Made by a program: the position numbers and the translations under genes
Origin: Nitrospirota bacterium
Lineage (GTDB): Bacteria > Nitrospirota > UBA9217
Length of the DNA: 64,000 bases
Direction of reading: 5' to 3'
Assembly (NCBI GenBank): GCA_963663225.1
Contig: OY760142.1
Span: 512,001-576,000, forward strand
In this document: piece after piece, positions 1-64,000 of the stretch
How the letters are laid out: every line of letters begins with the position of its first letter
How positions within the stretch are numbered: the first letter of the stretch is position 1
Notes under the pieces: model-generated
Database searches by the model: none
Told to the model about the DNA's origin: nothing
What the model saw: only the letters and a program-made list of their open reading frames with translations

Positions 1-1119
1 CGCATCAACTCCATGATTTTCAACTTTGAACTTTATTGTATATGGCAGCAAAGGTAAATAGGGCAGATTCAAACTGAACTTGACACTTTTCCCTTTTGGC
101 AAAAAACGGCTTGTAGGTGAATAGATGCCTTCAAACTGGCCACCCCGTTCGCTGTAAATTTCGGCCGTAATCCGAATACCGTCTGCATTCTTATGGTAAG
201 TCGGATCAAATTGCGCGATCGGTGAATGTTTCAAGTATGCGTTCCAGTTAAGTTCATATTGTCGGTAGTTTATCGGGTTGCCTTGCCCATCGGTGTGATT
301 CGGTTGAAGATACGGCACCGGAACTTTATTGCCATTCAACGTAACCGACTTTACAGAAAGTAGGTCTTCAGGAAAATCAATAAAACTTCGTATAGATTCA
401 CCAATCATAATCTGATTCCGGCTGGCCGCATGCTGTAGTTTCGAAGCGACATCAACAAAGAAGGATGTAGCAGTGACTTCTTCCATGCCAGGATAGCCAT
501 AGGAACTCCACAGCACATCTGCTTCTTTGCCAAAATCGACACCCACGCGAATTCCAAAAGGCTCCTTATACCCCATGGAATTCAGTTTTGGAACAACGCT
601 CTGCTCAACAAAATAGCCGAGGACAGACGCGCAGTTCAGACCATCGACGATGCCAGATTCCGGTGCAACAGTTCGACCGCCGAAATATGCCATCACCGCA
701 TCGCCCATGATTCTGTGCACATGGCCGTTGAATGACTTGATGATTTCCATAGCGACTCGAACGAATGCGTTCTTGATCCGGAATACATCTTCTAATGGAT
801 AAAGAAGGCTAAGGCGTGTGGAGCTTTCAATATCCATGAATAGAGTCGTAATTTGACACTTAATCACCTGGTCTGTCCCGAGAAGGTGCTTGAAATCGGG
901 ATGATCACCAATATCCGGCCGCTGAGGTTCACCTTTGTGATAGAGAGGGCGAAGTATCCGTTGAATTGAATATTGCGGTACAAGCACGTTAGCTGTAGAT
1001 TCGGAAAAAGTCACTGCAGAATCCATCGATTTCGATGCCAGCAAGCGGGTAGCGTTTCTTTTGCTCGCATCTTCAAGATAGCAGGAAAATGTGTTCTGAA
1101 AACTATTTCTGACTCCCAT
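1..1119 (-). CDS. pycC: Pycsar pyrimidine cyclase (class III nucleotide cyclase plus start of a C-terminal AGS-C-like domain); 3' end beyond window
   Basis: Manual translation from ATG at 1119 (RBS AAGGAG at 1130-1135) is open to base 1: MGVRNSFQ...GDHPDFKHL...TTLFMDIESSTRL...GHVHRIMGDAVMAYFG...GIRVGVDFG...EVTATSFFVDVASKLQHAA...KFKVENHGVDA. Cyclase metal-binding Asp motifs are present and the gene lies directly after a PycTM-like gene. Confidence 0.9.
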   Translation of the reverse strand, partial: MGVRNSFQNTFSCYLEDASKRNATRLLASKSMDSAVTFSESTANVLVPQYSIQRILRPLYHKGEPQRPDIGDHPDFKHLLGTDQVIKCQITTLFMDIESSTRLSLLYPLEDVFRIKNAFVRVAMEIIKSFNGHVHRIMGDAVMAYFGGRTVAPESGIVDGLNCASVLGYFVEQSVVPKLNSMGYKEPFGIRVGVDFGKEADVLWSSYGYPGMEEVTATSFFVDVASKLQHAASRNQIMIGESIRSFIDFPEDLLSVKSVTLNGNKVPVPYLQPNHTDGQGNPINYRQYELNWNAYLKHSPIAQFDPTYHKNADGIRITAEIYSERGGQFEGIYSPTSRFLPKGKSVKFSLNLPYLPLLPYTIKFKVENHGVDA

Positions 1120-1135
1120 ACCGGCAATTCTCCTT

Positions 1136-1672
1136 TCAAATAAGAGCCCTGGCCACTGCCACGATCTTAACCAAAATCATCAAACCAAGTGCCGGTAGCT
1201 GAACAAAAAGAATGGCGCCTACCGCTATTTTCATTTTTCGGAACTTGTCATTGAGGCCTCGGGCCAGAACATGAGCCTGCATGCAACAATCTCGAAGCAG
1301 TTCTTCATTATTGAGTTCATTAACACATTGGTGATACTCTTCCGGAGTATCGAATTCTGCGATATGCCCAAAGAATATCTTCGAATGGTATTTCGTCGGG
1401 TCCTTTGGTGATTTCAAGAATGGATTTATGACTTGGAACACCGTCGCCAAAGAGAACAGGGATGATATCGCTGCTATAAAAAGTAGCAAGCTTACGATAG
1501 CGATCGCGACTGCCTGTTGACCAAACGTCTGAAGCAGCTCGCCCCATTTGAGAACAATGGCGCTAAAGATAAATGTATCAAAGGCCACGATCACCGTTGC
1601 CTTCGTATTTGTCGTATTAATGTAATGATCGAAACGATTAATAACTCGCCAGAGAAAATCCGTGGATGACAT
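1136..1672 (-). CDS. pycTM: Pycsar transmembrane effector (PycTM / DUF5706-like)
   Basis: Motif pattern 'RFDHYINTTNTKA', two TM helices, 'P...SKIFFGHIA', 'QAHVLARGLNDKF', terminal TM; adjacent to the cyclase. Confidence 0.88.
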   Translation of the reverse strand: MSSTDFLWRVINRFDHYINTTNTKATVIVAFDTFIFSAIVLKWGELLQTFGQQAVAIAIVSLLLFIAAISSLFSLATVFQVINPFLKSPKDPTKYHSKIFFGHIAEFDTPEEYHQCVNELNNEELLRDCCMQAHVLARGLNDKFRKMKIAVGAILFVQLPALGLMILVKIVAVARALI

Positions 1673-1719
1673 ATCGGGCTCCCTTTTTCGTCATGTGCAC
1701 TACTTGTTCTAAAACAATC

Positions 1720-1746
1720 GGGCGAGACTCATAGATGAGTTCGCCC
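1720..1746 (-). terminator. Hairpin between the microprotein gene and pycTM (possible weak terminator/attenuator)
   Basis: Minus strand GGGCGAACTCAT-CT-ATGAGTCTCGCCC followed by GATTGTTTT. Confidence 0.5.
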
Positions 1747-1753
1747 TTGCAAA

Positions 1754-1927
1754 TTACTTTTCCTTCCGCACGCCCTTGAAAGGATCCTTGTCTTGTTTCT
1801 GATCGATGAAGCGACCGGTTTCCGCATCACGCTTTACCCAGCGGTCGTTGTGTGGATTGTAGGTCTGAGACCGGTCTGTTACTTGGCCATGCCTGTGACC
1901 GTCTCCTGTTGGTGGGTTTTTCGCCAT
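1754..1927 (-). CDS. 57-aa basic microprotein of unknown function
   Basis: MAKNPPTGDGHRHGQVTDRSQTYNP...RWVKRDAETGRFIDQK...PFKGVRKEK; strong RBS GGAGGTG upstream of ATG 1927. Confidence 0.8.
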   Translation of the reverse strand: MAKNPPTGDGHRHGQVTDRSQTYNPHNDRWVKRDAETGRFIDQKQDKDPFKGVRKEK

Positions 1928-1952
1928 TATGTTCACCTCCCTTCTTTTTGGA

Positions 1953-2369
1953 TTAGGCACCATCATTTGATATAACAAGAATAATAGTCGTTGCCAATAG
2001 CCCGACCATCAATACTGCTGTCTGTAGTTGTTTGCTTTCCCTTAACCCTGTAGCTACGAACCGCGCAAAATGCTCACAATTGTTGCCAAATAGATCGTAT
2101 GCATCATTTTCAAGAGCCTTTTTAATTCTTACCATTGCATAAGGCTCGTCGGTGATCTTGGTTATGAACTCCCATTTGCCCGTATCGGCTAACCAGTCGG
2201 TTCGAATGCGAGGAGGGGTCTGATGAATTACCACAGGCAAGTTGTGGTCTACTGAAAGCTCCAAACGATTCCCGATATCGAGAATCCCGTAATGGTCTAT
2301 CAGAACCCCTTTCACGGTGCACTTCTGCTTTATAAGATAAAGTCCATCACTCAGCCTATTGCGCGGCAT
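1953..2369 (-). CDS. LRAT (lecithin retinol acyltransferase, permuted NlpC/P60) family protein with C-terminal membrane anchor
   Basis: 'DHYGI', 'VVIH' and 'YDLFGNNCEHFA' motifs; hydrophobic C-terminus; RBS AAGGAGGT. Confidence 0.85.
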   Translation of the reverse strand: MPRNRLSDGLYLIKQKCTVKGVLIDHYGILDIGNRLELSVDHNLPVVIHQTPPRIRTDWLADTGKWEFITKITDEPYAMVRIKKALENDAYDLFGNNCEHFARFVATGLRESKQLQTAVLMVGLLATTIILVISNDGA

Positions 2370-2421
2370 CGTTGATACCTCCTTTACACCCTAAAACTAT
2401 TAGTTGTGGCTTGTTAGATAG

Positions 2422-2452
2422 AAGGCTTTAAATACATCCAACTTAAAGCCTT
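2422..2452. promoter_or_regulatory. Palindrome A, candidate operator
   Basis: AAGGCTTTAA-ATACATCCAAC-TTAAAGCCTT; core CTTTAAAT-N7-ACTTAAAG is shared with 3055-3085. Confidence 0.6.
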
Positions 2453-2462
2453 GCTAAAAAAA

Positions 2463-3044
2463 TTATGTCACTGGCATATAAAGATATTGCTTGCCATGAG
2501 GGTCAATAATTTCCTTTCTTCGAATCAGCCTTGACTTGAACAACTTACCCAAGTAAGTACTTGCTGTATAAATATCTTTTTTAAAAACGAGATCTGCGAT
2601 TTCTCTTGCTGTACATTTACCTGCTGTCATAATATAATCATAAATTAGCAAATCTACAGACACTTTCTTTTTACCTTGTTTCTCTCCAAATACAATAAAT
2701 GGATGTTTTTTGTTCTTTTGCATAACCAGGCATGGAACTTTCCGATAAGATGTTACAAGTTCGAGATCATACATAGAATTGTCAGGAATATTTTTACTTA
2801 CAAGAAAAAGTTCTCTATCTTCGCTTACCAACTCTTTCATTAAAAGCACGATGACTTCATCTGCAATAGAAGAATTAAAAGACCCAATGCCCTCAAAGTC
2901 CAGATAGATTATATCTTCGTTAGATAGCAAATTCTTCGTTTGTTTCAGAATATCCTTTTTTATTTCAACGCCCCAATCTCGCGAATTTAGGTCAATTCCT
3001 TTAATGCCAAGCTGTTTCTTTATTTTTAGGATCGAAATAATCAT
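2463..3044 (-). CDS. STAS-like (DUF4325-like) domain plus C-terminal winged-helix protein; CapS-like repressor candidate
   Basis: 'LNSRDWG...IIYLDFEGIGSFNSSIADE' STAS-like motif with Ser; C-terminal 'CTAREIAD...TASTYLGKLFKSRLIRRK...GKQYLY' wHTH. Confidence 0.7.
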   Translation of the reverse strand: MIISILKIKKQLGIKGIDLNSRDWGVEIKKDILKQTKNLLSNEDIIYLDFEGIGSFNSSIADEVIVLLMKELVSEDRELFLVSKNIPDNSMYDLELVTSYRKVPCLVMQKNKKHPFIVFGEKQGKKKVSVDLLIYDYIMTAGKCTAREIADLVFKKDIYTASTYLGKLFKSRLIRRKEIIDPHGKQYLYMPVT

Positions 3045-3054
3045 AATGCGAAGC

Positions 3055-3085
3055 TAGCCTTTAAATGATCTATACTTAAAGGCTA
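3055..3085. promoter_or_regulatory. Palindrome B, candidate operator
   Basis: TAGCCTTTAA-ATGATCTATAC-TTAAAGGCTA; same core and spacing as palindrome A. Confidence 0.6.
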
Positions 3086-4015
3086 TAATAAACCATGTTG
3101 CTCATGTGTGTCAAGAGCAAAGTTTATCTCTCCCAAAGATAGAATGATCGCGATTCTCGTGCCTCTGCATAGTGGCATATTGATATACTCGCTCAACTTG
3201 CCATCAGGTCTACAGAGTACCGCGCCACCACCCGAATTTATCCATAGATACCCTGAAGAGTCCCAAACTATTTTTTGAACTTCGTGAAGTCCTAAACCTC
3301 TGTCACCTGCTCCTGAAACGCCAGGCTCCAATGCCTTTCTAATAAATTCTGAATCATTGGTGAAGCCGAATCTATATTTTAATGCAAGACTGTGTCTAAT
3401 ACCGATACCATCATCGACAACAGCAAGCTTTACGATCTCAGATCCAGATTTTTTATATTTATATCTCTGAATTGCAACATAGCCATCGCTTCCGCTGTGC
3501 GTATAAACATTGGTGCAAAGTTCGGTCATTACTTTAACGAAAAAATCAACATTCATCTTTTTTCGAAATGTAGACAGGATTGAGACGGCTCGTTCTCTGA
3601 ACCTTATCACGATGTCATCGACATCCCCTCTTCCATCTTCTGTTGAAGTGCTGATTTTTTGTATTTCCAGTAAACTTTTTGTCGCGCTACTCCGCGAAAA
3701 TTTGGCATCTATTGCCGGATTGTGGAACCACTGACCACCTTTTTTAAAAAAATCCATTCGTTCCAAGTATTTAATCAACTCAGATCTGTTATCTATAATA
3801 TGAATCTTGTATCGTGTACGTTCAAAGATCTGTTTGCCGATGAATAACAAACCCAACAAACCATACGGAGAAATAAACGATACATTTCGTAAATTTAAGA
3901 CAACAGAAATGCTGTGTTCAAGTTTGCATTTCTGAATCTTATCCACAACAAAACCAAACTTGTCAATATCGTCTAGTCCATCGGGAATATCTATGTTATA
4001 AAGTGAAGTTGTCAT
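3083..4015 (-). CDS. STAS-like plus HATPase (anti-sigma-factor-kinase-like) protein; CapK-like candidate
   Basis: N-terminal 'VLNLRNVSFISPYGL...YLERMDF'; GHKL motifs 'ELCTNVYTHS', 'VVDDGIGI', 'GVSG..RGLGL', 'GTRI'; no His-phosphoacceptor domain. Confidence 0.75.
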   Translation of the reverse strand: MTTSLYNIDIPDGLDDIDKFGFVVDKIQKCKLEHSISVVLNLRNVSFISPYGLLGLLFIGKQIFERTRYKIHIIDNRSELIKYLERMDFFKKGGQWFHNPAIDAKFSRSSATKSLLEIQKISTSTEDGRGDVDDIVIRFRERAVSILSTFRKKMNVDFFVKVMTELCTNVYTHSGSDGYVAIQRYKYKKSGSEIVKLAVVDDGIGIRHSLALKYRFGFTNDSEFIRKALEPGVSGAGDRGLGLHEVQKIVWDSSGYLWINSGGGAVLCRPDGKLSEYINMPLCRGTRIAIILSLGEINFALDTHEQHGLL

Positions 4016-4167
4016 TCGCGCAGATAATTGCTGATTCCAGCTAAAAAACTGTACTACAAGTTACCGCTAATGTCCAGATAAGAGATGAGTAAAAATATAT
4101 AAAAAGGCTCAGCATTATCATCGGCCCCTCATTATATTCTGATCTTTGTGAGCTATTTTATCTTTAT

Positions 4168-4341
4168 TTACTCCGCCATCTTCGCAAACGGCAGAATCTG
4201 AGCCCCTACCTTGATGCCGCCCATATAATCACTCCACTGCTGCATCATTTTCTTCCGCTCATCCAGATACGCGGTTCTGTTGTATGCTCGACCATTCGGA
4301 TCGCAGATCATGTGCTCGAGCTGGTGCTCGATGTATTCTGG
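4168..4341 (-). pseudogene. C-terminal remnant of a P4-like tyrosine integrase
   Basis: Manual translation PEYIEHQLEHMICDPNGRAYNRTAYLDERKKMMQQWSDYMGGIKVGAQILPFAKMAE*, the typical integrase C-terminus with the catalytic Tyr. An in-frame TAA at 4342-4344 precedes it. Confidence 0.85.
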
Positions 4342-4351
4342 TTAGACAAAG

Positions 4352-4555
4352 ATGGCGAAAATTTTTGAGAGTTTTGATGAGATTGCCCGGAAATACAGCA
4401 AGCATACGATTCTGCATGGCGCGAGCCTGCCTGCAAAGCTCCAGGCCCAGCATGAGGGTGAACGGGGTGATGTTCCAATAAGAAAAAACGACTTATTTAA
4501 GGGAGAAAACAAACGGCAAAGGCTGAGACTACCTCTACTGCATATAAAAATCTAA
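4352..4555 (+). pseudogene. Probable C-terminal remnant of a DinB/UmuC Y-family polymerase
   Basis: 'FESFDEIARKYSKHTILHGAS...QHEGERGD...LFKGENKRQRL' resembles the 'D.I..KYG...L' tail of Y-family polymerases (recognised from memory, not searched). Confidence 0.45.
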
Positions 4556-4562
4556 AAGCTAT

Positions 4563-4853
4563 TTATGAGTTGAGTTCAACGATTTGTACGATTCGCGCAT
4601 AATTCTCACCAGCAGGATCTTCTATTGGCGCAAACAATACTTTATCCCCGGCTTGAAGCTCGATTTTCGTTCTCACCAATTCGCGACTGTCTATCCTGTA
4701 CTCTTCACCATTCAGAAGCGAGCGGATTCTTCCGGTGCGATCATCCATATTAAATTCCATGATGATTCCTTCTTCCTTTGCGTAAACTTCATCCCAGACT
4801 TCTTCTCTTTCATCTTCCGACATTGATGTAATCGGTTTATCTTTTTGGGACAT
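4563..4853 (-). CDS. Small hypothetical protein, possible cold-shock/OB-fold
   Basis: 'EGIIMEFN..RTGRI...ELQAGDKVLF...YARIV' pattern; RBS GGAGGG upstream. Confidence 0.6.
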   Translation of the reverse strand: MSQKDKPITSMSEDEREEVWDEVYAKEEGIIMEFNMDDRTGRIRSLLNGEEYRIDSRELVRTKIELQAGDKVLFAPIEDPAGENYARIVQIVELNS

Positions 4854-4893
4854 AGTTCCCTCCCTTTTTGGGTAGCGGGGCAGTGTTTTAATT

Positions 4894-4925
4894 ACCGTCT
4901 CACAACCGTCTCACTAGCGTCTCAT
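4894..4925. repeat. Three tandem 10-bp repeats at 11-bp period; candidate integrase arm-type sites
   Basis: ACCGTCTCAC (4894), ACCGTCTCAC (4905), AGCGTCTCAT (4916), next to the tRNA 3' end. Confidence 0.65.
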
Positions 4926-4934
4926 TGATAAGAA

Positions 4935-4964
4935 AAGGGGCTACAGCAAATGCTGTAACCCCTT
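4935..4964 (-). terminator. Hairpin downstream of tRNA-fMet
   Basis: AAGGGGCTACAGCA-AA-TGCTGTAACCCCTT; minus strand ends in a T run. Confidence 0.7.
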
Positions 4965-4972
4965 GAATTTAT

Positions 4973-5049
<77 letters not shown>

Positions 5050-5286
5050 ATGAGGAATGCATAATAAAGCACGAGCCCGCACTTGTCAAGAAAATTATGA
5101 CCTTGACGCAAGAATAGTTAAGTTTTTCATTATTATGCCGATGAATAAAGCATAAATCACAAAAACAGCTGAGCAGGCCCGAACAGAGAATCAGCCAATA
5201 TTTAGTTGACAAAACCGCTTTTTTTTCTCTATAATTGTGAAGAATATATGATAATTTTGGCAAGATCTTATGGCATGAGGTTGCTG

Positions 5287-6042
5287 ATGAAGCGAGAATT
5301 AGCCTATATACTGGCAGTTGCGGCATTCCTGCTCGTCCCCTGCCTGCCAGCCTCGGCAGACATTTATCAGTATACTGACGAGAACGGCGTGGTGCACTTC
5401 AGCAACGTCAGCGTCGGCGGCAGCAAAAAATTCAAAAAAGTAAAGTCCGAGCCTAAATCTGATTTGAAAAAAGAAGACACTTCTGAACCCGCGTCCGGCA
5501 TCCCCGGTCCGATTAAGCAGACGTCCTCCGGCATCCCGCACTCCTACATAGAGATTATCAATTCCGCCTGCTATAGTCACGGCGTGGATCCTTCGCTTGT
5601 GCATGCCGTCATTAAGGTGGAATCAAACTTCAACCCCTACGCGATGTCAAAGAAGGGGGCCATGGGGCTCATGCAACTCATGCCGCAGACCGCCGTGGAA
5701 ATGAATGTTAAGAACACATTCAGCCCGAAAGAAAATATTTACGGCGGGGTAAAATACCTCAAGTATCTTATGGACCGCTATGAGGGAAACCTTTCTCTGG
5801 CGCTCGCGGCGTACAATGCCGGCGAGACAACGGTAAAGCGCTGGGGTACGATCCCCCCGATAAAAGAAACGCAGAACTATGTACGAAGAATCCTGTCGCT
5901 GTACAATGGTAGCGGCGGCGTATTTGCTCCCCGGCATACCATCTATGTCGGCCATAGTGAGGACGGGGCGCTGATCTTTACGGACAATCCTTCCAAACAG
6001 CAGTTGAAGAAGCTTTCGCGAAACACTACAACGGAACTTTAA
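5287..6042 (+). CDS. Lytic transglycosylase (DUF4124 plus SLT domain)
   Basis: Signal peptide, 'ADIYQYTDENGVVHFSN', 'VESNFNP.AMSKKGAMGLMQLMP', 'LAAYNAG'. Confidence 0.93.
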   Translation: MKRELAYILAVAAFLLVPCLPASADIYQYTDENGVVHFSNVSVGGSKKFKKVKSEPKSDLKKEDTSEPASGIPGPIKQTSSGIPHSYIEIINSACYSHGVDPSLVHAVIKVESNFNPYAMSKKGAMGLMQLMPQTAVEMNVKNTFSPKENIYGGVKYLKYLMDRYEGNLSLALAAYNAGETTVKRWGTIPPIKETQNYVRRILSLYNGSGGVFAPRHTIYVGHSEDGALIFTDNPSKQQLKKLSRNTTTEL

Positions 6043-6641
6043 TCAAATCCACACTATCTTTTCGAAATCCTGCATTCCTTCCACAATGTGATTTGTTGTG
6101 CCCCGATGGCCCACCTTCAATTCTGCTTCAAGATTGTAATGTTTCAGGCAGGTGCCGCACGAATAGATCTCTACCCCCATGGTTTCCATGTCCTTCAGCA
6201 CGCCGACGGTTTCATCATTCACGGTCGTCAGTTTCACGCCCGCATTTAGAAAAATCATCGTGTGCGGAAGCTGTTTATATATTTTCATGGTATCGAAAAA
6301 ACCTTTAAACAGCTTTTTGCCCAGGTCCTCGTCCTTGCCCATGCTGTCGGTCCCGATAATGAGCAGAAGAGATTTTTTTTTGTTTCCGGTTCCGCAATCT
6401 GCGCTCCGGCGTTTGATTTCGGTTGACAGGCATATCCTTTCACGATTCTGACCTTCCAGTCGCGGTCCTCCCGGTTGATCTCGGCAAAGAGCGCGTTCTG
6501 CGCAGCGTAGCCGGAAAGATTCATGGCGGATTCTTCATTGTCGACAATGACCTCGACAATCCCCTCTTTGATTGTGGACAGGGCCTCTTCCGCCATGAGT
6601 ACCGGCACGGGGCAGGCTTTCCCTCTTGCATCGATTTGCAT
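6043..6641 (-). pseudogene. yedF: YedF-type selenium metabolism protein (TusA plus DsrE), split by a frameshift at an A9 run
   Basis: N-half 'IDARGKACPVPV' (6285-6641) and C-half 'GKDEDLGKKL..MIFLNAGVKL..SCGTCLKHY' (6043-6342) are in different frames. Homopolymer at 6373-6381. Confidence 0.8.
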
Positions 6642-6649
6642 ACGTCTCC

Positions 6650-7426
6650 TTATTTTTCAACCGGCATTTTCGCTTCTTTCCAGTCGGCAAATTTTGTCTG
6701 CGCGATGAATGGATACGCAAGCTTGATCAGCTTCCGGTAGGCAGAATAACTGCTGCCGCCGGTATTGCAATAAACGATGATCTTTTTCTCTTTTGGCAAA
6801 ACATCCGAACGGGTCGCAAAAACATCCACGGGAATATTGAGAGCCCCGGGAATATGTCCATCTTTGTATTCTGACTCACCGCGCACGTCAACAATGATAA
6901 GATCTCGGGTCTTGCTGTCGATAAGCTTTTTGAGGTCAACAGGAGTTATAATCGCGGTTTCCACTTTTTTAGAATAATCCGGTCCCGGCACAATGTTCAG
7001 TCCCTTTTCTTCCCATACCGGAAAACCTTCATTATAGATATTGATATTTTTGTATCCGACCGAAGCAGCTTTGATCGCTGACTTTTTGCTCTTTCCGCAT
7101 TTCACACCATTGCAATAAAACACCAGCAGCTTCGTTTTGTCTGCCGGAAGCAGCGCGCGGGACTCTTCGAATTTGTTTTCGGGAATGCTGACGGCGCCGA
7201 TAATATGCGCCTCCTGATATTCCGTCGCTGTTCTCGCGTCGATCAGGAAAAAGTCCTTTTTTGCGTCAAGCATCGCCTTAAGCTGTGCCGTCGAAAGAAC
7301 CGGGAATTCCTGCTCTGCACCCGAAGCCTGAAACGCCGTTGAGATGCTGAGCGCGCACAGAAGCAGAATCATAATCATATTGGCAGCCATTTTCTTTTTG
7401 TGCATCGTGTCCTCCAAAACAGTCAT
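6650..7426 (-). CDS. Exported double rhodanese-domain protein
   Basis: Signal peptide; two 'D.R...EY...HI.GA..IP' domains with active-site loops 'YCNGVKC' and 'YCNTG'. Confidence 0.9.
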   Translation of the reverse strand: MTVLEDTMHKKKMAANMIMILLLCALSISTAFQASGAEQEFPVLSTAQLKAMLDAKKDFFLIDARTATEYQEAHIIGAVSIPENKFEESRALLPADKTKLLVFYCNGVKCGKSKKSAIKAASVGYKNINIYNEGFPVWEEKGLNIVPGPDYSKKVETAIITPVDLKKLIDSKTRDLIIVDVRGESEYKDGHIPGALNIPVDVFATRSDVLPKEKKIIVYCNTGGSSYSAYRKLIKLAYPFIAQTKFADWKEAKMPVEK

Positions 7427-7451
7427 GGTTATTTTGAATGAAAAAATCGTT

Positions 7452-8309
7452 TTAAAGCTTCATGCTTTCCGCAAGGGCCCGCGGAATCTGCTCGATAATC
7501 TCTGATACCTGGGTGGCCGGAGTGGGTTTTGCATGGAAGCCCGCGAGACGGTTTGTTTCCGCCGCTAGGACTGCTGCTGTGCCTGTTTCCATGCCTCCGG
7601 AAATCAGTGCGGCGACGATTCCGGTGACCGTATCACCGGTTCCTCCGATAGGCTCCAGTGTTTCCACAAGGGGTTCGTTTACCATTGCGAGAATGCCGTT
7701 CCGGGTCGCCACATAATCCGTCCTGCCCTTCACCAGAAGGCACCGTGAAGCGTTCTCATGGGCATACGCACGGGCAATAAGGTCGGGCACACAGTTGCCG
7801 TCATGCAGAATAAACCCCCGTGTGTAGAACGGATGCGGTGCCTCCTCATCGGCCAGAAAGGCGAGTTCTCCGGCGTCCGGAGTGAAAAGATCAAACACAG
7901 GTGCCTGGCCGCTCATCTTGGCCGCATACATAAAGCCGGCATCCGCTATAAGAAGGGGCTTGCGGGGCATGTCCTCCAGTGAAAATAAAATGCGATTGCA
8001 GTAATCCATGTCCGGCAAGATATAATGAAAGGCGACAGCGGTGAAGTCCGCCATCGGAATGTGTCGCAGCAGATGCTCGTACAGTTTCTTGCTGCCCTTC
8101 CCGATGCCGGTGTCGCCTGCCAGGAAGCAAAACGGCAACGGCAGACCGAGGGCTTCGATCGTTTTGACAGCTGCGGCCAGCAGGGCCGGCGTGCCACGGA
8201 GCACCGGGATGGCATTGCCTTCCACGGTGATGCGGCCGTCCCTCAGGACGACCGGTCCGGCAACAAGGGGAAAATTCTCATCAGGTATGGTGCCGGCTAT
8301 CGCAAGCAT
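7452..8309 (-). CDS. Ribokinase-fold / NAD(P)HX dehydratase-like kinase family protein
   Basis: 'ADAG', 'FTPD.GEL', 'LLVKG', 'IGGTGDTVTG'; this family is typical of yedE/yedF clusters. Confidence 0.8.
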   Translation of the reverse strand: MLAIAGTIPDENFPLVAGPVVLRDGRITVEGNAIPVLRGTPALLAAAVKTIEALGLPLPFCFLAGDTGIGKGSKKLYEHLLRHIPMADFTAVAFHYILPDMDYCNRILFSLEDMPRKPLLIADAGFMYAAKMSGQAPVFDLFTPDAGELAFLADEEAPHPFYTRGFILHDGNCVPDLIARAYAHENASRCLLVKGRTDYVATRNGILAMVNEPLVETLEPIGGTGDTVTGIVAALISGGMETGTAAVLAAETNRLAGFHAKPTPATQVSEIIEQIPRALAESMKL

Positions 8310-8854
8310 CGACGCTGCATCTCCTCATAAGCCAGTTGCAGCGCGTAGCCGCAGAGCGTGTGGCCTATTTCCCTTGGCGCCGGCGCGTCCGGCAGAGCCT
8401 GCCCAACCAGCTGCTGTGCGAGATAGGGGACATCCGGGCATCCCCCGCCCGAAATATTTACTATGAGAAGGGTTTCCTTTTCCACGGTCAGCTTCATGTT
8501 CGCTGCGCGGACCATGAGGTAGCGGCCAAAGTCTTTCACCTGAAAAAGATCGACCGGTTTGAGCAGCAGGCTGTGGACAGGAACAATCTGAAGCGGAGGG
8601 ATTTCCGCTTTTTTCAGAATACGGACGATATGCAGCTGCTCAATGAGAGGAAATTCAATAACAAGATCACAACCCGTGCGGAGTTCGGGTGGAGGCCCCA
8701 TGACCCGGATCTGCCAGCCGTCCGCCTTCAGTACGCTTTCGGCCCGGATAACCTCGCTGGTATTTTCAAAAACCAGAATTCCCAGGTCCGCGGCCGGAGC
8801 GCCGGCAGGTTCATTCTTTTTCTTTTTTAAAAAATCAAACGCCACGGCAATCAC
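8297..8854 (-). CDS. DUF3343 domain protein
   Basis: 'LVFENTSEVIRAE...PPPELRTGCDL...SGGGCPDVP...TLCGY'; GTG start overlaps the tusA stop (GTGA). Confidence 0.8.
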   Translation of the reverse strand: MIAVAFDFLKKKKNEPAGAPAADLGILVFENTSEVIRAESVLKADGWQIRVMGPPPELRTGCDLVIEFPLIEQLHIVRILKKAEIPPLQIVPVHSLLLKPVDLFQVKDFGRYLMVRAANMKLTVEKETLLIVNISGGGCPDVPYLAQQLVGQALPDAPAPREIGHTLCGYALQLAYEEMQRRCLR

Positions 8855-9069
8855 GCTTTTATAATGGCGATCTTGAATCCTCCGCCATCCGGTTGCATGT
8901 CCCGTACCTTCCATCCGAGTGTTTCCACTGCGCGGACCACGTTTTCCTTTGAGGTGTCCGTGTCGACAAGAATGGTAAACGCCTCCAGCGTTGTGTCGGT
9001 GAGCGCGTCGAGCGTGGCAAGAACCGGTTGGGGACAGGAAAGCCCGCGGGTATCGATCACATTGTTCAT
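8851..9069 (-). CDS. tusA: TusA/SirA family sulfur carrier
   Basis: MNNVIDTRGLSCPQPV (CPxP motif); start overlaps the yedE stop. Confidence 0.9.
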   Translation of the reverse strand: MNNVIDTRGLSCPQPVLATLDALTDTTLEAFTILVDTDTSKENVVRAVETLGWKVRDMQPDGGGFKIAIIKA

Positions 9070-10175
9070 GCAGCACCTCCGGAGGCGATTTTCTTTCTCA
9101 TGGTAAAACCGACAAGAAGGCAGAACAGAAGGCCGATAACAACGCCCGATATGCCGAAGGGTCCGATTCCTTTTGGAGAACTCGCGAGTCCAAAGTTGTG
9201 CGCGAAGGCCGCCCCGACCATCATCCCGACGACAAACACAGCGGCATCTCCGTCCCCTTCTCCTGATAAAAACAACTGGCGTCCAGGACATCCTCCTGCC
9301 AGTGTAAACGCGAGTCCGGCAAGCATCATGCCCAGGAAATTCCAAATGCTCATGGTATGGGCGACCGGCTGGTTTTCAAATCCCGGCTTGAATTGTCCAA
9401 GGGCCAGATTGACAACAAAGGCAGTCACGGCAAGGCCCGCGACGCCGTAAAACAGATGGGACTGCCGGAACAGGATCAAATCCCTGAACGCACCCATGGT
9501 GCAAAAACGGCTCCGCTGGGCCAGAAAACCGACCGCCAGCCCCGCGCCAAGCGACAGGAGGAGCGGCGCGTGCATGGCTCCCGGTCCCTTGACACTGTAA
9601 AAAAGAACAGTGTTTTTTTCCTGCCCCTCGATCTGGGGATACACCAGCATCAGCACAAGGAAGCCCATCATGATAAGGGGCATCATCCAGCCGACCGCGG
9701 TATGAGTCGATTGCGATCTGTTCAAACTGTATCCGGCTTTCAAAAACCGCGTGCCGATCCAGATGCCGGCTACAAGACCGAGCAGGCCAAAGATTGCATT
9801 CGCATCACCTCCGGTCAACCGCAGCACTGCGCGCCAGGGACATCCCAAAAAAACCAGGGCACCGATCATCGCGAAAACCCCCAGCAGAAACCGCACGATG
9901 GGATCCGAACCGGCCCGGGGACGAAACTCTTTAAAGCTGTATGCGGCAACCATGGCCCCCAACACAAACCCGATAAGTTCAGGCCGCATGTACTGAACGA
10001 TGTCCGCGCGATGCAACCCCAAAGACCCGGCAATGTCGCGCTCAAAGCAGGCAACACAAATACCCATGTTTCCCGGGTTCCCAAAATACTGCAGCAACGG
10101 TGCAAATAAGCCGATACACGCACCGACGCCGATGATTCCCCATTTTGTCGCAAAAAAATTCTTCAAAACAGCCAT
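9066..10175 (-). CDS. yedE: YedE/YeeE family putative selenium/thiosulfate transporter
   Basis: 'GNPGNMGICVACFERD', 'FLGCPWR', 'QRSRFC', 'GGCPGRQ'; multiple TM helices. Confidence 0.93.
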   Translation of the reverse strand: MAVLKNFFATKWGIIGVGACIGLFAPLLQYFGNPGNMGICVACFERDIAGSLGLHRADIVQYMRPELIGFVLGAMVAAYSFKEFRPRAGSDPIVRFLLGVFAMIGALVFLGCPWRAVLRLTGGDANAIFGLLGLVAGIWIGTRFLKAGYSLNRSQSTHTAVGWMMPLIMMGFLVLMLVYPQIEGQEKNTVLFYSVKGPGAMHAPLLLSLGAGLAVGFLAQRSRFCTMGAFRDLILFRQSHLFYGVAGLAVTAFVVNLALGQFKPGFENQPVAHTMSIWNFLGMMLAGLAFTLAGGCPGRQLFLSGEGDGDAAVFVVGMMVGAAFAHNFGLASSPKGIGPFGISGVVIGLLFCLLVGFTMRKKIASGGAA

Positions 10176-10303
10176 GTCATCTCCTTCACTGTATTTGCTT
10201 GTTTATTGACCGGGATAAAACATGCAGCGATAACGTAATTGATATTCTCGGAACAGGATGGAGCATCAGCAACACCGCAGCAATTATTCTGTATTTCTGC
10301 GTC

Positions 10304-10449
10304 TGGAGAGAGGAAGTGGGAATCGAACCCACCACGGTTCTCAGATGCATTCCGGCGTAAATATCCGGCAGATATCTCCGCCCGACTGTTGCATCGAACC
10401 GTGATTCTGGTTTTGCAGACCAGGAGGGGCGCCAGCCCCATTACCCCTC
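10304..10449 (-). tRNA. tRNA-Sec-like tRNA with Cys anticodon GCA and a 74-nt variable region (selC*-like)
   Basis: 5' GAGGGGTA; D-arm GGGGC-TGGC-GCCCC; anticodon arm CTGGT-CTGCAAA-ACCAG; long structured variable arm; T-arm GTGGG-TTCGATT-CCCAC; 3' TTCCTCTC-T-CCA. Confidence 0.85.
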
Positions 10450-10459
10450 ACGGCTATTG

Positions 10460-11512
10460 TTACTGCGTAACGAATATTTTACCGGGTTCCCCGGCAACGA
10501 CCTCACCGATCACTGCCCTGGTCTCGACACCCCGTACAGCGAGGCCGGAAAGAAGTGAATCGAGTTTGTCAGCGGCAACAGCGATCAGAAGTCCTCCGGA
10601 GGTCTGTGCATCTGCGAGAATCAGCTTATCAGTTTCAGCTATTTTTTTATCCCAAACAACCTTCTCGTCCACATACCGCAGGTTTGTACGGGAGCCGCCG
10701 GGAATCCACAAGCGTGCTAGATCCCCTACCCCGTCGAAAACCGGGACCTTTGAAAGTGAAAGTCGTGCACTGACACAACTGCGATGCAGCATCTCATGCA
10801 AATGACCGAGCAAACCGAATCCGGTGATGTCCGTCGCCCCTTTTACGCCTACATCCACCATGGCTTCAGACGCCGGTCTGTTCAGTGTCTTCATGCTCTT
10901 TGTTGCTGTTTCAATCAATGAGTTTGCTGCTTTGCCCACTTTAATTGCCGTGGAAATAATGCCGATACCGAGCGGCTTGGTCAGCACGAGTAAATCACCC
11001 GCGCAGGCGCCGCCCTTCAAAACAACCTTGTCAGGATGCACAATGCCGGTCACCGCCATACCGTACTTCGGCTCTTTGTCATCAATGGAGTGGCCGCCGA
11101 TGATGCTCACCCCGGCTTCCTGCGCCTTTTCAGCGCCGCCCCGCATGATTTTGCCGAGGACATCAAGGGACGCATCCTTCGGGAAGGCAACAAGGTTCAG
11201 CGCGGTAAGCGGTTTGGCTCCCATGGCGTAAATATCGCTCAGTGCGTTCGCCGCTGCGATGGCCCCGAAATCATAGGGGTCGTCGACAATCGGGGTAAAA
11301 AAATCCACGGTCTGAACCATGGCGATTTCATCGCTCAGCTTATAAACGCCGGCGTCGTCCTCTATGCCGGTAAGGACACGGGGGTCCGTGATCGCGGGAA
11401 GCGTCTGCAGAATCCGGTCCAACAACGTTGGACCCAGTTTGCAGGCTCAGCCCGCGCCATGGCTCAAGGCCGTCAGTTTCATCTGGCCGGAAAGGTCTTT
11501 CTCTTCAGCCAC
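10460..11512 (-). CDS. selD: Selenophosphate synthetase with in-frame UGA (Sec) at the active site
   Basis: GTG start at 11512 with RBS GAGGAGGA gives ...MKLTALSHGAG-TGA(11447-11449)-ACKLGP...; also 'EDDAGVY', 'QTVDFFTPIVDDPY', 'DAQTSGGLL'. Confidence 0.95.
11416..11434 (-). promoter_or_regulatory. Bacterial SECIS-like hairpin
   Basis: GGTCCAAC-GTT-GTTGGACC perfect stem with G in the loop, 12 nt 3' of the selD UGA. Confidence 0.75.
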
Positions 11513-11714
11513 AAAATCCTCCTCTCCGAGCGCAGTCCTTATTCACCCGCCGCAGACTAGCACCCGATACCTGAAAGAGTCAAATTGATAATATCTATGT
11601 TTTATGGAAAAAGGATAGGAATAAACAATGCCTGCCCGCAGAAACTGCCGGGAAATATGCGAACAGAATGAAAAACAGGATAGGCCTGATACGCAGATCC
11701 GGTTTTTCCGGCCA

Positions 11715-12656
11715 TTATTTGATAATCAGCCTGGGTTCTTCGATAAATACCTTTGAACCGGGAGGGACTGAATGCGTGATCCAGACATTGCCGCCGATTA
11801 CCGAACCTGCGCCAATCACAGTATCTCCGCCCAATACGGTCACTCCGGAATACAGAATGACATCACGCTCAATGGTCGGATGGCGTTTTTCCGTCCTGAG
11901 CTGCTCGACTTCCGTCTTGGGAACAGACAGGGCCCCCAGGGTGACCCCTTGATAGATTCGGACATGATCGCCTATTACTGTGGTTTCCCCGATGACGACG
12001 CCCGTGCCATGGTCGATAAAGAAGCTTTCCCCGATCCGCGCCCCGGGGTGGATGTCGATGCCGGTCACACTGTGGGCGTATTCTGACATGATCCGCGGCA
12101 CCAGAGGCACATTCTGCCTGTACAACTGATGGGCCATCCGCTGCACAGCGACCGCAAAGAGTCCGGGATAGCTGAAAATAATTTCATCATAACTCTTGGC
12201 TGCCGGATCGCCGTCATGGGCTGCGCGTATATCATCGGCAAGAAGCATCTTGATCCGGGGAAGCTCCTTCATAAAATTGATCACAATTTCTTTTGCCTGC
12301 TCCTCGCAGGTAAAGCAGGTCATGCCCCGTCTGCGGCATTCATGGCGCAGCGCGAATGCCACCTGCTGAGACAGCGCTTCATAGAACGCAGTGGCCTCCT
12401 GGCCGTAATAATAGATGAGATTGACCTTGTCAATGCGTATGCGCGAGAAGTATCCCGGGAACAGCAGCCGGCACGCCATCTGAATGATCTCAATAATCGA
12501 CTCCTTGGAAGGCAGCGGCTCTAGATCCACGTGGTTGAAACAGGTGTCTCCGTCGCAGGTGCGCACGAGCTGTTCAACAATACCCGGGATCTCATTCCGG
12601 TATTCCTTGATTTTTTTCCTGTTACTGTCGCATTGATCAGACGTCCGCTTGTCCAT
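11715..12656 (-). CDS. cysE: Serine O-acetyltransferase
   Basis: 'GDPAAKSYDEIIFSYPG', 'GIDIHPGA.IG..FFIDHGTGVVIGET', 'KRHPTI'. Confidence 0.95.
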   Translation of the reverse strand: MDKRTSDQCDSNRKKIKEYRNEIPGIVEQLVRTCDGDTCFNHVDLEPLPSKESIIEIIQMACRLLFPGYFSRIRIDKVNLIYYYGQEATAFYEALSQQVAFALRHECRRRGMTCFTCEEQAKEIVINFMKELPRIKMLLADDIRAAHDGDPAAKSYDEIIFSYPGLFAVAVQRMAHQLYRQNVPLVPRIMSEYAHSVTGIDIHPGARIGESFFIDHGTGVVIGETTVIGDHVRIYQGVTLGALSVPKTEVEQLRTEKRHPTIERDVILYSGVTVLGGDTVIGAGSVIGGNVWITHSVPPGSKVFIEEPRLIIK

Positions 12657-12821
12657 TCAGACCTACCTCCGAAAAAAAACCTTTTTAGTGCGATTTCTAT
12701 TGTAGCCCATCTGCTTTCTTTACACAAGGGAGAAGAATGCGCCGTCTGGACACTCCTCCGAAGTTACGTTATACTGATGACAGCGGTACCTATATCAGTT
12801 TTTGTACGAGGTTATGCACTG

Positions 12822-13409
12822 ATGGAATTTATCCAGCCTTTTTTAATGAGTTTCATACCTCTCATGGTCGCCCTGGATGCGCCGGGAACGCTTCCCATCT
12901 TCGTCGGAATGACTGAAGACATGGAAAAGCAGGAGCGGGCGCGGGTGGTCCGCCAGTCGATCGTCACGGCGCTTCTTGTGACCATGGGATTCATTCTGAT
13001 CGGGCGGGCAGTCTTTAAAGCGCTCGGAATCCTGGTCGAAGACTTCATGATCGCGGGCGGCATCGTCCTGCTGATCATTGCCATTTATGATGTTCTGCGT
13101 GCGGGAGAGCGTAAGGTGTTGCAGAGCCGGGAACTCGGCGTCGTACCGCTCGGTACGCCCCTCATCGCGGGACCGGCAACGCTCACAACCGCCCTCGTCC
13201 TCGTCGGAAGCTATGGCTATGCCCCGGTCATGCTGTCCCTGGCCGCCAACCTGATCATTGCCTGGATTATTTTTTCCCAATCAGACCTGATCATCCGGCT
13301 GATCGGCATCAGCGGTTCCCGGGGTTTTGCCAAGGTCATGGCATTGATTCTGGCTGCTTTTGCCGTGAAAATGATCAGAACCGGCCTCATGGCCTTTATG
13401 CATGGTTGA
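12822..13409 (+). CDS. MarC family membrane protein
   Basis: 'FIPLMVALDAPG', 'VVPLGTPLIAGP'; six TM helices. Confidence 0.9.
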   Translation: MEFIQPFLMSFIPLMVALDAPGTLPIFVGMTEDMEKQERARVVRQSIVTALLVTMGFILIGRAVFKALGILVEDFMIAGGIVLLIIAIYDVLRAGERKVLQSRELGVVPLGTPLIAGPATLTTALVLVGSYGYAPVMLSLAANLIIAWIIFSQSDLIIRLIGISGSRGFAKVMALILAAFAVKMIRTGLMAFMHG

Positions 13410-13464
13410 GTACGATACGGAAAGCAGTACGAAAGAGGAATTTCGGAATACTGTAATGATGCGT

Positions 13465-14595
13465 TCAGCGAGACCGCTTCTGAGGTCCTTTGCGCCGTAT
13501 GTATCCGGCGACCATGAGGTCTTGTCCCACGAACCGCGATGTCACCCCGGTGAGCCCTACTGCCTGGGCCAGTTTTAATGGTGACTCCCCGCCTATCGAA
13601 CAGAGTGAGTCTTTTCCGGTCATAAGCAACGGCGCGATAAACAATACAATTTTATCAACAATACCCGACCTGAGAGCGGCTGCATTGACCTCGGCTCCGC
13701 CTTCTACCAGGAGAGACATGATGCCCTTTGCCCCCAGTTTTTTCATCAGGTTCTTTAAGTCCAGGCGGTCGCGTTCCGCCGCAACTGTGATCACTTCCGC
13801 TCCCAACTTCTGAAGTTTCAAGATTTTGCCGGGAGGCGCATTCTTCTTCGCGGCAATGATGGTGCGCGCCGTTGACTTGCCGGTCAGGACCCTTGCCCTG
13901 AGCGGAATACGCAAGTGGGTATCAACAATGACCCGGACAGGGTCGCGGCCGCCCGGTATCCTCGCGGTCAGAGCCGGATCGTCTTTCAAGACGGTATTAA
14001 TGCCCGCAAGGATCGCATCATTGATGCTGCGGAGCCGATGGCCTTCCTTACGCGCTTGCTCTCCGGTTATCCACTTCGATTCTCCGGAAGCGGTTGCAAT
14101 TTTCCCATCCAGGGTCTGGGCGATTTTCAGCGTCACAAACGGCATCCCTGTGGTGACATGCCTGATAAACGCTTCATTCAAGGTTCGTGCTTCCGCTTCG
14201 AGGACGCCCAGGGTCACGGTAATCCCGGCGGCGCGAAGAGCCCGCAGTCCCTTGCCGGAAACACGGGGATTCGGATCAATCATCGCCACCACCACGCGTT
14301 TTACCCTGCTCTGGATGACAAGCGGAGTACACGGCGGCGTGCGTTTCCCCGTATGCGAGCACGGTTCCAGCGTGACATACAGGTCGGCGCCGCGGGCTTG
14401 TTCTCCGGCCTGTTGAAGCGCGTGCACTTCCGCGTGAGGGCCGCCGGCCCTCCGGTGAAAGCCACGGCCGATAATTGCGCCGTTCTTCACCACGACCGCC
14501 CCGACCATGGGGTTCGGGCTTGTTCTGCCCCTGGCCTTTGCAGCAAGCCGCAGTGCCACGCGCATATATTGTTCGTCAAGAGCCTGTTGTTTCAT
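13465..14595 (-). CDS. ribD: Riboflavin biosynthesis deaminase/reductase
   Basis: 'PNPMVG', 'HAE', 'TLEPCSH...TPPC', 'SLLVEGG'. Confidence 0.96.
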   Translation of the reverse strand: MKQQALDEQYMRVALRLAAKARGRTSPNPMVGAVVVKNGAIIGRGFHRRAGGPHAEVHALQQAGEQARGADLYVTLEPCSHTGKRTPPCTPLVIQSRVKRVVVAMIDPNPRVSGKGLRALRAAGITVTLGVLEAEARTLNEAFIRHVTTGMPFVTLKIAQTLDGKIATASGESKWITGEQARKEGHRLRSINDAILAGINTVLKDDPALTARIPGGRDPVRVIVDTHLRIPLRARVLTGKSTARTIIAAKKNAPPGKILKLQKLGAEVITVAAERDRLDLKNLMKKLGAKGIMSLLVEGGAEVNAAALRSGIVDKIVLFIAPLLMTGKDSLCSIGGESPLKLAQAVGLTGVTSRFVGQDLMVAGYIRRKGPQKRSR

Positions 14596-14851
14596 AGGGA
14601 CCAATGAGAAAACGTGCAAAACAATGAAGCAACCATCCTGTCGTTGCCGTTGTTGAATTATACCAGATTGCCCGTTGTTTGCAATCTCTTACACGAAACA
14701 ATGCGCTGTCCCGGCTGAAACCATTTGTCTTTATGTTCTTTCCGGCATGCAGATAAAACCGGATATATATTGACTTATTTTATTTTTTATACTAAGGTAA
14801 CAAATATTTTTTTATTCATACTTGTAAGAATACCGCAAACGGGGGGCTGGT

Positions 14852-16867
14852 ATGCAGAACCGGGGTTTGTCTTTTTTTCTGTTCCTCATGATTTGTTCTC
14901 TGGTCCTCTCCCTTTCCGCAAGCTACGCACAATCGGAGTCCTCGCCGGCCCCTGATCCATCAGCTGAAGAAATAATGCTGTTTCAGGAAATCCCCTCAGT
15001 CTACAGCGCATCAAAATACGAACAAAAAGTGACCGAAGCGCCGTCATCGATCAGTATTGTGACCGCGGCTGAAATTAAGAAATACGGATACCGGACCCTT
15101 GCGGACATCCTTCGCAGCATTCGGAGTTTTTATGTAACGTACGACCGTAACTACAGCTATATAGGCGCGCGGGGTTTCGGCCGCCCCGGAGATTATAACA
15201 ACCGGATGCTCCTTCTTATCGACGGTCATAGAACGAACGACAACCTGTATGATATGGTTTTCATCGGCACCGATGGCATCCTTGATATAGATCTTATCGA
15301 CCGGGTCGAGGTCATCCGCGGTCCCGGTTCATCCCTGTATGGAAGCAATGCTTTATTCGCCGTTGTAAATATCATCACCAGGCGGGGTAGGGAGTTGAAA
15401 AGCGCTGAACTGTCCGCTGAAGCAGGACGGTATGATACCTACAAAGGCAGAACAACCTACGGAGACAGATACCAAAACGGCCTTGAAATACTGGCGTCCG
15501 CGACAGGATACAACAGCAGCGGACAGAGGAGTCTTTACTTCAAAGAGTTCGACCCCGCTTTTTCTGCCGATCCGAGAGCGGCAAACGGCGGTATCACGAA
15601 TCACACGGATTATGACCGATTCTATAGCTTTTTTACCAAAACATCCATCAGGGATTTCACCCTGTCGGCTGCGTATTCCACAAGGACCAAAGGTATTCCG
15701 ACCGGAGCATATGGGACTGATTTTTTTACCACGGGAAATAAAACATTCGATGACCGCGGCTACGTGGACCTGAAATATGAACACGGATTCGGAAACCAAC
15801 TGGATATGACCGCTCGGTTCTTCTATGATTCCTACAAATACACGGGGCATTACCTGTATTCGGGTGTTCTGAATATGGACCAGGGCGAGGCTGAATGGTG
15901 GGGCGGAGAAATCAAACTCTCGTCACGTCCCTTTGATTTCATGCGGCTCATACTCGGAGCCGAGTATACATATAACAACCGCCTGGATCAGCGCAATTAC
16001 AACACTGCTCCCTATACGCTCTATCTTGACGACAAACGCCGTTCACAGGTTTTTGCAGCGTATGTTCAGGGCGAGTTCAACGTCACGAAGTGGCTCAACG
16101 TTACCGCAGGCGGACGGTATGATCACTACGACACGTTCGGTTCAACCGTGAACCCGAGACTCGCTTTCATCGTGACGCCTCTTGACAAAAGCGTCATTAA
16201 AATCCTGTACGGCACTGCCTTCCGCGCTCCAAGCCCTTTTGAATTGTATTATCAAAGTTCGACAAATACACCTAATCCCGACCTGAAATCTGAAAAAATA
16301 GAAACCATTGAGCTGGCCTATGAACAGTACTTCGGAGACCATTTCCGCGCAACAACCACCTGTTTTTTTTACGACATCAATAATCTTATCAACCAAATCG
16401 ACGCGGGCGGCGGAAAAACCGTTTTCCGGAACTTGAAGCAGGCGGAGTCTCAAGGCATGGAATTCGAGCTGGAAAACAAATGGGGAAACGGCATGGAGGG
16501 AAGATTCAGCTATACCCTTCAGAAAACCGTCGACGGACAGACACATCAGCTCCTTTCCAATTCCCCCGAGCATCTGCTGAAACTGAATATCAGCGTACCG
16601 CTCTGGAAGGACAAGCTCTTCGTAAGTATTGAAGAACAATATACCAGCAAGAGAAAAACGTATCTGGGCAGCTACACATCCGATGCCGCCGTTACGAACA
16701 TTACCGTGTACGGACAACGCTTCGCAAAAGGACTTGAATTGTCAGCGAGCATCTACAACCTTTTCAACCGTACATATGCCGATCCTGTTTCTCCCGATCT
16801 AAATCCACTCAATGCCGTACAGCAGGACGGCCGTTCCTACCGGCTGAAACTGACCTATGCGTTTTAA
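14852..16867 (+). CDS. TonB-dependent receptor
   Basis: Plug domain 'RVEVIRGPGSSLYG', beta-barrel, C-terminal Phe. Confidence 0.93.
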   Translation: MQNRGLSFFLFLMICSLVLSLSASYAQSESSPAPDPSAEEIMLFQEIPSVYSASKYEQKVTEAPSSISIVTAAEIKKYGYRTLADILRSIRSFYVTYDRNYSYIGARGFGRPGDYNNRMLLLIDGHRTNDNLYDMVFIGTDGILDIDLIDRVEVIRGPGSSLYGSNALFAVVNIITRRGRELKSAELSAEAGRYDTYKGRTTYGDRYQNGLEILASATGYNSSGQRSLYFKEFDPAFSADPRAANGGITNHTDYDRFYSFFTKTSIRDFTLSAAYSTRTKGIPTGAYGTDFFTTGNKTFDDRGYVDLKYEHGFGNQLDMTARFFYDSYKYTGHYLYSGVLNMDQGEAEWWGGEIKLSSRPFDFMRLILGAEYTYNNRLDQRNYNTAPYTLYLDDKRRSQVFAAYVQGEFNVTKWLNVTAGGRYDHYDTFGSTVNPRLAFIVTPLDKSVIKILYGTAFRAPSPFELYYQSSTNTPNPDLKSEKIETIELAYEQYFGDHFRATTTCFFYDINNLINQIDAGGGKTVFRNLKQAESQGMEFELENKWGNGMEGRFSYTLQKTVDGQTHQLLSNSPEHLLKLNISVPLWKDKLFVSIEEQYTSKRKTYLGSYTSDAAVTNITVYGQRFAKGLELSASIYNLFNRTYADPVSPDLNPLNAVQQDGRSYRLKLTYAF

Positions 16868-17828
16868 TATCGGGCATAACCGCATGAGAATGATCCGTAT
16901 CATTCTTTTTTTGACCGCGGCCGTGTCTACTGCGTTCTGGCCGTTTCTTGCAGGACATGCCGCAGCGGGAACGAAAATTGCCGTGCTGGTAAGTTCCTCG
17001 GAAGCGCCTTTTGACGAAGCGCTTGCCGGGTTCCAGGAATATCTCTCAAAACGAGGCCTCGATCCTGATTACGATATCTATCGCCTCGGAGGCGACGCAT
17101 CACAGACTGAACAGGACATTCAGAAAATAAAAAAAACCGGGGCGAGAGTTCTTTTCACCCTGGGTTCAGTCGCCACACATGCGGCTGCTCATGCTCAAAA
17201 AACATCTGCGGTTCCTATTGTTGCGTGTCTGGTGCTGCGTTCGGAATCACTTTCCAAAATACCGGGTGTCACCGGCGTCGGTCTCGAGTTTCCGGCGGAA
17301 ATCCAATTGCAATGGATAAAAATTATTCTTCCGGACGTTAAAACGATCGGCGTGCTCTATAACCCTGAAGAGAATAGAAACCGGATCGCCCATGCCGGAC
17401 GCATCGCCTCCCGCATGGGTCTTCGGCTTGAAGCTATCGAGGTGCACGCTCCCCGGGATGTTCCTTCCGCGCTTGCGACCCTTGCCAAAAATGTCGATGT
17501 GTTCTGGGGCCTTCCCGACTCTCTCATCCTGTCTCCTCATCTGGCAAAACACATTCTGCTTTTTGCATTTCGAAATAATATCCCCTTTATAGGCCCCTCC
17601 GACAGATGGACAAAAGCCGGAGCGCTGTATTCACTCGACTGGGATTACCGAGACCTGGGGGCACAGTGCGGAGGAATGGCTCTGCAGATACTGCAAGGTA
17701 TTTCACCGGATAAAATTCCACCCGCATTCCCGAGAAAAGTACAGTATTCCATAAATATGAAAACTGCCGAATATCTGAAGCTGTCCATTCCTGACAGTGT
17801 TCTACAAAAAGCACGCAGCGTTTACTAA
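16857..17828 (+). CDS. Periplasmic ABC_sub_bind-type binding protein (no permease or ATPase nearby)
   Basis: Signal peptide, 'KTIGVLYNP', 'GALYS', 'INMKTA..L.LSIP'. Confidence 0.85.
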   Translation: MRFNIGHNRMRMIRIILFLTAAVSTAFWPFLAGHAAAGTKIAVLVSSSEAPFDEALAGFQEYLSKRGLDPDYDIYRLGGDASQTEQDIQKIKKTGARVLFTLGSVATHAAAHAQKTSAVPIVACLVLRSESLSKIPGVTGVGLEFPAEIQLQWIKIILPDVKTIGVLYNPEENRNRIAHAGRIASRMGLRLEAIEVHAPRDVPSALATLAKNVDVFWGLPDSLILSPHLAKHILLFAFRNNIPFIGPSDRWTKAGALYSLDWDYRDLGAQCGGMALQILQGISPDKIPPAFPRKVQYSINMKTAEYLKLSIPDSVLQKARSVY

Positions 17829-17844
17829 AGGACGAAGGTGCGGC

Positions 17845-19410
17845 ATGCGTAGTGAAAAACGATCCGGTTTTGAAGCAATACTGAGCAGGCTGAGGCTCAG
17901 TAAACGGTTTACTCTTGCCACGAAATTCAACATTCTTACCATCAGCCTGGTCCTCATCACCTCGGCAGGAGCATGCTTGTTCATGATTCGTATGGAAATG
18001 ACGCAATCCTATCAGGAATTGCTGAACCACGGAAAAACAATTGCGGATACGACCGCCAGAAACTGCGAGCTCGGTATTTATACAGAAAACAGGGAGTTGC
18101 TGCTTCCCGTGCTTGAAGCTCTAGCCTCAGATTCAGTGATCGCCTATGTCTCTGTCATAAACCCGCACCATGCCATACTCGCATCACGCGTTTTCCAAGG
18201 CACTGATCGACTCTTCCCGAAACATTCCATCCCAATTCTCGACAATTCACCCCTGCCCCAGCGCACGGATTTCGTGGATGAAGAAAGCGACCTGAAGTTC
18301 TCACGGACAGTTGCCGATCAAATTCGGCACGCAGATTTTATCGATGAGAAAAATGGCATAAGGTACACTGAAATTTTATGCCCGCTCATGAGCGGAGAAG
18401 ACCGCAATATTTCAAGCAGTCCTTTCAAGGATGATCAGTCCTCATCTGTCGAACCTGTCGTCATAGGGTATGTACGACTTGGCCTGACGCACGAAGGCCT
18501 TCAAAAACGCATCAGACAGATGCTCTTTTCCCTTGCCATCTTTACATCCGTGCTTGTACTGCTCGGAATAGCTTTTACCTTTTTTTTGACGCGCAAGATC
18601 ACCTCTCCGCTGAAGCGTCTTCGGGAGGCAACGCAGGACATCGCGGAGGGAAAATTCGACACCCCGTTTACAATACGCACCAGTGATGAAATTTCAGATC
18701 TTGCCGGATCATTCGATCACATGCGGGACCGGCTGCAGACATACCGTGCTCAGATTGAAGAACGGCTCGCCGTAGAGCAACGGCACCTACTTGAAAAAGA
18801 AAAGCTCATGATGGACCTTCATGACGGAATCGGGGGCATCACAACAAATATCAGTATCTTGTCGGCGTTGGCCCAGAAATCAACCGATCCGGATCATATA
18901 AAAAGAACGCTGTGTACCATCTCCGAGCTTTCCGACGAGGGAGTCTCTGAGATACGCAGTTTTATGCAGAGTCTGGACAGCAAGGAACTGACCTGGCACT
19001 CGCTTGGAGTAGAAATCAGAAAACAGGGTTCCGCACTCGCGGAGCCCCATTCTCTCAGTTTTACGGCCGAAATAACCATAGAAGACCCTGCCGATCAGCC
19101 GGGCAGTCTGCTTTGGCTGAATCTCTTCCGGATTTACAAGGAATCGCTGACCAATGTTATAAAACACTCGCGGGCGTCATCGGTGACGGTCCGGCTGTAC
19201 GTCACCACGAACAGTCTGTTCCTGAGCGTTCGAGACAACGGCCTTGGATGCGCCAAAATTCCAAATCCGGGCCGTGGGCTGCCGAACATGGAAAAGCGCG
19301 CCCGGGAAGTCGGAGGAACGTTGCAGGTATCAGGTTCAGGCGAAGGCACTCTGGTGAATCTGGAAATACCCTTGCCTTTGGTCTACACGATACAGGACAG
19401 AGAAGAATAG
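17845..19410 (+). CDS. Membrane HAMP histidine kinase (HisKA_3/NarX type)
   Basis: Two TM helices, HAMP, 'DLHDGIGG', 'ESLTNVIKHS', 'RDNGLG', 'GRGL.NM'. Confidence 0.9.
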   Translation: MRSEKRSGFEAILSRLRLSKRFTLATKFNILTISLVLITSAGACLFMIRMEMTQSYQELLNHGKTIADTTARNCELGIYTENRELLLPVLEALASDSVIAYVSVINPHHAILASRVFQGTDRLFPKHSIPILDNSPLPQRTDFVDEESDLKFSRTVADQIRHADFIDEKNGIRYTEILCPLMSGEDRNISSSPFKDDQSSSVEPVVIGYVRLGLTHEGLQKRIRQMLFSLAIFTSVLVLLGIAFTFFLTRKITSPLKRLREATQDIAEGKFDTPFTIRTSDEISDLAGSFDHMRDRLQTYRAQIEERLAVEQRHLLEKEKLMMDLHDGIGGITTNISILSALAQKSTDPDHIKRTLCTISELSDEGVSEIRSFMQSLDSKELTWHSLGVEIRKQGSALAEPHSLSFTAEITIEDPADQPGSLLWLNLFRIYKESLTNVIKHSRASSVTVRLYVTTNSLFLSVRDNGLGCAKIPNPGRGLPNMEKRAREVGGTLQVSGSGEGTLVNLEIPLPLVYTIQDREE

Positions 19411-19546
19411 ATACTGCTGTATTGCAAGGATGGCGAGCATGCGCGGAAATCCGGCCGGCTGTAATTCCTGACCAACGATAGCTGTCTGCTGTCTTTACTC
19501 GGGGGAATAAGCGCCTTCGTCACATGCTTGCGCTTTTTGCATCGCA

Positions 19547-22255
19547 TCATACGGCAAGAACTTTTCGGATTTTTTGGGACAATGCTGCCAGGGTAAACGG
19601 TTTCTGCAGAAAATTCGTATCGTTGTCCAAAACACCATGGCTTCCTATTATGTTTCCGGGATAGCCGGACATAAACAAAACCTTCAGATCAGGATAGTCG
19701 CGCTTCAGGACTTCAAATAATTCCTTGCCGTTTAATTTCGGCATAATGACGTCGGTCAAAAGCAGATTGATGCCACCTGGATACTTCTTCGCTGCTTCAA
19801 TGCACTGATCTTCATTTTCCGCCGTGACCACGCTGTACCCAAGTCCTTCAAGCATTTTGCAAACAAGTGCACGGACCGTCTTGTTGTCTTCAACAACCAG
19901 TACGACGCCGGTACCTTGTTCAATTATTGCCGACTCGGTTTGCTGCTCTTTTTTCTCCCTTTCTTCCACTGCTCTCGGCAAATAAATTCTGAATATGCTC
20001 CCCTGTCCTCTTTCCGAGTAAACGGAAATGGAACCGCTATGCTGTTTAATAATTCCATATACGGTTGAGAGGCCCAGACCTGTGCCCCGGCCCAGTTCTT
20101 TCGTGGTAAAAAACGGTTCGAAGATATGCTCCTGCGTCTGCGCGTCCATTCCGATGCCGGTATCGGTCACCGACAGCATAACATACGGTCCCGGCGTAAC
20201 TTCCAAGTGGGTGTCTACATATGACTCATCAATAATGACGTTTTGAGCTTCAATGGCCAGACTCCCCCCGGAGGGCATTGCATCCTGCGCATTGACGGCA
20301 AGATTTAGCAAAACCTGTTCCATCTGTCCCTTGTCAGCCCGCACCAGGCCCAATGACGGCTGAATGCTGATTTTTATCAGAATATTTTCGCGGATTGTCC
20401 GATGCAGGATGGGCTCGAATTCATAAACGAACTCACCCAGATTAAGCAGCCGCAACTCAAGCACCTGTTTCCGGCCGAAAGCGAGCAGGCGCCTCGTCAG
20501 TCCTCGTGCCAGCGTCGCAGCTTGCCTGATGTGATCAAGCTTCATATATCGGGGATCTTCTTTGGAAAAATTACGCATCAGAATTTCACTGTAGCCGAGT
20601 ATCGGCGTCAGCAGGTTGTTGAAGTCATGCGCCACGCCGCCCGCCAACAGCCCCACCGTTTCCATTTTTTGGGACTGGAAGAGCTGCTCCTTAAGCTTCG
20701 ACCGTTCTTCTTCCGCCTGCTTGATGTCGGTAATGTCGCGAATTGACTCTATTGCGCCGGCAATGTCGCCCTTGTTGTTAAAAAGCGGTACTGCTTTTCC
20801 CCAGAGACTCAGTCGTTTGCCGTGAATTACCGCAGTGGTTTCGGCCACGAGCGTCAGTCCGTCCCGCTTAATGTAAAGAAATTTTTCTTCCAATTCCTTA
20901 TTCGGCTCAAAGATGAGATCAAGCAGCATGGGCCGGCGGGTCCCATAAAAATACAAGGCATATTCATAGTTACCTTTTCCCAGCATTTTCTCGGCTGTGA
21001 CGCCGAATAATTCCTGAATTGCCCGATTCCAGGCTATCACCTTTCCTTCCCTGTCTATCGCAAAAGTCGCGTCCGGCAAAAAATCTATGATTTCGGACAG
21101 CCTTTTCTCTGATTCCCGCAATGCCTCTTCTGCCCGCTTGCGCCGGATAACCGCTCCTACCAGGAGCGCCACCATGGCGCAGAGGATTACCAGCACTGAA
21201 AAAATTGTGATTATAAATTTCCTATGCTCGACAAAAATCGATCTCGGTTTGTTTATGACGTTGCTACCAGGCGGAAGCTCTTTTTCAGCAATGCCGAACC
21301 GTTTCAACTGCGCAAAATCGAACATCGGGCTGATGAACGCCGTTGTCTCCACAGGTATAGCTTCCGCTTCTACTCCCGCAAGAACCCGCAAAGCGAGATC
21401 AGCGGCTCTGCGTCCATGATCCTGCCCGCTGAGTAGATAACCGCCGACGATACCGTATCCGAGTCTGGCCTCATGCACTCCATATACCGGCGATTTTGCT
21501 CCGGAGGTAAAAAGCTTCGTTGTTTCTGCGTGAGAAAAATTTTCTCCTTTGCGGTCTGTAGAATAAGACGTTATCAAAACGATCACATTTGATGGGAGCG
21601 CCTTTATCGTGGCCCGGGCTTCCTCAAACGTGCTAGGAGGCAGGAAACGGATATTTATGTGCCCGCTAAAATAAGGAATAATCCCCTCAACTTCGTGTCG
21701 TGACGAAATGCCGCTGATAGTTGTGTCGGCTATTATCAGTACTTCCTTTGTCCCCGGATGCAATCTAAGCGCCGTCTCGATGGTGTTTTTTACGGCTTGC
21801 ACTTCAACGACACCTGTCACCTGCTTACGGCCCTTCAGAAGGGATGGGTGAAAGTCATTGACGCCTGCAAAAACAACGGGTACTCCGGGAAAAAGTTCCG
21901 TTTGGTAGAGCGCAAGCATGTCGAGGGCGGGATTGTCAAGCGAGATAATCAGGTCAATATGCTCACCGCGATATTTACTCGCCAGGAAGTTCTTCATGCG
22001 GGTAAGATTCTTCTGGTCCGTACGGTGTTTCGCATCCAGGTACTCGACCATAATGTCCATGGTCGGATAAACATCCCGCACTCGTGCAACCACCCCTGCC
22101 TGCTCAGAGTCCGACCACGAATACCCCGCATGGTATGAGTTAATAATAAGAATATGCTTCTCGGTTGAAGAGTGAGCGGATGGCGTCGTCGGGACCGTAA
22201 GAAAAGACAGCAGCATAATCAGGAGCATTCGGGGCAGTTGAAAACGAGTGGTCAT
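19547..22255 (-). CDS. Hybrid histidine kinase: periplasmic binding domain-TM-PAS-HisKA-HATPase-REC
   Basis: 'INSYH.GY.WSD', 'AHDFNNLL', 'LLLTDVIMP'. Confidence 0.93.
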
Positions 22256-22512
22256 GCAATTTCTCCCCTCTCTGATAATATTTTAGTTACTGCTGACAAT
22301 ATCTGTTTGTGAATGTTACGTTAAAAAACTGATGTTTATGACACGTTTTTTGTTCTTTTATAAAAATATAGCAAAATGTTGCACTATTTGCATGTTTTTG
22401 CAAAAAAAATGTCAAATTTCAAAGGATTCATATCATGCCATGGCATCGAAACAATGTGACGGAAGGATTAAGAAAAAATCGGCAGGTATTCCCGGTGGAA
22501 AACAGATACGAA

Positions 22513-25500
22513 TCAAGACTCAAGGACTTTTCGCACCTTTTGAGATAAAGCGGTCATGGTGAACGGCTTTTGGAGAAAATTTATGTCTTCATCCAGAATT
22601 CCATGATGCGCAATCACATTGTTGGTATAACCCGACATGAACAGGACTTTCAGACCTTGCCGGTCGCGCTTTAAAAGTTCATACAGGTCCTTTCCGTTCA
22701 GCTTGGGCATAATAACATCCGTCAGGAGCAGATCAATGGTCCCTGGATAATTTTTTGCTGTTTCAATGCAGTGGTCTACGCTTCCGGCAGACAACACGTG
22801 GTATCCCAGGCTTTCAAGCATTCCCTTGGCGAGCGTCCGTACGCTTGCGTTGTCTTCCGCCACAAGAACAGTCTCATCTCCATGCGAGGTCTCATCCTTG
22901 AGCAGCGGTTGTGCAACGGTTTCTGTCCCGTTCGCTAAAATTCTCGGCAAAAAAATCTTGAATATGCTCCCATGGCCTTTTTCCGAATACACAGAAATGG
23001 AGCCGCCATGCTGCTTCACAATGCCGTATACGGTAGACAGTCCAAGACCGGTTCCCCTGTCCAATTCCTTCGTGGTAAAGAATGGCTCAAATATGTGTTT
23101 CATGGTTTCTTCGTCCATGCCTGTTCCGGTATCGCTCACGGAAAGCATGACATAGGGCCCGGGGTCGACCTCCGGATGCGTGGACGTATATGCAGCGTCC
23201 AGTTCCACATCTCCCGCCTCGATGCACAGCACACCTCCCTCCGGCATGGCATCCTGGGCGTTAATGGCCAGATTCAGCAATACCTGCTCGATCTGTCCTT
23301 TGTCTGCATGCACCAGCCCCAGTGACGGCGGAAAATTGATTTTTATCTGAATATTTTCCCGGATCGTCCGGTGCAGCATCTGCTCAAAATCCCCAACAAG
23401 GTTTCCCAAATCGACTGCTGCAAGCTCCAGCATTTGTTTCCGTCCGAACGCGAGCAGGCGTTTTATCAGCCCCCGTGCCAGGTCCGCCGCCTGTTTTATA
23501 TATTCAAGTTTTAAACGCCTTGGATCGTCCGCTGACAGACCGCGCATCAGAATTTCACTGTAGCCGAGGACCGGTGTCAGCAGGTTGTTAAAGTCATGCG
23601 CCACGCCGCCCGCCAGCATGCCCACGGTCTCCATCTTCTGCGTTTGGAAGAGCTGTTCCCGGAGTTTTTCCTGCTCTTTTTCAGCCTGCTTGCGGGAAGT
23701 TACATCATTATACATCCTCATTGAATGGTATCCGAAAGGCCCGCCGAATACCTCGGCGATCTTGGTTGAACCGTCTTTGCAACGGATATATACCTCATAC
23801 CCCTGGATCGGTGGGCCTCCTTCCGCAACTCTCTTGATTGCTGCTGCCAGCATTTTTTTGAGATATTCCCGGTAGTCGGGGTCGGGATATGCAAGCTGAA
23901 ACCATGCATCCAGGGTAGGAACGTCCTCTTGTGAATATCCAAAGGTCTCGACGAACTTTGGATTGACATATTCGATCTCCCCCGTATCCGTTCCCGTCAC
24001 GATAGGCAGCGGTAATGCCTCTAGCATTTTTTTGAATTTTGCTTCATTCTCCCGCAATATATCATCCGCCTGTTTCCGCGCAGTGACGTCACGAGCCGCC
24101 GCGTAAATCAAATCGTTCTGGAATGGCTTCGAGCGCCACTCAATCCATCGATAGGAACCGTCGCTGCAACGGTATCGGTTGGTAAAATCAATAATATCCC
24201 GGCCGGCCGCAAGATCAGCTGTAACCTGCATGGTGGAGGAGACATCGTCGGGGTGGACGAAATCCATAAATTTCCTGCCTTCCAGCTCATTCAGTCTATA
24301 GCCGAGCGTCTGTTCCCAGGCAGGGTTTAGTTTAATCAGCCGTCCATCAAAGTTGGCAACGCACAGCAGGTCGAGCGACAGGCTGAATATGCGGTCCAGT
24401 TCTTCGGATTTTTCCCGCAGCGTCTGCTCCACCCGTTTCTGTTCAGTAATATCGACATGCTGCACGATTACATTCATCAACCGTTTATGATCATCGATGA
24501 TCGGAGACATAGTTATGTCCAGTATCAACGGTTGCGACGGATGCCTGCTTTCAATGCTCGGCATTCTGGAAGTATCATACTGCATCGTAAACCGCACTGT
24601 TTTTTGCTGTTCGAAAACCTGTTTGAGCAGAGGCATCAGCCCCTGCTCCCGGACCATCTCGTCCTGAAACACATTGTACTTGCCGAGCAGGTCTTTGTCT
24701 GCAACACGCAGGACATCGCGCAGGACCTGGTTTGATCTGATCAGGGTCCCGGTGTTGTCGGCCACCCAGGTAGAATAAGGACTGTGTTCCAGAACGCTGT
24801 CCAAAAAGGCTTTCGAAGAGCGTAATGAATCTTCCGTGCGTTTACGACGGACAATGGCCGCTATTAGCAACAGCACCAACGAAAGAAGCACAATCAATAT
24901 TGCAACAGTCCCTATCACCAGTTTCTTATGTTTGTCTAAGAATGATTCTGGAGCGTTTACCAGAGTAGTGCCACGGGGAAGATTTTCCTGCAGAATGCCG
25001 AACCGCTGGAGTTGTAAAAAATCAAACATCAGCTTGGAACTGCCTTCTTGTTCGACTGGGATCGCATCAGGTGGCACACCGGACAAAATTCTCAATGCAA
25101 GGTCCGCCGCCCTGTGCCCATGTTCTTTGCCGCTCAGCATGAATCCACCGACAATGCCATGCCCCAGCCGGGTTTCATGCGTTGCATATACAGGGACTGT
25201 TGCGGCGGAAGCAAAGAGCCGCGTACTCTCGGAAAGAGAGGCGGTATTTCCTTGACGGTCAGTGGAAAAAGAATGAATCAGAACGATCGCATCCTGGGGG
25301 AGCGCGGCTATTGCCACCCGTGCTTCTTCAAACGTGCTGGGAGGAAGAATTTTTACTTTAACACGTTCTTCGAAATGCGGAAGCAGTTTTTCCACGTCCT
25401 TGAGCGCCGCTATCCCGCTCATGGTATTGTCGTTGACCACCAGAATCTCTCGTGTTTTCGGGTGGAGTGCAAGCGCCAATTCCAGCGTGTTTTTTACATC

Positions 25501-25956
25501 TTGCTTTTCTATGATGCCTGTTATTTGTTTCTGACCCGCAAGCATGGCCCGGTCAAAGTGACTGATCCCTGCAAAAACGGCGGGAACGGTAGGGAAGAGT
25601 TCATTGCGATAGCGAATGAGCATATCCAATGCCGGGTTGTCGAGAACTATTATCAAATCGATTTTTTTGCCTCGATATTTTTCCAGCAAAAATTTTTCTG
25701 CGATCTGCAGGTCTGCCCGGACAGGATGCCGTTTTGCATCAAGAAATTCAACCGGCACATCAGCTTCAGGATAGACAGACTTCAGCCGTTCGATGAATCC
25801 GGACATTTCGGCATCGGACCAGGCAAAACCTTGATGGTAGGAATTAATGATGAGAACGTTCTTTTGAAACGGGGGAGCAGCATGCACTGTCTGTGCGGCA
25901 CAGAGAATCAGTAAAACAATTCGGGCTATCCAGTGCTGCCGAACACGAAAAAACAT
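22513..25956 (-). CDS. Hybrid histidine kinase: periplasmic binding domain-3xPAS-HisKA-HATPase-REC
   Basis: Same architecture as the neighbour with extra PAS domains; TTG start. Confidence 0.92.
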   Translation of the reverse strand: MFFRVRQHWIARIVLLILCAAQTVHAAPPFQKNVLIINSYHQGFAWSDAEMSGFIERLKSVYPEADVPVEFLDAKRHPVRADLQIAEKFLLEKYRGKKIDLIIVLDNPALDMLIRYRNELFPTVPAVFAGISHFDRAMLAGQKQITGIIEKQDVKNTLELALALHPKTREILVVNDNTMSGIAALKDVEKLLPHFEERVKVKILPPSTFEEARVAIAALPQDAIVLIHSFSTDRQGNTASLSESTRLFASAATVPVYATHETRLGHGIVGGFMLSGKEHGHRAADLALRILSGVPPDAIPVEQEGSSKLMFDFLQLQRFGILQENLPRGTTLVNAPESFLDKHKKLVIGTVAILIVLLSLVLLLIAAIVRRKRTEDSLRSSKAFLDSVLEHSPYSTWVADNTGTLIRSNQVLRDVLRVADKDLLGKYNVFQDEMVREQGLMPLLKQVFEQQKTVRFTMQYDTSRMPSIESRHPSQPLILDITMSPIIDDHKRLMNVIVQHVDITEQKRVEQTLREKSEELDRIFSLSLDLLCVANFDGRLIKLNPAWEQTLGYRLNELEGRKFMDFVHPDDVSSTMQVTADLAAGRDIIDFTNRYRCSDGSYRWIEWRSKPFQNDLIYAAARDVTARKQADDILRENEAKFKKMLEALPLPIVTGTDTGEIEYVNPKFVETFGYSQEDVPTLDAWFQLAYPDPDYREYLKKMLAAAIKRVAEGGPPIQGYEVYIRCKDGSTKIAEVFGGPFGYHSMRMYNDVTSRKQAEKEQEKLREQLFQTQKMETVGMLAGGVAHDFNNLLTPVLGYSEILMRGLSADDPRRLKLEYIKQAADLARGLIKRLLAFGRKQMLELAAVDLGNLVGDFEQMLHRTIRENIQIKINFPPSLGLVHADKGQIEQVLLNLAINAQDAMPEGGVLCIEAGDVELDAAYTSTHPEVDPGPYVMLSVSDTGTGMDEETMKHIFEPFFTTKELDRGTGLGLSTVYGIVKQHGGSISVYSEKGHGSIFKIFLPRILANGTETVAQPLLKDETSHGDETVLVAEDNASVRTLAKGMLESLGYHVLSAGSVDHCIETAKNYPGTIDLLLTDVIMPKLNGKDLYELLKRDRQGLKVLFMSGYTNNVIAHHGILDEDINFLQKPFTMTALSQKVRKVLES

Positions 25957-26105
25957 TGGTTGCCGTTGTCCCTTTCAATGGGGCTATGAGCGACTTTTGT
26001 TCATTCGAGGAACAGGAATATTTAAATACTATAACAAAAAAGCATGAAGTTTGTAAATATTTTTTTGTATCTATGATAACCAGAAGACGACAAAACGCCG
26101 TGGTT

Positions 26106-29100
26106 TTATGATTCCATCGCCCGTCGTATTTTGTGCGACAGATCATGTACGGTAAAGGGTTTCTGAAGAAAATTGACGTCCTCGTCCAGAACGCCGTGGT
26201 GGCTGATGACATTCGCGGTATAACCGGACATGAACAAAACCTTCAGATAAGGACGGAATCGTTTTAACTCAGCGTATAGTTCTTTTCCGTTTTTCTTCGG
26301 CATAATCACGTCTGTCAGAAGCAGGTCGATGGCTTCAGGATATTTTTCCGTCATTTCGATACAATGCTCCGTGCTTTCGGCTGTGAGAACATGATACCCA
26401 AGGCTTTCTAGCATTTTACAGGCAAGTGTCCGGACTGTTTCGTTGTCTTCCATAACGAGTATGGTCTCGCTGCCCTTCTCAAGTTTTTTTTCAGAACGCA
26501 GCGTGTGATCTTTTATGCTCTTGCCTTCTTCCGTGACCCGCGGAAGAAAAATTTTAAAAATGCTGCCTTGCTTTTTTTCTGAATACACGGAAATAGAACC
26601 CGCATGTTGTTTGACGATTCCGTATACCGTTGATAAACCGAGGCCCGTGCCTCGTCCCAATTCCTTTGTGGTAAAGAACGGTTCAAAAATATGGTCCTGG
26701 ATTTCCGCGTCCATCCCGATGCCGGTGTCGCTCACGGAAAGCATGATATAAGGACCAGGCACAATTTCCGGGTGCTCGATTGTATATGATTCATCAAGAT
26801 CAATCTCTTTCACCTCTATAGTCAGAACGCCGCCTTCGGGCATTGCATCCTGCGCATTGACTGCAAGATTCAGCAAAGCCTGTTCAATCTGTCCCTTATC
26901 TGCCTTCACCGTCCCCAACACCGGCGCGACATGCATTCTGATCTCTATATTTTCACGGATTGTGCGGTGCAGCACATGTTCAAACTCCCGGATAATTCCC
27001 CCGAGATTTACCGACTTTAACTCAAGCACCTGCTTCCGGCTGAACGCCAGCAAACGTCTGGTCAGTCCTTTTGCCAGGTCTGCCGCGTGGTTGATCTGTT
27101 CGAGCTTCTGGCGGTTTGGATCTTCAGGCGGAAGTCCCAGCATCATTATTTCACTGTATCCCAATATCGGCGTCAGAAGATTGTTGAAATCATGCGCCAC
27201 GCCGCCTGCCAGGAGGCCGACAGTCTCCATTTTCTGCGATTGGAAAAGCTGGTCTTTTAGCTTCACCCGCTCCTCTTCCGCCTGTTTGAATTCGGTAATA
27301 TCGCGAATTGACTCTATGGCTCCGGCAATATCTCCTTTGCTGTTATAAAGCGGCACTGCTTTTCCCCAGAGATTACGGCGTTTTCCCTGGAGAATGGTAG
27401 TGGCTTCGGCCATGATTGCTTTTCCTTCACGTTTTATGGCATGATAATTTTTCTCTATCTCCTCATCCGGCGCGGATACGAGATCAATCAACATCGGTCT
27501 TCGGGTTCCATATATCGGGAGTGCGTATTCATAGTTTCCTTTCCCCAGCATGCAATCCGCGGAAACGCCATAGAGCTCCTGAATCGCGCGATTCCAGGCA
27601 ATGATGGTCCCTTCCCGATCTATTGCAAATGTCGCGTCGGGCAGAAAAGCTATGATCTCCGACAGCCTCTGTTCCGATTCCCGCAAAGCCTCTTCAGCCT
27701 GTTTGTGTTCGGTGATGTCCTGGATCGTGCCGATCATATAGAGCACTGTTCCCTGTGCGTCAATTTCCAGCTCGCCGATACCGTGAACCCATCGAATTGC
27801 TCCATCACTGCGCCGGACAATCCGGTATTCCTGGTCGAAACGATTGTGTCCGGTAAACACATGCTGAAGCAGATACGAGCTCATCGTTTCACGGTCCTCG
27901 GGCAGCATCAGGGATAACCAGCCGTCCACGGTTCTTGGATGTTCGGCATCGATGCCGAACATATCATCCAGTGACGGCGAACTCACCCATAGTCCCTTTG
28001 TGACGTCCAGCCGGTAGGAACCTATACGCGCTACCTGCTGGGACTTGTTTAAGAAAAATTGGCTCTCCCGCAACGCTTCTTCTGCTCGTTTCCGTTCGGT
28101 AATATCAACAATAATTCCCTGGTAGTGAGTAATGTTTCCCTGAGTATTTCGTTCAATCACAGTGCGGTCGTCTATCCAGCGGATATCTCCATTCTTGCAG
28201 ACAATCCGGTATTCCTGCTGAAAGGAATTACAGCCTGACGAGGAAATGGACTGGACCTCGGCGGCAACTCGTTCCAAATCGGGAGCGTAGATGATCGAGA
28301 CATAGGAAATCGCGCCGGAACGAAGTTCTTCCGAAGAATACCCGTACTGGATCACATTCTTTGAAACAAATTCTACAGGCCAGTCTTCTGCCGCTCTCCA
28401 GCGGAAAAGTACAACAGGACTGTTTTCTATCACCTGATTCGCCTGCCTGAGCGATTCCTCCACGCGTTTCCGTTCGGTAATGTCCTCCATCAATGCCAGA
28501 ACATAATCCAGCGAGTGGTCTTTTTTCCTGACGCAGCCAATCGCAAGGTTCGTCCAGACAATTGTCCCATCTTTACGAATAAAACGTTTTTCCAGAATAT
28601 ACTCGTCAATCTCTCCGGTGGTCAGACGTGAAAAGAATTGCATGCTGAGAGCAACATCATCGGGGTGGGTCAGTTGTTCCCACGTCATCCGGATCAGTTC
28701 TTCCCGGGGATACCCCAGCATCTTGCATACTTTTTCATTGACCCGCAGCCACCCTTTTTCCGGCGATGTGATCGCCATTCCAATTAACTGGCGCTCAAAA
28801 AAAAGACTCGTCATTTCATCGCTTTTTTGCATTGCCTGCTCAGCCTTGCGGCGGCGTATAATGGCAATACTGAGAGAAGTCGTCAATCCGATCAAAATAA
28901 GGATCACGCTGCCTGCCGTCCAGACATACGTTTTGTGCATTTCGTAGAATGATTCTGGCTTGTTGATAATAAGCGAACCGCGGGGAACCTGTGATAATGA
29001 AATGCCAAATCTGATGAGTTCGTCGTAATCAAACATGTAACGGTTTGCATCCACTGCGTTATAAACAGGGATGGAATCAGCCTGTTCGCCGTTTAGGATG

Positions 29101-29975
29101 CGCACTGCCAGTTCCGTGGCCAGTTGTCCCTGCCGATACCCGCTTACTAATTTGCCTCCCATTATTCCATGTCCAAAAAATACATCCCATAGGGAGTAAA
29201 CGGGCACCGGGCTGTTCGTGGATATCCAGTTTGCCGTCCGCTCAATCACCATTTGCTGACCGTATTCATCCCGTATCTGACCATTCAGAAAAACAACGGC
29301 GTCATCTTTCAGTGTTTTCAACTTCGTGCTCAATTCGGTGGTCGTAAGATCGTCCCAGAAATCAACCTGTATCCGGGAGGGCAGTTTCGGCAAAGCCGCT
29401 ACGAAACCGTCCCGGTTATATTTATCCGCGGCCACTTTCGTCTGACCGATGACGATAATCTTAACTGTCCTTGGATGCAGCCGGAGAGCGATGTCGACTG
29501 TTTCCGGAATAGAAGAATCTTCCGCCACGCCGGTTATCCCCTGGTGCCCGGAAAGCATGGCTGGTCGGAAGTCATTTACACCGCAGAATACTACGGGAAT
29601 ATCAGGAAAAAGATGAGCTCGCTCTTTCAGGATAAAGTCGAAAGCGGCATTGTCAGTTACTATTACAAGGTCCGGCGCAGCTCTTTTCAGTTTTGACAGC
29701 AGGAAAGTACGGATTGCGTGTATGCCCTCCACATCAACAGTACGTCGCGCATCGAGATATTCCGCGCTTAACTGGATGTCATACGTGCTCCGGGTAAACG
29801 TATCCCGTATGCCGCTCATGATGGAATCAGTCCAGCCAAGGCCGGAATGATAGGAATGAATAATGAGGACTTCTTTTTGAACAGGGGCGGTTTTTTCCCC
29901 AGCTGCCGGCGTCGTGGTTATCAGAAGCAGCATGCATACTGCGGCAAGCATCCTGGTCAGCGGAATGATTATCAT
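26106..29975 (-). CDS. Hybrid histidine kinase: periplasmic binding domain-4xPAS-HisKA-HATPase-REC
   Basis: 'IHSYH.G..WTD', repeated 'DITERK' PAS ends, H-box, REC. Confidence 0.93.
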   Translation of the reverse strand: MIIIPLTRMLAAVCMLLLITTTPAAGEKTAPVQKEVLIIHSYHSGLGWTDSIMSGIRDTFTRSTYDIQLSAEYLDARRTVDVEGIHAIRTFLLSKLKRAAPDLVIVTDNAAFDFILKERAHLFPDIPVVFCGVNDFRPAMLSGHQGITGVAEDSSIPETVDIALRLHPRTVKIIVIGQTKVAADKYNRDGFVAALPKLPSRIQVDFWDDLTTTELSTKLKTLKDDAVVFLNGQIRDEYGQQMVIERTANWISTNSPVPVYSLWDVFFGHGIMGGKLVSGYRQGQLATELAVRILNGEQADSIPVYNAVDANRYMFDYDELIRFGISLSQVPRGSLIINKPESFYEMHKTYVWTAGSVILILIGLTTSLSIAIIRRRKAEQAMQKSDEMTSLFFERQLIGMAITSPEKGWLRVNEKVCKMLGYPREELIRMTWEQLTHPDDVALSMQFFSRLTTGEIDEYILEKRFIRKDGTIVWTNLAIGCVRKKDHSLDYVLALMEDITERKRVEESLRQANQVIENSPVVLFRWRAAEDWPVEFVSKNVIQYGYSSEELRSGAISYVSIIYAPDLERVAAEVQSISSSGCNSFQQEYRIVCKNGDIRWIDDRTVIERNTQGNITHYQGIIVDITERKRAEEALRESQFFLNKSQQVARIGSYRLDVTKGLWVSSPSLDDMFGIDAEHPRTVDGWLSLMLPEDRETMSSYLLQHVFTGHNRFDQEYRIVRRSDGAIRWVHGIGELEIDAQGTVLYMIGTIQDITEHKQAEEALRESEQRLSEIIAFLPDATFAIDREGTIIAWNRAIQELYGVSADCMLGKGNYEYALPIYGTRRPMLIDLVSAPDEEIEKNYHAIKREGKAIMAEATTILQGKRRNLWGKAVPLYNSKGDIAGAIESIRDITEFKQAEEERVKLKDQLFQSQKMETVGLLAGGVAHDFNNLLTPILGYSEIMMLGLPPEDPNRQKLEQINHAADLAKGLTRRLLAFSRKQVLELKSVNLGGIIREFEHVLHRTIRENIEIRMHVAPVLGTVKADKGQIEQALLNLAVNAQDAMPEGGVLTIEVKEIDLDESYTIEHPEIVPGPYIMLSVSDTGIGMDAEIQDHIFEPFFTTKELGRGTGLGLSTVYGIVKQHAGSISVYSEKKQGSIFKIFLPRVTEEGKSIKDHTLRSEKKLEKGSETILVMEDNETVRTLACKMLESLGYHVLTAESTEHCIEMTEKYPEAIDLLLTDVIMPKKNGKELYAELKRFRPYLKVLFMSGYTANVISHHGVLDEDVNFLQKPFTVHDLSHKIRRAMES

Positions 29976-30073
29976 TTTTTAGCCTTTTGAAAACGCATCT
30001 TTCCTTCTATTACTTATCGAACTCCAAAACGATCTCTTTAGAGCAAAAAACTTCTCCGTTTTTAAACCGAACG

Positions 30074-30126
30074 TGGAGACTCCTTCCGAGGGGAGTCCGG
30101 TAATTCTCCGTCGCAGGTTTTGAAAT
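30074..30126. repeat. Structured intergenic element, copy 1
   Basis: TGGAG-[hairpin ACTCCTT-CCGA-GGGGAGT]-...ATTCTCCGTCGCAGGTTTTGAAAT; related to 34347-34438. Confidence 0.5.
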
Positions 30127-30157
30127 ACGATAGTGCGATTTAGCGTTTTTATGCATA

Positions 30158-32827
30158 CTACTGTTCGATGGCATCTCGAACTTTTTGCGACAATGCCGTC
30201 AGGGTAAACGGCTTCTGCAGGAAATGGACCCCTTCTTCCAGGACACCATGATGGCCGATCACATTCTGGCTGTATCCTGACATAAATAGGACTTTGAGGT
30301 CAGGGCGGCCGCGTTTGAGCAGTTCGTACAGCTCTTTTCCGTTCTTTTTGGGCATAATAACATCCGTCAAAAGCAGATCGATCCCGCCCGCATACCGCTC
30401 CAACGACGCAATGCAAGCATCCACATTTTCGGCCGACAGCACCTTGTAGCCAAGCTCTTCGAGCATCCTGCAGGCAAGTATCCGAACGGTTTCATTGTCC
30501 TCAACGACAAACACTGTTTTCCCTCCGGACGCACTCGTGGTGTTCACTGCCGGCGGATATGTGTCCGTTTTCTTTTCTTCTTCTGCAGTTCTCGGCAGAA
30601 AAACCTTAAAGGAACTTCCCCGGTCTTTTTCAGAATAAACATATATGTATCCACCGTGTTGTTTGACAATGCCGTACACAGTAGGAAGGCCAAGACCGCT
30701 TCCTTTCCCCTGTTCCTTCATGGTAAAGAACGGTTCAAAAATGTGCTGAATAGTTTCAGCTTCCATCCCCATCCCGGTATCACTTACGGACAGCATAACG
30801 TATGGTCCCGGGTTGACTTCCGGATGGGCAGATGCATACGAAGCGTCCAAGTCAGCGTTCGATGCTTCAATGCTCAAAGCCCCGCCCTCCGGCATGGCGT
30901 CCTGCGCATTGATGGCCAGATTCAGCAATACTTGTTCAATCTGGCCCTTGTCAGCACGCACCATTCCTAACGACGGCTGAATATTCATTCTAATTTCGAT
31001 ATTCTCCCGGATTGTGCGGTGGAGCATATGCTCGAATCCCAGAATAACATCTCCCAGGTTCAGCAGCTTCAATTCAAGCATTTGCTTTCGACTGAACGCA
31101 AGCAGCCGCTGTGTCACTTCTTTTGCCTTGTCAGCGGCCTGCTTGATTTGCTCAATCTTCGACCGTCGGGAATCTCCCTCCGGAAGGCCGATCATCAGCA
31201 GTTCGCTGTAACCGAGTATCGGCGTCAGCAGGTTGTTGAAGTCATGGGCCACACCTCCTGCCAGAAGCCCTACCGTCTCCATCTTCTGCGATTGAAACAG
31301 GCGGTCCTTGAGCTTCTGCTGCTCCGTTTCCGCGCGCTTTTGGTCCGTAATATCGCGGATGATTTCGATGGCTCCTGCAAGATTGCCGTGGCTGTCAAAT
31401 AATCGCGAAATTTTTCCCCAAAGAATTCGTTGTTTCCCGGACAAAGAGACAGTGCCTTCCGCTATCAGAGAGTTTCCTTCCCGCTTTACATAATCATACT
31501 TTGTCTCAGTTTGCAAATCAGGAGAAAATACAAGGTCAATCAAGGCCGGGCGACGGATTCCGTAAAACGGAATTGCGTATTCATAATTTCCCTTCCCCAG
31601 CATCTTTTCCGCGGTTGTGCCGGTCATCTCTTCAAGGGCCCGGTTCCAGGCAATGACCTTCCCTTCCCTGTCTATGGCGAAAGTCGCGTCCGGTAGAAAG
31701 TCTATAATCTCGAACAGTCTCTTTTCCGATTCTCGCAACGCTTCTTCCGCCCGTCTGCGCTCTGCGATAAATCGTGCCTGCTGTACATTCTGATATGCTT
31801 TCAGGGACAGTTCATTGACCAGCAAAAACAGCATGCGGGCGATTTTCTTAAACTGGCCGCTCGACATGGCAGGGACTTCCTGCAGCGCCGCGCGAAATTC
31901 GTTTTCTTCAACGCCGATTTCAACGGCATGTTGGATTATTTTTTCCTCATCAACCTCTTCATTTTTTACCTGCCCCATAATCCAATTGGCTACATGCTTT
32001 CCTCCCACGGTAATGCTCGCACCTGCATTCCAAAGACCGGCACTCAGACAAAGCTGGATATTCGGACCGTCCGGATTGTGCCGGCCTATGATCGCGTCTG
32101 AATGAAAACAATTACTCCGTCCTTTCTCTGTTTTTCGAACAATTTCCCTGCATAAACGGCAGAAGTTACTCGGCCGTGTAATTGGAGTCCCGTCCGGTTT
32201 GGTGATAATTGATGATACGTTGTTTGCTTCGGCAAAAGCGTCCTGTATGCTTTGGATTTCTTCAATATTAAACAAATCGGTAAACGAAATATTTGCCGCG
32301 TCATCAAGCGGCTTTATCAATGCGACAAGGCGTCTATGCAGGGTGTCTTCCGCGCGTCTGCGCTCCGTGGCATCGCGCGCTACAAGCACTGCATAATCCG
32401 CACCGCTGAAGGACACTTGCTTGACTGTCATTTCAATCGGAATGTTGTCCCCGTCGCGTTTGCGAAATTCGGAAAGCACGACAATTCCCTCTCCCTGGTA
32501 GTCGCCTGCATTCGTAAAAAAGATATGGATCTTTTCCGCGGCATCAGACGGAAGAAGAGCGCTTAACGGCTGGGCCAGCAATTCTTTGCGAGAATATCCC
32601 AGTTGCCGGCAGGTGGAGGCGTTTACGTCAACAAGATGTCCGGAAGGTAGTTCGATCAGCAGTATGGCGTCCTGACTCTGGTCCAGCAGGGCCCTGAAGC
32701 GCTCCAGTTCCGCATGTTGCTGTTGGAGCTCCGGGTAATAGCTTTTCCGGATGGACCGTTCTCCGAGGCCGATGATTTTGTCACGAGTGCTTTCCTTGTC
32801 GGAATGAGGATCAGATGGCTTTTTCAT
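30158..32827 (-). CDS. ErcS-like cytoplasmic hybrid kinase: PAS-PocR-PAS-HisKA-HATPase-REC
   Basis: N-terminal 'IIGLGERSIRKSYYPELQ'; PocR 'SNFCRLC...C..SD...CLSAGL'; overlaps the ercA-like stop. Confidence 0.88.
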   Translation of the reverse strand: MKKPSDPHSDKESTRDKIIGLGERSIRKSYYPELQQQHAELERFRALLDQSQDAILLIELPSGHLVDVNASTCRQLGYSRKELLAQPLSALLPSDAAEKIHIFFTNAGDYQGEGIVVLSEFRKRDGDNIPIEMTVKQVSFSGADYAVLVARDATERRRAEDTLHRRLVALIKPLDDAANISFTDLFNIEEIQSIQDAFAEANNVSSIITKPDGTPITRPSNFCRLCREIVRKTEKGRSNCFHSDAIIGRHNPDGPNIQLCLSAGLWNAGASITVGGKHVANWIMGQVKNEEVDEEKIIQHAVEIGVEENEFRAALQEVPAMSSGQFKKIARMLFLLVNELSLKAYQNVQQARFIAERRRAEEALRESEKRLFEIIDFLPDATFAIDREGKVIAWNRALEEMTGTTAEKMLGKGNYEYAIPFYGIRRPALIDLVFSPDLQTETKYDYVKREGNSLIAEGTVSLSGKQRILWGKISRLFDSHGNLAGAIEIIRDITDQKRAETEQQKLKDRLFQSQKMETVGLLAGGVAHDFNNLLTPILGYSELLMIGLPEGDSRRSKIEQIKQAADKAKEVTQRLLAFSRKQMLELKLLNLGDVILGFEHMLHRTIRENIEIRMNIQPSLGMVRADKGQIEQVLLNLAINAQDAMPEGGALSIEASNADLDASYASAHPEVNPGPYVMLSVSDTGMGMEAETIQHIFEPFFTMKEQGKGSGLGLPTVYGIVKQHGGYIYVYSEKDRGSSFKVFLPRTAEEEKKTDTYPPAVNTTSASGGKTVFVVEDNETVRILACRMLEELGYKVLSAENVDACIASLERYAGGIDLLLTDVIMPKKNGKELYELLKRGRPDLKVLFMSGYSQNVIGHHGVLEEGVHFLQKPFTLTALSQKVRDAIEQ

Positions 32828-33959
32828 AGATCCCCTCGATCTCTTGCCGGGTCAAGCGGCGTGGGTTGGTCACGATGCAGGCGTCATGCATTGCTTTTTC
32901 GGACAGATCGGGAATGTTGTTCCTCGCCAGCCCCATTTCACCGAGCTTTTTGGTGATGCCTGCTTCTCGCTGCAGCCGGGTTATTCCTTCTATCAGGACG
33001 GATTTTGCATCACTTGCCGGCAGACCCATGGCTTTCCCTATCTGTACATATCGGTCGGCAGCAGCGTTAAAATTAGCTTCAATGACATACGGCAACAGGA
33101 TGGCATTGGCCTCCCCATGGGCAAAGTCCAGAAAACCTCCCAGACTGTGGGCCAACGCATGAACGGCGCCCAGGCTGGCGTTTGAAAACGCCAGCCCCGC
33201 ATACAAGCTTGCGAGCATCATATGGCTTCGTATCTGCTGATCATCCGGCTGTTTTATCGCGGGTACGAGATACGCTGTCACCAGCCGGATGGCTTCCAGT
33301 GCGTGCAGATCGGTAATGGGAAAATGGGCATTGGAGACATACGCCTCAATTGCATGGACCAGCGCGTCCATGCCTGTCGCCGCAGTAAGACAGGCGTCCA
33401 TGGTTGTCGTGGTTTCAGGATCGATAAGGGAAACATCAGGCACAACGGTTTTGCTGATAATAGCTATTTTTACCCTGCGCCGCGCATCGGTTATTATAGC
33501 GAACTGGGAAAGGTCGGCGGAACTTCCTGCGGTTGTCGGAATGCAGATAAGCGGCGGTCCCGGAACCGGAACTTCATCAACTCCTTCAAAGGACAGAATA
33601 TTGTTCTTGTTTGAGCTGACGATGCCGATGCCCTTGGCGCAATCCATGGGGCTTCCGCCGCCTACGGCCACTATTGCGTTGCAGTCCTCATTCTGATAGG
33701 CTTGCGCTCCGGCCATCACTTCTTCTGCCTTCGGGTTTTCGGTAACCTGTGAAAAGCAAATGCATACAATTCCTTCCGCCTCCAGGCTTTCCATTACCTG
33801 CTGTGTCCATCCGGCAGACATAACTCCGGGATCAGTCACCACAAGCACTCTGCGAGCTCCGAGGTTTTTTGCATAACGGCCGGCAAGATGTCGCCCTCCT
33901 GTTCCAAAAATGAATTCAGGCGCAACAAACTTTCGTAATTCCAAAGTATCGGATGGCAT
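32811..33959 (-). CDS. ercA: Iron-containing alcohol dehydrogenase-like regulatory protein
   Basis: 'ELRKFVAPEFIFG', 'GGGSPMDCAKGI', 'GMDALVHAIEAY', 'H.LAH.LGG..D..HG'. Confidence 0.85.
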   Translation of the reverse strand: MPSDTLELRKFVAPEFIFGTGGRHLAGRYAKNLGARRVLVVTDPGVMSAGWTQQVMESLEAEGIVCICFSQVTENPKAEEVMAGAQAYQNEDCNAIVAVGGGSPMDCAKGIGIVSSNKNNILSFEGVDEVPVPGPPLICIPTTAGSSADLSQFAIITDARRRVKIAIISKTVVPDVSLIDPETTTTMDACLTAATGMDALVHAIEAYVSNAHFPITDLHALEAIRLVTAYLVPAIKQPDDQQIRSHMMLASLYAGLAFSNASLGAVHALAHSLGGFLDFAHGEANAILLPYVIEANFNAAADRYVQIGKAMGLPASDAKSVLIEGITRLQREAGITKKLGEMGLARNNIPDLSEKAMHDACIVTNPRRLTRQEIEGIYEKAI

Positions 33960-34346
33960 ATGCTATCCCCCTCTGCAGACAAGGAATATTATTTAATCTT
34001 TTGTCAATCTCCCTCTTTTTGCCGGTAGTGCACTATGGTCTCTGCGGCTTTATTTCTCATTTACTTTTAATAGGTTACTACTTATCCCTGAACGACAGGT
34101 AAAACTCTCTCTGTAGTTGTTGCTACGGCAGGCTAAAAAAATGGCAGGAACTATTTGCATGAATTGTCGTTTGTTCCCGCCGGAAACTGCAATTACTTTT
34201 GAGAGAACGCATTTCTTTTTAAATATAGCAAAATTTTGATTTTTCCGTAGTTTTTTTTTGAATAAATACTTTTTTTGGTAATTTTGACAATTATTGTCTT
34301 TCAGCATATCTGATGGAAATTCGCTTGTAATTTGAGGTAATACGAA

Positions 34347-34438
34347 TGGAGTCACCACCGGCAGGATCGGAAGATCCTTCGACAAAGGCGACCTTCCTCG
34401 CAAGAAGTCGAGGGATTCCCTGTCGCAGGGATTGAAGT
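34347..34438. repeat. Structured intergenic element, copy 2
   Basis: TGGAG-[two hairpins]-ATTCCCTGTCGCAGGGATTGAAGT; 19 of 24 terminal nt match copy 1. Confidence 0.5.
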
Positions 34439-34468
34439 GTTATATATTTTTTTGCGATCTTCGGATCT

Positions 34469-37400
34469 TTATTGCCCTTGTAAAATTTTCGCCACTTGAT
34501 CGGTCAGCTCATGAACGCGATATGGTTTTGAGACGACCCCTATAAATCCGTAGTCACGGTAGTTGGACAGAATAGAATCATTGGAATAACCGCTGGAAAC
34601 AATTGCCTTTACATTCGGGTCGATATTGATAAGTTCCTGTACGGTTTCTTTGCCTCCCATGCCGCCAGGAATGGTCAGGTCCATAATAACCACATCGAAG
34701 GATTTTTTTGATTGCATTGCCTGTACATATTTATTGATAGCTTCGGTACCGTCTTTTGCAAAATCGGTTTCATAACCGAAATAATTGAGCATCGCCCCTG
34801 CCACCTGCCTGATAATCTCTTCATCGTCCATGATGAGAACTCTGCCCTTGCCGGAGTCCATTTTCATTTCTTTTTCCTGCGACGGCGATTTGGCGGCTTG
34901 CAATTCGCTGGCAGGAAGATAGAAGCTAAAGAGAGTTCCCAATCCGACCTTGGACTCAACATTAATGTGCCCGTCGTGCTTTTTTATGATGGAGTAGACC
35001 GTGGCAAGACCCAGACCGGTGCCTTTTTCTTTTGTTGTAAAATAAGGATCAAAAACTTTTGCAATATCTTCTTGCGAAATACCCATGCCCTGGTCTTGTA
35101 TGACCACCTTCACGTACTGCCCGTGCTTTAATGCTGCGGCATTGTCTTCGCTGATCACTGCGTTTTCACAAGTCATGCGTATGACACCGCCGTTAGGCAT
35201 TGCCTGATCAGCATTAATCACAAGATTGCTGATGACCTGGCCGATCTGGCTTTTGTCCGCCTTTACCGACCAGAGGTTGTCAGGAATTAAAAATTCGCAT
35301 TTGGTTTTTGAGCCGCTCAATGACAGCTCAGTATATGTTTTTATCGCTTCTGCAAGATTGATTGTTTTAAGGACAGGTTCTCCTCCTTTTGCAAACGTTA
35401 TGAGCCTTTGGGTCAGATCTTTCGCCCCTAAAGAGGCCTTTTCTGCCGCATCAAGGCATTCCAAAATCCTCTCCCGGGGAGACAGCTTTGCCAGCGAAAT
35501 ATTGCCGAGAATTGCGGTCAGCAGATTATTAAAATCATGCGCTATGCCGCCGGCAAGCAATCCGATGGACTCCATCTTCTGACTCCGCAAAATTTCTTCT
35601 TCCATTTTCTTCCTATCCGTGATGTCACGGATGGATTCGATTGCTCCAATAACGGCTCCGGAGGAATCGTACAATGGCCCCGCCACGCCGAACATGTATG
35701 CCGCGCCGCGTTTGATGTTTTGCGTATACCCTTCACCGGTAACGATCATGCCGTTTCGTCCGATATAGGGATACAGCTCCTCCACTTCTTTGGACGACTT
35801 GAGCACCAGGTCAATCAACATGGGCCGCCGAATGCCGTAAAACGGAATGGAAATTTCGGAATTGCCTTTGCCGAGAATATCCTGCGCTTTCTTCCCTGTA
35901 TACTCTTCCGCGGCTCTGTTCCACAGAATAACCTCCCCTTTAAGATTAATGGCAAACGTCGGGTCCGGCAGAAAGTTGATAATTTCCGACAAGCGTTTTT
36001 CCGAATTTTTGAGAGACTCATTTAGCTTTTTTCGTTCAGTGATATCGATATTGACTCCTTCAATGAACGGGCTGCTTCTCATTTCTTCCTGCACCAGACG
36101 GGCGCTGACCGACATCCATATTTTCTCCTTGTCCTTGCGGTACACCTGCACTTCATATCCGGTCACTGAGCCATGTTCTAGAACGGCTGCACAATAATTA
36201 TCGTAATCCTCCGGGCGAACATAGAGCTCGTTGCGCATATCATGCAGGCATCCCAGAAGATCCTCGGGAGAATCGTATCCCAACATCCGGGCCTGAGCGG
36301 GATTCACACTCAAATAGCGTCCATCAAGAGAACTTTGGTAAATTCCTTCCCGTGCGTTTTCAAAAATGCTCTTATATTTTGCCTCGCTTTGGTGCAGTCC
36401 TTCAATGGTGCTTTTGAGCTTTGCAGTCATGATATTGAATGCGGAGGCCAGGGCTCCCACTTCGTCGCGGGATCGCACCTCAACTCTCTGGTCCAGATCT
36501 CCCTGTACAATGGTTTCAACTGCCCGGGTCATCTCTCTGACGGGACGGGCAATTGTCATGGCTGTAAAGATTCCGAGCAGTATCATCAGCGTGATGATAA
36601 TAGTCCCCGCGGTGACCATGGTACCGGTCATGCGATATCTGCCATCGGTCAGAATTTTCTGATACGATTGAAGTTCCTCCTCGTTGACACTGGCTCCAAT
36701 AATCCAGTCCCAGGGAGCATAATAAGCAATGCGGGCAACTTTCCAGTGCGGCTCCGCATCATCGCTGTTTTTCCAGCGATACCGTACCGTAGCCAATTCA
36801 CCGGGCTGCAGAGCGATGGCTTTATTAATAATTTCCTGAATCACGTAGCGGCTATCACTGTCCTTGACCTTCCAGACATCTTCCCCGTCGCGTTCACCCC
36901 GGAGAGAAATGACATAGCGGCCACGGCCTTCACCTTTTCCGCCCAGAACGTAGACGTATCCGGTCCGGCCGACTTTCGTCTGCAGGATGGCTTTGCGAAT
37001 GCGTGATTCAACGGTTTTTTGCTTAACGCCGACATACAGCATTCCCACCAGATAGCCGTTTCTGTCCTTGATCGGTTCATAGGCGGTCAGATACCACGCA
37101 TCCACGACAAACGCACGGCCATGATACGTCTTGCCCGACAGAATTGCTGAAATAACGGGATTGGGTGCGCCGTCTGGATTTACGGCAGGAATGTACGTTC
37201 CAATAGCCCGTTTCCCCTGCGCAGTCGTGACCGTGGTTGCGATGCGCAGCATGTCCCCCTGCTTGTTCATGCGTTGAAACAAGGTGGACGTTTCTCCGAC
37301 CCAATGCACGACATCGTCTATCACAGCGGTTTTAACAGCTGGACTTGTGTTCTGTCCCAGCCATTGGCCGCCCACCAGCATCTTGGGTAATTGGATACTA

Positions 37401-37744
37401 CGCCGTTTATTGGTAAACTGATCGACAGCAGTCCACATCACGTTTTCGTCTGCCAGAGTTACTTCGCCGGTGTCTTTAAGAATATGCCGTGCGACATTAA
37501 GGTTCACATCGAGTTGCTGCTGTACAGCGTCATTTTCAGTTTGAACGAGATAGGATGTTCCCAGCGTAATATGGTCCAGGTCGGCGTCAATCAATGCGTC
37601 AACTTTGCTCTGCGCAAGATTGTTGTATTGTGTGCTCTGCCATGTTGCCAGGATGATCAGAGCACATACGGTAATAAGAACGCTGACTGCACCCAGCAGC
37701 GCTATCTTGGCGCTCAGGTTGAAATTTTTAGTAAAGTCCATCAT
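34469..37744 (-). CDS. Hybrid histidine kinase: Cache3/Cache2-HAMP-2xPAS-HisKA-HATPase-REC
   Basis: 'GDMLRIATTV...RAIGTYIP...YLTAYEPI', 'AHDFNNLL', 'MDLTIPGG'. Confidence 0.92.
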   Translation of the reverse strand: MMDFTKNFNLSAKIALLGAVSVLITVCALIILATWQSTQYNNLAQSKVDALIDADLDHITLGTSYLVQTENDAVQQQLDVNLNVARHILKDTGEVTLADENVMWTAVDQFTNKRRSIQLPKMLVGGQWLGQNTSPAVKTAVIDDVVHWVGETSTLFQRMNKQGDMLRIATTVTTAQGKRAIGTYIPAVNPDGAPNPVISAILSGKTYHGRAFVVDAWYLTAYEPIKDRNGYLVGMLYVGVKQKTVESRIRKAILQTKVGRTGYVYVLGGKGEGRGRYVISLRGERDGEDVWKVKDSDSRYVIQEIINKAIALQPGELATVRYRWKNSDDAEPHWKVARIAYYAPWDWIIGASVNEEELQSYQKILTDGRYRMTGTMVTAGTIIITLMILLGIFTAMTIARPVREMTRAVETIVQGDLDQRVEVRSRDEVGALASAFNIMTAKLKSTIEGLHQSEAKYKSIFENAREGIYQSSLDGRYLSVNPAQARMLGYDSPEDLLGCLHDMRNELYVRPEDYDNYCAAVLEHGSVTGYEVQVYRKDKEKIWMSVSARLVQEEMRSSPFIEGVNIDITERKKLNESLKNSEKRLSEIINFLPDPTFAINLKGEVILWNRAAEEYTGKKAQDILGKGNSEISIPFYGIRRPMLIDLVLKSSKEVEELYPYIGRNGMIVTGEGYTQNIKRGAAYMFGVAGPLYDSSGAVIGAIESIRDITDRKKMEEEILRSQKMESIGLLAGGIAHDFNNLLTAILGNISLAKLSPRERILECLDAAEKASLGAKDLTQRLITFAKGGEPVLKTINLAEAIKTYTELSLSGSKTKCEFLIPDNLWSVKADKSQIGQVISNLVINADQAMPNGGVIRMTCENAVISEDNAAALKHGQYVKVVIQDQGMGISQEDIAKVFDPYFTTKEKGTGLGLATVYSIIKKHDGHINVESKVGLGTLFSFYLPASELQAAKSPSQEKEMKMDSGKGRVLIMDDEEIIRQVAGAMLNYFGYETDFAKDGTEAINKYVQAMQSKKSFDVVIMDLTIPGGMGGKETVQELINIDPNVKAIVSSGYSNDSILSNYRDYGFIGVVSKPYRVHELTDQVAKILQGQ

Positions 37745-38031
37745 AGCGTTACCGTATAAGGGAGCTCTTCCTCCTGCTTATTTTAAAATATATCACTTCC
37801 GTAAAGTATGGATAAGATCCGCATACTCCTTAAGTAATACTAAAACAACATCTGCTTTTCCGCTCCGACAGAACACGTTTTTTCTCTCGTTGCTGCATAT
37901 GTTACTTATCGGCATTATCGCTTTTTTATTAAGATAGGAGGGAAATTGATCGCTTTCCGATACACCGTTGCAAAAATCATATGGCGGTCTCAAGAGGGTT
38001 TCTGAGAAAAACCGAAATGGCCGTCGAAAAC

Positions 38032-38054
38032 AAAAAAGCCCCGCGTGGGGGCTT
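38032..38054 (-). terminator. Rho-independent terminator of the ilv-leuA operon
   Basis: Minus strand AAGCCCC-CACGC-GGGGCTT-TTTT. Confidence 0.75.
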
Positions 38055-38131
38055 GTGTCAGGATTTTTTGGAGACAAACGAAAGGGGAATAAGCCAATCA
38101 GCCGGAAAAAAATAATTTCGAGGAAATCACG

Positions 38132-39676
38132 TCAAGCGTCTTTCTCTCCGCCTTTTTTCCAGTATTCGAGCTTATTCAGTGCATTGACATATGCCTTGGC
38201 GCTCGCCACGATGATATCCGTGTCCGAGCCGTGGCCGGCAACCCGTTTACCCGCTTCTTCCACTTTTACCGTCACCTCGCCTAAAGCATCTGTTCCTCCC
38301 GTAATGCCCTTGACCAGATAGGCATTAAGCTGGCTTTTCGTCTTCGTGATTGCTGCAATAGTCCGGTAAACCGCATCAACCGGTCCGTCACCCTGTTCGG
38401 TCTGTTTTATTGTTTTCCCATCGACTTCCATTTCGACGGTGGCCGTGGGAGTGGTGCCCGTACCGCTTTCGGCGTGCAAGGACTTCAGAACATAGATTTC
38501 AATCATCTGTTTTGTTTTATCGGAGATAATGGCTTCAATGTCCTCGTTATACACTTCCTTCTTTTTGTCGGCAACCGCAAGAAAAGCTTCGTACACTTTT
38601 TCGAAATCGGCATCCGGCATCTCATATCCGAGTTCAGTAATACGGTGCCGGAGAGCGTGTCGGCCGGAACGCGCGGTAAGAACGATGGACGATCCCCCCA
38701 CGCCGACATCCGCCGGATCAATGATTTCATACGTTGAGCGCTCTTTGAGCACCCCGTCCTGATGAATTCCCGATGAGTGAGCGAAGGCGTTCGTCCCCAC
38801 AATGGCCTTATTGGGCTGTACCGCGATTCCGGTAATCGAGGCCACAAGCCGCGAGGTGCGCATGATCTCCTTGGTGTTGATTCGTGTGTCCGCGCCGAAA
38901 TATTCGCTGCGCTGGCGCAAAGCCATGACGACTTCTTCCATCGCGCAGTTTCCGGCGCGCTCCCCGATGCCGTTCACCGTGCACTCAACTTGTCCAACGC
39001 CGTTTTTAACACCGGCAAGGGCGTTTGCCGTTGCCATGCCAAGATCATTATGGCAGTGAACGGATATGGTGATCTTGTCGATACCGGGTACATTTTCGCG
39101 AAGGCCGCGTATAAGCGCTCCGAATTCCTCCGGGCAGGTATATCCGGTCGTATCCGGGATATTCACTACGGTTGCTCCTGCCTTGATTGCGACTTCTATC
39201 ATGCGGTACAGGAAAAGAGGGTCGGAACGGCCGGCGTCCTCGGCGTAAAATTCAACATCTTCAACAAAAGAACGTGCGAGTTTGACGGCGTTTTTCGCCA
39301 GATCAAGCGCCTCTTCGCGGCTGATCCGGAACTTGTATTTCAGATGATTGTCGGACACCCCGATGCCCGTATGAATGCGGGGGCGCTTTGCCGTTGACAG
39401 CGCATCCGCCGCAACTTCAATGTCCCTGGGTATGGCGCGCGACAGGCCGCAGACGATTACGGAATCCCCCACCTCTGCACCGATTTTTCGTACACTTTCG
39501 AAATCACCGGGGCTGGAAATGGGAAATCCCGCCTCGATGATATCAACTCCGAGCCGCACAAGCTGGCGGGCAAGTTCGATTTTTTCCGCGGTATTCATGC
39601 TTGCGCCCGGCGATTGTTCGCCGTCGCGAAGTGTCGTATCAAAAATTTGGACTATGCGGTTCATCAGGACCTCCAT
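38132..39676 (-). CDS. leuA: 2-isopropylmalate synthase
   Basis: '[14 protein letters not shown]', 'HCHNDLG', 'H.SGIHQDG', regulatory domain 'GDGPVDA'. Confidence 0.97.
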
Positions 39677-39825
39677 GCATGCGCGGCATGCCGTACCAAT
39701 ACTCTCAGGTACATCAATGAAAATATCCGGAAAGAAAACGTCGTATTAAAGACTGGGGAGCCTCAGACACTTGCCAGAGTGTGTTTACGGGATCGAATCA
39801 TCCGCGGCGGCCGTTGTCGCCCACA

Positions 39826-40575
39826 CTAAGGAACAGCCGGCTTCTGCCGGCGCACCAGCTTATAGAGCGCTTCCACGAGGCCTGCTGCGACATAGAGGAT
39901 CAGAACCAGAAAGAGAACAATGGCTGGATGGTATGCCACGACCACTAGAAAAACGGCAATGGCGACAAGAATACCGAACGGACGCCGTTCCCGTAAATTC
40001 GCTTCTTTCAGGCCATGGTACGTGATGTTGCTTACCATAAGAGCGGCCACAAGACAGGTCAGTGCCAGCACCCAATAATCCTTGCCCGCCATCTCGGCCA
40101 GCTGCACCAGTTTGAAATTGATAAGAATCTCGATAATTTCTTCATAGGCAAGAACGGTCGTGACAACCATCAAGGCTGCTGCCGGTGAAGGGAGACCCGT
40201 AAAATGCTTTTTTTCGGTGCTGCCCATCTGGACGTTGAACCGGGCAAGGCGGAGTGCGGCACAGGCGACCAGAAAAAACGACCCAAGCCATCCGATTCGT
40301 CCAAAGGATGACAGCGACCACGTATATACAAGAATGCCGGGGGCGACCCCGAAGGAGATTACATCGGAGAGCGAGTCGATCTCAATGCCGAATCGCGTTG
40401 CCGTATGGGTGATTCTGGCGACCCAGCCGTCCAAAACGTCAAAGATGGAGGCAACCAGAATTGCCCATGCTGCGCGCTCATAATCGGAATTCAGGGAAGC
40501 CACAATCGAATAAAAGCCTGAAAACATGCTCAACAGCGTTATGAGGTTGGGAAGTATATAGATTCCTTTTCTCAT
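39826..40575 (-). CDS. pssA: CDP-diacylglycerol--serine O-phosphatidyltransferase
   Basis: 'LPNLIT', 'D.LDG.VAR...FG.E.DSL.D.ISFGVAP'. Confidence 0.95.
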   Translation of the reverse strand: MRKGIYILPNLITLLSMFSGFYSIVASLNSDYERAAWAILVASIFDVLDGWVARITHTATRFGIEIDSLSDVISFGVAPGILVYTWSLSSFGRIGWLGSFFLVACAALRLARFNVQMGSTEKKHFTGLPSPAAALMVVTTVLAYEEIIEILINFKLVQLAEMAGKDYWVLALTCLVAALMVSNITYHGLKEANLRERRPFGILVAIAVFLVVVAYHPAIVLFLVLILYVAAGLVEALYKLVRRQKPAVP

Positions 40576-41216
40576 TTCAGCACCCCGATGACGTCCCGGG
40601 CCCCTTTGATTCTGTCTCCAAGGGCAACTTTGATTTCTGCGTTTTTCGGGAGGTAAATATCAACCCGCGAGCCGAAGCGGATAAGTCCATAGCGTTCGCC
40701 CGTCTTGATCGCATCCCCGGGCTTTGCATAGCACACAATGCGCCGTGCGATAAGCCCGGCGATCTGTTTCACCAGTATCTTGTGCTTCCCCTGTGCGATG
40801 ATCATTGCAGTCTGCTCATTGTCCAGCGAGGCTTTGTCAACCGAGGCAACGTGAAATTTTCCGGGGTTGTATTGCACAAGCTCGACTGTCCCCGAAATCG
40901 GCGAGCGATTTACATGTACATTGAACACCGAAAGAAAAATGCTGATTTGCTTTACATCCTGCTTGAGGTACGTCGGTTCATAAATATCCTTGATCACGAT
41001 CACTTTTCCGTCCGCAGGAGAAACAATCAGATCAGATCCATCGGGAACGGTCCTTTCCGGATCGCGAAAGAAAAAAACAACAAAGACCGTAAGCACAAGC
41101 ATCACGATCCCGATATTTTTCCAGCCAAAGATAAACAGCAGAATCGTGACGATCGCAAGCGGTATGATAAAAGGCCAACCCTCTGCAGCTATGGGGATGC
41201 CGTAGTTTTTCATCAT
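40572..41216 (-). CDS. psd: Phosphatidylserine decarboxylase
   Basis: 'FFRDPER', 'SPADG', 'NVHVNRSP', 'IRFGSRVD'. Confidence 0.95.
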   Translation of the reverse strand: MMKNYGIPIAAEGWPFIIPLAIVTILLFIFGWKNIGIVMLVLTVFVVFFFRDPERTVPDGSDLIVSPADGKVIVIKDIYEPTYLKQDVKQISIFLSVFNVHVNRSPISGTVELVQYNPGKFHVASVDKASLDNEQTAMIIAQGKHKILVKQIAGLIARRIVCYAKPGDAIKTGERYGLIRFGSRVDIYLPKNAEIKVALGDRIKGARDVIGVLK

Positions 41217-41333
41217 CAAAGGGCCCTTTCGTCGGTGCGCGGGAGAAATGATGCGGCGGCACGGAGAAGCAGTAACGGCATATACGATGCTGACCGCAAC
41301 CGCTTCTCGGGGCCATCTATTGCCCACACCGCG

Positions 41334-42392
<1,059 letters not shown>

Positions 42393-42452
42393 TTATGGAT
42401 TGGCGGATCGTGCACCACGAATGAAAAATCTCATCGTCCGCCCACGAGCGGA

Positions 42453-42926
42453 TCATTCGCGGGTGATCGCCACTTTTCCCGTACGCACAATTTCCTTAAT
42501 CCCGATAGGCTGAAGAAGTTCGATAAATGCGGCGATCTTCTTTTCATCCCCTGTCACCATGAAGGTATAGCTTTTCTGAGAGGAGTCAACCACCCGGCCG
42601 CGGAAAATGTCGGCAATTCTGAGCGCCTCGGCGCGGTGCTCCATCGGAGCATTCACTTTGACAAGGCACATTTCCCGCTCCACATATTCCTTGTCCGCCA
42701 GATCGGTGACCTTGATGACATCGATCAGCTTGTTGAGCTGTTTGATGATTTGCTCATAGATGTACTCATCTCCGGACGTCACAATCGTTATCTGTGAAAT
42801 TCCCGGATCAAGCGTCTGTCCGGAAGAAATGGTCTCTATATTGAACCCTCTTCCGCTGAAGAGCCCCGATATCCGCGTGAGCACCCCGAATTTATTTTCA
42901 ACCAGTATGGATATAATGTGTTTCAT
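42453..42926 (-). CDS. ilvN: Acetolactate synthase small subunit
   Basis: 'LVEN..GVL.RI.GLFS.RGFNI', 'EIVRTG'. Confidence 0.96.
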
Positions 42927-42974
42927 CGTCAATCTTTCTTTTGCCGGTTTTTTCATGCACCGGCACCGGAACCG

Positions 42975-44714
42975 CTACTTCACCGCTTTTAACGGCCGTT
43001 CTTCTTTCTTTTTTTCATCGCCGAAGCGCATCTCGTTAATGGCTGCTCCCGGAGGCACGATGGGGAAAACATCTTCATACCGGTCGATCACAAAATCCAT
43101 GAATACCGGGAGCTTGATCTTGAGCGCTTCCTTCAGCACCGGAACAACTTCAGAAGGTTTTTCCGCCCGCAGCCCGACGGCGCCGTATGCCTGCGCCAGC
43201 TTCACGAAGTCCGGTGAATTGCCGAGATCGCTTGAAGAATAATGGCCGGAATAGAACATATCCTGCCATTGGCGCACCATGCCGAGGTATCGGTTGTTCA
43301 GCACGGCTGTTTTCACCTGAATATTGTATTCCACTGCCGTGGCAAGCTCCTGAATGTTCATCTGGACGCTGCCGTCGCCGGTGAGGCAGAATACCGTTTT
43401 GTCCGGATAGGCGACTTTGGCGCCGATTGCCGCCGGAAACCCGAGCCCCATCGTTCCGAGACCGCCGGACGTAATCAGCGTCCTCGGTTTATCGAACTTA
43501 TAGAATTGGGCGGCCCACATCTGGTGCTGACCGACATCGGTCGCAATGATGGCGTCCCCGCCGGTGACTTCGTACAGCTTTTCCACCACGAACTGGGGCT
43601 TGATAATGTCCTCGCGCTGCTCATACGAAAGAGGCCGCTCCGCGCGCCAGGCGTCGATTTGCTTCAGCCAGCTTTTACGGATGGCGTCCCACGGCTCTTT
43701 AGCGGCAAGTATCTCTTTGTTCAGCACCGCCATTACATGCTTGACATCTCCCACGATGGGAACGTCCACCTTCACATTTTTCCTGATCGAGGTCGGATCA
43801 ATGTCAATATGGATTATCTTGGCATTGGGTGCAAATCCCTCCACCCTCCCGGTCACGCGGTCATCGAACCGGGTGCCGATGGCGACAATAAGGTCTGAAT
43901 GATGGATGGCCATATTGGCGTAATAGGTTCCATGCATCCCCAGCATGCCAAGTGAAAGCGGATGCGTGCCGGGAAAACCACCCATCCCCATGAGCGATGT
44001 CGTAACCGGAATTTTCGTGGTTTCCGCGAATTCGATGACGCTTTCGGAGGCATTCGAACTTATGACGCCGCCGCCGGCAAACACCACCGGCCTCCTGGCA
44101 TTGACAATGACCTCAGCTGCCTGCTTAATCTGCCACTTATTGCCGACAATGGTGGGATGATAGCTTCTGATCTCAACGCTGTTCGGGTAAGAAAACTCCG
44201 TTTTATTCGTGACCACGTCTCTCGGAAGATCGATAAGCACCGGCCCCGGCCGTCCTGTCGAGGCAATATAAAACGCCTCTTTTATGGTCTGGGCGAGGTC
44301 CTTCACATCCTTTACCAGAAAGTTGTATTTGGTACAGGCGCGGGTGATACCGATGATGTCCGCTTCTTGAAATGCGTCATTGCCGATAAGCGCTGTGGGA
44401 ACCTGGCCGGTGAACATGACCATGGGAATGGAATCAATATGGGCGGTGGCAAGCCCCGTTACCACATTTGTGGCGCCCGGTCCGGAAGTGACCAGAGCGA
44501 CTCCCACCTTGCCGGTGGAACGCGCATAGCCGTCCGCCATGTGCACCCCGCCCTGTTCATGCCGGGGAAGGACGATGCGCAGGTCCCTCTGGCCGTACAG
44601 CACGTCAAATATCGGAAGAACAACGCCCCCGGGATAGCAAAAGAGCGTGTCCACTTTTTCTTTTTTCAGGCACTCCAGAAAAATTTCGGCGCCTTTTAAT
44701 TGTTTGCCGGACAT
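42975..44714 (-). CDS. ilvB: Acetolactate synthase large subunit
   Basis: 'RHEQG', 'TSGPGATN', 'GDGS.QMNIQEL', 'LGMVRQWQ'. Confidence 0.97.
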   Translation of the reverse strand: MSGKQLKGAEIFLECLKKEKVDTLFCYPGGVVLPIFDVLYGQRDLRIVLPRHEQGGVHMADGYARSTGKVGVALVTSGPGATNVVTGLATAHIDSIPMVMFTGQVPTALIGNDAFQEADIIGITRACTKYNFLVKDVKDLAQTIKEAFYIASTGRPGPVLIDLPRDVVTNKTEFSYPNSVEIRSYHPTIVGNKWQIKQAAEVIVNARRPVVFAGGGVISSNASESVIEFAETTKIPVTTSLMGMGGFPGTHPLSLGMLGMHGTYYANMAIHHSDLIVAIGTRFDDRVTGRVEGFAPNAKIIHIDIDPTSIRKNVKVDVPIVGDVKHVMAVLNKEILAAKEPWDAIRKSWLKQIDAWRAERPLSYEQREDIIKPQFVVEKLYEVTGGDAIIATDVGQHQMWAAQFYKFDKPRTLITSGGLGTMGLGFPAAIGAKVAYPDKTVFCLTGDGSVQMNIQELATAVEYNIQVKTAVLNNRYLGMVRQWQDMFYSGHYSSSDLGNSPDFVKLAQAYGAVGLRAEKPSEVVPVLKEALKIKLPVFMDFVIDRYEDVFPIVPPGAAINEMRFGDEKKKEERPLKAVK

Positions 44715-44813
44715 AGCATTCCTAACTGCTCGGATAATTCTTCTTCTGATCGCCATATCGGTGATCACAGGAAGTATTCTGCATGAAAGAATAGATGTGT
44801 GAAAATTGTTTTC

Positions 44814-46463
44814 TTACTTCAGCACAGCTCCGGTATTGGCGGATGTAACCAGCTTTGCATACCGGGAAAGCCAGCCGCTTTTTATTTTCGGCTCACGGGG
44901 TTTCCATGTCGCCAACCGTTTTTTCATTTCCTCGTCGGAAATTTTCAATTCCAGTCTGCGGTTGTGAACATCGAGAACTATTTTGTCTCCATCCTGCACA
45001 AGAGCGATGGGCCCGCCCTCGGCCGCCTCCGGAGAAATGTGCCCGATGCACGGTCCGCGCGTCCCTCCTGAGAACCTGCCGTCGGTCAAAAGCGCGACGG
45101 ATTCGCTCAACCCCATGCCGGTGATGGCGGAGGTGGGCGAAAGCATCTCGCGCATGCCCGGCCCCCCTTTTGGCCCTTCATACCGGATCACGACAACATG
45201 CCCCGGTTTGATCTTGCCGGCAAGAATGGCGGCCATGGCATCATCTTCCGCATCGAACACAACCGCCGTGCCTTCAAAGTAGGCCATCTTCTCGCTCATG
45301 GCGGTCTGTTTCACGACCGATCCATTCGGTGCAAGATTGCCGGTGAGTACGGCAATGCCGCCTTCTTTATGGTAAGCCTTGTCAAGCGGACGGATAACAT
45401 CGTCATTTCTTACCTTGCCCGCTTTTGCGATCTCAAGAATCGATTTTCCGCTCACAGTCGGCGAATCCTTGAGCACGGACGCAAACCGTGAGAGCACTGC
45501 CGGAATACCGCCCGCGGCGTCAAGATCCTCAAGATAATGGCGCCCTCCCGGAATCATGCTGCACACATGAGGCGTCTGGCGGCTGATGCCGTCGAACGTC
45601 TCCAGCGAGAGCTCTATTCCGGCATCATGCGCGATGGCGGGAATATGCAGCGTCGTGTTCGTCGACCCGCCCAGCGCCATATCAATGCGGATGGCATTCT
45701 CAAATGCGTTTTTTGTCATGATTGAACGGGGGGTGACCCCTTCCCGCACGAGCGAAACAACCCGTTTGCCGCTTTCGAAGGCGATCCGCCGCTTTTCGGA
45801 GGACACGGCCAGGGCTGTTGCTGAACCCGCCAGGCTCATGCCGAGCGTTTCGGTAACGCACGCCATGGTATTGGCCGTATACATCCCCTGGCACGATCCG
45901 GAGCCCGGGCAGACGCAGGTCTCGAGTTCAGCAAGATCCGCTTCGGACATTTCTCCGCTCTGCACTTTGCCAACAGCCTCGAAAGCGCTGATGAGATGCA
46001 CCCGTTCACCGCGATAATTGCCTGCAAGCATGGGTCCGGCGGTGACAACAACGGTCGGAATGTTGATTCTGGCCGCCGCCATAAGCATGCCGGGCGTGAT
46101 TTTATCGCAGTTCGTGAGCAGTATAAGGCCGTCAAAAGCATGCCCCAGCGCAACGGACTCTATCATATCGGCAATCAGTTCACGCGATGCCAGAGAATAA
46201 TGCATGCCGACATGCCCCATCACAATGCCGTCGCAGACACCGGGGATGCCGAAGAAAAACGGCCAGCCCCCTCCTGCATGCACGCCTTTTTCTATAAATC
46301 GCTCCAGGTCGCGCATCGTGTTGTGTCCGGGAATAAGATCGGTGAAACTTGTAGCAACACCGATCATGGGTTTATCAAGCTCGTCCCGGGTCATGCCCGA
46401 GGAAAGCAGGAGTGCCCTGTGCGGCGCGCGTTCCACGCCTTTTTTAATCCGATCGCTCTTCAT
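44814..46463 (-). CDS. ilvD: Dihydroxy-acid dehydratase
   Basis: 'CDKITPG', 'GGSTN', '[11 protein letters not shown]', 'TDGRFSG'. Confidence 0.98.
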
Positions 46464-46639
46464 GAAACCAGTTCCTCCTCATAGAACACTAAAAAACCGT
46501 GCCGCAGTGCAAAAAAGCGGCGTGAACCGCTCCGGCAGATTTTCAAGTATCTGCGATAGAGCGTCACAAAATGTTTCAGAATGGCCTGTACACGGCTGAT
46601 TATCATTATTTTTAACATAGATACTGGAATCGAGTCAAT

Positions 46640-46680
46640 AAAAAAATCCCTCTTTACTCTTCATGGTAAAGAGGGATTTT
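46640..46680 (-). terminator. Rho-independent terminator
   Basis: AAATCCCTCTTTAC-N8-GTAAAGAGGGATTT with a minus-strand T tail. Confidence 0.75.
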
Positions 46681-46740
46681 GCATTTCACCATGCAATAAA
46701 ATACAAAAGGCAAGGTCTGGTTCACCCTGCCGTCACGTTA

Positions 46741-46977
46741 TCAGGCTTGTCCTGTCTTGGAGCGCCTGATTATATCCATCATTCTGTCTTTCGCGGCCAG
46801 CTTCAGTTTCTGGACCCGTTTTCTTTCCAACTCTTCCTCAGGAGTGAGGTAGCGGTGAGTCTCAAAGGTCAACAGGGTATTTTCAAGCTGAGTATGCTCT
46901 TTCTCCCACTTTTGATACTCCTGGTTCTCCATCCTGAGCCTTGCTACAAGTGCCTCTTCAACTGCCTCCACATTCAT
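46741..46977 (-). CDS. DUF465/YdcH family protein
   Basis: 'EH..LE...LTPEEE...KLKL..KD'. Confidence 0.85.
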   Translation of the reverse strand: MNVEAVEEALVARLRMENQEYQKWEKEHTQLENTLLTFETHRYLTPEEELERKRVQKLKLAAKDRMMDIIRRSKTGQA

Positions 46978-47248
46978 AATTCAGCCCTCCTTTAGGGTTT
47001 GATCTCGATGAGAAGGTTTAGAAAAAAGCAGCTCTGTTCCGTTATATTAATAATTAAAATTAGGTTAACACATTCCTCCAAAAAAGGCAAGAGAGAATAA
47101 ATCTTATTAATCAAATAGTTATTTGAGTTTTCCTATCGGTAAGTTCATAGGTCCATCGTGCCGACAAAAGAAGAGAACCGGCTTATATTCTGGAGCAGCG
47201 CGCCCTGCTACCGCCTCGATATGCCGTCTACAAAAAAATATCCCTGTT

Positions 47249-47743
47249 TCATTCGTTCGCAACACTCTGTATGAAGGCCCCCTGCCCAAGCGTCATGATT
47301 ACAGCGTCCTCCATTGGATTATCGTAATATTCTCTCCGTAATGAAGTGCCGGCAAAGCCGAGGTTGGAGTAGAGCTTCTGGGCCGCGGTATTTGAAAACC
47401 TAACTTCAAGAAAAGCGCGCCGGGCGCCTTTTTGAAAGGCATGTTTGAGCCCTGCAAGCACCATTTTCCTGGCAATCCTGCTCCTTCTGAATCCCGGTGC
47501 GACAGCAAGATTCAGGATATGCATTTCATCCTGCACAAGCCAGAATACCAGATAGCCCACCACGGTCCGTTCCGGTCCGTCTGCAAGCGCCACCATCAGC
47601 GTGGAAACATCGGGGCTCCTGAACTCGGAGAGAAAAAGGTTTTTTGACCAGGGCATGCTGAATGAGGCATGTTCAATGGCAAGAACCTGGTCAACATCCT
47701 CCTTCCGCATAAAGGTCACCGTAATGTTTGTTTTTTTTCCCAT
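47249..47743 (-). CDS. rimI: Ribosomal protein S18-alanine N-acetyltransferase
   Basis: 'IE..SF..PWS', 'HILNLAV', 'LEVR.SN..A..LY', 'EDA..M'. Confidence 0.93.
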   Translation of the reverse strand: MGKKTNITVTFMRKEDVDQVLAIEHASFSMPWSKNLFLSEFRSPDVSTLMVALADGPERTVVGYLVFWLVQDEMHILNLAVAPGFRRSRIARKMVLAGLKHAFQKGARRAFLEVRFSNTAAQKLYSNLGFAGTSLRREYYDNPMEDAVIMTLGQGAFIQSVANE

Positions 47744-48414
47744 GCTACTTCCGCCTCGGGCCTGCGTATATACATCGGGATCAGGCTGTCCGGATCGACT
47801 TGTTCGCCGTTTTTAATCATGTTCATGCCGATTTCAGCCACCGAAGCGGCAGAGGGAATTAGTGCGGAGAGCGGCGCGAATAATGCTGCATCGCCGAACG
47901 TCTGCTGTATCTCTTTTCGAAAAAGACAGGACGCTTCCCCGGTAAATATCGTCCTGCCGTTGAGCTGCTCTGCAAGCCGGGAAAACGGCACCACCCTTTC
48001 GGACAGCACCTGTTTGAGCGCAGATCCGTCAAAAGCATAGAGAGCGGCATAGACTTCATGCTTGCGGGCATCAAGCAGCGGACAGACGGGGTATGCCGCA
48101 TGCGGAAGGTTCCATGCAAGCGCTTTCAGCGTGGGCACGGCAGCCACGGGTTTGCCGGTTGCGAACGCAAGCCCTTTGACCGTGGAAATACCTATCCGGA
48201 GGCCGGTGAACGACCCCGGGCCGATTGCAACCGCAAAGCCATCGAACTGGGATATGTTCATACGGGTGTCGCCCAACACACGATCCACGGTTGCCATCAG
48301 CCGCTCGGAGTGCGTCACTTCGATGTTTAACGTATATTGCGCGACAACACCCTGTTCGGAAACAACGGCAACACCGCCCGTCTTGGTTGATGTTTCGATG
48401 CCGAGGATATTCAT
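47716..48414 (-). CDS. tsaB: tRNA t6A biosynthesis protein TsaB
   Basis: 'ILGIETS', '[11 protein letters not shown]', 'DARK.EVY', 'P.YIR'. Confidence 0.96.
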
Positions 48415-48492
48415 GCCCGTACCTTACCTCAAAAGCCGCTTCCTGTCAAAATCAAAACCGCATGCCTTCCGATGCCGCACTGAAGGCCGATT

Positions 48493-49401
48493 TCACTGTA
48501 AATATTTGTCGAAAAAATCTCCGACTCTTTTTTCATATTCAACAGTTCCTGCTGCCGACAGCGTAGCGCCATGGTCGGCGCCTGGAACGAGCCAATACTC
48601 CTTCGGTTCACGCGCGGCTGCATACAATTTCCTGCCGTTATCCGCTGGAATAAGCGTATCCTTCTCTCCTGCTATGATGAACACGGGCGCCGGGGCGATC
48701 TCCGTTATCACGCTCACGGGTGAAATCTGATCGATGCGCACCTGAAAATACACTTCATAGCCGAAAACAGCGAGATACAAAAATGGGAACGCAGGCAGGC
48801 GGTAAAAACCGTTGATGGCGTCCCGCGCCTGGTCGCGCAGGCTTGTAAATGCGCTGTCCGCTATGAGTGCGGAGAATGCCCTGGTCTTTGCCGCGGCCAG
48901 TATTGCCGAAGAAGCACCCATGGAAAAACCGTATATGCCGATGCGGTTTGCATTGATTTCCTGCCTGGTTTTGAGGAAAGCAAGTGCTGCGGTGATATCC
49001 TGCTGTTCATGATAACCGAGCGAACTCCGGCTGCCGCCGCTCTCACCGTGTGCGCGAAAGTCAAACAGGAGCACAGCATATCCGCGCCGGGAAAGGGCTG
49101 CCGCGAGTTCGGTAAAATCAGATTTGTTCGCTCCCACGCCGTGGCAGATAATGATTGCCGGAAAACGTGCGGCCGGTCGCGGCGGTTTGACCAGCCAGCC
49201 CCGCAACAGGATCCCGTCCTCGGACGAAAAGGACACGGTCTCGTAGTCAGCATGATATTCCGAGGGGGGAATGAACAGGGGATATTTCGGCGGATGGGTG
49301 TTGGTATAGACCAGGACAAGGGAGAAAACAACACTCAGCAGGATAATTCCAATAATAATGTTCAGTGCCGTTTTCATGAGGATGAGGTACCGTCGAGACA
49401 C
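48493..49401 (-). CDS. Membrane-anchored alpha/beta hydrolase
   Basis: 'HG', 'FDFRAHGES', nucleophile 'GFSMG', 'GADH'. Confidence 0.9.
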
Positions 49402-49597
49402 CGAGGAACGGCCCTCCCCACAGGCTGATTCAACGGGCCGTACGGTATGACCGGTTCATATGTGCACTGCTGCCATGTTTTGCCGCGTGTTCTGGTTCAT
49501 GGTCATGGAAATCAAACCGGTTCGGACATTCGGATCCCCTTCTCGTCAGTCATTATGCTGTGCTGACAGATTCCGGAAAAACCTGATGGATGCCCGC

Positions 49598-50317
49598 TTA
49601 ATCCCAGTTCAGGTAGAAGCCATTTGTCTTCTTCATCCACTCGGCAAGCTTTTCCACCGTCCTCGTGTCGTGTGCCAGGACGTCCGGTGCAAATTCCCCG
49701 ACCTTTTTTGCAAATGCGGACATATCCTTTGGACGATTAATAAACCTCGCCTCGACCCAGTCGGAACCTGCGCCTGTTATAGAAAATGAAGCTTCCTTTT
49801 GCTGCATCTTCAGCCAGGCAATGATCGTCTTCGTATCGAGACGGTGCCCCACGCTTTCCGTTCCCTGGATTTTTAAAATATCATAGGAATTGCTGCCTCT
49901 GACGACGCTCACAATATCCGGGAGTGAACCATATCCCTTTTGACTCTTGAAAATAAGATACCCTTTTGCCCGCAGGGGGGAGCGAAGTGAATCGATAAGG
50001 TCGCCGGAGCCTGTTGTCCTGACGCTGAAGCCTGCCAGCTTTTTGCCCTCCAGCCCTGTCCCGCCTTTTAGATTTTCGGACTGCAGCGCCACGGTCGAGA
50101 AAAAAGGCTCCGCCCGGACGCCGGCCGCGCGTTCGACACTTTCGATGATATCAGCGGAAAAGTTAAGTTCGCGGCGCTGTTCAGAACTCAGCAAAAGCGG
50201 CTTCGGTTTCAGAATCACGGCAGGCGCGGGTTTCTGCTGCTCCACCGGCTTATCGGCCTTGCATGAACTGACAAGCACAAGCATCGCGAACCCGAAGAAC
50301 AACAGCCTATAGGTCAT
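49598..50317 (-). CDS. DUF4253-domain lipoprotein
   Basis: Lipobox-like 'LVSSC'; C-terminal 'FAPDV...FYLNWD'. Confidence 0.7.
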   Translation of the reverse strand: MTYRLLFFGFAMLVLVSSCKADKPVEQQKPAPAVILKPKPLLLSSEQRRELNFSADIIESVERAAGVRAEPFFSTVALQSENLKGGTGLEGKKLAGFSVRTTGSGDLIDSLRSPLRAKGYLIFKSQKGYGSLPDIVSVVRGSNSYDILKIQGTESVGHRLDTKTIIAWLKMQQKEASFSITGAGSDWVEARFINRPKDMSAFAKKVGEFAPDVLAHDTRTVEKLAEWMKKTNGFYLNWD

Positions 50318-50591
50318 AGCGGATATCAAAATGGTGATGCTCTCCTTGTGATTGTCTCCGGTTGATTTCGACCGAGGTCACGTGCGCACCGCGCGGCCCC
50401 GTCCGGCACCACGCAATGGCTTCTTCTACTTTTTTCTCTTCTCCCTCGAAAAACGCCTCTACAGTGCCGTCCGGAAGATTTCGCACCCATCCACCGAGGC
50501 CAAGCCGTTCTGCCTGGTAGCGCGTGCTCGCCCGGAAAGCGACGCCCTGAACAAAACCATGAATAATAACCTGCGCACAAAGATATTTCAT
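50307..50591 (-). CDS. acyP: Acylphosphatase
   Basis: 'G.VQGVAFR', 'GWVRNLPDG.VEA'. Confidence 0.95.
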   Translation of the reverse strand: MKYLCAQVIIHGFVQGVAFRASTRYQAERLGLGGWVRNLPDGTVEAFFEGEEKKVEEAIAWCRTGPRGAHVTSVEINRRQSQGEHHHFDIRYDL

Positions 50592-50620
50592 GCCGTCAAA
50601 CGTCTTTTTGAACCAGCCCT

Positions 50621-51691
50621 CTATCGCGTGGTAACGCCTTTGCCTGCCGTCCTTCGCCGCCCTTTATTGGAAAAGCTTCGCTTTGCACGGGACTCCGTTC
50701 CTCTGCTGCCTGCATCTCTTCGCGTGCTGGTGCTCTGAATCATTCCTTCTCCAGGCTTTCCCGCCCGCCCCGGCGCTTTATGCATTCCCTGTTTTCCAGG
50801 CTTTCCAAATCCGTACCCTTTTCGTTCTTCTTCCCACTTTGCCGTGGTGCGGCCCGGCCTCAGGTCCGGTGTCCTGCCTTTATGTGCTTTTTTCCGGTCC
50901 GGAATTTTTGTCTCCGTTTTATGATAGCCGGGCTGCACAGAGGGCCGGGGCCGTTCTCTTCCGGTGTCAGCTTTGCCTGACAGGTCTTTCAGTGCGCTGA
51001 CCTCGTCCGTCGTCAGATGGCGATATGAGCCTTCCTGCAGATCACCGAGCGTAAGCGTTCCCGTTCGGACCCGTTTAAGCTTTATCACCGAGTGGCCGAC
51101 ACGATCGAACATGCGCCTGACCTGCCGCTTTCTGCCTTCGTGAATAGTGATCTCCAGCCACGAGTTTGCCTCTTCCTTTCTGATCTTTTTGATTTTCGCA
51201 GGAGCGGTTTTGCCGTCATCAAGATAGATGCCCTGCTCAAGTTCATTCAAGGCCTTTTCATCAACCACGCCTTTTACCTTCGCCAGATAGGTTTTTGGAA
51301 ACTCATGCTTCGGATGCGTGATCAAGTGCGCGAAGTCTCCGTCGTTCGTCATGAGCAAAAGTCCCTCGGTATTGTAATCAAGCCGCCCGACGGGGTACAC
51401 CCTGACTTTTACGCCCTGCAGGAGGTCTTGCACGGTGGGACGCCCTTCAGGGTCCGACATGGTCGTCATAAAACCAGCCGGTTTGTTCAGCATAATATAG
51501 GTCAGCGGCTGTCTGGGGTTGATCAGTTTGCCGTCCACCTTGATATGGTCTTTTGACGCATCAGCCTTCGTGCCGAGCTCGGTCACGAGCTTGCCGTTCA
51601 CCTTCACCCTGCCCTCTGCGATAAGTTCCTCAGCGGCCCGGCGCGACGTTATTCCCGCGGCAGATATGATTTTCTGAAGTCGTTCAAGCAT
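50621..51691 (-). CDS. rluB: S4-domain rRNA pseudouridine synthase with basic disordered tail
   Basis: 'ERLQK...SRR.AE', 'VGRLDYNTEGLLL', 'EGRKRQVRRM'. Confidence 0.92.
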   Translation of the reverse strand: MLERLQKIISAAGITSRRAAEELIAEGRVKVNGKLVTELGTKADASKDHIKVDGKLINPRQPLTYIMLNKPAGFMTTMSDPEGRPTVQDLLQGVKVRVYPVGRLDYNTEGLLLMTNDGDFAHLITHPKHEFPKTYLAKVKGVVDEKALNELEQGIYLDDGKTAPAKIKKIRKEEANSWLEITIHEGRKRQVRRMFDRVGHSVIKLKRVRTGTLTLGDLQEGSYRHLTTDEVSALKDLSGKADTGRERPRPSVQPGYHKTETKIPDRKKAHKGRTPDLRPGRTTAKWEEERKGYGFGKPGKQGMHKAPGRAGKPGEGMIQSTSTRRDAGSRGTESRAKRSFSNKGRRRTAGKGVTTR

Positions 51692-51916
51692 AATGCCCTC
51701 TTCTATATAAAAGTATTCATTCACTTTGCTGCTGCCCGGCGCGCGAACACACCGTAGTGTTTATTATACCTGCAATCCAGGCGAAACACAATATTGCGCG
51801 ATCAGCGATGAACCTTTGAGAATATTGTACGCCATTGCCGTTTGCCATCTCAGCGGCTATAATCATCTTGTGGATGTCGGCGGGGAGCGAAACCATCACA
51901 CTGCCCGGCGAAAATC

Positions 51917-52363
51917 ATGCGACTCTGGACAATACACCCGAAATATCTGGACACAAAAGGATTGGTGGCTCTCTGGCGTGAAGCGCTCCTGGCACAGAAG
52001 GTCCTGAAAGGAGAAACGCGGGGGTACCGCCATCATCCGCAGCTCCTCCGTTTTCAACAGCAGACGGACCCCGTCGCCGCAATCGCGCACTACCTGCAGG
52101 TTGTGTATGATGAATCACTGCGGCGGAGCTACAGCTTTCAGCGGAAAAAAATCGGCCGCAAAAGAAAATGCGCTGCGATACCGGAGACACGCGGCCAGCT
52201 AGCGTATGAATGGAGGCATCTTAAAAAAAAGCTGCGGGTGCGGGACAAGACACAGTACCGGGCAATACTGCGCATCCGCGAACCGGAGGCCCATCCCCTG
52301 TTCGCAATAAAAGACGGGGGGGTAGCCCCCTGGGAAAGGAGGAAACTCCCTGTCAGAAAATAA
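51917..52363 (+). CDS. Pyrimidine-dimer DNA glycosylase/endonuclease V-like protein
   Basis: 'MRLWTIHPKYLD.KGLVALWREALLAQKVL...GY..HPQL.RF'. Confidence 0.85.
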   Translation: MRLWTIHPKYLDTKGLVALWREALLAQKVLKGETRGYRHHPQLLRFQQQTDPVAAIAHYLQVVYDESLRRSYSFQRKKIGRKRKCAAIPETRGQLAYEWRHLKKKLRVRDKTQYRAILRIREPEAHPLFAIKDGGVAPWERRKLPVRK

Positions 52364-52418
52364 TCCGCATATCCTGAGCACACATGAGCTTTTGTGTCAG
52401 TATATGTGCCCCGCGTGG

Positions 52419-52895
52419 TTATTCCGTTTTTGGCGCATCGGCCGTACTCATAATTTCTCTCAGCTTCTTTCGGAAAAGCGCTGTCGCGTAAACCAAAAAC
52501 ATCGCTTTAGAGAGAAACATGCTTATGATTCCGAGAATTACCGCAATATACCATTGGAACCCGAAATGCCAGGCCAGAACAGTCACGGTCAGGCCCAAAA
52601 GACGCGTAATTCTGAAATTGGCCCGGGTGATCATAAAGGAATCAGCATGGTTCAGTCCATGCGGTACGATAACTGCGTCCGTTGATGAAGGGGCTTTATC
52701 CTGCGGCAATTCTATCTTGGGAGGTTCCGCCTTCAATGCTTTTGATACAAGCATCAACAGGAACCACATAATCATCAAAAAACAACCGATGTCCCAATTC
52801 CCGTACACGAAATACAATACAGCCAGCACAAGGTGAAGAATCCAGATAGGTTTCACAATGCGCTGATCATATAACTGCACATACACGCTTGCCAT
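52419..52895 (-). CDS. Hypothetical four-TM membrane protein
   Basis: Hydrophobic segments; RBS GAGGT upstream of ATG 52895. Confidence 0.6.
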   Translation of the reverse strand: MASVYVQLYDQRIVKPIWILHLVLAVLYFVYGNWDIGCFLMIMWFLLMLVSKALKAEPPKIELPQDKAPSSTDAVIVPHGLNHADSFMITRANFRITRLLGLTVTVLAWHFGFQWYIAVILGIISMFLSKAMFLVYATALFRKKLREIMSTADAPKTE

Positions 52896-53109
52896 ACTAC
52901 CTCGCCTCCGATCATGCAATGTCTGCTCAAAGTTTCCCACCGTAAACACAAGACTCTAGTCTACCCACTGTAATGCTTCCTGTCAATACAGATGTTTACA
53001 ACGATACGCCGTGTGCAGGCTGACTGGTGCCGCTCTTGAAGGCATGGGGAGTGCAGTCAAAAATATTCTACCGCAGGGTTTGACAGGAGAATCCGGCCGC
53101 CGAAGACTG

Positions 53110-56100
53110 TCAGCGAGGTTCCGTGTCGAGGACTTCCCGCATTTTTCTGGCAAGGCTTTGGGGAGTGTATGGTTTGCCGATAAAATTCAGATTTTTTTCG
53201 AGCACGCCGTGATGGACAACCACGTCTGCCGTGTACCCTGAGGTGAACAATACCTTCATCTCCGGATGAAGTCCGAGCAGCCGTTCCGCCAGATCCCTGC
53301 CGTTCATTCCCGGCATCACCACATCAGTCATCAAAAGATCGATCCGCCCGGCGTGTTTTTCCGCGAGCATGAACGCCTCGCCGCCGTTCGGCGCAGAGAG
53401 CACTTTGTATCCCAGTTCCTTCAGGATCATCAGCGCCACCTGGCGCACGCTCGCCTCATCCTCGACAAGCAGTACTGTCTCATTGCCCGCGGGCAGGTCC
53501 AGTGCGGGTTCGTCCCGGGAAAGCTTCTCGGCCTGTTCTGCAAATCTCGGCAGATAGATTTTAAACGTCGTACCATGCCCTATCTCGGAATACACTTCAA
53601 TAGAGCCTTCGGCCTGCTGGACCAGCCCGAAGATCATGGCAAGACCAAGTCCTGTCCCCCGTCCCTGATCTTTGGTCGTGAAGAAGGGTTCGAAAATATG
53701 CTCCTTCACCTCATCGCTCATGCCCGACCCCGTGTCGCTTACAGCCAGCAGAACGAACTTTCCGGGACGCGCCTGCGGATGGTAGGTGCAGTAGCTTTCG
53801 TCAAGGTCCACGTTGGCCGTCTCGATCATGAGCTTGCCGCCGTCCGGCATGGCGTCCCGGGCATTCACCACAAGGTTTACCAGGACCTGTTCGAACTGCC
53901 CCGGGTCGACCTTGACTGAGCCGGGTTCTTTCCCGAGAGAGGTCAGCAGCTCAATGTCCTCGCCGACAATGCGGACCAGCATCTTATAGAGGTTCTCGAT
54001 AAGGTCATTCAGCCGCAGCACCTTCGGCTCGATGATCTGCTTGCGCGAAAACGCAAGGAGCTGGCGGGTCAACGATGCCGCGCTAGCGGCCGCATTGTTC
54101 ACTTCGTTCAGATGTTGAGCAAGCGGGTCGAGCGGATTGAGGCCTCTCTTGGCCAGCTCCAGATTCCCGATAATAATCGTAAGGAGATTATTGAAATCGT
54201 GGGCAATCCCACCTGCCAAACGACCGACTGCCTCCATTTTCATGGCCTGCCGCAGCTGCTCCTGAAGTTTGTTTCTCTCCGTGATATCGCGGGTGTTCAG
54301 CACTACGGCCTTCACGACCGGATCGTGAAGCAGGTTGCTCCCTACAATTTCCAGAGTGATCCAATGTCCCTTTTTGTGCCGGTAACGGGTTTCAAGCCTG
54401 CGGGCGAGGCCTGGATGTACGAGAGCCTCGAAAAAACTCTTTTTTGCAGGCTCCCGGTCATCGGAATGTAACAAGCCAAAACAACTGGTCCCGATCAGTT
54501 CTTCCGGCTTGTATCCCGTGATCCTCTCCAGGGGGCCGCTGATCGAGGTTTGGATGCCGTTCGCGTCCACCAGCGTGACAATGTCGTTGGAATGCTGTAC
54601 CAGCCGTTTGAAGCGCTCTTCACTCACCCGCAAAGCTTCCGCAGCCTGTTTCTGTCTGGTGATGTCGACCTGGTGCCACAATCGTCCAAACGGTTTTCCA
54701 TTCACGGATATGGGAATAAAATCCCGCAGGTGAGTCTGGTCGTCCTGCATCTGCACTTCCTCGCTCCGTACCGGTTTCCCTTCGGCGACGATTTCCAGAA
54801 TTCTGGTGCCTGCTTCGTCGGGGTGCAGATATCTTCTTTTGATTTTATCGATTATTTCCTGGGAAGTAAGCTCGGTCAGCATCTCCGGCCGTTCTTTCAA
54901 ACGGTACAAATCACAGAATGCCTGGTTGGCAAATTCTATTCTCCCTTCATTCGTCACGAGTAAAATGCTGTTATACATATTTGCGAGGATTGCATAAAAC
55001 CGCTGCAGAGTGGTCCGCAGCTTCTCCTCAGCGCGCTTGCGCTCCGATATATCCGTGAAAGCAGCGATCATGTTGTTGGGTGATGTCTGAAACGCGTGCA
55101 CCTCGAATATGCCCTGGATACGGCCATCATCGTAGACTAAATTTTCTGTATGCCACGGAATTCCGAAGGCGGCCGCATCGCGGTATCGCCGGGGTAATTC
55201 AGTCTCTTGCAGAGGGGGGAACGCTTCTTCTATGGTCTTGCCGATGAAAACCCGGTGGTCCACACCGATAATCCTGTCGGCAGCCGAATTACCACCGTTG
55301 AACACCAGACGGTCATCGTTTTCCAGACGATAGTAATACACTCCGATTGCAAGCGATTCCACGATGAACCTGGTCCTGTTCTCGGATTCGCGCAATATCT
55401 GCTCGGTCTGTTTTCGCTCGGTGATATTGCGCGCGATGCCGAGAATCCGCAGCGGCTTCCCTTGTTCATCCCGCATAAGCGTCCCATTGGCCTCGACCCA
55501 TCTCATGCGTCCATCCGCCTGCGGGACGCGGAATTGCACGTGATATTCCTGCTCACCGCGAAGAGCCGACTGCACCGTTGACATCACGCCTTCCCGGTCC
55601 TCCGGATGGATGCTTTGAAAAAGATCTGAAACGCCCGGATGATAAAATCCTTCCGGCCTTCCAAAGAGCTCATGCACTGGGCCGGTTTCAGTATGGGTGC
55701 CGTCAACATTGATCTCCCAGGCGACAACATGGGCGGCATCGAGTGTCAGTTTCAGCCTTTTTGCGCTTTCCTCCAGGGACTTTTCCGCCTGCTTTCGTTC
55801 TGTAATGTCATGGACGATGCCGCGGTACGCTACAATATCGCCTGTTTTATTCCGTATTGCGGTAGAAGTCGACAGCACCGTCAGCCTTTTGCCATCTTTC
55901 CTTTTCAGCGTTACTTCAAAATCCTTTACAAATCCGTTTTCTTTGAGCAGCGCCACGTATTTGCATCTATCTTCAGGATTGGTAAAAACATCTCTGGCTG
56001 TATTCAGCGCCAAAACTTCGTCATTTGACGAATAGCCGAGCAACTCCACCGCCGCAGGATTTACATCCAAATATTTTCCTTCCAGCGAGCTCACAAAAAT

Positions 56101-57261
56101 CGCGTCTTTCGACTCTTCGAAAAGGAGCTGATAATTTATTTCAGACTGTCTGCGCTCTTCCTTCTGATATTCAAGCGCGGCGGCCATGCGGTTAAAGCTG
56201 TCACCCAACTGGCCGATTTCATCCCGTTTACCGCCCCCCATGTCCACCCGTATGCTCAGGTCCCCCCGCGAAATGACGTCCGCAGCCCCGATCAGTTTTC
56301 TCACGCGGCGCATGATGAAATAGTCTCCGCCATACCACGCAATGGCGCATGCCATGCCCAATAATACAATGAGTACCGCTAGATTTCTCACCAGCCTGCG
56401 GTTTATTTCGGAATAAACCGCTTCCCGGGACATAGCGTATCTGACATGCAGACCTTTGTCTGTGCCCTGCACCAGGGTAAATGCCCATATCCGCGCGACG
56501 CCGTCCATCCCTGTTGCGGTGACGATTCCCTCGTCCCGGGTCTGGGTCTCGATTGCCTTAGTGACCGCTGAATCCGCCATACTAGCACCGGACCATTTTT
56601 CCGTTTCCGGGTACCGGTAGAGAACGGTCAGGTTGCGGTCCAGCACGGTCAGGCTCGCCTGCTCAGACAGCGGCACTTCTTTCAGCTTTTCTTTAAAAGC
56701 GTTTAAATCAATGGCCAAGAATACAACAGATTTAACCTGATCTTTTTTGTCAAGCACCGGTAGCGCCACATTTATCTGCGGATGTCCGTTGATTCTTGAA
56801 AATTGAAACTCGCCGAATGACAATGTCTTTTTCCGGATAGCATTTATGAAGTAGGGCCGGTCTGATATGTTTACTATCTTGGTGAAGGGGATAGCACTGC
56901 AAAAAAGATTTCCGTCCGGTTTTGCAACGGCTATATTGTTGTAGATAGGCAGTTTCTTTTTGAAATTCGCAAGGTAGGTACTGCACACATTAGCGTCATA
57001 ATTCTGCACCGCGGTAAATTCCGTGAGGCCGCTCAGGACCTGCTGAGATCCCTCCACAATCTGTTCAAGATAATTCGCGGACAGTATTGCCATCCGCATG
57101 GTTTCGGCGCGGGCTTCTGCTTCTTTCTGATTTCGCTGCTCTGAAGCTGAGAACAGCAGGAAGGCCAGTGCGGGAATGGACGCAATGATTACCAGAATCA
57201 GGAGGCGAGTTCGAAGGCTGGAAAAATTGAATGCCGGCAAGGTTGCTCCCTTCTGGGCCAA
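53110..57261 (-). CDS. Hybrid histidine kinase: dCache-HAMP-5xPAS-HisKA-HATPase-REC
   Basis: 'ISDRPYF', HAMP, 'AHDFNNLL', 'LLMTDVVMP'; TTG start. Confidence 0.92.
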
Positions 57262-57431
57262 ATCCGTATATCGAACCTGTCTGTTAATAGTATAACAAAA
57301 ATATTACTCACGAACACATCCTTTTTTTCTTTTCATGAGCATCTGTGGAACTACGGTCGATGACAGGGAGTCCCGGACGAAAATCATGCACGCAGTTTTT
57401 AGGCTTTTTCCCGGGCATCCAATATGTGGTT

Positions 57432-59138
57432 TTATATTTTGAAAAAAGCGGTTACTTCTTTTAAGCCGTCCGAGAGCCGGGCAAGTTCCGCAGCTGCGGC
57501 TTTGATCTGATCAGCGGAACTTGCAGCGCGCTGTGTTATGCTTGAAATATTCGCCATATTTTGCGAAACCTGCTCCGAGGCCGCTGATTGCTCTTCAGTC
57601 GCCGCTGCAATACGCTGCACCATGTCCATCGCGCCGGTCGCAGCCTCCACAATGGAGTTCAGCGAGGTGCTTGCCTCTTTTGCCAGCCCCACGCCGTTCT
57701 CAACCTCAGTGCTGCTGTTTTTTACCACTTCAACCGCGCCGGTTGCAGCAGCCTGGATACCGCTGATTCTGTCGGCAATGTCTTTTGTCGCCTGGGTTGT
57801 CCGTTCCGCAAGCTTTCTCACTTCATCGGCCACCACGGCGAACCCCCTTCCCTGCTCTCCGGCCCGTGCAGCCTCAATGGCCGCATTCAGGGCCAGCAGG
57901 TTCGTCTGGTCCGCAATGCCGTTGATAACCGCGACAATCTCGCCGATCTGTGCGGAGCTTTTCCCGAGCTCTTCAATAGTAGCCGCGGTCTGCTGCACGG
58001 TCTGCGCAATTTTTGCCATGTCATCAGCAGACCGGTCGACTGTTTCCTTGCCCTTTACTGCCGTTTCCGAAACTTTCTTGCTCGCATCGGCAGCATGAGA
58101 CGCATTTTTTGCCACATCCATGATGGTCTGGGAAACTTCGGTCATGGCGGTCACAATCTGCTCTACCTGCGACAACAGCTCTTTTGAACCGCTGTTCAGA
58201 TCATCCGCGGATGTTGAGAGCTGTACACTGCCTGACGCGACCCGCTCTGATGCGGATTTAATCTCGCCGGCGATCGTCTTTAGTTTGCCGGACATTTTTT
58301 CCATGGAAGCGTAGATCCCGCTCTTTGTTTTGCTGTTTGATTGAAATTGGACTTTAAGATCACCTTCAGATATCTTTTCTGCAATATCCGCAATTACGGC
58401 CGGCTCACCGCCAACCTGCTTCAGCAGTTTGCGAGTAACAAAATTCGATACAAATACCGCCACGATAACGCAGAGTATCGTGCCGACTACCAATAAGAGT
58501 ATGCCCTTTCTGAATTTCCCCTGGAAATCTTCCTCCTGTTTTTTCAGGATAGCCTCAATGGTGTCAATATAATTACCGGAAGCAATAATCCAGCCAAACG
58601 GTTTGAATTCTACAACATAACTTCTCTTGGGAAGCGGAACAGTCCCGCCGTCTTTAGGAAACCAGTAAACAGTAAACCCACCGTCCTGCTTCACGCCTTC
58701 CTTGAGCAAGTCACGCACGATATAATTGCCTTTTTTGTCCTGCATATCGATCCTGTTGGTGCCGATATTTTTAGTATTCGGATGGGCGACGCTGATGCCT
58801 TCCATAGTATAGGCAATAATATATCCGTCATTCCCGAATCTAAGCGTCATCAGCTGGCTGGCTCCGATTTTCTTCGCCTGTTCGAGCGTGAATTCCTTGT
58901 TCTGGTGCCTGTTGTAAATGCCCTGCAGCAGCGAAACCGCAGTCTGGACTTCGCTTTTGGCCAGCGTGTCAAAGTCCGCATAGAGCATTTCCCGCTGTTC
59001 TGCTGTTGCCTGCGAGTAGATTTTATAACTTTGTAGCAGCGCTATTCCGCTTACGACAAAGGCCACAGACACACACGCCGCTATTACCAAAAGAGAAATT
59101 TTATTTCCAAATGTGTTGATTTTATGTGTTGTTTTCAT
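57432..59138 (-). CDS. Methyl-accepting chemotaxis protein with Cache domain
   Basis: '[38 protein letters not shown]'. Confidence 0.96.
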
Positions 59139-59472
59139 GGTTTTGGCCTTTCTGCACTGGTTTTAATTATTACCCATGTTGCGACTTAAGTATCTGTTTT
59201 TTAAAGATTACTAATGCTATTTTTTGCAATTTTCTGCTTATCACTACTATCGGTTTTCTATGCATAAACTTTAATCAGAAGAGACAAAAAATTGGTGGTA
59301 AGAAAGAGACGTGTTTGATTCCGCCAGTTGGATGGAAAGGCAGACTAGGGATTTTACTGGCAAAGCAAAACCGTAAAGCAGGCTTGTTGCTGTGTTAATC
59401 TGAGGAGAAGACGAAAGCCCCGGATTGCCCGAAGCCTTGTATCAATGAAAGCAGGAAGTTCTGATCGCCACA

Positions 59473-60726
59473 TCATGTCTTGTCGTTTTTCAGCGTTTTT
59501 ATTTTGTCTTCCAGCGTTTTCGCACAATCGGGGCAAATCCCGTGGCTGAACATGGCATCAGAATGTTCGCAGAAGTATTTTTCCAATGCCTCCCAGGATT
59601 GCTGCTCATTCTGAATTTTTTTGCAGTACGAACAGATGGAGATGATTCCTTCCAGCCGTTTTACCCTGGAGAGGGCTTCGTTCAGCTCTTCATTTCGGCG
59701 CTGCATTTCTTCAGCATGTTGTTTTGCTTCTGCATGAAGAAGGGTAGTAATTCTGCTTCTATAAATCATACGAGATGATATGATCATCGCCAACGCAAAG
59801 ATGGCGATCAACATCAGTGCGCTTGCTGCTTCCTCGTACCAAGGGGTCAGATAGTCGCCCGGAGCGGTCGTGGCAAAAACATAAAATGGATATCTGTCGG
59901 TTTTGCGGAAGGTCACCTTTCGTTCTTTGTTATCGCGCGCAAATACCGTATTGTATGTTGCAGTAACAGGATTTGCCCTGATCATGTCGCGGGTCTTCTG
60001 CGATATGACGTCCGAGCCGATCTGACTTGCCGGTTCCTGGCTCTTCGGATGCAAAGCAATCAGATTGAGTTCTGCATCCCTGATGCCTATTGCGCCACCC
60101 TTGCCGATCTCCAGTTGTGAAAAAAGCTTGTCGAAATATTTGACGTCAAACTGTGCAACCGCCGCTCCGCCAAAAGAACCGTCAGGATGGTTAACTCTTC
60201 TGGCTAGCAAGATACTCCACTTCCCGGATTCGCGTCCCAGCAGCAGTTTGGATACAACCAGATTTTCTTCCGGATTGCTGCGAAGTCGCTTAAAATAGTC
60301 GCGGTCGCTGATGTTTGTCGGTTTTCCGGCAGGGACATTGGTTCCGTACAACATATTCCCCCCGACATCAGTGACACGCATGCCGTACACTTCCGGAAAC
60401 TGTTGAACTTGTCTGGCAATATATGCATTCAGTTCCTTCTTTTTAATACCACCTGCAACCAGCTGTCTCTCGGTTTCCTGCGACACGGCGAGCAAGCCGA
60501 TATCGATCTTGTCAAAAATATCACCCAGGTGAGTGTCAAAGGACTTCGTCAGGTTCTGGATCGTAACTATGGCCATCGCATCATAGTGCCGACGGCTATT
60601 ATAGAGTGCAAGCCCCACAAGGGTTATGACAAACAGGATGATGACAATTGTGCCTGCTGCCAATCTACGGGCAAAATTATCCCGCTGTTCAGCGTTGTGC
60701 GTTTTTAAATCACCATTTTCGTTCAT
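59473..60726 (-). CDS. dCache membrane sensor with C-terminal CxxC...CxxC domain
   Basis: Two TM helices, 'ISDRDYF', 'ICSYCKKI...W..LE.Y...FSHGICPDC'. Confidence 0.85.
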   Translation of the reverse strand: MNENGDLKTHNAEQRDNFARRLAAGTIVIILFVITLVGLALYNSRRHYDAMAIVTIQNLTKSFDTHLGDIFDKIDIGLLAVSQETERQLVAGGIKKKELNAYIARQVQQFPEVYGMRVTDVGGNMLYGTNVPAGKPTNISDRDYFKRLRSNPEENLVVSKLLLGRESGKWSILLARRVNHPDGSFGGAAVAQFDVKYFDKLFSQLEIGKGGAIGIRDAELNLIALHPKSQEPASQIGSDVISQKTRDMIRANPVTATYNTVFARDNKERKVTFRKTDRYPFYVFATTAPGDYLTPWYEEAASALMLIAIFALAMIISSRMIYRSRITTLLHAEAKQHAEEMQRRNEELNEALSRVKRLEGIISICSYCKKIQNEQQSWEALEKYFCEHSDAMFSHGICPDCAKTLEDKIKTLKNDKT

Positions 60727-61045
60727 AGGGATATAACCTTTATAATTTCATACTTGGCATACGTATAAGATGAAAATTTATAGAAAGAATTACTGCTTAT
60801 AATATATTGTAGCAACTATTGCAGAAAATAACGCAAAATGTTGCAAAAAGTTGCCTAATATAAATGAAACGATAAAAATATTCAAGACAAATTTGACGCG
60901 ATTGAATATTTATTAGGAGGGAAGTCAGTTCACTACGCGCACCATTATTCGGAAGGTTTACGGGATGGAGTTGACACACGGGACAGGATTATCACATTTT
61001 TATCACAGCAAAAAAAGCGTTTCCGCCGATTCACGCAAAACAAAA

Positions 61046-61579
61046 TCACGAAATCCCGAGTTTATGGGCCCAACTCAACACCTCTGATGCCGCAGAGCTT
61101 GCATTGGTTCCCTGTATGGCAAGTCCCTCCAGCACGGTAGCCTTGGGGCATGCCTTGGCAATATCCTTTTCGCTGCGGCCCATGCCGCTTCCTTCATGGG
61201 TACAGAATGGCACGATTGTCTTTCCCGAGAAATCATAGCTCTCCAGGAACGCATAGACCGGCATAGGCATCGTCCCCCACCAATTCGGATACCCCAAAAA
61301 TATCACCTCGTATGCCTCAATGTTTTCGACACGTCCGTTCAGCTTCGGCCTGGCCTTGGTACGCAGTTCATTCCTGGCAACTTCCGTTGTTTCAGAATAA
61401 TCTTTGGGATAGGCGGCGGCAGTCTCAATGTGAAATAGGTCGCCTCCCGTTTGTCTCTGAATCATCTTTGCGACAAGTTCGGTATTGCCGACTTTGAGAT
61501 CGACAATCCTGCCGCTAACATAGTTTTCTCCCTTCCGGGAGAAATAGGCTATCAGACATTTCCTGTTCGTTAAGTTCAT
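61046..61579 (-). CDS. Flavodoxin (Flavodoxin_4-like)
   Basis: 'AYFSR.G...GNT', 'GYPNWWG', 'PFCTHEGSG'. Confidence 0.92.
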   Translation of the reverse strand: MNLTNRKCLIAYFSRKGENYVSGRIVDLKVGNTELVAKMIQRQTGGDLFHIETAAAYPKDYSETTEVARNELRTKARPKLNGRVENIEAYEVIFLGYPNWWGTMPMPVYAFLESYDFSGKTIVPFCTHEGSGMGRSEKDIAKACPKATVLEGLAIQGTNASSAASEVLSWAHKLGIS

Positions 61580-61595
61580 AACGGGATCCTCATTA

Positions 61596-61925
61596 TTAAA
61601 ATTGTTTCTTCTCAAGCACGTTCTTCAAATGACTGAAGCCTGACGCCGCAGTCGGCCAACCTGCATAGAACGCAATATGCGTAATCGCAGCTACCAGCTC
61701 TTCCTTTGTCAGGCCGTTCTCGAACGCCTTGTTCAGATGGAACTCTACTTGCTCGATACGATTCAGAGCGACCAGACACGTGACGGTGATCAGGCTTTTG
61801 TCTCGCTGCGAGAGCGGAGGACGCTTCCAGACATCCTCGAAGAGAAAATCCTGGGTAAGCTTCGCGAATTCAGGCGCTATCGCCGCTAATTCACTTGTTG
61901 CTTTTTGGACGTCGCTGTTTGACAT
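61596..61925 (-). CDS. Carboxymuconolactone decarboxylase family protein
   Basis: 'LF.DVW.R..LS.RD.SL.T', 'H.AFYAGWP'. Confidence 0.92.
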   Translation of the reverse strand: MSNSDVQKATSELAAIAPEFAKLTQDFLFEDVWKRPPLSQRDKSLITVTCLVALNRIEQVEFHLNKAFENGLTKEELVAAITHIAFYAGWPTAASGFSHLKNVLEKKQF

Positions 61926-62113
61926 ACCTATCTCCTTTCTTGGTTAAAACTGCCGGGTAAGTGAAAAACTGCTTGGGTTCATGATCCTGTATTTTATTCT
62001 GCAACCCGATTCACGGGCATGCGCAAGGCATAAGGGTTGCTCACGTTCCGCGTTAGTTATAAGGCGGGTCGCTGCCTTCTCCTCGTGAAGAGGCAAACAC
62101 TCGGTCGGCTACC

Positions 62114-63097
62114 TTAGACTTGCGTAATCAACTCATACTGATCATTGCCCATTCTCAACTCTTTCATGTAGGACAGCTGACGCAGCCCCTTGCGGGATTC
62201 GATGCGTTCCTGAAGGTCATGCAGTTCCGCTTCAGGCAGCTTATACACCATGTCTATGGACGCCTGCTCTACGGTCAAGAGATCGGTGGAAGCCAGGATG
62301 CCCAGATCACGCGCTTTGACCGGCGCGGCCCTGACACCAGCGCAGTCGCAGTCCACGGACATATTGCGCAGTACATTTATATAAACAATCCTGTTGCCAA
62401 AATAATCCATGACGGCTTTAGCCGCCTCCACCATGTTCTCCTGAAAAGGTTCGCCTTTCAGCCATCTATCATAATTTACGTTGTCCGGAGCGCCGTGGAT
62501 CATTTTCTTGCCTATGCGCCCATCCGCGCAACCTATGGCGATATTTTTCAGTGAACCGCCAAAGCCGCCGCTGGCGTGACCCTTGAAATGGGTCAACACC
62601 ACCATCGAGTCATAATCGAGCATGTGCTTGCCGACCGACATTTCCTTGAAATGCTTCCCGCCTTTGACGGGAATCAGCGCTGCCCCGTCCTCATCCATGA
62701 TGTCAACCGTGCAGAAATCCCAGCCGTTAACCCGAATGGTTTCGCGATGATCTGCCGTAGTATATCTCTTGCCCATATACAGAGTATTTGTTTCCACCAG
62801 ACTGCTGTTGATAATTTGCTTCTGCAGCGCCCGCACCATGTTCCGCGGCAGTATATTGGGGCCATTCGGCTCGCCGGTGTGGACTTTGATCCCGACTTTG
62901 CCCGTTATGTTGTGATTGATTCTGGAATAGATTTTCAGCAACCCATCGGCGCTGATGTCTTTTGTGAAATAGACCTGGGATTTGCCCTGTTGCGCCGCAA
63001 GAGCGATATCCAGCCCCTTGAAATCACCTACGGCAACAGCGCCCAGTACGATTGAGCTTCCTTTCAGAAAACTTCGCCGTGAAATATTCTTCTCCAT
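62114..63097 (-). CDS. Tat-exported DUF362 family protein
   Basis: 'SRRSFLK' Tat motif, 'IKVHTGE', 'HFKGH...GFGGSLKN...GC', 'DCDC'. Confidence 0.88.
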   Translation of the reverse strand: MEKNISRRSFLKGSSIVLGAVAVGDFKGLDIALAAQQGKSQVYFTKDISADGLLKIYSRINHNITGKVGIKVHTGEPNGPNILPRNMVRALQKQIINSSLVETNTLYMGKRYTTADHRETIRVNGWDFCTVDIMDEDGAALIPVKGGKHFKEMSVGKHMLDYDSMVVLTHFKGHASGGFGGSLKNIAIGCADGRIGKKMIHGAPDNVNYDRWLKGEPFQENMVEAAKAVMDYFGNRIVYINVLRNMSVDCDCAGVRAAPVKARDLGILASTDLLTVEQASIDMVYKLPEAELHDLQERIESRKGLRQLSYMKELRMGNDQYELITQV

Positions 63098-63149
63098 GTT
63101 TATCTTCCCTTCCGGAGCGCCATGGCTTTCATGATGGATTCTTTTGCCA

Positions 63150-64000
63150 TCAGGACTTCAGCGACGCCATATCGATTGAGAAGCGGTACTTCACATCTGA
63201 CTTGAGTAGCCGCTCGTAAGCTTCATTGACCTTCTGGATGGGGATGACTTCGACATCTGCAGTGATACTGTGCTTGCCGCAAAAATCGAGCATCTCCTGT
63301 GTCTCGGGGATGCCGCCAATGATCGAACCGGAGAGACTGCGGCGGCCAAACAAAAGAGCGAAGGCGGAGACAGCAAGAGGTTTTTCCGGGGCGCCGACAA
63401 GGGTTATATTGCCGTCCCTGCCAAGCATGTTAATGTAGGCGTTAATGTCGTGGTCGGCAGCGATGGTGTCAAGGATAAAGTCGAATGTGCCTGCGTGCTT
63501 TTGCATTTCTTCGAGGTTTCTGGAAATGATGACTTCATCGGCTCCCAAACGGAGCGCATCTTCTTTCTTGGCCGGTGAAGTAGTGAAGACAACTACACGG
63601 GCCCCGAAGGCGCGGGCGAACTTGACCCCCATATGGCCCAACCCGCCCAGACCGACTATGCCTACCTTCCTGCCTTTGATGTCACCCCAGCGCCGCAAGG
63701 GAGAGTATGTCGTGATCCCGGCGCAAAGCAGAGGCGCCACACCAGCAAGATTTAGGTTGGCGGGAACGCGCAGAACGAAGCGCTCATCTACCATTATGCT
63801 TTCTGAGTAGCCGCCGTAGGTGACGCCCCCGAGGTGTTTGTCCGGAGAGTTGAAAGTGAGGGTCTGGTTTGGGCATAATTGCTCCAGTCCATCCTTGCAA
63901 TTGGGGCACGTATGATCTGAATCAACCAGGCAGCCGACGCCGACAAGATCGCCCGGCCTGTACTTCGTTACCGCAGAACCGACTCTTGTGACACGGCCTA
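63150..64000 (-). CDS. NADP-dependent Zn alcohol dehydrogenase (YahK/CAD-like); 5' end beyond window
   Basis: Frame continues past the ORF-track start: 'GVGCLVDS..TCPNC..GLEQLC...TYGGYSE...APLLCAGITTYSPL...GLGGLGHMG'. Confidence 0.93.
   Translation of the reverse strand, partial: GRVTRVGSAVTKYRPGDLVGVGCLVDSDHTCPNCKDGLEQLCPNQTLTFNSPDKHLGGVTYGGYSESIMVDERFVLRVPANLNLAGVAPLLCAGITTYSPLRRWGDIKGRKVGIVGLGGLGHMGVKFARAFGARVVVFTTSPAKKEDALRLGADEVIISRNLEEMQKHAGTFDFILDTIAADHDINAYINMLGRDGNITLVGAPEKPLAVSAFALLFGRRSLSGSIIGGIPETQEMLDFCGKHSITADVEVIPIQKVNEAYERLLKSDVKYRFSIDMASLKS

Follow-up and report, generated by a model that had tools for sequence, protein, structure and literature searches.

The closest described counterpart of the present locus is the CapK/CapS pair (Chambers, Rani, Min, Villa, Corbett, EMBO J 2026, PMC13373217). 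According to this paper, an immune operon is the regulated cargo of the canonical capKS loci, the cue that activates CapK is single-stranded DNA, and an N-terminal HTH belongs to the definition of CapK. CapS sites with TTAA half-sites were reported there in the spacer between the two genes and in the spacer downstream of capS, and the published operator spacings are N1 and N10. The introduction of the paper also counts Pycsar among the systems regulated by the CapW/BrxR and CapH+CapP families. A sequence-only reading of the DNA studied here had named CapK/CapS as a kinase/STAS-repressor pair found upstream of immune operons. The published work bears this out, and the two regulatory genes described below (K and S) are homologous to that pair and show the same operator logic. 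That reading did not recognise the gene combination as described, which agrees with Dataset EV2 of the paper: among its downstream systems, Pycsar is unnamed as capKS cargo, and there is no 'pycsar', 'cyclase' or 'lrat' entry. Three modules are combined in the locus, which lies as a mosaic beside a tRNA-Met gene.

Gene content and surroundings

The list of open reading frames in the window (the whole analysed stretch of 64,000 nucleotides) confirmed all six co-oriented genes as real minus-strand ORFs, lying where the sequence-only reading had placed them (Table 1). Its assignment of the last two genes to a Pycsar pair also agrees with the PADLOC and Pfam matches. PycTM is a two-TM Pycsar effector (PF18967, 1.1e-9; PADLOC 2TM effector, 3.1e-39; PADLOC PycTM, 5.3e-31). 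As for PycC, the first 373 of 434 codons are in the window and the gene extends 186 nt past its start; PADLOC PycC matched the partial protein at 6.1e-115 and the whole one (434 aa, L001:1315-2619) at 3.2e-128, end to end. The pair resembles the Pycsar system, whose founding paper is Tal et al. 2021, in that an AGS-C-domain cyclase and a 2TM effector are adjacent and co-oriented; it differs in that the effector gene is ahead of the cyclase gene and four more genes precede the pair.

Table 1 Positions of the genes and other features in the window
Feature	Position	Strand	Remarks
K	3083-4015	-	310 aa
S	2463-3044	-	193 aa
LRAT-like	1953-2369	-	138 aa
Microprotein ORF as listed	1754-1978	-	74-aa ORF
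Microprotein, start revised	1754-1927	-	57 aa; PADLOC candidate PDC-S38 / phrog_12550
PycTM	1136-1672	-	178 aa
PycC	1-1119	-	partial in window
tRNA-Met(CAT), flank of variable site	4973-5049	-	ARAGORN
Integrase C-terminal remnant, 47 aa	4168-4311	-	NF007246 1.1e-5
Predicted operator 1, perfect palindrome TAGCCTTTAA-N11-TTAAAGGCTA	3055-3085	.	K-S spacer, inverted repeat I12
Predicted operator 2, perfect palindrome AAGGCTTTAA-N11-TTAAAGCCTT	2422-2452	.	S-LRAT spacer, inverted repeat I9
Promoter-like site TTGACA-18-TATTAT	3085-3114	-	11/12 consensus matches; consensus match only
GC-rich hairpin, then GAUUGUUUUAG (U tract), between microprotein and PycTM	1720-1746	-	folding

The locus had further been regarded as a tRNA-anchored island. 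Three observations favour this view: the tRNA-Met(CAT) gene, which is the sole tRNA found by ARAGORN in the window; the integrase remnant, whose residues 8-39 align with NF007246 profile positions 371-402 of 413; and the GC content, which falls to 0.33-0.40 across 2501-4000. However, a search of 40 kb upstream gave no att-like repeat above 12 nt. The stretch that holds the tRNA-Met gene (4915-5092) is 87.8% identical to positions 12666-12844 of another locus, L116, in which the island is filled differently.

The kinase, the STAS-wHTH protein and their predicted operators

K is a CapK-like STAS plus GHKL Ser-kinase-like protein. In Pfam, HATPase_c was matched above the cut-off (9.9e-7) and STAS below it (0.044), and the N-box Asn169 is invariant in all 18 aligned relatives. 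A profile of K (A1) was compared by hhalign with the CapK encoded in a canonical Vibrio capK-capS locus whose CapS matches 9Z72 at 5e-115. The comparison gave a probability of 97.3% (E 2.4e-11, 267 columns), K residues 7-290 being aligned with CapK 59-354. K lacks an N-terminal HTH: the alignment begins only at CapK residue 59, and no upstream in-frame extension is present in the ORF list. Moreover, Leu14 of K is aligned with the Trp of the Vibrio CapK motif ATGWIDD, whose position suggests that this Trp is the ssDNA-stacking W68 described there; therefore, the activating ligand of K may differ. By these alignments K is a distant CapK relative. It also matches PHROG 3364 (6.5e-25), whose function is unknown. 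The close family is rare (19 K and 14 S clusters in a word-indexed search).

S matches DUF4325 (STAS-like) above the Pfam cut-off (2.8e-5). When its profile (A2) was run against PDB, 9Z72 (0.0033) and 9Z71 (0.0054), both nearly full length, headed a list of 18 rows with E up to 10; these are the CapS crystal structures named in the data-availability section of PMC13373217. The similarity is weak and is seen only at the profile level: hhalign with CapS gave a probability of just 32% (E 4.7e-4), and the single S sequence did not match CapS. In the structure model (pLDDT 82), residues 1-116 adopt a STAS fold (Z 8.2-9.7; SpoIIAA 1tid_B 8.4) and residues 122-193 a wHTH (Z 9.8). Ser59, invariant in 11 of 11 sequences, is aligned with the phospho-serine S58 of V. 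cholerae CapS and is the predicted phospho-acceptor. Taken on its profile matches, S is a distant, repressor-like relative of CapS.

Both predicted operators have 10-nt arms that are 100% complementary and TTAA cores (TTAA-N11-TTAA). The pattern CTTTAA-N11-TTAAAG with at most one mismatch occurs twice in the 64 kb against 0.12 expected, and none of 100 shuffles gave 2; the two matches are operators 1 and 2, and none occurs ahead of PycTM. The orthologous locus L002 keeps TTAA-N11-TTAA in both matching spacers, at 8925-8943 (K-S) and 9572-9590 (S-downstream). The promoter-like site is located inside the 3′ end of K and abuts operator 1, as does an identical site in L002 (8890-8919). At operator 2, no promoter came out of a simple consensus scan.

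The LRAT-like protein and the microprotein

The LRAT-like protein matches PF04970 just under the cut-off (4.4e-5; 24.2 bits against 24.3). It carries the motif GNNCEHFAR, and H49 and C98 are invariant and H26 nearly so among 33 sequences. The model (pLDDT 83.9) ends in a helix (113-135), and its fold comparison (VIA) gave PLAAT4 7zot_A (Z 7.9, rmsd 3.0, 88 residues), 3kw0 (7.3) and Aichivirus 2A (7.1), the next unrelated row being at 3.9; Foldseek against Aichivirus 2A gave a probability of 0.99 (E 0.089). The model thus points to a tail-anchored PLAAT/LRAT-like (H-box/NC-box) Cys-His enzyme with a hydrophobic C-terminal tail. With PLAAT/HRASLS/LRAT and picornavirus 2A proteins it shares the NCEHF Cys motif, two conserved His and the fold, and like tail-anchored PLAATs it has a hydrophobic helix at the C-terminus; unlike these, the present candidate enzyme is a bacterial 138-aa form in defence islands. 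The LRAT family is large and promiscuous: the relatives are mostly without Pycsar and without the microprotein.

Translation of the microprotein most likely begins at 1927 and gives 57 aa, because PADLOC PDC-S38 aligns with residues 18-74 of the listed 74-aa ORF and a strong ribosome-binding site is ahead of Met18. The match covers the full-length HMM (2.1e-32), and phrog_12550 is matched at 6.1e-18. Across 22 sequences (four phyla, phages and plasmids) 15 alignment columns are invariant, and in 120 pairs identity is 80% at codon positions 1+2 and 40% at position 3. The gene adjoins a CapK-, CapW-, CapH/CapP- or LexA-type regulator in 11 of 17 related loci; in the canonical Vibrio locus it comes after capK-capS. 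Most of its relatives have neither Pycsar nor LRAT. PDC-S38 was taken into PADLOC because genes of this type had turned up inside BREX, DISARM or type I R-M systems, and the catalogue treats it as a stand-alone candidate (Payne et al. 10.1101/2024.01.29.577857); here and in its relatives, in contrast, a DNA-damage-type regulator precedes it, either directly or with one gene between, and another immune system follows. Of the two accessory genes that had been called uncharacterised, both indeed lack characterisation, but the microprotein was already in PADLOC, which also called the Pycsar pair and has no LRAT model.

Extent of the proposed regulated unit

Neighbourhood analysis, which had been proposed as a check, found the modules in other combinations. 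The K-S-LRAT-microprotein cassette recurs in L002, where it precedes CBASS, and LRAT-microprotein-PycTM-PycC is found in L116 at the same tRNA-Met site behind a CapW-type regulator, a wHTH-WYL-WCX protein that replaces K and S. DNA homology with L002 covers 1758-4000 (67.6%) and stops exactly at the microprotein stop; that with L116 covers 2-2160 (80.4%) and stops within LRAT. Given this recombination, the intervening hairpin and the relatives of LRAT and the microprotein that mostly lack Pycsar, the idea of one dedicated, extended Pycsar operon does not hold.

Folding of 1690-1760(-) gave -19.1 kcal/mol (z -2.4), and an analogous hairpin with a U tract is 3′ of the microprotein in L002 and L116. 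The hairpin is terminator- or attenuator-like, and with its U tract it may make Pycsar a separate unit. We nevertheless favour, with some reserve, a mosaic defence island in which the HTH-less CapK-like K and the CapS-like S control a downstream unit reaching from LRAT and the microprotein across the hairpin into Pycsar. A possible, clearly less probable arrangement is a four-gene cassette, closed by a terminator, in which control by K/S is confined to LRAT and the microprotein, with an independent Pycsar pair joined by island shuffling and served by its own weak promoter. The hairpin directly 3′ of the microprotein stop in all three loci, the two homology boundaries, the cassette ahead of CBASS and an operator pattern that is absent before PycTM speak for it. 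Against it, a consensus scan found no sigma-70-like site in the 81-nt microprotein-PycTM spacer, which fits read-through, and the hairpin escaped the consensus terminator scan. Besides, canonical capKS cargo is an immune operon (PMC13373217), the Vibrio microprotein and CBASS genes run head to tail downstream of the operators, and the immune gene that follows the microprotein in other loci begins 4-30 nt downstream of it.

Discussion

On the favoured reading, with control reaching into Pycsar, S dimers on the two operators would keep S and all downstream genes low, operator 1 abutting the promoter-like site before S and operator 2 lying between S and LRAT. A DNA-damage or infection cue would activate K, which would phosphorylate Ser59 of S; the S dimer would dissociate and leave the DNA, and LRAT and the microprotein, whatever role they may have, would be raised. 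Pycsar would also be raised via read-through of the hairpin, so that the locus would be inducible. PycC would sense phage and make a cyclic pyrimidine nucleotide, and PycTM would stop the cell at the membrane.

An improbable alternative would place the locus in a general DNA-damage or stress regulon rather than in anti-phage immunity, K/S, LRAT and the microprotein being a stress cassette merely located in a variable island. For Bub operons and yegP, both found as capKS cargo, a part in global stress responses has been suggested (PMC13373217), and the microprotein is found behind LexA-like genes in L124 and L125 and beside an SSB gene in L126; the immediate neighbours, however, are Pycsar and a type IIG restriction-modification enzyme here and CBASS, Wadjet and AbiE in relatives, and PDC-S38 genes are known inside defence systems (10.1101/2024.01.29.577857). 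A post-translational switch as in VapKSC, in which S binds a toxic partner (LRAT or PycTM) and K releases it by phosphorylating S with no transcriptional control, is very improbable: K, as VapK, is STAS-GHKL without an HTH and the PLAAT-like fold suggests that the tail-anchored enzyme could be toxic, but S ends in a complete wHTH, whereas the C-terminal region of VapS is described as short (PMC13373217), two palindromic predicted operators lie in the spacers, Pfam found no PIN/VapC domain in the eight proteins scanned, and tblastn matched K or S in none of 80 metagenome loci of LRAT relatives.

The comparison with CapK/CapS is therefore one of shared design with differences. In both, a kinase gene and, directly after it, a STAS-wHTH gene stand ahead of an immune system, with a homologous STAS-GHKL core, a CapS-like fold, a conserved phospho-serine position and TTAA-based palindromes in both spacers. 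In contrast, K has no N-terminal HTH and has Leu for Trp at the proposed ssDNA site, S resembles CapS only weakly, both predicted operators are N11, the cargo is Pycsar, and two extra genes stand between S and the immune pair. CapW/BrxR and CapH+CapP operons share the position and presumably the role, but they use ligand-binding or protease-cleaved repressors instead of a kinase-substrate pair. The locus thus belongs to an already known type of regulated immune locus, with a predicted kinase-repressor switch ahead of Pycsar and two uncharacterised small genes between, and the microprotein recurs downstream of switches that sense DNA damage in widely differing bacteria, phages and plasmids.

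Structure of the locus and its surroundings

The window (G000:C1:512001-576000) belongs to a genome consisting of a single contig of 3.26 Mb. Six co-oriented genes had been claimed here by the sequence-only reading, and ORF calling listed six minus-strand ORFs at that place. They encode a STAS-GHKL kinase-like protein (K), a STAS-wHTH repressor-like protein (S), an LRAT/PLAAT-like protein (LRAT), a microprotein, and the Pycsar effector PycTM and cyclase PycC. The spacers, in order from K to PycC, are 38, 93, 25, 81, and 16 nt. With K and S 38 nt apart and Pycsar downstream of both, the arrangement is that of a kinase gene and then a STAS-wHTH gene ahead of an immune operon.

Features of the locus in window coordinates
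Feature	Position	Strand	Length	Remarks
K	3083-4015	-	310 aa	
Operator 1 (predicted)	3055-3085			K-S spacer; TAGCCTTTAA-N11-TTAAAGGCTA, perfect inverted repeat
S	2463-3044	-	193 aa	
Operator 2 (predicted)	2422-2452			S-LRAT spacer; AAGGCTTTAA-N11-TTAAAGCCTT, perfect inverted repeat
LRAT-like gene	1953-2369	-	138 aa	
Microprotein	1754-1927	-	57 aa	assigned gene; ORF 1754-1978
PycTM	1136-1672	-	178 aa	
PycC	1-1119	-		extends past the window edge; complete protein 434 aa (in locus L001)
Acidic ORF	4563-4853	-	96 aa	between integrase remnant and tRNA-Met

The Pycsar assignment of the sequence-only reading was borne out by model matches, which place a cyclase next to an effector. The whole PycC matched the PADLOC PycC model from end to end (3.2e-128), and PycTM matched PF18967 above the Pfam cut-off as well as the PADLOC models 2TM (3.1e-39) and PycTM (5.3e-31); the two genes are thus predicted to form a Pycsar pair of cyclase and effector. 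No PADLOC models were matched by K, S, or LRAT.

Immediately 3′ of PycC lies a gene for an 860-aa fusion of a XamI endonuclease and an Eco57I-type methylase (type IIG-like; L212:17105-19687, window -2895 to -313), and an intact tyrosine integrase is found about 4.1-5.3 kb ahead of the window start (L212:14695-15885). On the opposite side of the locus, an integrase remnant is followed by tRNA-Met, the sole tRNA in the window. The island seems to span at least the region from tRNA-Met to the intact integrase, about 10 kb. A search of the 40 kb upstream for an att copy of the tRNA-Met 3′ end yielded no match better than 12 nt (E 0.28). For the acidic ORF beside tRNA-Met, no Pfam match was significant and above the cut-off, and PADLOC, NCBIfam, and PHROGs gave no significant match either.

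Relationship of K to CapK

The kinase/STAS-repressor pair half-remembered in the sequence-only reading does exist in print as CapK/CapS (Chambers et al., EMBO J 2026, PMC13373217). The family was first described in 2026, from data rich in Proteobacteria. According to that paper, canonical CapK has the architecture HTH-STAS-GHKL and CapS the architecture STAS-wHTH, and the phosphorylation of an invariant CapS Ser by CapK breaks the CapS dimer and derepresses the downstream operon. As a reference we used the Vibrio gigantis plasmid NZ_AP025494.1. Two genes lie there 3′ of a type I restriction gene; their products are annotated as an ‘ATP-binding protein’ (361 aa) and an ‘HTH protein’ (183 aa), and the latter matches the CapS sequence of 9Z72 at 5e-115.

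The profile of K (A1) aligned with V. gigantis CapK at an hhalign probability of 97.3% (E 2.4e-11), with K residues 7-290 over CapK residues 59-354. Since the alignment begins at CapK residue 59, K keeps the STAS-GHKL body without the N-terminal HTH, for which there is no room in K; the full CapK architecture is therefore absent, and its STAS-GHKL part is present. A CapK lacking the HTH is described by Chambers et al. (2026) as functional in their reporter. The GHKL active-site Asn, N169 of K, is invariant (18 of 18 sequences) and aligns with the N-box Asn of Vibrio CapK. In the same comparison, Trp66 of Vibrio CapK (in ‘ATGWIDD’) stands opposite Leu14 of K. Judged by position, this Trp66 would be the ssDNA-stacking W68 of the CapK paper, which gives Phe at the W68 site of VapK.

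The close family was small in a word-indexed search (19 K clusters and 14 S clusters), and the wider STAS-GHKL family comprised 8699 representatives at E ≤ 0.001 and 307 at 1e-30, the best 150 of which were all 118-331 aa long. K also matches phrog_3364, whose function is unknown in PHROGs. Nothing relevant was found by a single-sequence search of the PDB with K, and the matches of its profile there were limited to generic histidine-kinase ATPase domains.

A distant K-like STAS-GHKL branch (about 280 aa, about 36% identical) was observed in loci L003-L081 (e.g., L031, L052, L055, L062, and L073), at a recurring chromosomal site in genomes labelled mostly Nitrospirota or Planctomycetota. The order there is K, 0-7 variable genes (DNA methylases, restriction enzymes, MazEF), an S-like STAS-wHTH gene, and often RmuC; the S-like ORF is present in 33 of the 79 loci having a K ORF. 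K and S of this branch seem to bracket variable R-M cargo, in contrast to the side-by-side pair in the window. One distant K-like protein (L033:7944-8792) has a PADLOC match to the N-terminal part of DISARM DrmA (2.5e-12, profile 73-248 of 1750), and DrmA may carry a module related to it.

Relationship of S to CapS

When the profile of S (A2, built from 11 S relatives) was compared with the PDB, the top two rows were 9Z72/9Z73 (E 0.0033) and 9Z71 (E 0.0054), nearly full length; these entries are the CapS proteins of V. cholerae and E. roggenkampii according to Chambers et al. (2026). A single-sequence PDB search with S gave nothing relevant, and A2 aligned with V. gigantis CapS at an hhalign probability of only 32% (E 4.7e-4, 145 columns). 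In the AlphaFold model of S (pLDDT 82), residues 1-116 form a predicted STAS domain (Z 8.2-9.7 against STAS proteins, including 8.4 against SpoIIAA, 1tid_B), and residues 122-193 form a predicted wHTH (Z 9.8). At E ≤ 0.001, this model had no Foldseek match in the PDB (entries up to April 2026); the rows obtained were wHTH domains only, the CapS entries being absent.

The motif S55-F-N-S-S-I-A-D-E63 of S is invariant, with S59 conserved in all 11 relatives. Ser59 aligns with S58 of V. cholerae CapS, a position occupied by Ala in the S58A crystal and by Ser in the wild-type V. gigantis copy. S accordingly has the combination expected of a CapS, namely STAS plus wHTH with an invariant Ser on the second predicted STAS helix. 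The link between S and CapS is supported by weak profile scores together with the agreement of fold, motif, and operators.

Predicted operators and the reach of the switch

The pattern CTTTAA-N11-TTAAAG, with at most one mismatch, occurs twice in the 64 kb, at operators 1 and 2, against 0.12 occurrences expected; two or more were found in none of 100 shuffles. In L002, the closest related locus (K 61% identical), TTAA-N11-TTAA is present in both equivalent spacers, and a TTGACA-18-TATTAT site adjoins operator 1 both in the window and in L002. Chambers et al. (2026) place the CapS sites in the K-S spacer and downstream of S, with TTAA half-sites 1 or 10 bp apart. In the canonical Vibrio locus L220, TTAA-N10-TTAA at 3890-3907 and TTAAATTAA at 3975-3983 both lie between capS and the next ORF. 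The predicted operators of the window are thus similar to those of CapK/CapS in occupying the same two spacers and in being TTAA palindromes, but differ from the published N1 and N10 in having N11. This resemblance provides independent support for the predicted CapS-like repression.

We consider it fairly probable that a CapK/CapS-type switch represses the unit that starts from operator 2 (LRAT and microprotein) and reaches Pycsar by read-through. The main alternative, which is possible but clearly less probable, is that a four-gene cassette closes at a hairpin, with Pycsar as an independent system next to it. Just 3′ of the microprotein stop, the window has a GC-rich hairpin with a U tract behind it (-19.1 kcal/mol, z -2.4), and the same elements occur 3′ of the microprotein stop in L002 and in L116, the same-family genome with a CapW-type regulator. 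A consensus scan of the 81-nt microprotein-PycTM spacer did not flag the hairpin as a terminator and found no promoter. Regulation of Pycsar by the CapW or CapH/P families is stated in the introduction of Chambers et al. (2026), and the word ‘pycsar’ is absent from its Dataset EV2, of whose 49 ‘unknown’ rows 30 were covered. A general stress role for the locus is improbable. A VapKSC-like protein-level switch is most improbable, because VapKSC has a PIN-domain VapC toxin and a VapS with a short C-terminal tail, whereas S has a wHTH and predicted operators and a PIN domain was found in 0 of the 8 proteins scanned.

The LRAT-like gene

The sequence-only reading had spoken of two uncharacterised accessory genes. 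Of these, LRAT is without a PADLOC model, and the microprotein is already catalogued as PADLOC candidate PDC-S38. The LRAT family is large (336 clusters among 343 candidates), and its alignment shows an invariant Cys motif, GNNCE[H/Q]FAR, two conserved His residues, and a hydrophobic C-terminal helix. As expected for an NC-box and an H-box, C98 and H49 were invariant and H26 nearly so among 33 sequences. The Pfam score of the window LRAT is 0.1 bit below the cut-off, and PF04970 is precomputed on many relatives. Its structural model (pLDDT 83.9) matched PLAAT4 (Z 7.9, rmsd 3.0, 88 residues), an NlpC/P60-type peptidase (7.3), Aichivirus 2A (7.1), TseH, YiiX, and a PPPDE deSUMOylase; these six account for six of the seven rows at Z ≥ 5, the next row being at 3.9, and a permuted papain-like fold is predicted from the model. 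The top Foldseek row was Aichivirus 2A (probability 0.99, E 0.089).

In loci L133 and L134, the gene order is CapW-type regulator, LRAT, patatin, CD-NTase, and E1-E2, and further neighbours of LRAT are ThiF-type E1s, a TIR protein, a Schlafen-type protein, helicases, and plasmid ParB/RepC. From these varied neighbours, LRAT is regarded as a promiscuous island gene. LRAT and the microprotein were also considered as an obligate pair, and this was rejected: LRAT adjoins 2 of the 17 other microprotein loci in the phylum sample (plus the window), and the microprotein adjoins 1 of 80 metagenome LRAT loci (L135 only), about 70 of which have at least 300 nt downstream. Cyclic-nucleotide systems directly behind LRAT were found in three lineages (window/L116/L135, L002, and L133/L134), all with membrane-directed effectors, in a small sample and with effector types that are common anyway. 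Among the matches listed in a literature search, none linked LRAT or PLAAT with CBASS, Pycsar, or anti-phage defence.

The microprotein PDC-S38

The small ORF matched PDC-S38 (2.1e-32, profile 1-57 of 57) from its residue 18 on, and a strong ribosome-binding site precedes that Met; the gene was therefore assigned to the shorter frame. The source of the PADLOC candidates of this kind (10.1101/2024.01.29.577857) describes 145 of them as untested genes located inside BREX, DISARM, and type I R-M systems; the name ‘PDC-S38’ was not found in a literature search. No relatives exist in Pfam, NCBIfam, or the PDB, the sole other family being phrog_12550, which PHROGs lists without a function. The best row of a profile search against the PDB, which gave nothing significant, was the ribosomal uS4 tail (E 0.69, treated as chance), and the ESM Atlas returned unnamed 57-aa clusters only.

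PDC-S38 was found in 26 of 401 sampled genomes of the window's phylum, its own genome counted, and in 24 of the 329 high-quality ones. We fetched 20 of these places, 17 of which, apart from the window, hold a clear copy. In 11 of these 17 loci, the microprotein has, at a distance of at most two genes, a regulator belonging to a class that senses DNA damage: K-type in L115, L120, and L123; CapW-type in L116; HTH_3 plus Peptidase_M78 (CapH/CapP-like, as a pair or a fusion) in L111, L112, L118, L119, and L122; and LexA-like, with the microprotein directly 3′ of it, in L124 and L125. L117 has an HTH_3 gene only, and L113, L114, L121, L126, and L127 have none of these classes. The genes 3′ of the microprotein are CBASS, Pycsar, or Bub-like E1/E2 operons or restriction-modification genes.

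Beyond the phylum, tblastn found the microprotein in 16 phage and 83 plasmid records, of which two and six, respectively, were opened. In Vibrio, it lies behind canonical capK-capS and is followed by a SAVED/CD-NTase CBASS. A 5.4-kb Klebsiella plasmid has it in divergent orientation to a WYL gene, and in Streptococcus phage Javan443 it is flanked by cro and an HTH-S24 repressor. In Methylomagnum it lies 3′ of a Bub-like operon, and no annotated regulator stands beside it in Phocaeicola, Yersinia ruckeri, or Clostridium perfringens. In Staphylococcus phage phi575 (L213 4001-4165), a homologue, 62.5% identical, is left unannotated; the record instead places a ‘Gp10’ CDS on the opposite strand of this stretch, which is probably the wrong one.

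Across 22 microprotein sequences, 15 columns are invariant. In 120 pairs, codon identity is 40% at third positions, near saturation, against 80% at positions 1 and 2, and the constraint is therefore on the protein. Conservation merely as a DNA recombination anchor was rejected on these values and because 2645 of the 4746 same-residue codon pairs use different codons.

Two side observations concern particular copies. In L061:8911-10557 and L123 (G178:C42), no stop codon separates the microprotein frame from that of a DNA methylase (548-aa ORF; open frame 558 aa); either the two are naturally fused here or a stop codon has been lost. In L126:8297-8719, a copy adjoins, and is divergent from, an SSB gene. 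This SSB neighbour and the LexA-like neighbours in L124 and L125 are compatible with a link to ssDNA or SOS, which they do not prove.

A broader role for both interposed genes can be put forward only as a doubtful suggestion. PDC-S38 would be not a stand-alone system but a gene induced by DNA damage that opens immune and prophage switch operons almost universally. It would stand directly behind four kinds of regulator that sense ssDNA or damage by different mechanisms (CapK/S, CapW, CapH/CapP, and LexA/CI-type), and it would act on a conserved cellular component of the signal (e.g., ssDNA, RecA, or SSB modulation) or as a common co-factor of the induced systems. The tail-anchored LRAT-like enzyme would then be a second add-on, specialised for cyclic-nucleotide systems with membrane-attacking effectors (PycTM, patatin).

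Exchange of modules among related loci

With the K profile, 281 relatives were detected in species-representative genomes, and 80 loci were kept; the neighbourhood genes across loci are greedy ORF calls from scripts, not curated annotation. Only one locus of this set (L002/L120) is close: K and S are followed there by LRAT (69% identical), the microprotein (88%), and then a patatin-type phospholipase, CD-NTase, and E2, that is, CBASS, with the effector first again. In L116, the regulator is of the wHTH-WYL-WCX (CapW) type, and behind it come LRAT (62%), the microprotein (93%), PycTM (84%), PycC (85%), and Wadjet JetABC; L135 belongs to the L116 lineage (96.7% DNA identity).

DNA homology between the window and L116 covers 2-2160, from PycC into LRAT (80.4%), and resumes at the tRNA-Met flank (4915-5092, 87.8%). 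Homology with L002 covers 1758-4000, from the microprotein stop to K (67.6%). From these blocks, we infer that the regulator and the cyclic-nucleotide cargo have been swapped around the LRAT-microprotein segment at a shared hotspot on the tRNA-Met side. As a separate observation, L116:236-5695 has a complete JetA/JetB/JetC set directly 3′ of the Pycsar pair and a divergent AbiEi/AbiEii pair 5′, with the same tRNA-Met flank, which is a dense and variable defence hotspot.

Discussion

The CapK/CapS regulator family and Pycsar are already known. What is new is the pairing of a CapS-like repressor with a CapK lineage that has no HTH, Pycsar as the predicted cargo of this pair, the N11 operators, and two interposed genes with their recombination pattern. 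The locus widens the range of CapK/CapS to kinases without the HTH in the phylum of the window, the closest related locus, L002, being labelled a Nitrospirota MAG, and to Pycsar as predicted cargo. Because the predicted operators are legible straight from the sequence, the regulatory model is directly testable. Regulators (CapK/S, CapW, LexA-like, and CapH/P) and cargo (Pycsar, CBASS, Bub-like, and R-M) are exchanged around two small conserved genes, which makes this a clean case, found in nature, of immune regulation by interchangeable parts. The most useful lead may be the microprotein, for it is strongly constrained at the protein level from the genomes of this phylum to Streptococcus prophages and Klebsiella plasmids, and, by gene order, it repeatedly occupies the first induced position.

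What the first reader, a model, noticed from the sequence alone, without database searches (positions are those of the whole stretch)
10304..10449. 146-nt tRNA-Sec-shaped RNA with a Cys anticodon, U73 and a giant 74-nt variable arm, 10 bp after selD
Seen: a cloverleaf with an 8-position acceptor stem (GAGGGGTA/TTCCTCTC, one G-U pair, one U-U mismatch or bulge) and a D-stem closing a 4-nt TGGC loop. The anticodon arm CTGGT-CTGCAAA-ACCAG is one base from the Sec-type CTTCAAA loop. The T-arm is intact, the discriminator is U and CCA is encoded. The variable region (10333-10406) folds as CACGGTTC/GAACCGTG plus GATGCA/TGCATC with a 3-nt bulge, capped by further hairpins (GGCGGA-GATA-TCTGCC). Established: the long acceptor and 4-nt D-loop are tRNA-Sec traits; GCA and U73 are CysRS identity elements, whereas tRNA-Sec has G73; Sec-like tRNA-Cys species (selC*) are known in anaerobes, but normal long variable arms are about 20 nt. 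Inference: two concordant Cys determinants argue against decay. It may supply Cys at the selD UGA when Se is scarce, deliver Cys-tRNA to the TusA/rhodanese relay, or act as a regulatory RNA with an appended domain. Standard tRNA finders would probably miss it.
Basis: partly seen in the sequence, partly recalled or inferred. Interest (0 to 1): 0.92.

Follow-up and report, generated by a model that had tools for sequence, protein, structure and literature searches.

The report
Selenocysteine-like cysteine tRNA, oversized arm
This is a real gene for a known rare kind of cysteine tRNA shaped like the selenocysteine tRNA, placed just after a selenium-activation gene, and its side arm is about three times the normal length, so it would be among the longest tRNAs known if it is made whole.

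Summary
Window 10449->10304 (minus strand) encodes a 146-nt cloverleaf. It has an 8-bp acceptor stem, a 5-bp D-stem with a UGGC loop, a CUGCAAA anticodon loop (GCA), a 74-nt variable region, a 5-bp T-stem, U73 and CCA. It lies 10 nt after a UGA-containing selD. Rfam tRNA-Sec scores it 48.9 bits (cut-off 47); ARAGORN misses it.

It belongs to a published class: selC* tRNA-Cys, also called tRNAReC. The genome also has canonical tRNA-Sec, canonical tRNA-Cys, selA, one selB and one cysS.

The giant arm is not a one-off. It is present in two sister species and in an independent metagenome contig. In a phylum sample, 7 of 16 tRNAReC genes are 119-146 nt, and other relatives reach 161 nt.

Against a sister species with 24% change at selD four-fold sites:
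- the tRNA core changed at 2 of 72 sites;
- the arm's base stem at 0 of 19;
- the arm's tip at 0 of 17;
- the arm's middle at 17 of 38.

Most likely it is a functional CysRS-charged, SelB-delivered tRNA that inserts Cys at SECIS-UGA codons, with a lineage-specific expansion arm. The arm's role, and whether it stays intact, are untested. No RNA data were available. Verdict: new variant of a known kind, moderate interest.

The parts
10304..10449 (-). 146-nt Sec-like tRNA-Cys gene (tRNAReC / selC* class), CCA encoded
   Evidence: Rfam RF01852 48.9 bits. Own model R1 86.4 bits. Sequence read.
10442..10449 (-). Acceptor stem 5' strand GAGGGGUA. It pairs with 10308-10315 (8 positions, one G-U, one U-U).
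   Evidence: In 29 short relatives, 7 of 8 acceptor pairs show changes on both sides.
10426..10439 (-). D-arm: 5-bp stem GGGGC/GCCCC with the 4-nt loop UGGC
   Evidence: In one search, 3 of 5 pairs covary.
10407..10423 (-). Anticodon arm CUGGU-CUGCAAA-ACCAG; anticodon GCA at 10414-10416
   Evidence: GCA is unchanged in an independent metagenome contig.
10333..10406 (-). 74-nt variable region: a long irregular hairpin
   Evidence: Folds at -34.5 kcal/mol, z -6.0. No second copy in the genome.
10396..10403 (-). Base stem of the variable arm, 5' strand CACGGUUC. It pairs with GAACCGUG at 10333-10340.
   Evidence: Invariant in G000, G004, G002 and the X5 contig; 7 of 8 pairs are kept in L159 and L163.
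10359..10375 (-). Tip hairpin block of the variable arm, AUAUCUGCCGGAUAUUU
   Evidence: 0 of 17 changes against G002, where four-fold sites changed at 24%. The block was chosen after seeing the alignment. It is untouched in X5.
10316..10332 (-). T-arm GUGGG-UUCGAUU-CCCAC (5 bp, giving an 8/5 = 13-bp acceptor/T domain)
   Evidence: 100% of cells paired.
10304..10307 (-). Discriminator U73 (10307) and encoded CCA (10304-10306)
   Evidence: Of 46 unique sequences that passed the script, 44 have U73 plus CCA.
10460..11482 (-). selD (selenide, water dikinase), a selenoprotein gene. In-frame TGA at 11447-11449, motif HGAGUACK.
   Evidence: translation with TGA=U. TIGR00476 at 377.8 bits.
11399..11448 (-). 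SECIS-like hairpin starting at the selD UGA, with an 8-bp apical stem and a GUU loop
   Evidence: -25.1 kcal/mol, but z is only -1.7. It is inferred to be the SECIS, not shown.
9066..10175 (-). YedE-family putative selenium transporter, 128 nt downstream of the tRNA
   Evidence: TIGR04112 at 494.9 bits.
6650..9076 (-). Rest of the same-strand, tightly spaced cluster: Se/S-carrier-domain protein (8297-9076), NAD(P)H-hydrate-dehydratase-like protein (7452-8309) and a two-domain rhodanese (6650-7426)
   Evidence: Pfam hits, NCBIfam hits, ORF spacing.

Best explanation
The locus encodes a functional member of the tRNAReC (selC* tRNA-Cys) class. This is an extra cysteine tRNA built on the selenocysteine-tRNA body plan, with a 13-bp 8/5 acceptor/T domain, a long D-stem with a tetraloop, and a long variable arm.

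Inferred mechanism, step by step:
1. It is co-transcribed with the UGA-containing selD, which ends 10 nt upstream, and is cut out by the normal tRNA-processing enzymes.
2. The cell's single CysRS charges it with cysteine through GCA and U73.
3. Its 13-bp acceptor/T domain routes it to SelB rather than EF-Tu.
4. SelB delivers it to SECIS-flanked UGA codons, including selD's own. Cys goes in when Sec-tRNA-Sec is short, which would let the cell make an active Cys-SelD before any selenophosphate exists.

The 74-nt variable region is a lineage-specific expansion of the normal ~25-nt arm, comparable to an rRNA expansion segment. It projects away from the parts that CysRS, SelB and the ribosome need. 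Its base stem and tip are under purifying selection, while its middle evolves freely.

Shown here: gene, fold, identity elements, conservation pattern, genomic context and Sec machinery. Inferred: charging, SelB use, UGA recoding, co-transcription and intactness of the arm.
For: Fold and family:
- Rfam tRNA-Sec 48.9 bits; own model R1 86.4 bits.
- The 8/5 cloverleaf is supported in 29 short relatives: 93% of cells paired, 16 of 28 pairs changed on both sides, 0 of 500 shuffles as high.
- GCA, U73 and CCA are read directly. They are kept in 44 of 46 unique sequences that passed the script.

Not an artefact:
- The same 146-148-nt gene is in G004 (98% identical) and G002 (87%).
- A contig from another study carries it at about 94% identity with no indel in the tRNA (X5).

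Purifying selection:
- Against G002, selD four-fold sites changed at 43 of 177. The tRNA core changed at 2 of 72 (binomial 6e-7), the arm base at 0 of 19 and the arm tip at 0 of 17.
- Against G004, four-fold sites changed at 27 of 186. The core changed at 0 of 72 and the whole arm at 3 of 74.

It is an extra tRNA: canonical tRNA-Cys(GCA) and tRNA-Sec(UCA) are both present. The Sec machinery is complete: selA, one selB, and selD with UGA.

selD linkage:
- The tRNA lies 12-15 nt after selD in the giant-arm clade.
- It lies 142 nt after selD in another genus, G078.
- It lies 1.1 kb after selD in G003.
- No promoter-like or convincing terminator-like site separates selD from the tRNA.

Literature:
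- The class is defined by U73 plus GCA or UCA and is found in Nitrospirae. A UCA member, once cysteinylated, recoded the selD UGA in E. coli (PMC5389517, passages).
- Both anticodon types are reported to recode SECIS-UGA (PMC13582414, passage, citing Vargas-Rodriguez 2018, which I could not read).
Against: - No RNA evidence of any kind. No RNA run holds the locus, so expression, size, charging and arm integrity are unknown.
- A rod of about 30 bp on the variable arm has no precedent in a translating tRNA. tRNA-Sec, called the longest tRNA, is 90-101 nt (PMC5330540). The arm might clash with the ribosome.
- The selD-bootstrap idea is not a necessity. In the family, 57 of 64 genomes had a selD match. 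Every match that covered the N-terminus carried the TGA (the 3 matches without one began at query residue 89 or later). Only 7 of 64 genomes have a tRNAReC.
- Outside this family, most tRNAReC loci showed none of the five neighbouring selenium genes within the fetched block.
- In the 94%-identical X5 contig the tRNA changed about as fast as its flanks: 9 of 146 sites, including 4 core sites. One of these turns the A8:U pair into A-C.
- The acceptor stem has a U-U mismatch.
- The tip block was picked after seeing the alignment, so its p-value is optimistic. The tip differs in the next relatives, L159 and L163.
Confidence: 0.7

Rival explanations
1. The arm is an intervening sequence. The long, nearly continuous duplex is cut after transcription (for example by RNase III, as with the intervening sequences of some bacterial 23S rRNAs). 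The working molecule is then a nicked or two-piece tRNA held together by the arm's base stem, or a tRNA with a shortened arm.
For: - The arm is a strongly stable hairpin of about 27 pairs with small internal loops (z -6.0), long enough in principle for a duplex-specific RNase.
- Its base stem is invariant, while its middle turns over faster than four-fold sites: 17 of 38 against 24%. That pattern would fit a spacer whose sequence does not matter.
- Arm length varies widely between close relatives: 27 nt in G003 against 74-76 nt in G000, G004 and G002 of the same genus.
Against: - The tip is conserved (0 of 17), which is not expected of a discarded piece.
- No processing data exist.
- No bacterial tRNA of this kind is known to me (recalled, not searched beyond).
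- No intron or other RNA family matches the arm.
Confidence: 0.12
2. It is a tRNA-like element of the selD-yedE operon RNA that is not used in translation. It could be a processing or stability signal between selD and yedE, or a sensor that binds a protein of the selenium cluster through the conserved arm tip.
For: - It sits inside a tight same-strand selenium gene cluster, 10 nt after selD and 128 nt before yedE.
- The tip and base of the arm are conserved.
- tRNAReC genes are patchy, found in 7 of 64 genomes of the family, as expected of an accessory regulator.
Against: - Every element needed for aminoacylation and ribosome use is conserved across 44 of 46 unique sequences: encoded CCA, U73, GCA in a 7-nt loop and an intact T-loop.
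- Most relatives are not next to these genes.
- Class members work as tRNAs in E. coli (PMC5389517).
Confidence: 0.08
3. It is a decaying duplicate of selC or tRNA-Cys, disabled by an insertion in the variable arm.
For: - U-U mismatch in the acceptor stem.
- An A8-C mismatch and 4 core changes in the X5 relative.
- The Rfam score is barely over the cut-off.
- Some relatives carry what look like degenerate second copies: L049 lacks CCA, and L151 has a poor 5' half.
Against: - Core conservation of 2 of 72 and 0 of 72 in two sister species that share the giant arm, against 24% and 15% at four-fold sites. Selection has therefore acted since the expansion.
- The low Rfam score is due to the large insert; the family-specific model gives 86 bits.
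Confidence: 0.05
4. It is an assembly chimera or sequencing error, for example a true TCA anticodon or a spurious insert.
For: None found.
Against: - Logan contigs of two runs give the identical sequence, but they come from the same sample and may be the source (X1, X3).
- A contig from a different study has GCA, U73 and an arm of the same length (X5).
- Separate genome assemblies G004 and G002, and metagenome contigs L159 and L163, carry homologous giant arms.
Confidence: 0.01

Closest known systems
tRNAReC / selC* tRNA-Cys (Mukai et al. 2017, PMC5389517; Vargas-Rodriguez et al. 2018, not held here and cited from passages of PMC13582414)
   Same: - tRNA-Sec-like body, U73 and a GCA anticodon.
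- Found in anaerobes including Nitrospirae.
- Coexists with complete selA, selB, selC and selD.
- Uses the ordinary SelB and CysRS when no selB* or cysS* is present, as reported for the clostridial type (this last point is recalled).
   Different: - Length is 146 nt, against about 93-100 nt for the short relatives seen here.
- The variable region is 74 nt, against about 24-27 nt.
- The fold here is 8/5, whereas the deltaproteobacterial selC* described in the paper's main text is 8/4 with a bulge.
- It sits directly behind selD.
- Whether the papers' supplementary figures already show expanded Nitrospirae arms could not be checked, because supplements are closed.
Canonical bacterial tRNA-Sec (selC; Rfam RF01852)
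   Same: 8-bp acceptor plus 5-bp T-stem, a D-arm with a 4-nt loop, and a long variable arm. The Rfam model matches end to end.
   Different: GCA instead of UCA, U73 instead of G73, and a 5-bp rather than 6-bp D-stem. The genome has its own true selC at C1:3214210-3214304 (62.8 bits).
Canonical tRNA-Cys(GCA)
   Same: Anticodon GCA and discriminator U73, the two major CysRS identity elements.
   Different: The canonical one is a 76-nt 7/5 class I tRNA, present elsewhere in the genome (C1:2599543-2599618). The present RNA is 146 nt, 8/5, with a giant arm.
Allo-tRNAs (Mukai et al. 2017)
   Same: Sec-like appearance and a long variable arm. They were found as false positives of tRNA-Sec searches.
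   Different: Allo-tRNAs have a 12-bp 8/4 or 9/3 acceptor/T domain and varied anticodons. This RNA has 13 bp (8/5) and Cys identity.
rRNA expansion segments and bacterial rRNA intervening sequences (analogy only)
   Same: A peripheral helix that grows and shrinks between close relatives. Its base is conserved and its interior evolves fast.
   Different: These are known for rRNA, not for a tRNA variable arm. The analogy is mine (inference).

Membership tests
tRNAReC / selC* tRNA-Cys | tRNA-Sec-like cloverleaf: 8-bp acceptor stem, extended acceptor/T domain, long variable arm, D-arm with tetraloop | tested here: met
   The Rfam tRNA-Sec model matches positions 1-91. The 8/5 structure is supported by covariation in 29 relatives. 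The D-stem is 5 bp plus the UGGC loop.
tRNAReC / selC* tRNA-Cys | Cys identity set: discriminator U73 with a GCA (or UCA) anticodon | tested here: met
   GCA at 10414-10416 and U at 10307. Both are kept in the independent X5 contig. This is also the operational definition used in PMC13582414.
tRNAReC / selC* tRNA-Cys | Coexists with the full Sec apparatus (selA, selB, selC, selD) | tested here: met
   selC 62.8 bits, selB 375.9 bits, selA 597.1 bits, selD with TGA.
tRNAReC / selC* tRNA-Cys | Charged with cysteine by CysRS | not testable with these tools
   One cysS is present at 563.5 bits and no second copy was found. Charging needs a biochemical assay.
tRNAReC / selC* tRNA-Cys | Bound by SelB and able to recode SECIS-UGA as Cys | not testable with these tools
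   Inferred from the 13-bp acceptor/T domain. One selB was found and no selB*. A SECIS-like hairpin follows the selD UGA.
Canonical tRNA-Sec | UCA anticodon and G73 (serylation by SerRS, conversion by SelA) | tested here: not met
   The anticodon is GCA and the discriminator is U. The genome's true selC has UCA and G73.
Canonical tRNA-Cys | 7/5 class I cloverleaf with a 4-5-nt variable loop | tested here: not met
   8/5 with a 74-nt variable region. ARAGORN does not call it.
Allo-tRNA | 12-bp acceptor/T domain in 8/4 or 9/3 configuration | tested here: not met
   The T-stem is 5 bp with 100% of cells paired across relatives, giving 8/5 = 13 bp.
Self-splicing intron or other described RNA domain inside the arm | Match of the insert to a curated RNA family | tested here: not met
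   A permissive Rfam scan of 10200-10560 returns only tRNA-Sec plus two chance-level hits at E 5.8 and 7.1.
Repeat or mobile-element insertion | Other copies of the inserted sequence in the genome | tested here: not met
   The 74-nt arm has only its own match in the 3.26-Mb genome; the next best hit has E 0.2.

The most novel reading that the evidence does not exclude
The 146-nt RNA is made, stays in one piece and works on the ribosome, which would make it (with its 148-161-nt relatives) the longest translating tRNA known. Its giant arm would then be a functional module and not a passenger. The invariant base stem sets its direction, and the conserved tip (AUAUC-UGCCG-GAUAU) docks a partner. 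That partner might be a protein of the adjoining selenium cluster, or it might be SelB, SerRS or SelA (binding or excluding them). Such docking would decide when Cys rather than Sec goes in at UGA. The deltaproteobacterial UCA-type relatives, whose variable arm is a perfect copy of a GCA anticodon arm, hint that the variable arm of this tRNA class is used as a carrier of recognition elements.
Probability: 0.2. Interest if true: 0.8.

Novelty: new variant of a known kind. Interest (0 to 1): 0.55.

Why it matters
tRNA size and shape are among the most constrained features in biology, because every tRNA must fit the same processing enzymes, elongation factors and ribosome. A selected tRNA gene with a 74-nt arm, alongside relatives whose arms run from 33 to 89 nt, raises two possibilities. 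The SelB-dependent route may tolerate far larger tRNAs than is usually assumed. Alternatively, these arms are removed or used for something new. Either answer is informative for tRNA biology and for engineering orthogonal tRNAs.

The gene also sits right behind a UGA-containing selD. That placement gives a concrete and testable setting for the proposed backup role of tRNAReC, namely making Cys-SelD when no selenium donor exists.

The class is already published and its core mechanism has been shown in other species, so this extends a known system and does not reveal a new one.

Tried and rejected
- SECIS mimicry by the arm tip was considered and dropped. The selD hairpin after the UGA has an 8-bp apical stem with a GUU loop. 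The arm tip has a UGCCG (or GCC) loop with no resemblance to it.
- A repeat or mobile-element origin was rejected. The arm has no second copy in the genome.
- A known RNA family in the arm was ruled out. A permissive Rfam scan found nothing.
The GAUGCA/UGCAUC helix has a mismatch in G004, two mismatches in X5, and is absent in G002.
- Expression could not be assessed. No RNA holder is listed for the locus.
- Raw-read check: X23 laid 0 reads, so it is no test.
- The selD-bootstrap idea as a necessity was weakened, not rejected. UGA-type selD is near-universal in the family, while tRNAReC is found in 7 of 64 genomes.
- A terminator-like hairpin at 10497-10479 lies inside the selD coding end and has a weak T-run. 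I did not treat it as a terminator.
- Literature on giant variable arms: two searches and passages of PMC5389517, PMC7609411, PMC5330540 and PMC8124441 gave no description of arms of this size. Supplements of PMC5389517 (Figures S1, S9) are closed, and Vargas-Rodriguez 2018 is not held, so prior depiction cannot be excluded.
- Limits of the script. My T-loop pattern dropped at least eight short-arm genes visible (L039, L041, L045, L063, L088, L094, L101, L140). L104 was cut by the locus edge. One passing sequence, L107 (G73, no CCA), is not a tRNAReC.
- The correct count is 6.

Full report
**What is there**

The feature is on the minus strand. Read 5' to 3' from 10449 to 10304, it forms a cloverleaf:
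- acceptor GAGGGGUA/UUCCUCUC, 8 positions with one G-U and one U-U
- linker AU
- D-stem GGGGC/GCCCC closing UGGC
- anticodon arm CUGGU-CUGCAAA-ACCAG, anticodon GCA
- a 74-nt variable region, 10406-10333
- T-arm GUGGG-UUCGAUU-CCCAC
- U73 and an encoded CCA

ARAGORN finds only a tRNA-Met in the window. The Rfam tRNA-Sec model matches 10308-10451 end to end at 48.9 bits, against a cut-off of 47. The whole RNA folds into the cloverleaf at -67.6 kcal/mol, z -4.4.

**Surroundings**

The gene upstream (10460-11482) is selD, with an in-frame TGA at 11447-11449 in the motif HGAGUACK. It matches TIGR00476 at 377.8 bits. A hairpin that could be its SECIS follows the TGA, but its z-score is only -1.7.

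Downstream on the same strand, with short gaps or overlaps, lie four genes:
- a YedE-family selenium transporter (TIGR04112, 494.9 bits)
- a Se/S-carrier-domain protein
- an NAD(P)H-hydrate-dehydratase-like protein
- a two-domain rhodanese

No promoter-like site lies between selD and the tRNA, or between the tRNA and yedE. Co-transcription is therefore likely, but it is inferred.

The genome also holds:
- a canonical tRNA-Sec (UCA, G73; 62.8 bits)
- a canonical 76-nt tRNA-Cys(GCA)
- selA next to one selB
- one cysS

No second selB or cysS passed the family cut-offs.

**What it is**

These features define the published selC* tRNA-Cys / tRNAReC class: a Sec-like body, U73, and a GCA or UCA anticodon. 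The class occurs in anaerobes including Nitrospirae, always alongside the full Sec apparatus (PMC5389517, passages read). A cysteinylated UCA member recoded the selD UGA in E. coli (same paper). Both anticodon types are reported to recode SECIS-UGA (PMC13582414, passage, citing Vargas-Rodriguez 2018, which is not held here).

An exact-pattern scan of one genome per species, plus a metagenome scan, returned many such genes, mostly from Nitrospirota and Thermodesulfovibrionales assemblies. On 29 short members, the 8/5 cloverleaf has 93% of cells paired. Changes on both sides occur in 16 of 28 pairs, and 0 of 500 shuffles reach that.

**The giant arm is real and recurrent**

The same 146-148-nt gene is in two sister species: G004 at 98% identity and G002 at 87%. 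Logan contigs of two runs from one sample, possibly the source, are identical. A contig from another study is about 94% identical over 601 nt, with no indel in the tRNA and with GCA and U73 intact.

Of 46 unique sequences that passed my script, variable-region lengths were:

| Variable region (nt) | Unique sequences |
|---|---|
| 24-27 | 30 |
| 33 | 1 |
| 47-52 | 6 |
| 59-60 | 2 |
| 69-76 | 5 |
| 82 | 1 |
| 89 | 1 |

The 89-nt arm belongs to a 161-nt gene. At least eight more short-arm genes were dropped by my T-loop pattern.

An unbiased sample with a family-specific model (R1) gives two counts:
- In the family, 7 of 64 genomes carry a tRNAReC. The weaker hits are canonical tRNA-Sec.
- In the phylum, 16 of 151 genomes carry one, and 7 of those 16 are 119-146 nt.

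A species of the same genus, G003, has a 97-nt version with a 27-nt arm. The arm therefore grows and shrinks on a short time scale. It is not a repeat element and matches no other RNA family.

**Selection**

G000 and G002 share the giant arm.

| Region compared | G000 vs G002 | G000 vs G004 |
|---|---|---|
| selD four-fold sites | 43 of 177 (24%) | 27 of 186 (15%) |
| tRNA core | 2 of 72 (binomial 6e-7) | 0 of 72 |
| Arm base (3 unpaired nt plus the 8-bp stem) | 0 of 19 | (not split) |
| 17-nt tip block | 0 of 17 (chosen post hoc) | (not split) |
| Rest of arm interior | 17 of 38, plus a 2-nt indel | (not split) |
| Whole arm | (not computed) | 3 of 74 |

The arm folds far better than shuffles in all three species, with z -6.0, -4.9 and -4.8. 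The tip helix shows a few changes that keep pairing. The more distant giant arms, L159 and L163, keep the base stem and the length but have a different interior.

Against this, the X5 contig shows 4 core and 5 arm changes, about the rate of its flanks. One change breaks the A8:U pair.

I read this as a functional RNA whose arm has a constrained base and tip and a free middle.

**Link to selD**

- The tRNA follows selD by 12-15 nt in the giant-arm clade.
- It follows by 142 nt in another genus, G078.
- It follows by 1.1 kb in G003, with a transglutaminase-like gene between them.
- The order selD, tRNAReC, SLT transglycosylase, tRNA-Met is shared by G000 and G003.
- 57 of 64 family genomes had a selD match. 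Every match that covered the N-terminus carried the TGA, and only the 3 N-terminally truncated matches showed none. The tRNA is therefore an accessory, not a requirement, for a Sec-type selD.

**Mechanism proposed**

The steps are co-transcription with selD, charging by CysRS through GCA and U73, delivery by SelB because of the 13-bp acceptor/T domain, and Cys insertion at SECIS-UGA codons such as selD's own. All of these steps are inferred from the anatomy and from published work on other members. The arm is best read as a tolerated, partly constrained expansion. A role as a docking or excluding module, or removal by cleavage, cannot be excluded without RNA data.

**Verdict**

The class is known and the oversized arm recurs in the phylum. 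To my knowledge the arm is not described in the texts I could read, though supplements and one key paper could not be seen.

Noticed in passing
L051 5577-5664, L052 6005-6093, L130 4737-4824, L150 3478-3565 (also L064, L082, L084, L090, L156): Desulfobacterales and deltaproteobacterial Sec-like tRNAs with a UCA anticodon and U73 (the published UCA-type selC*) have a variable arm whose hairpin is CCCGGUCUGCAAAACCGGG. That is a full copy of a tRNA-Cys GCA anticodon stem-loop, identical to the anticodon arm of the Nitrospirota tRNAReC genes. The main text of PMC5389517 does not mention it. It may be a second recognition site for CysRS, or a relic of how the UCA type arose.
   Followed up: partly
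L049 1541-1636 and 6175-6327; L151 (two matches): Two contigs carry two tRNAReC-like genes each. L049 has a normal 96-nt gene with CCA and a 153-nt gene with an 82-nt arm and no encoded CCA. L151 has a 123-nt gene and a second copy whose 5' acceptor half does not pair.
   Followed up: no
L161, L152, L151, L113, L160, L164, L115, L040 (alignment A3): The mid-size arms (47-60 nt) share a two-hairpin layout. They have a 6-bp base stem with one covarying pair, an A-rich junction (AAAG), a variable first hairpin, and a second small hairpin with a 7-nt loop such as CUUAGAA or UCAUAAG. This looks like a distinct, conserved branched variable arm.
   Followed up: partly
L167 1501-1597 (G082): This tRNAReC has CCGCAAA in the anticodon loop, that is C33 in place of the nearly universal U33.
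   Followed up: no
window 11715-12656 (-): A serine O-acetyltransferase (cysE-like; TIGR01172 at 160 bits, below its cut-off of 210.65; NF041874 at 154 bits, over its cut-off of 150) lies directly upstream of selD on the same strand. A cysteine-synthesis gene thus heads the selenium cluster.
   Followed up: no
family f1 genomes: selD carries an in-frame TGA in every family match that covers the N-terminus (57 of 64 genomes had a match). Several genomes have two Sec-type selD copies: G079, G087, G031, G035, G011 and G073.
   Followed up: no
window 8297-9076 (-): A 259-aa protein has a Se/S-carrier domain (PF11823) only at residues 100-165 and has no NCBIfam match. The rest of the protein is unassigned.
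   Followed up: no
L120 2979-3073: In a Chloroflexota assembly, a short tRNAReC sits just after a yedE, Se/S-carrier and dehydratase-like gene trio that is homologous to the window's cluster (43-55% identity). The link between this tRNA class and that cluster therefore recurs outside the phylum.
   Followed up: partly
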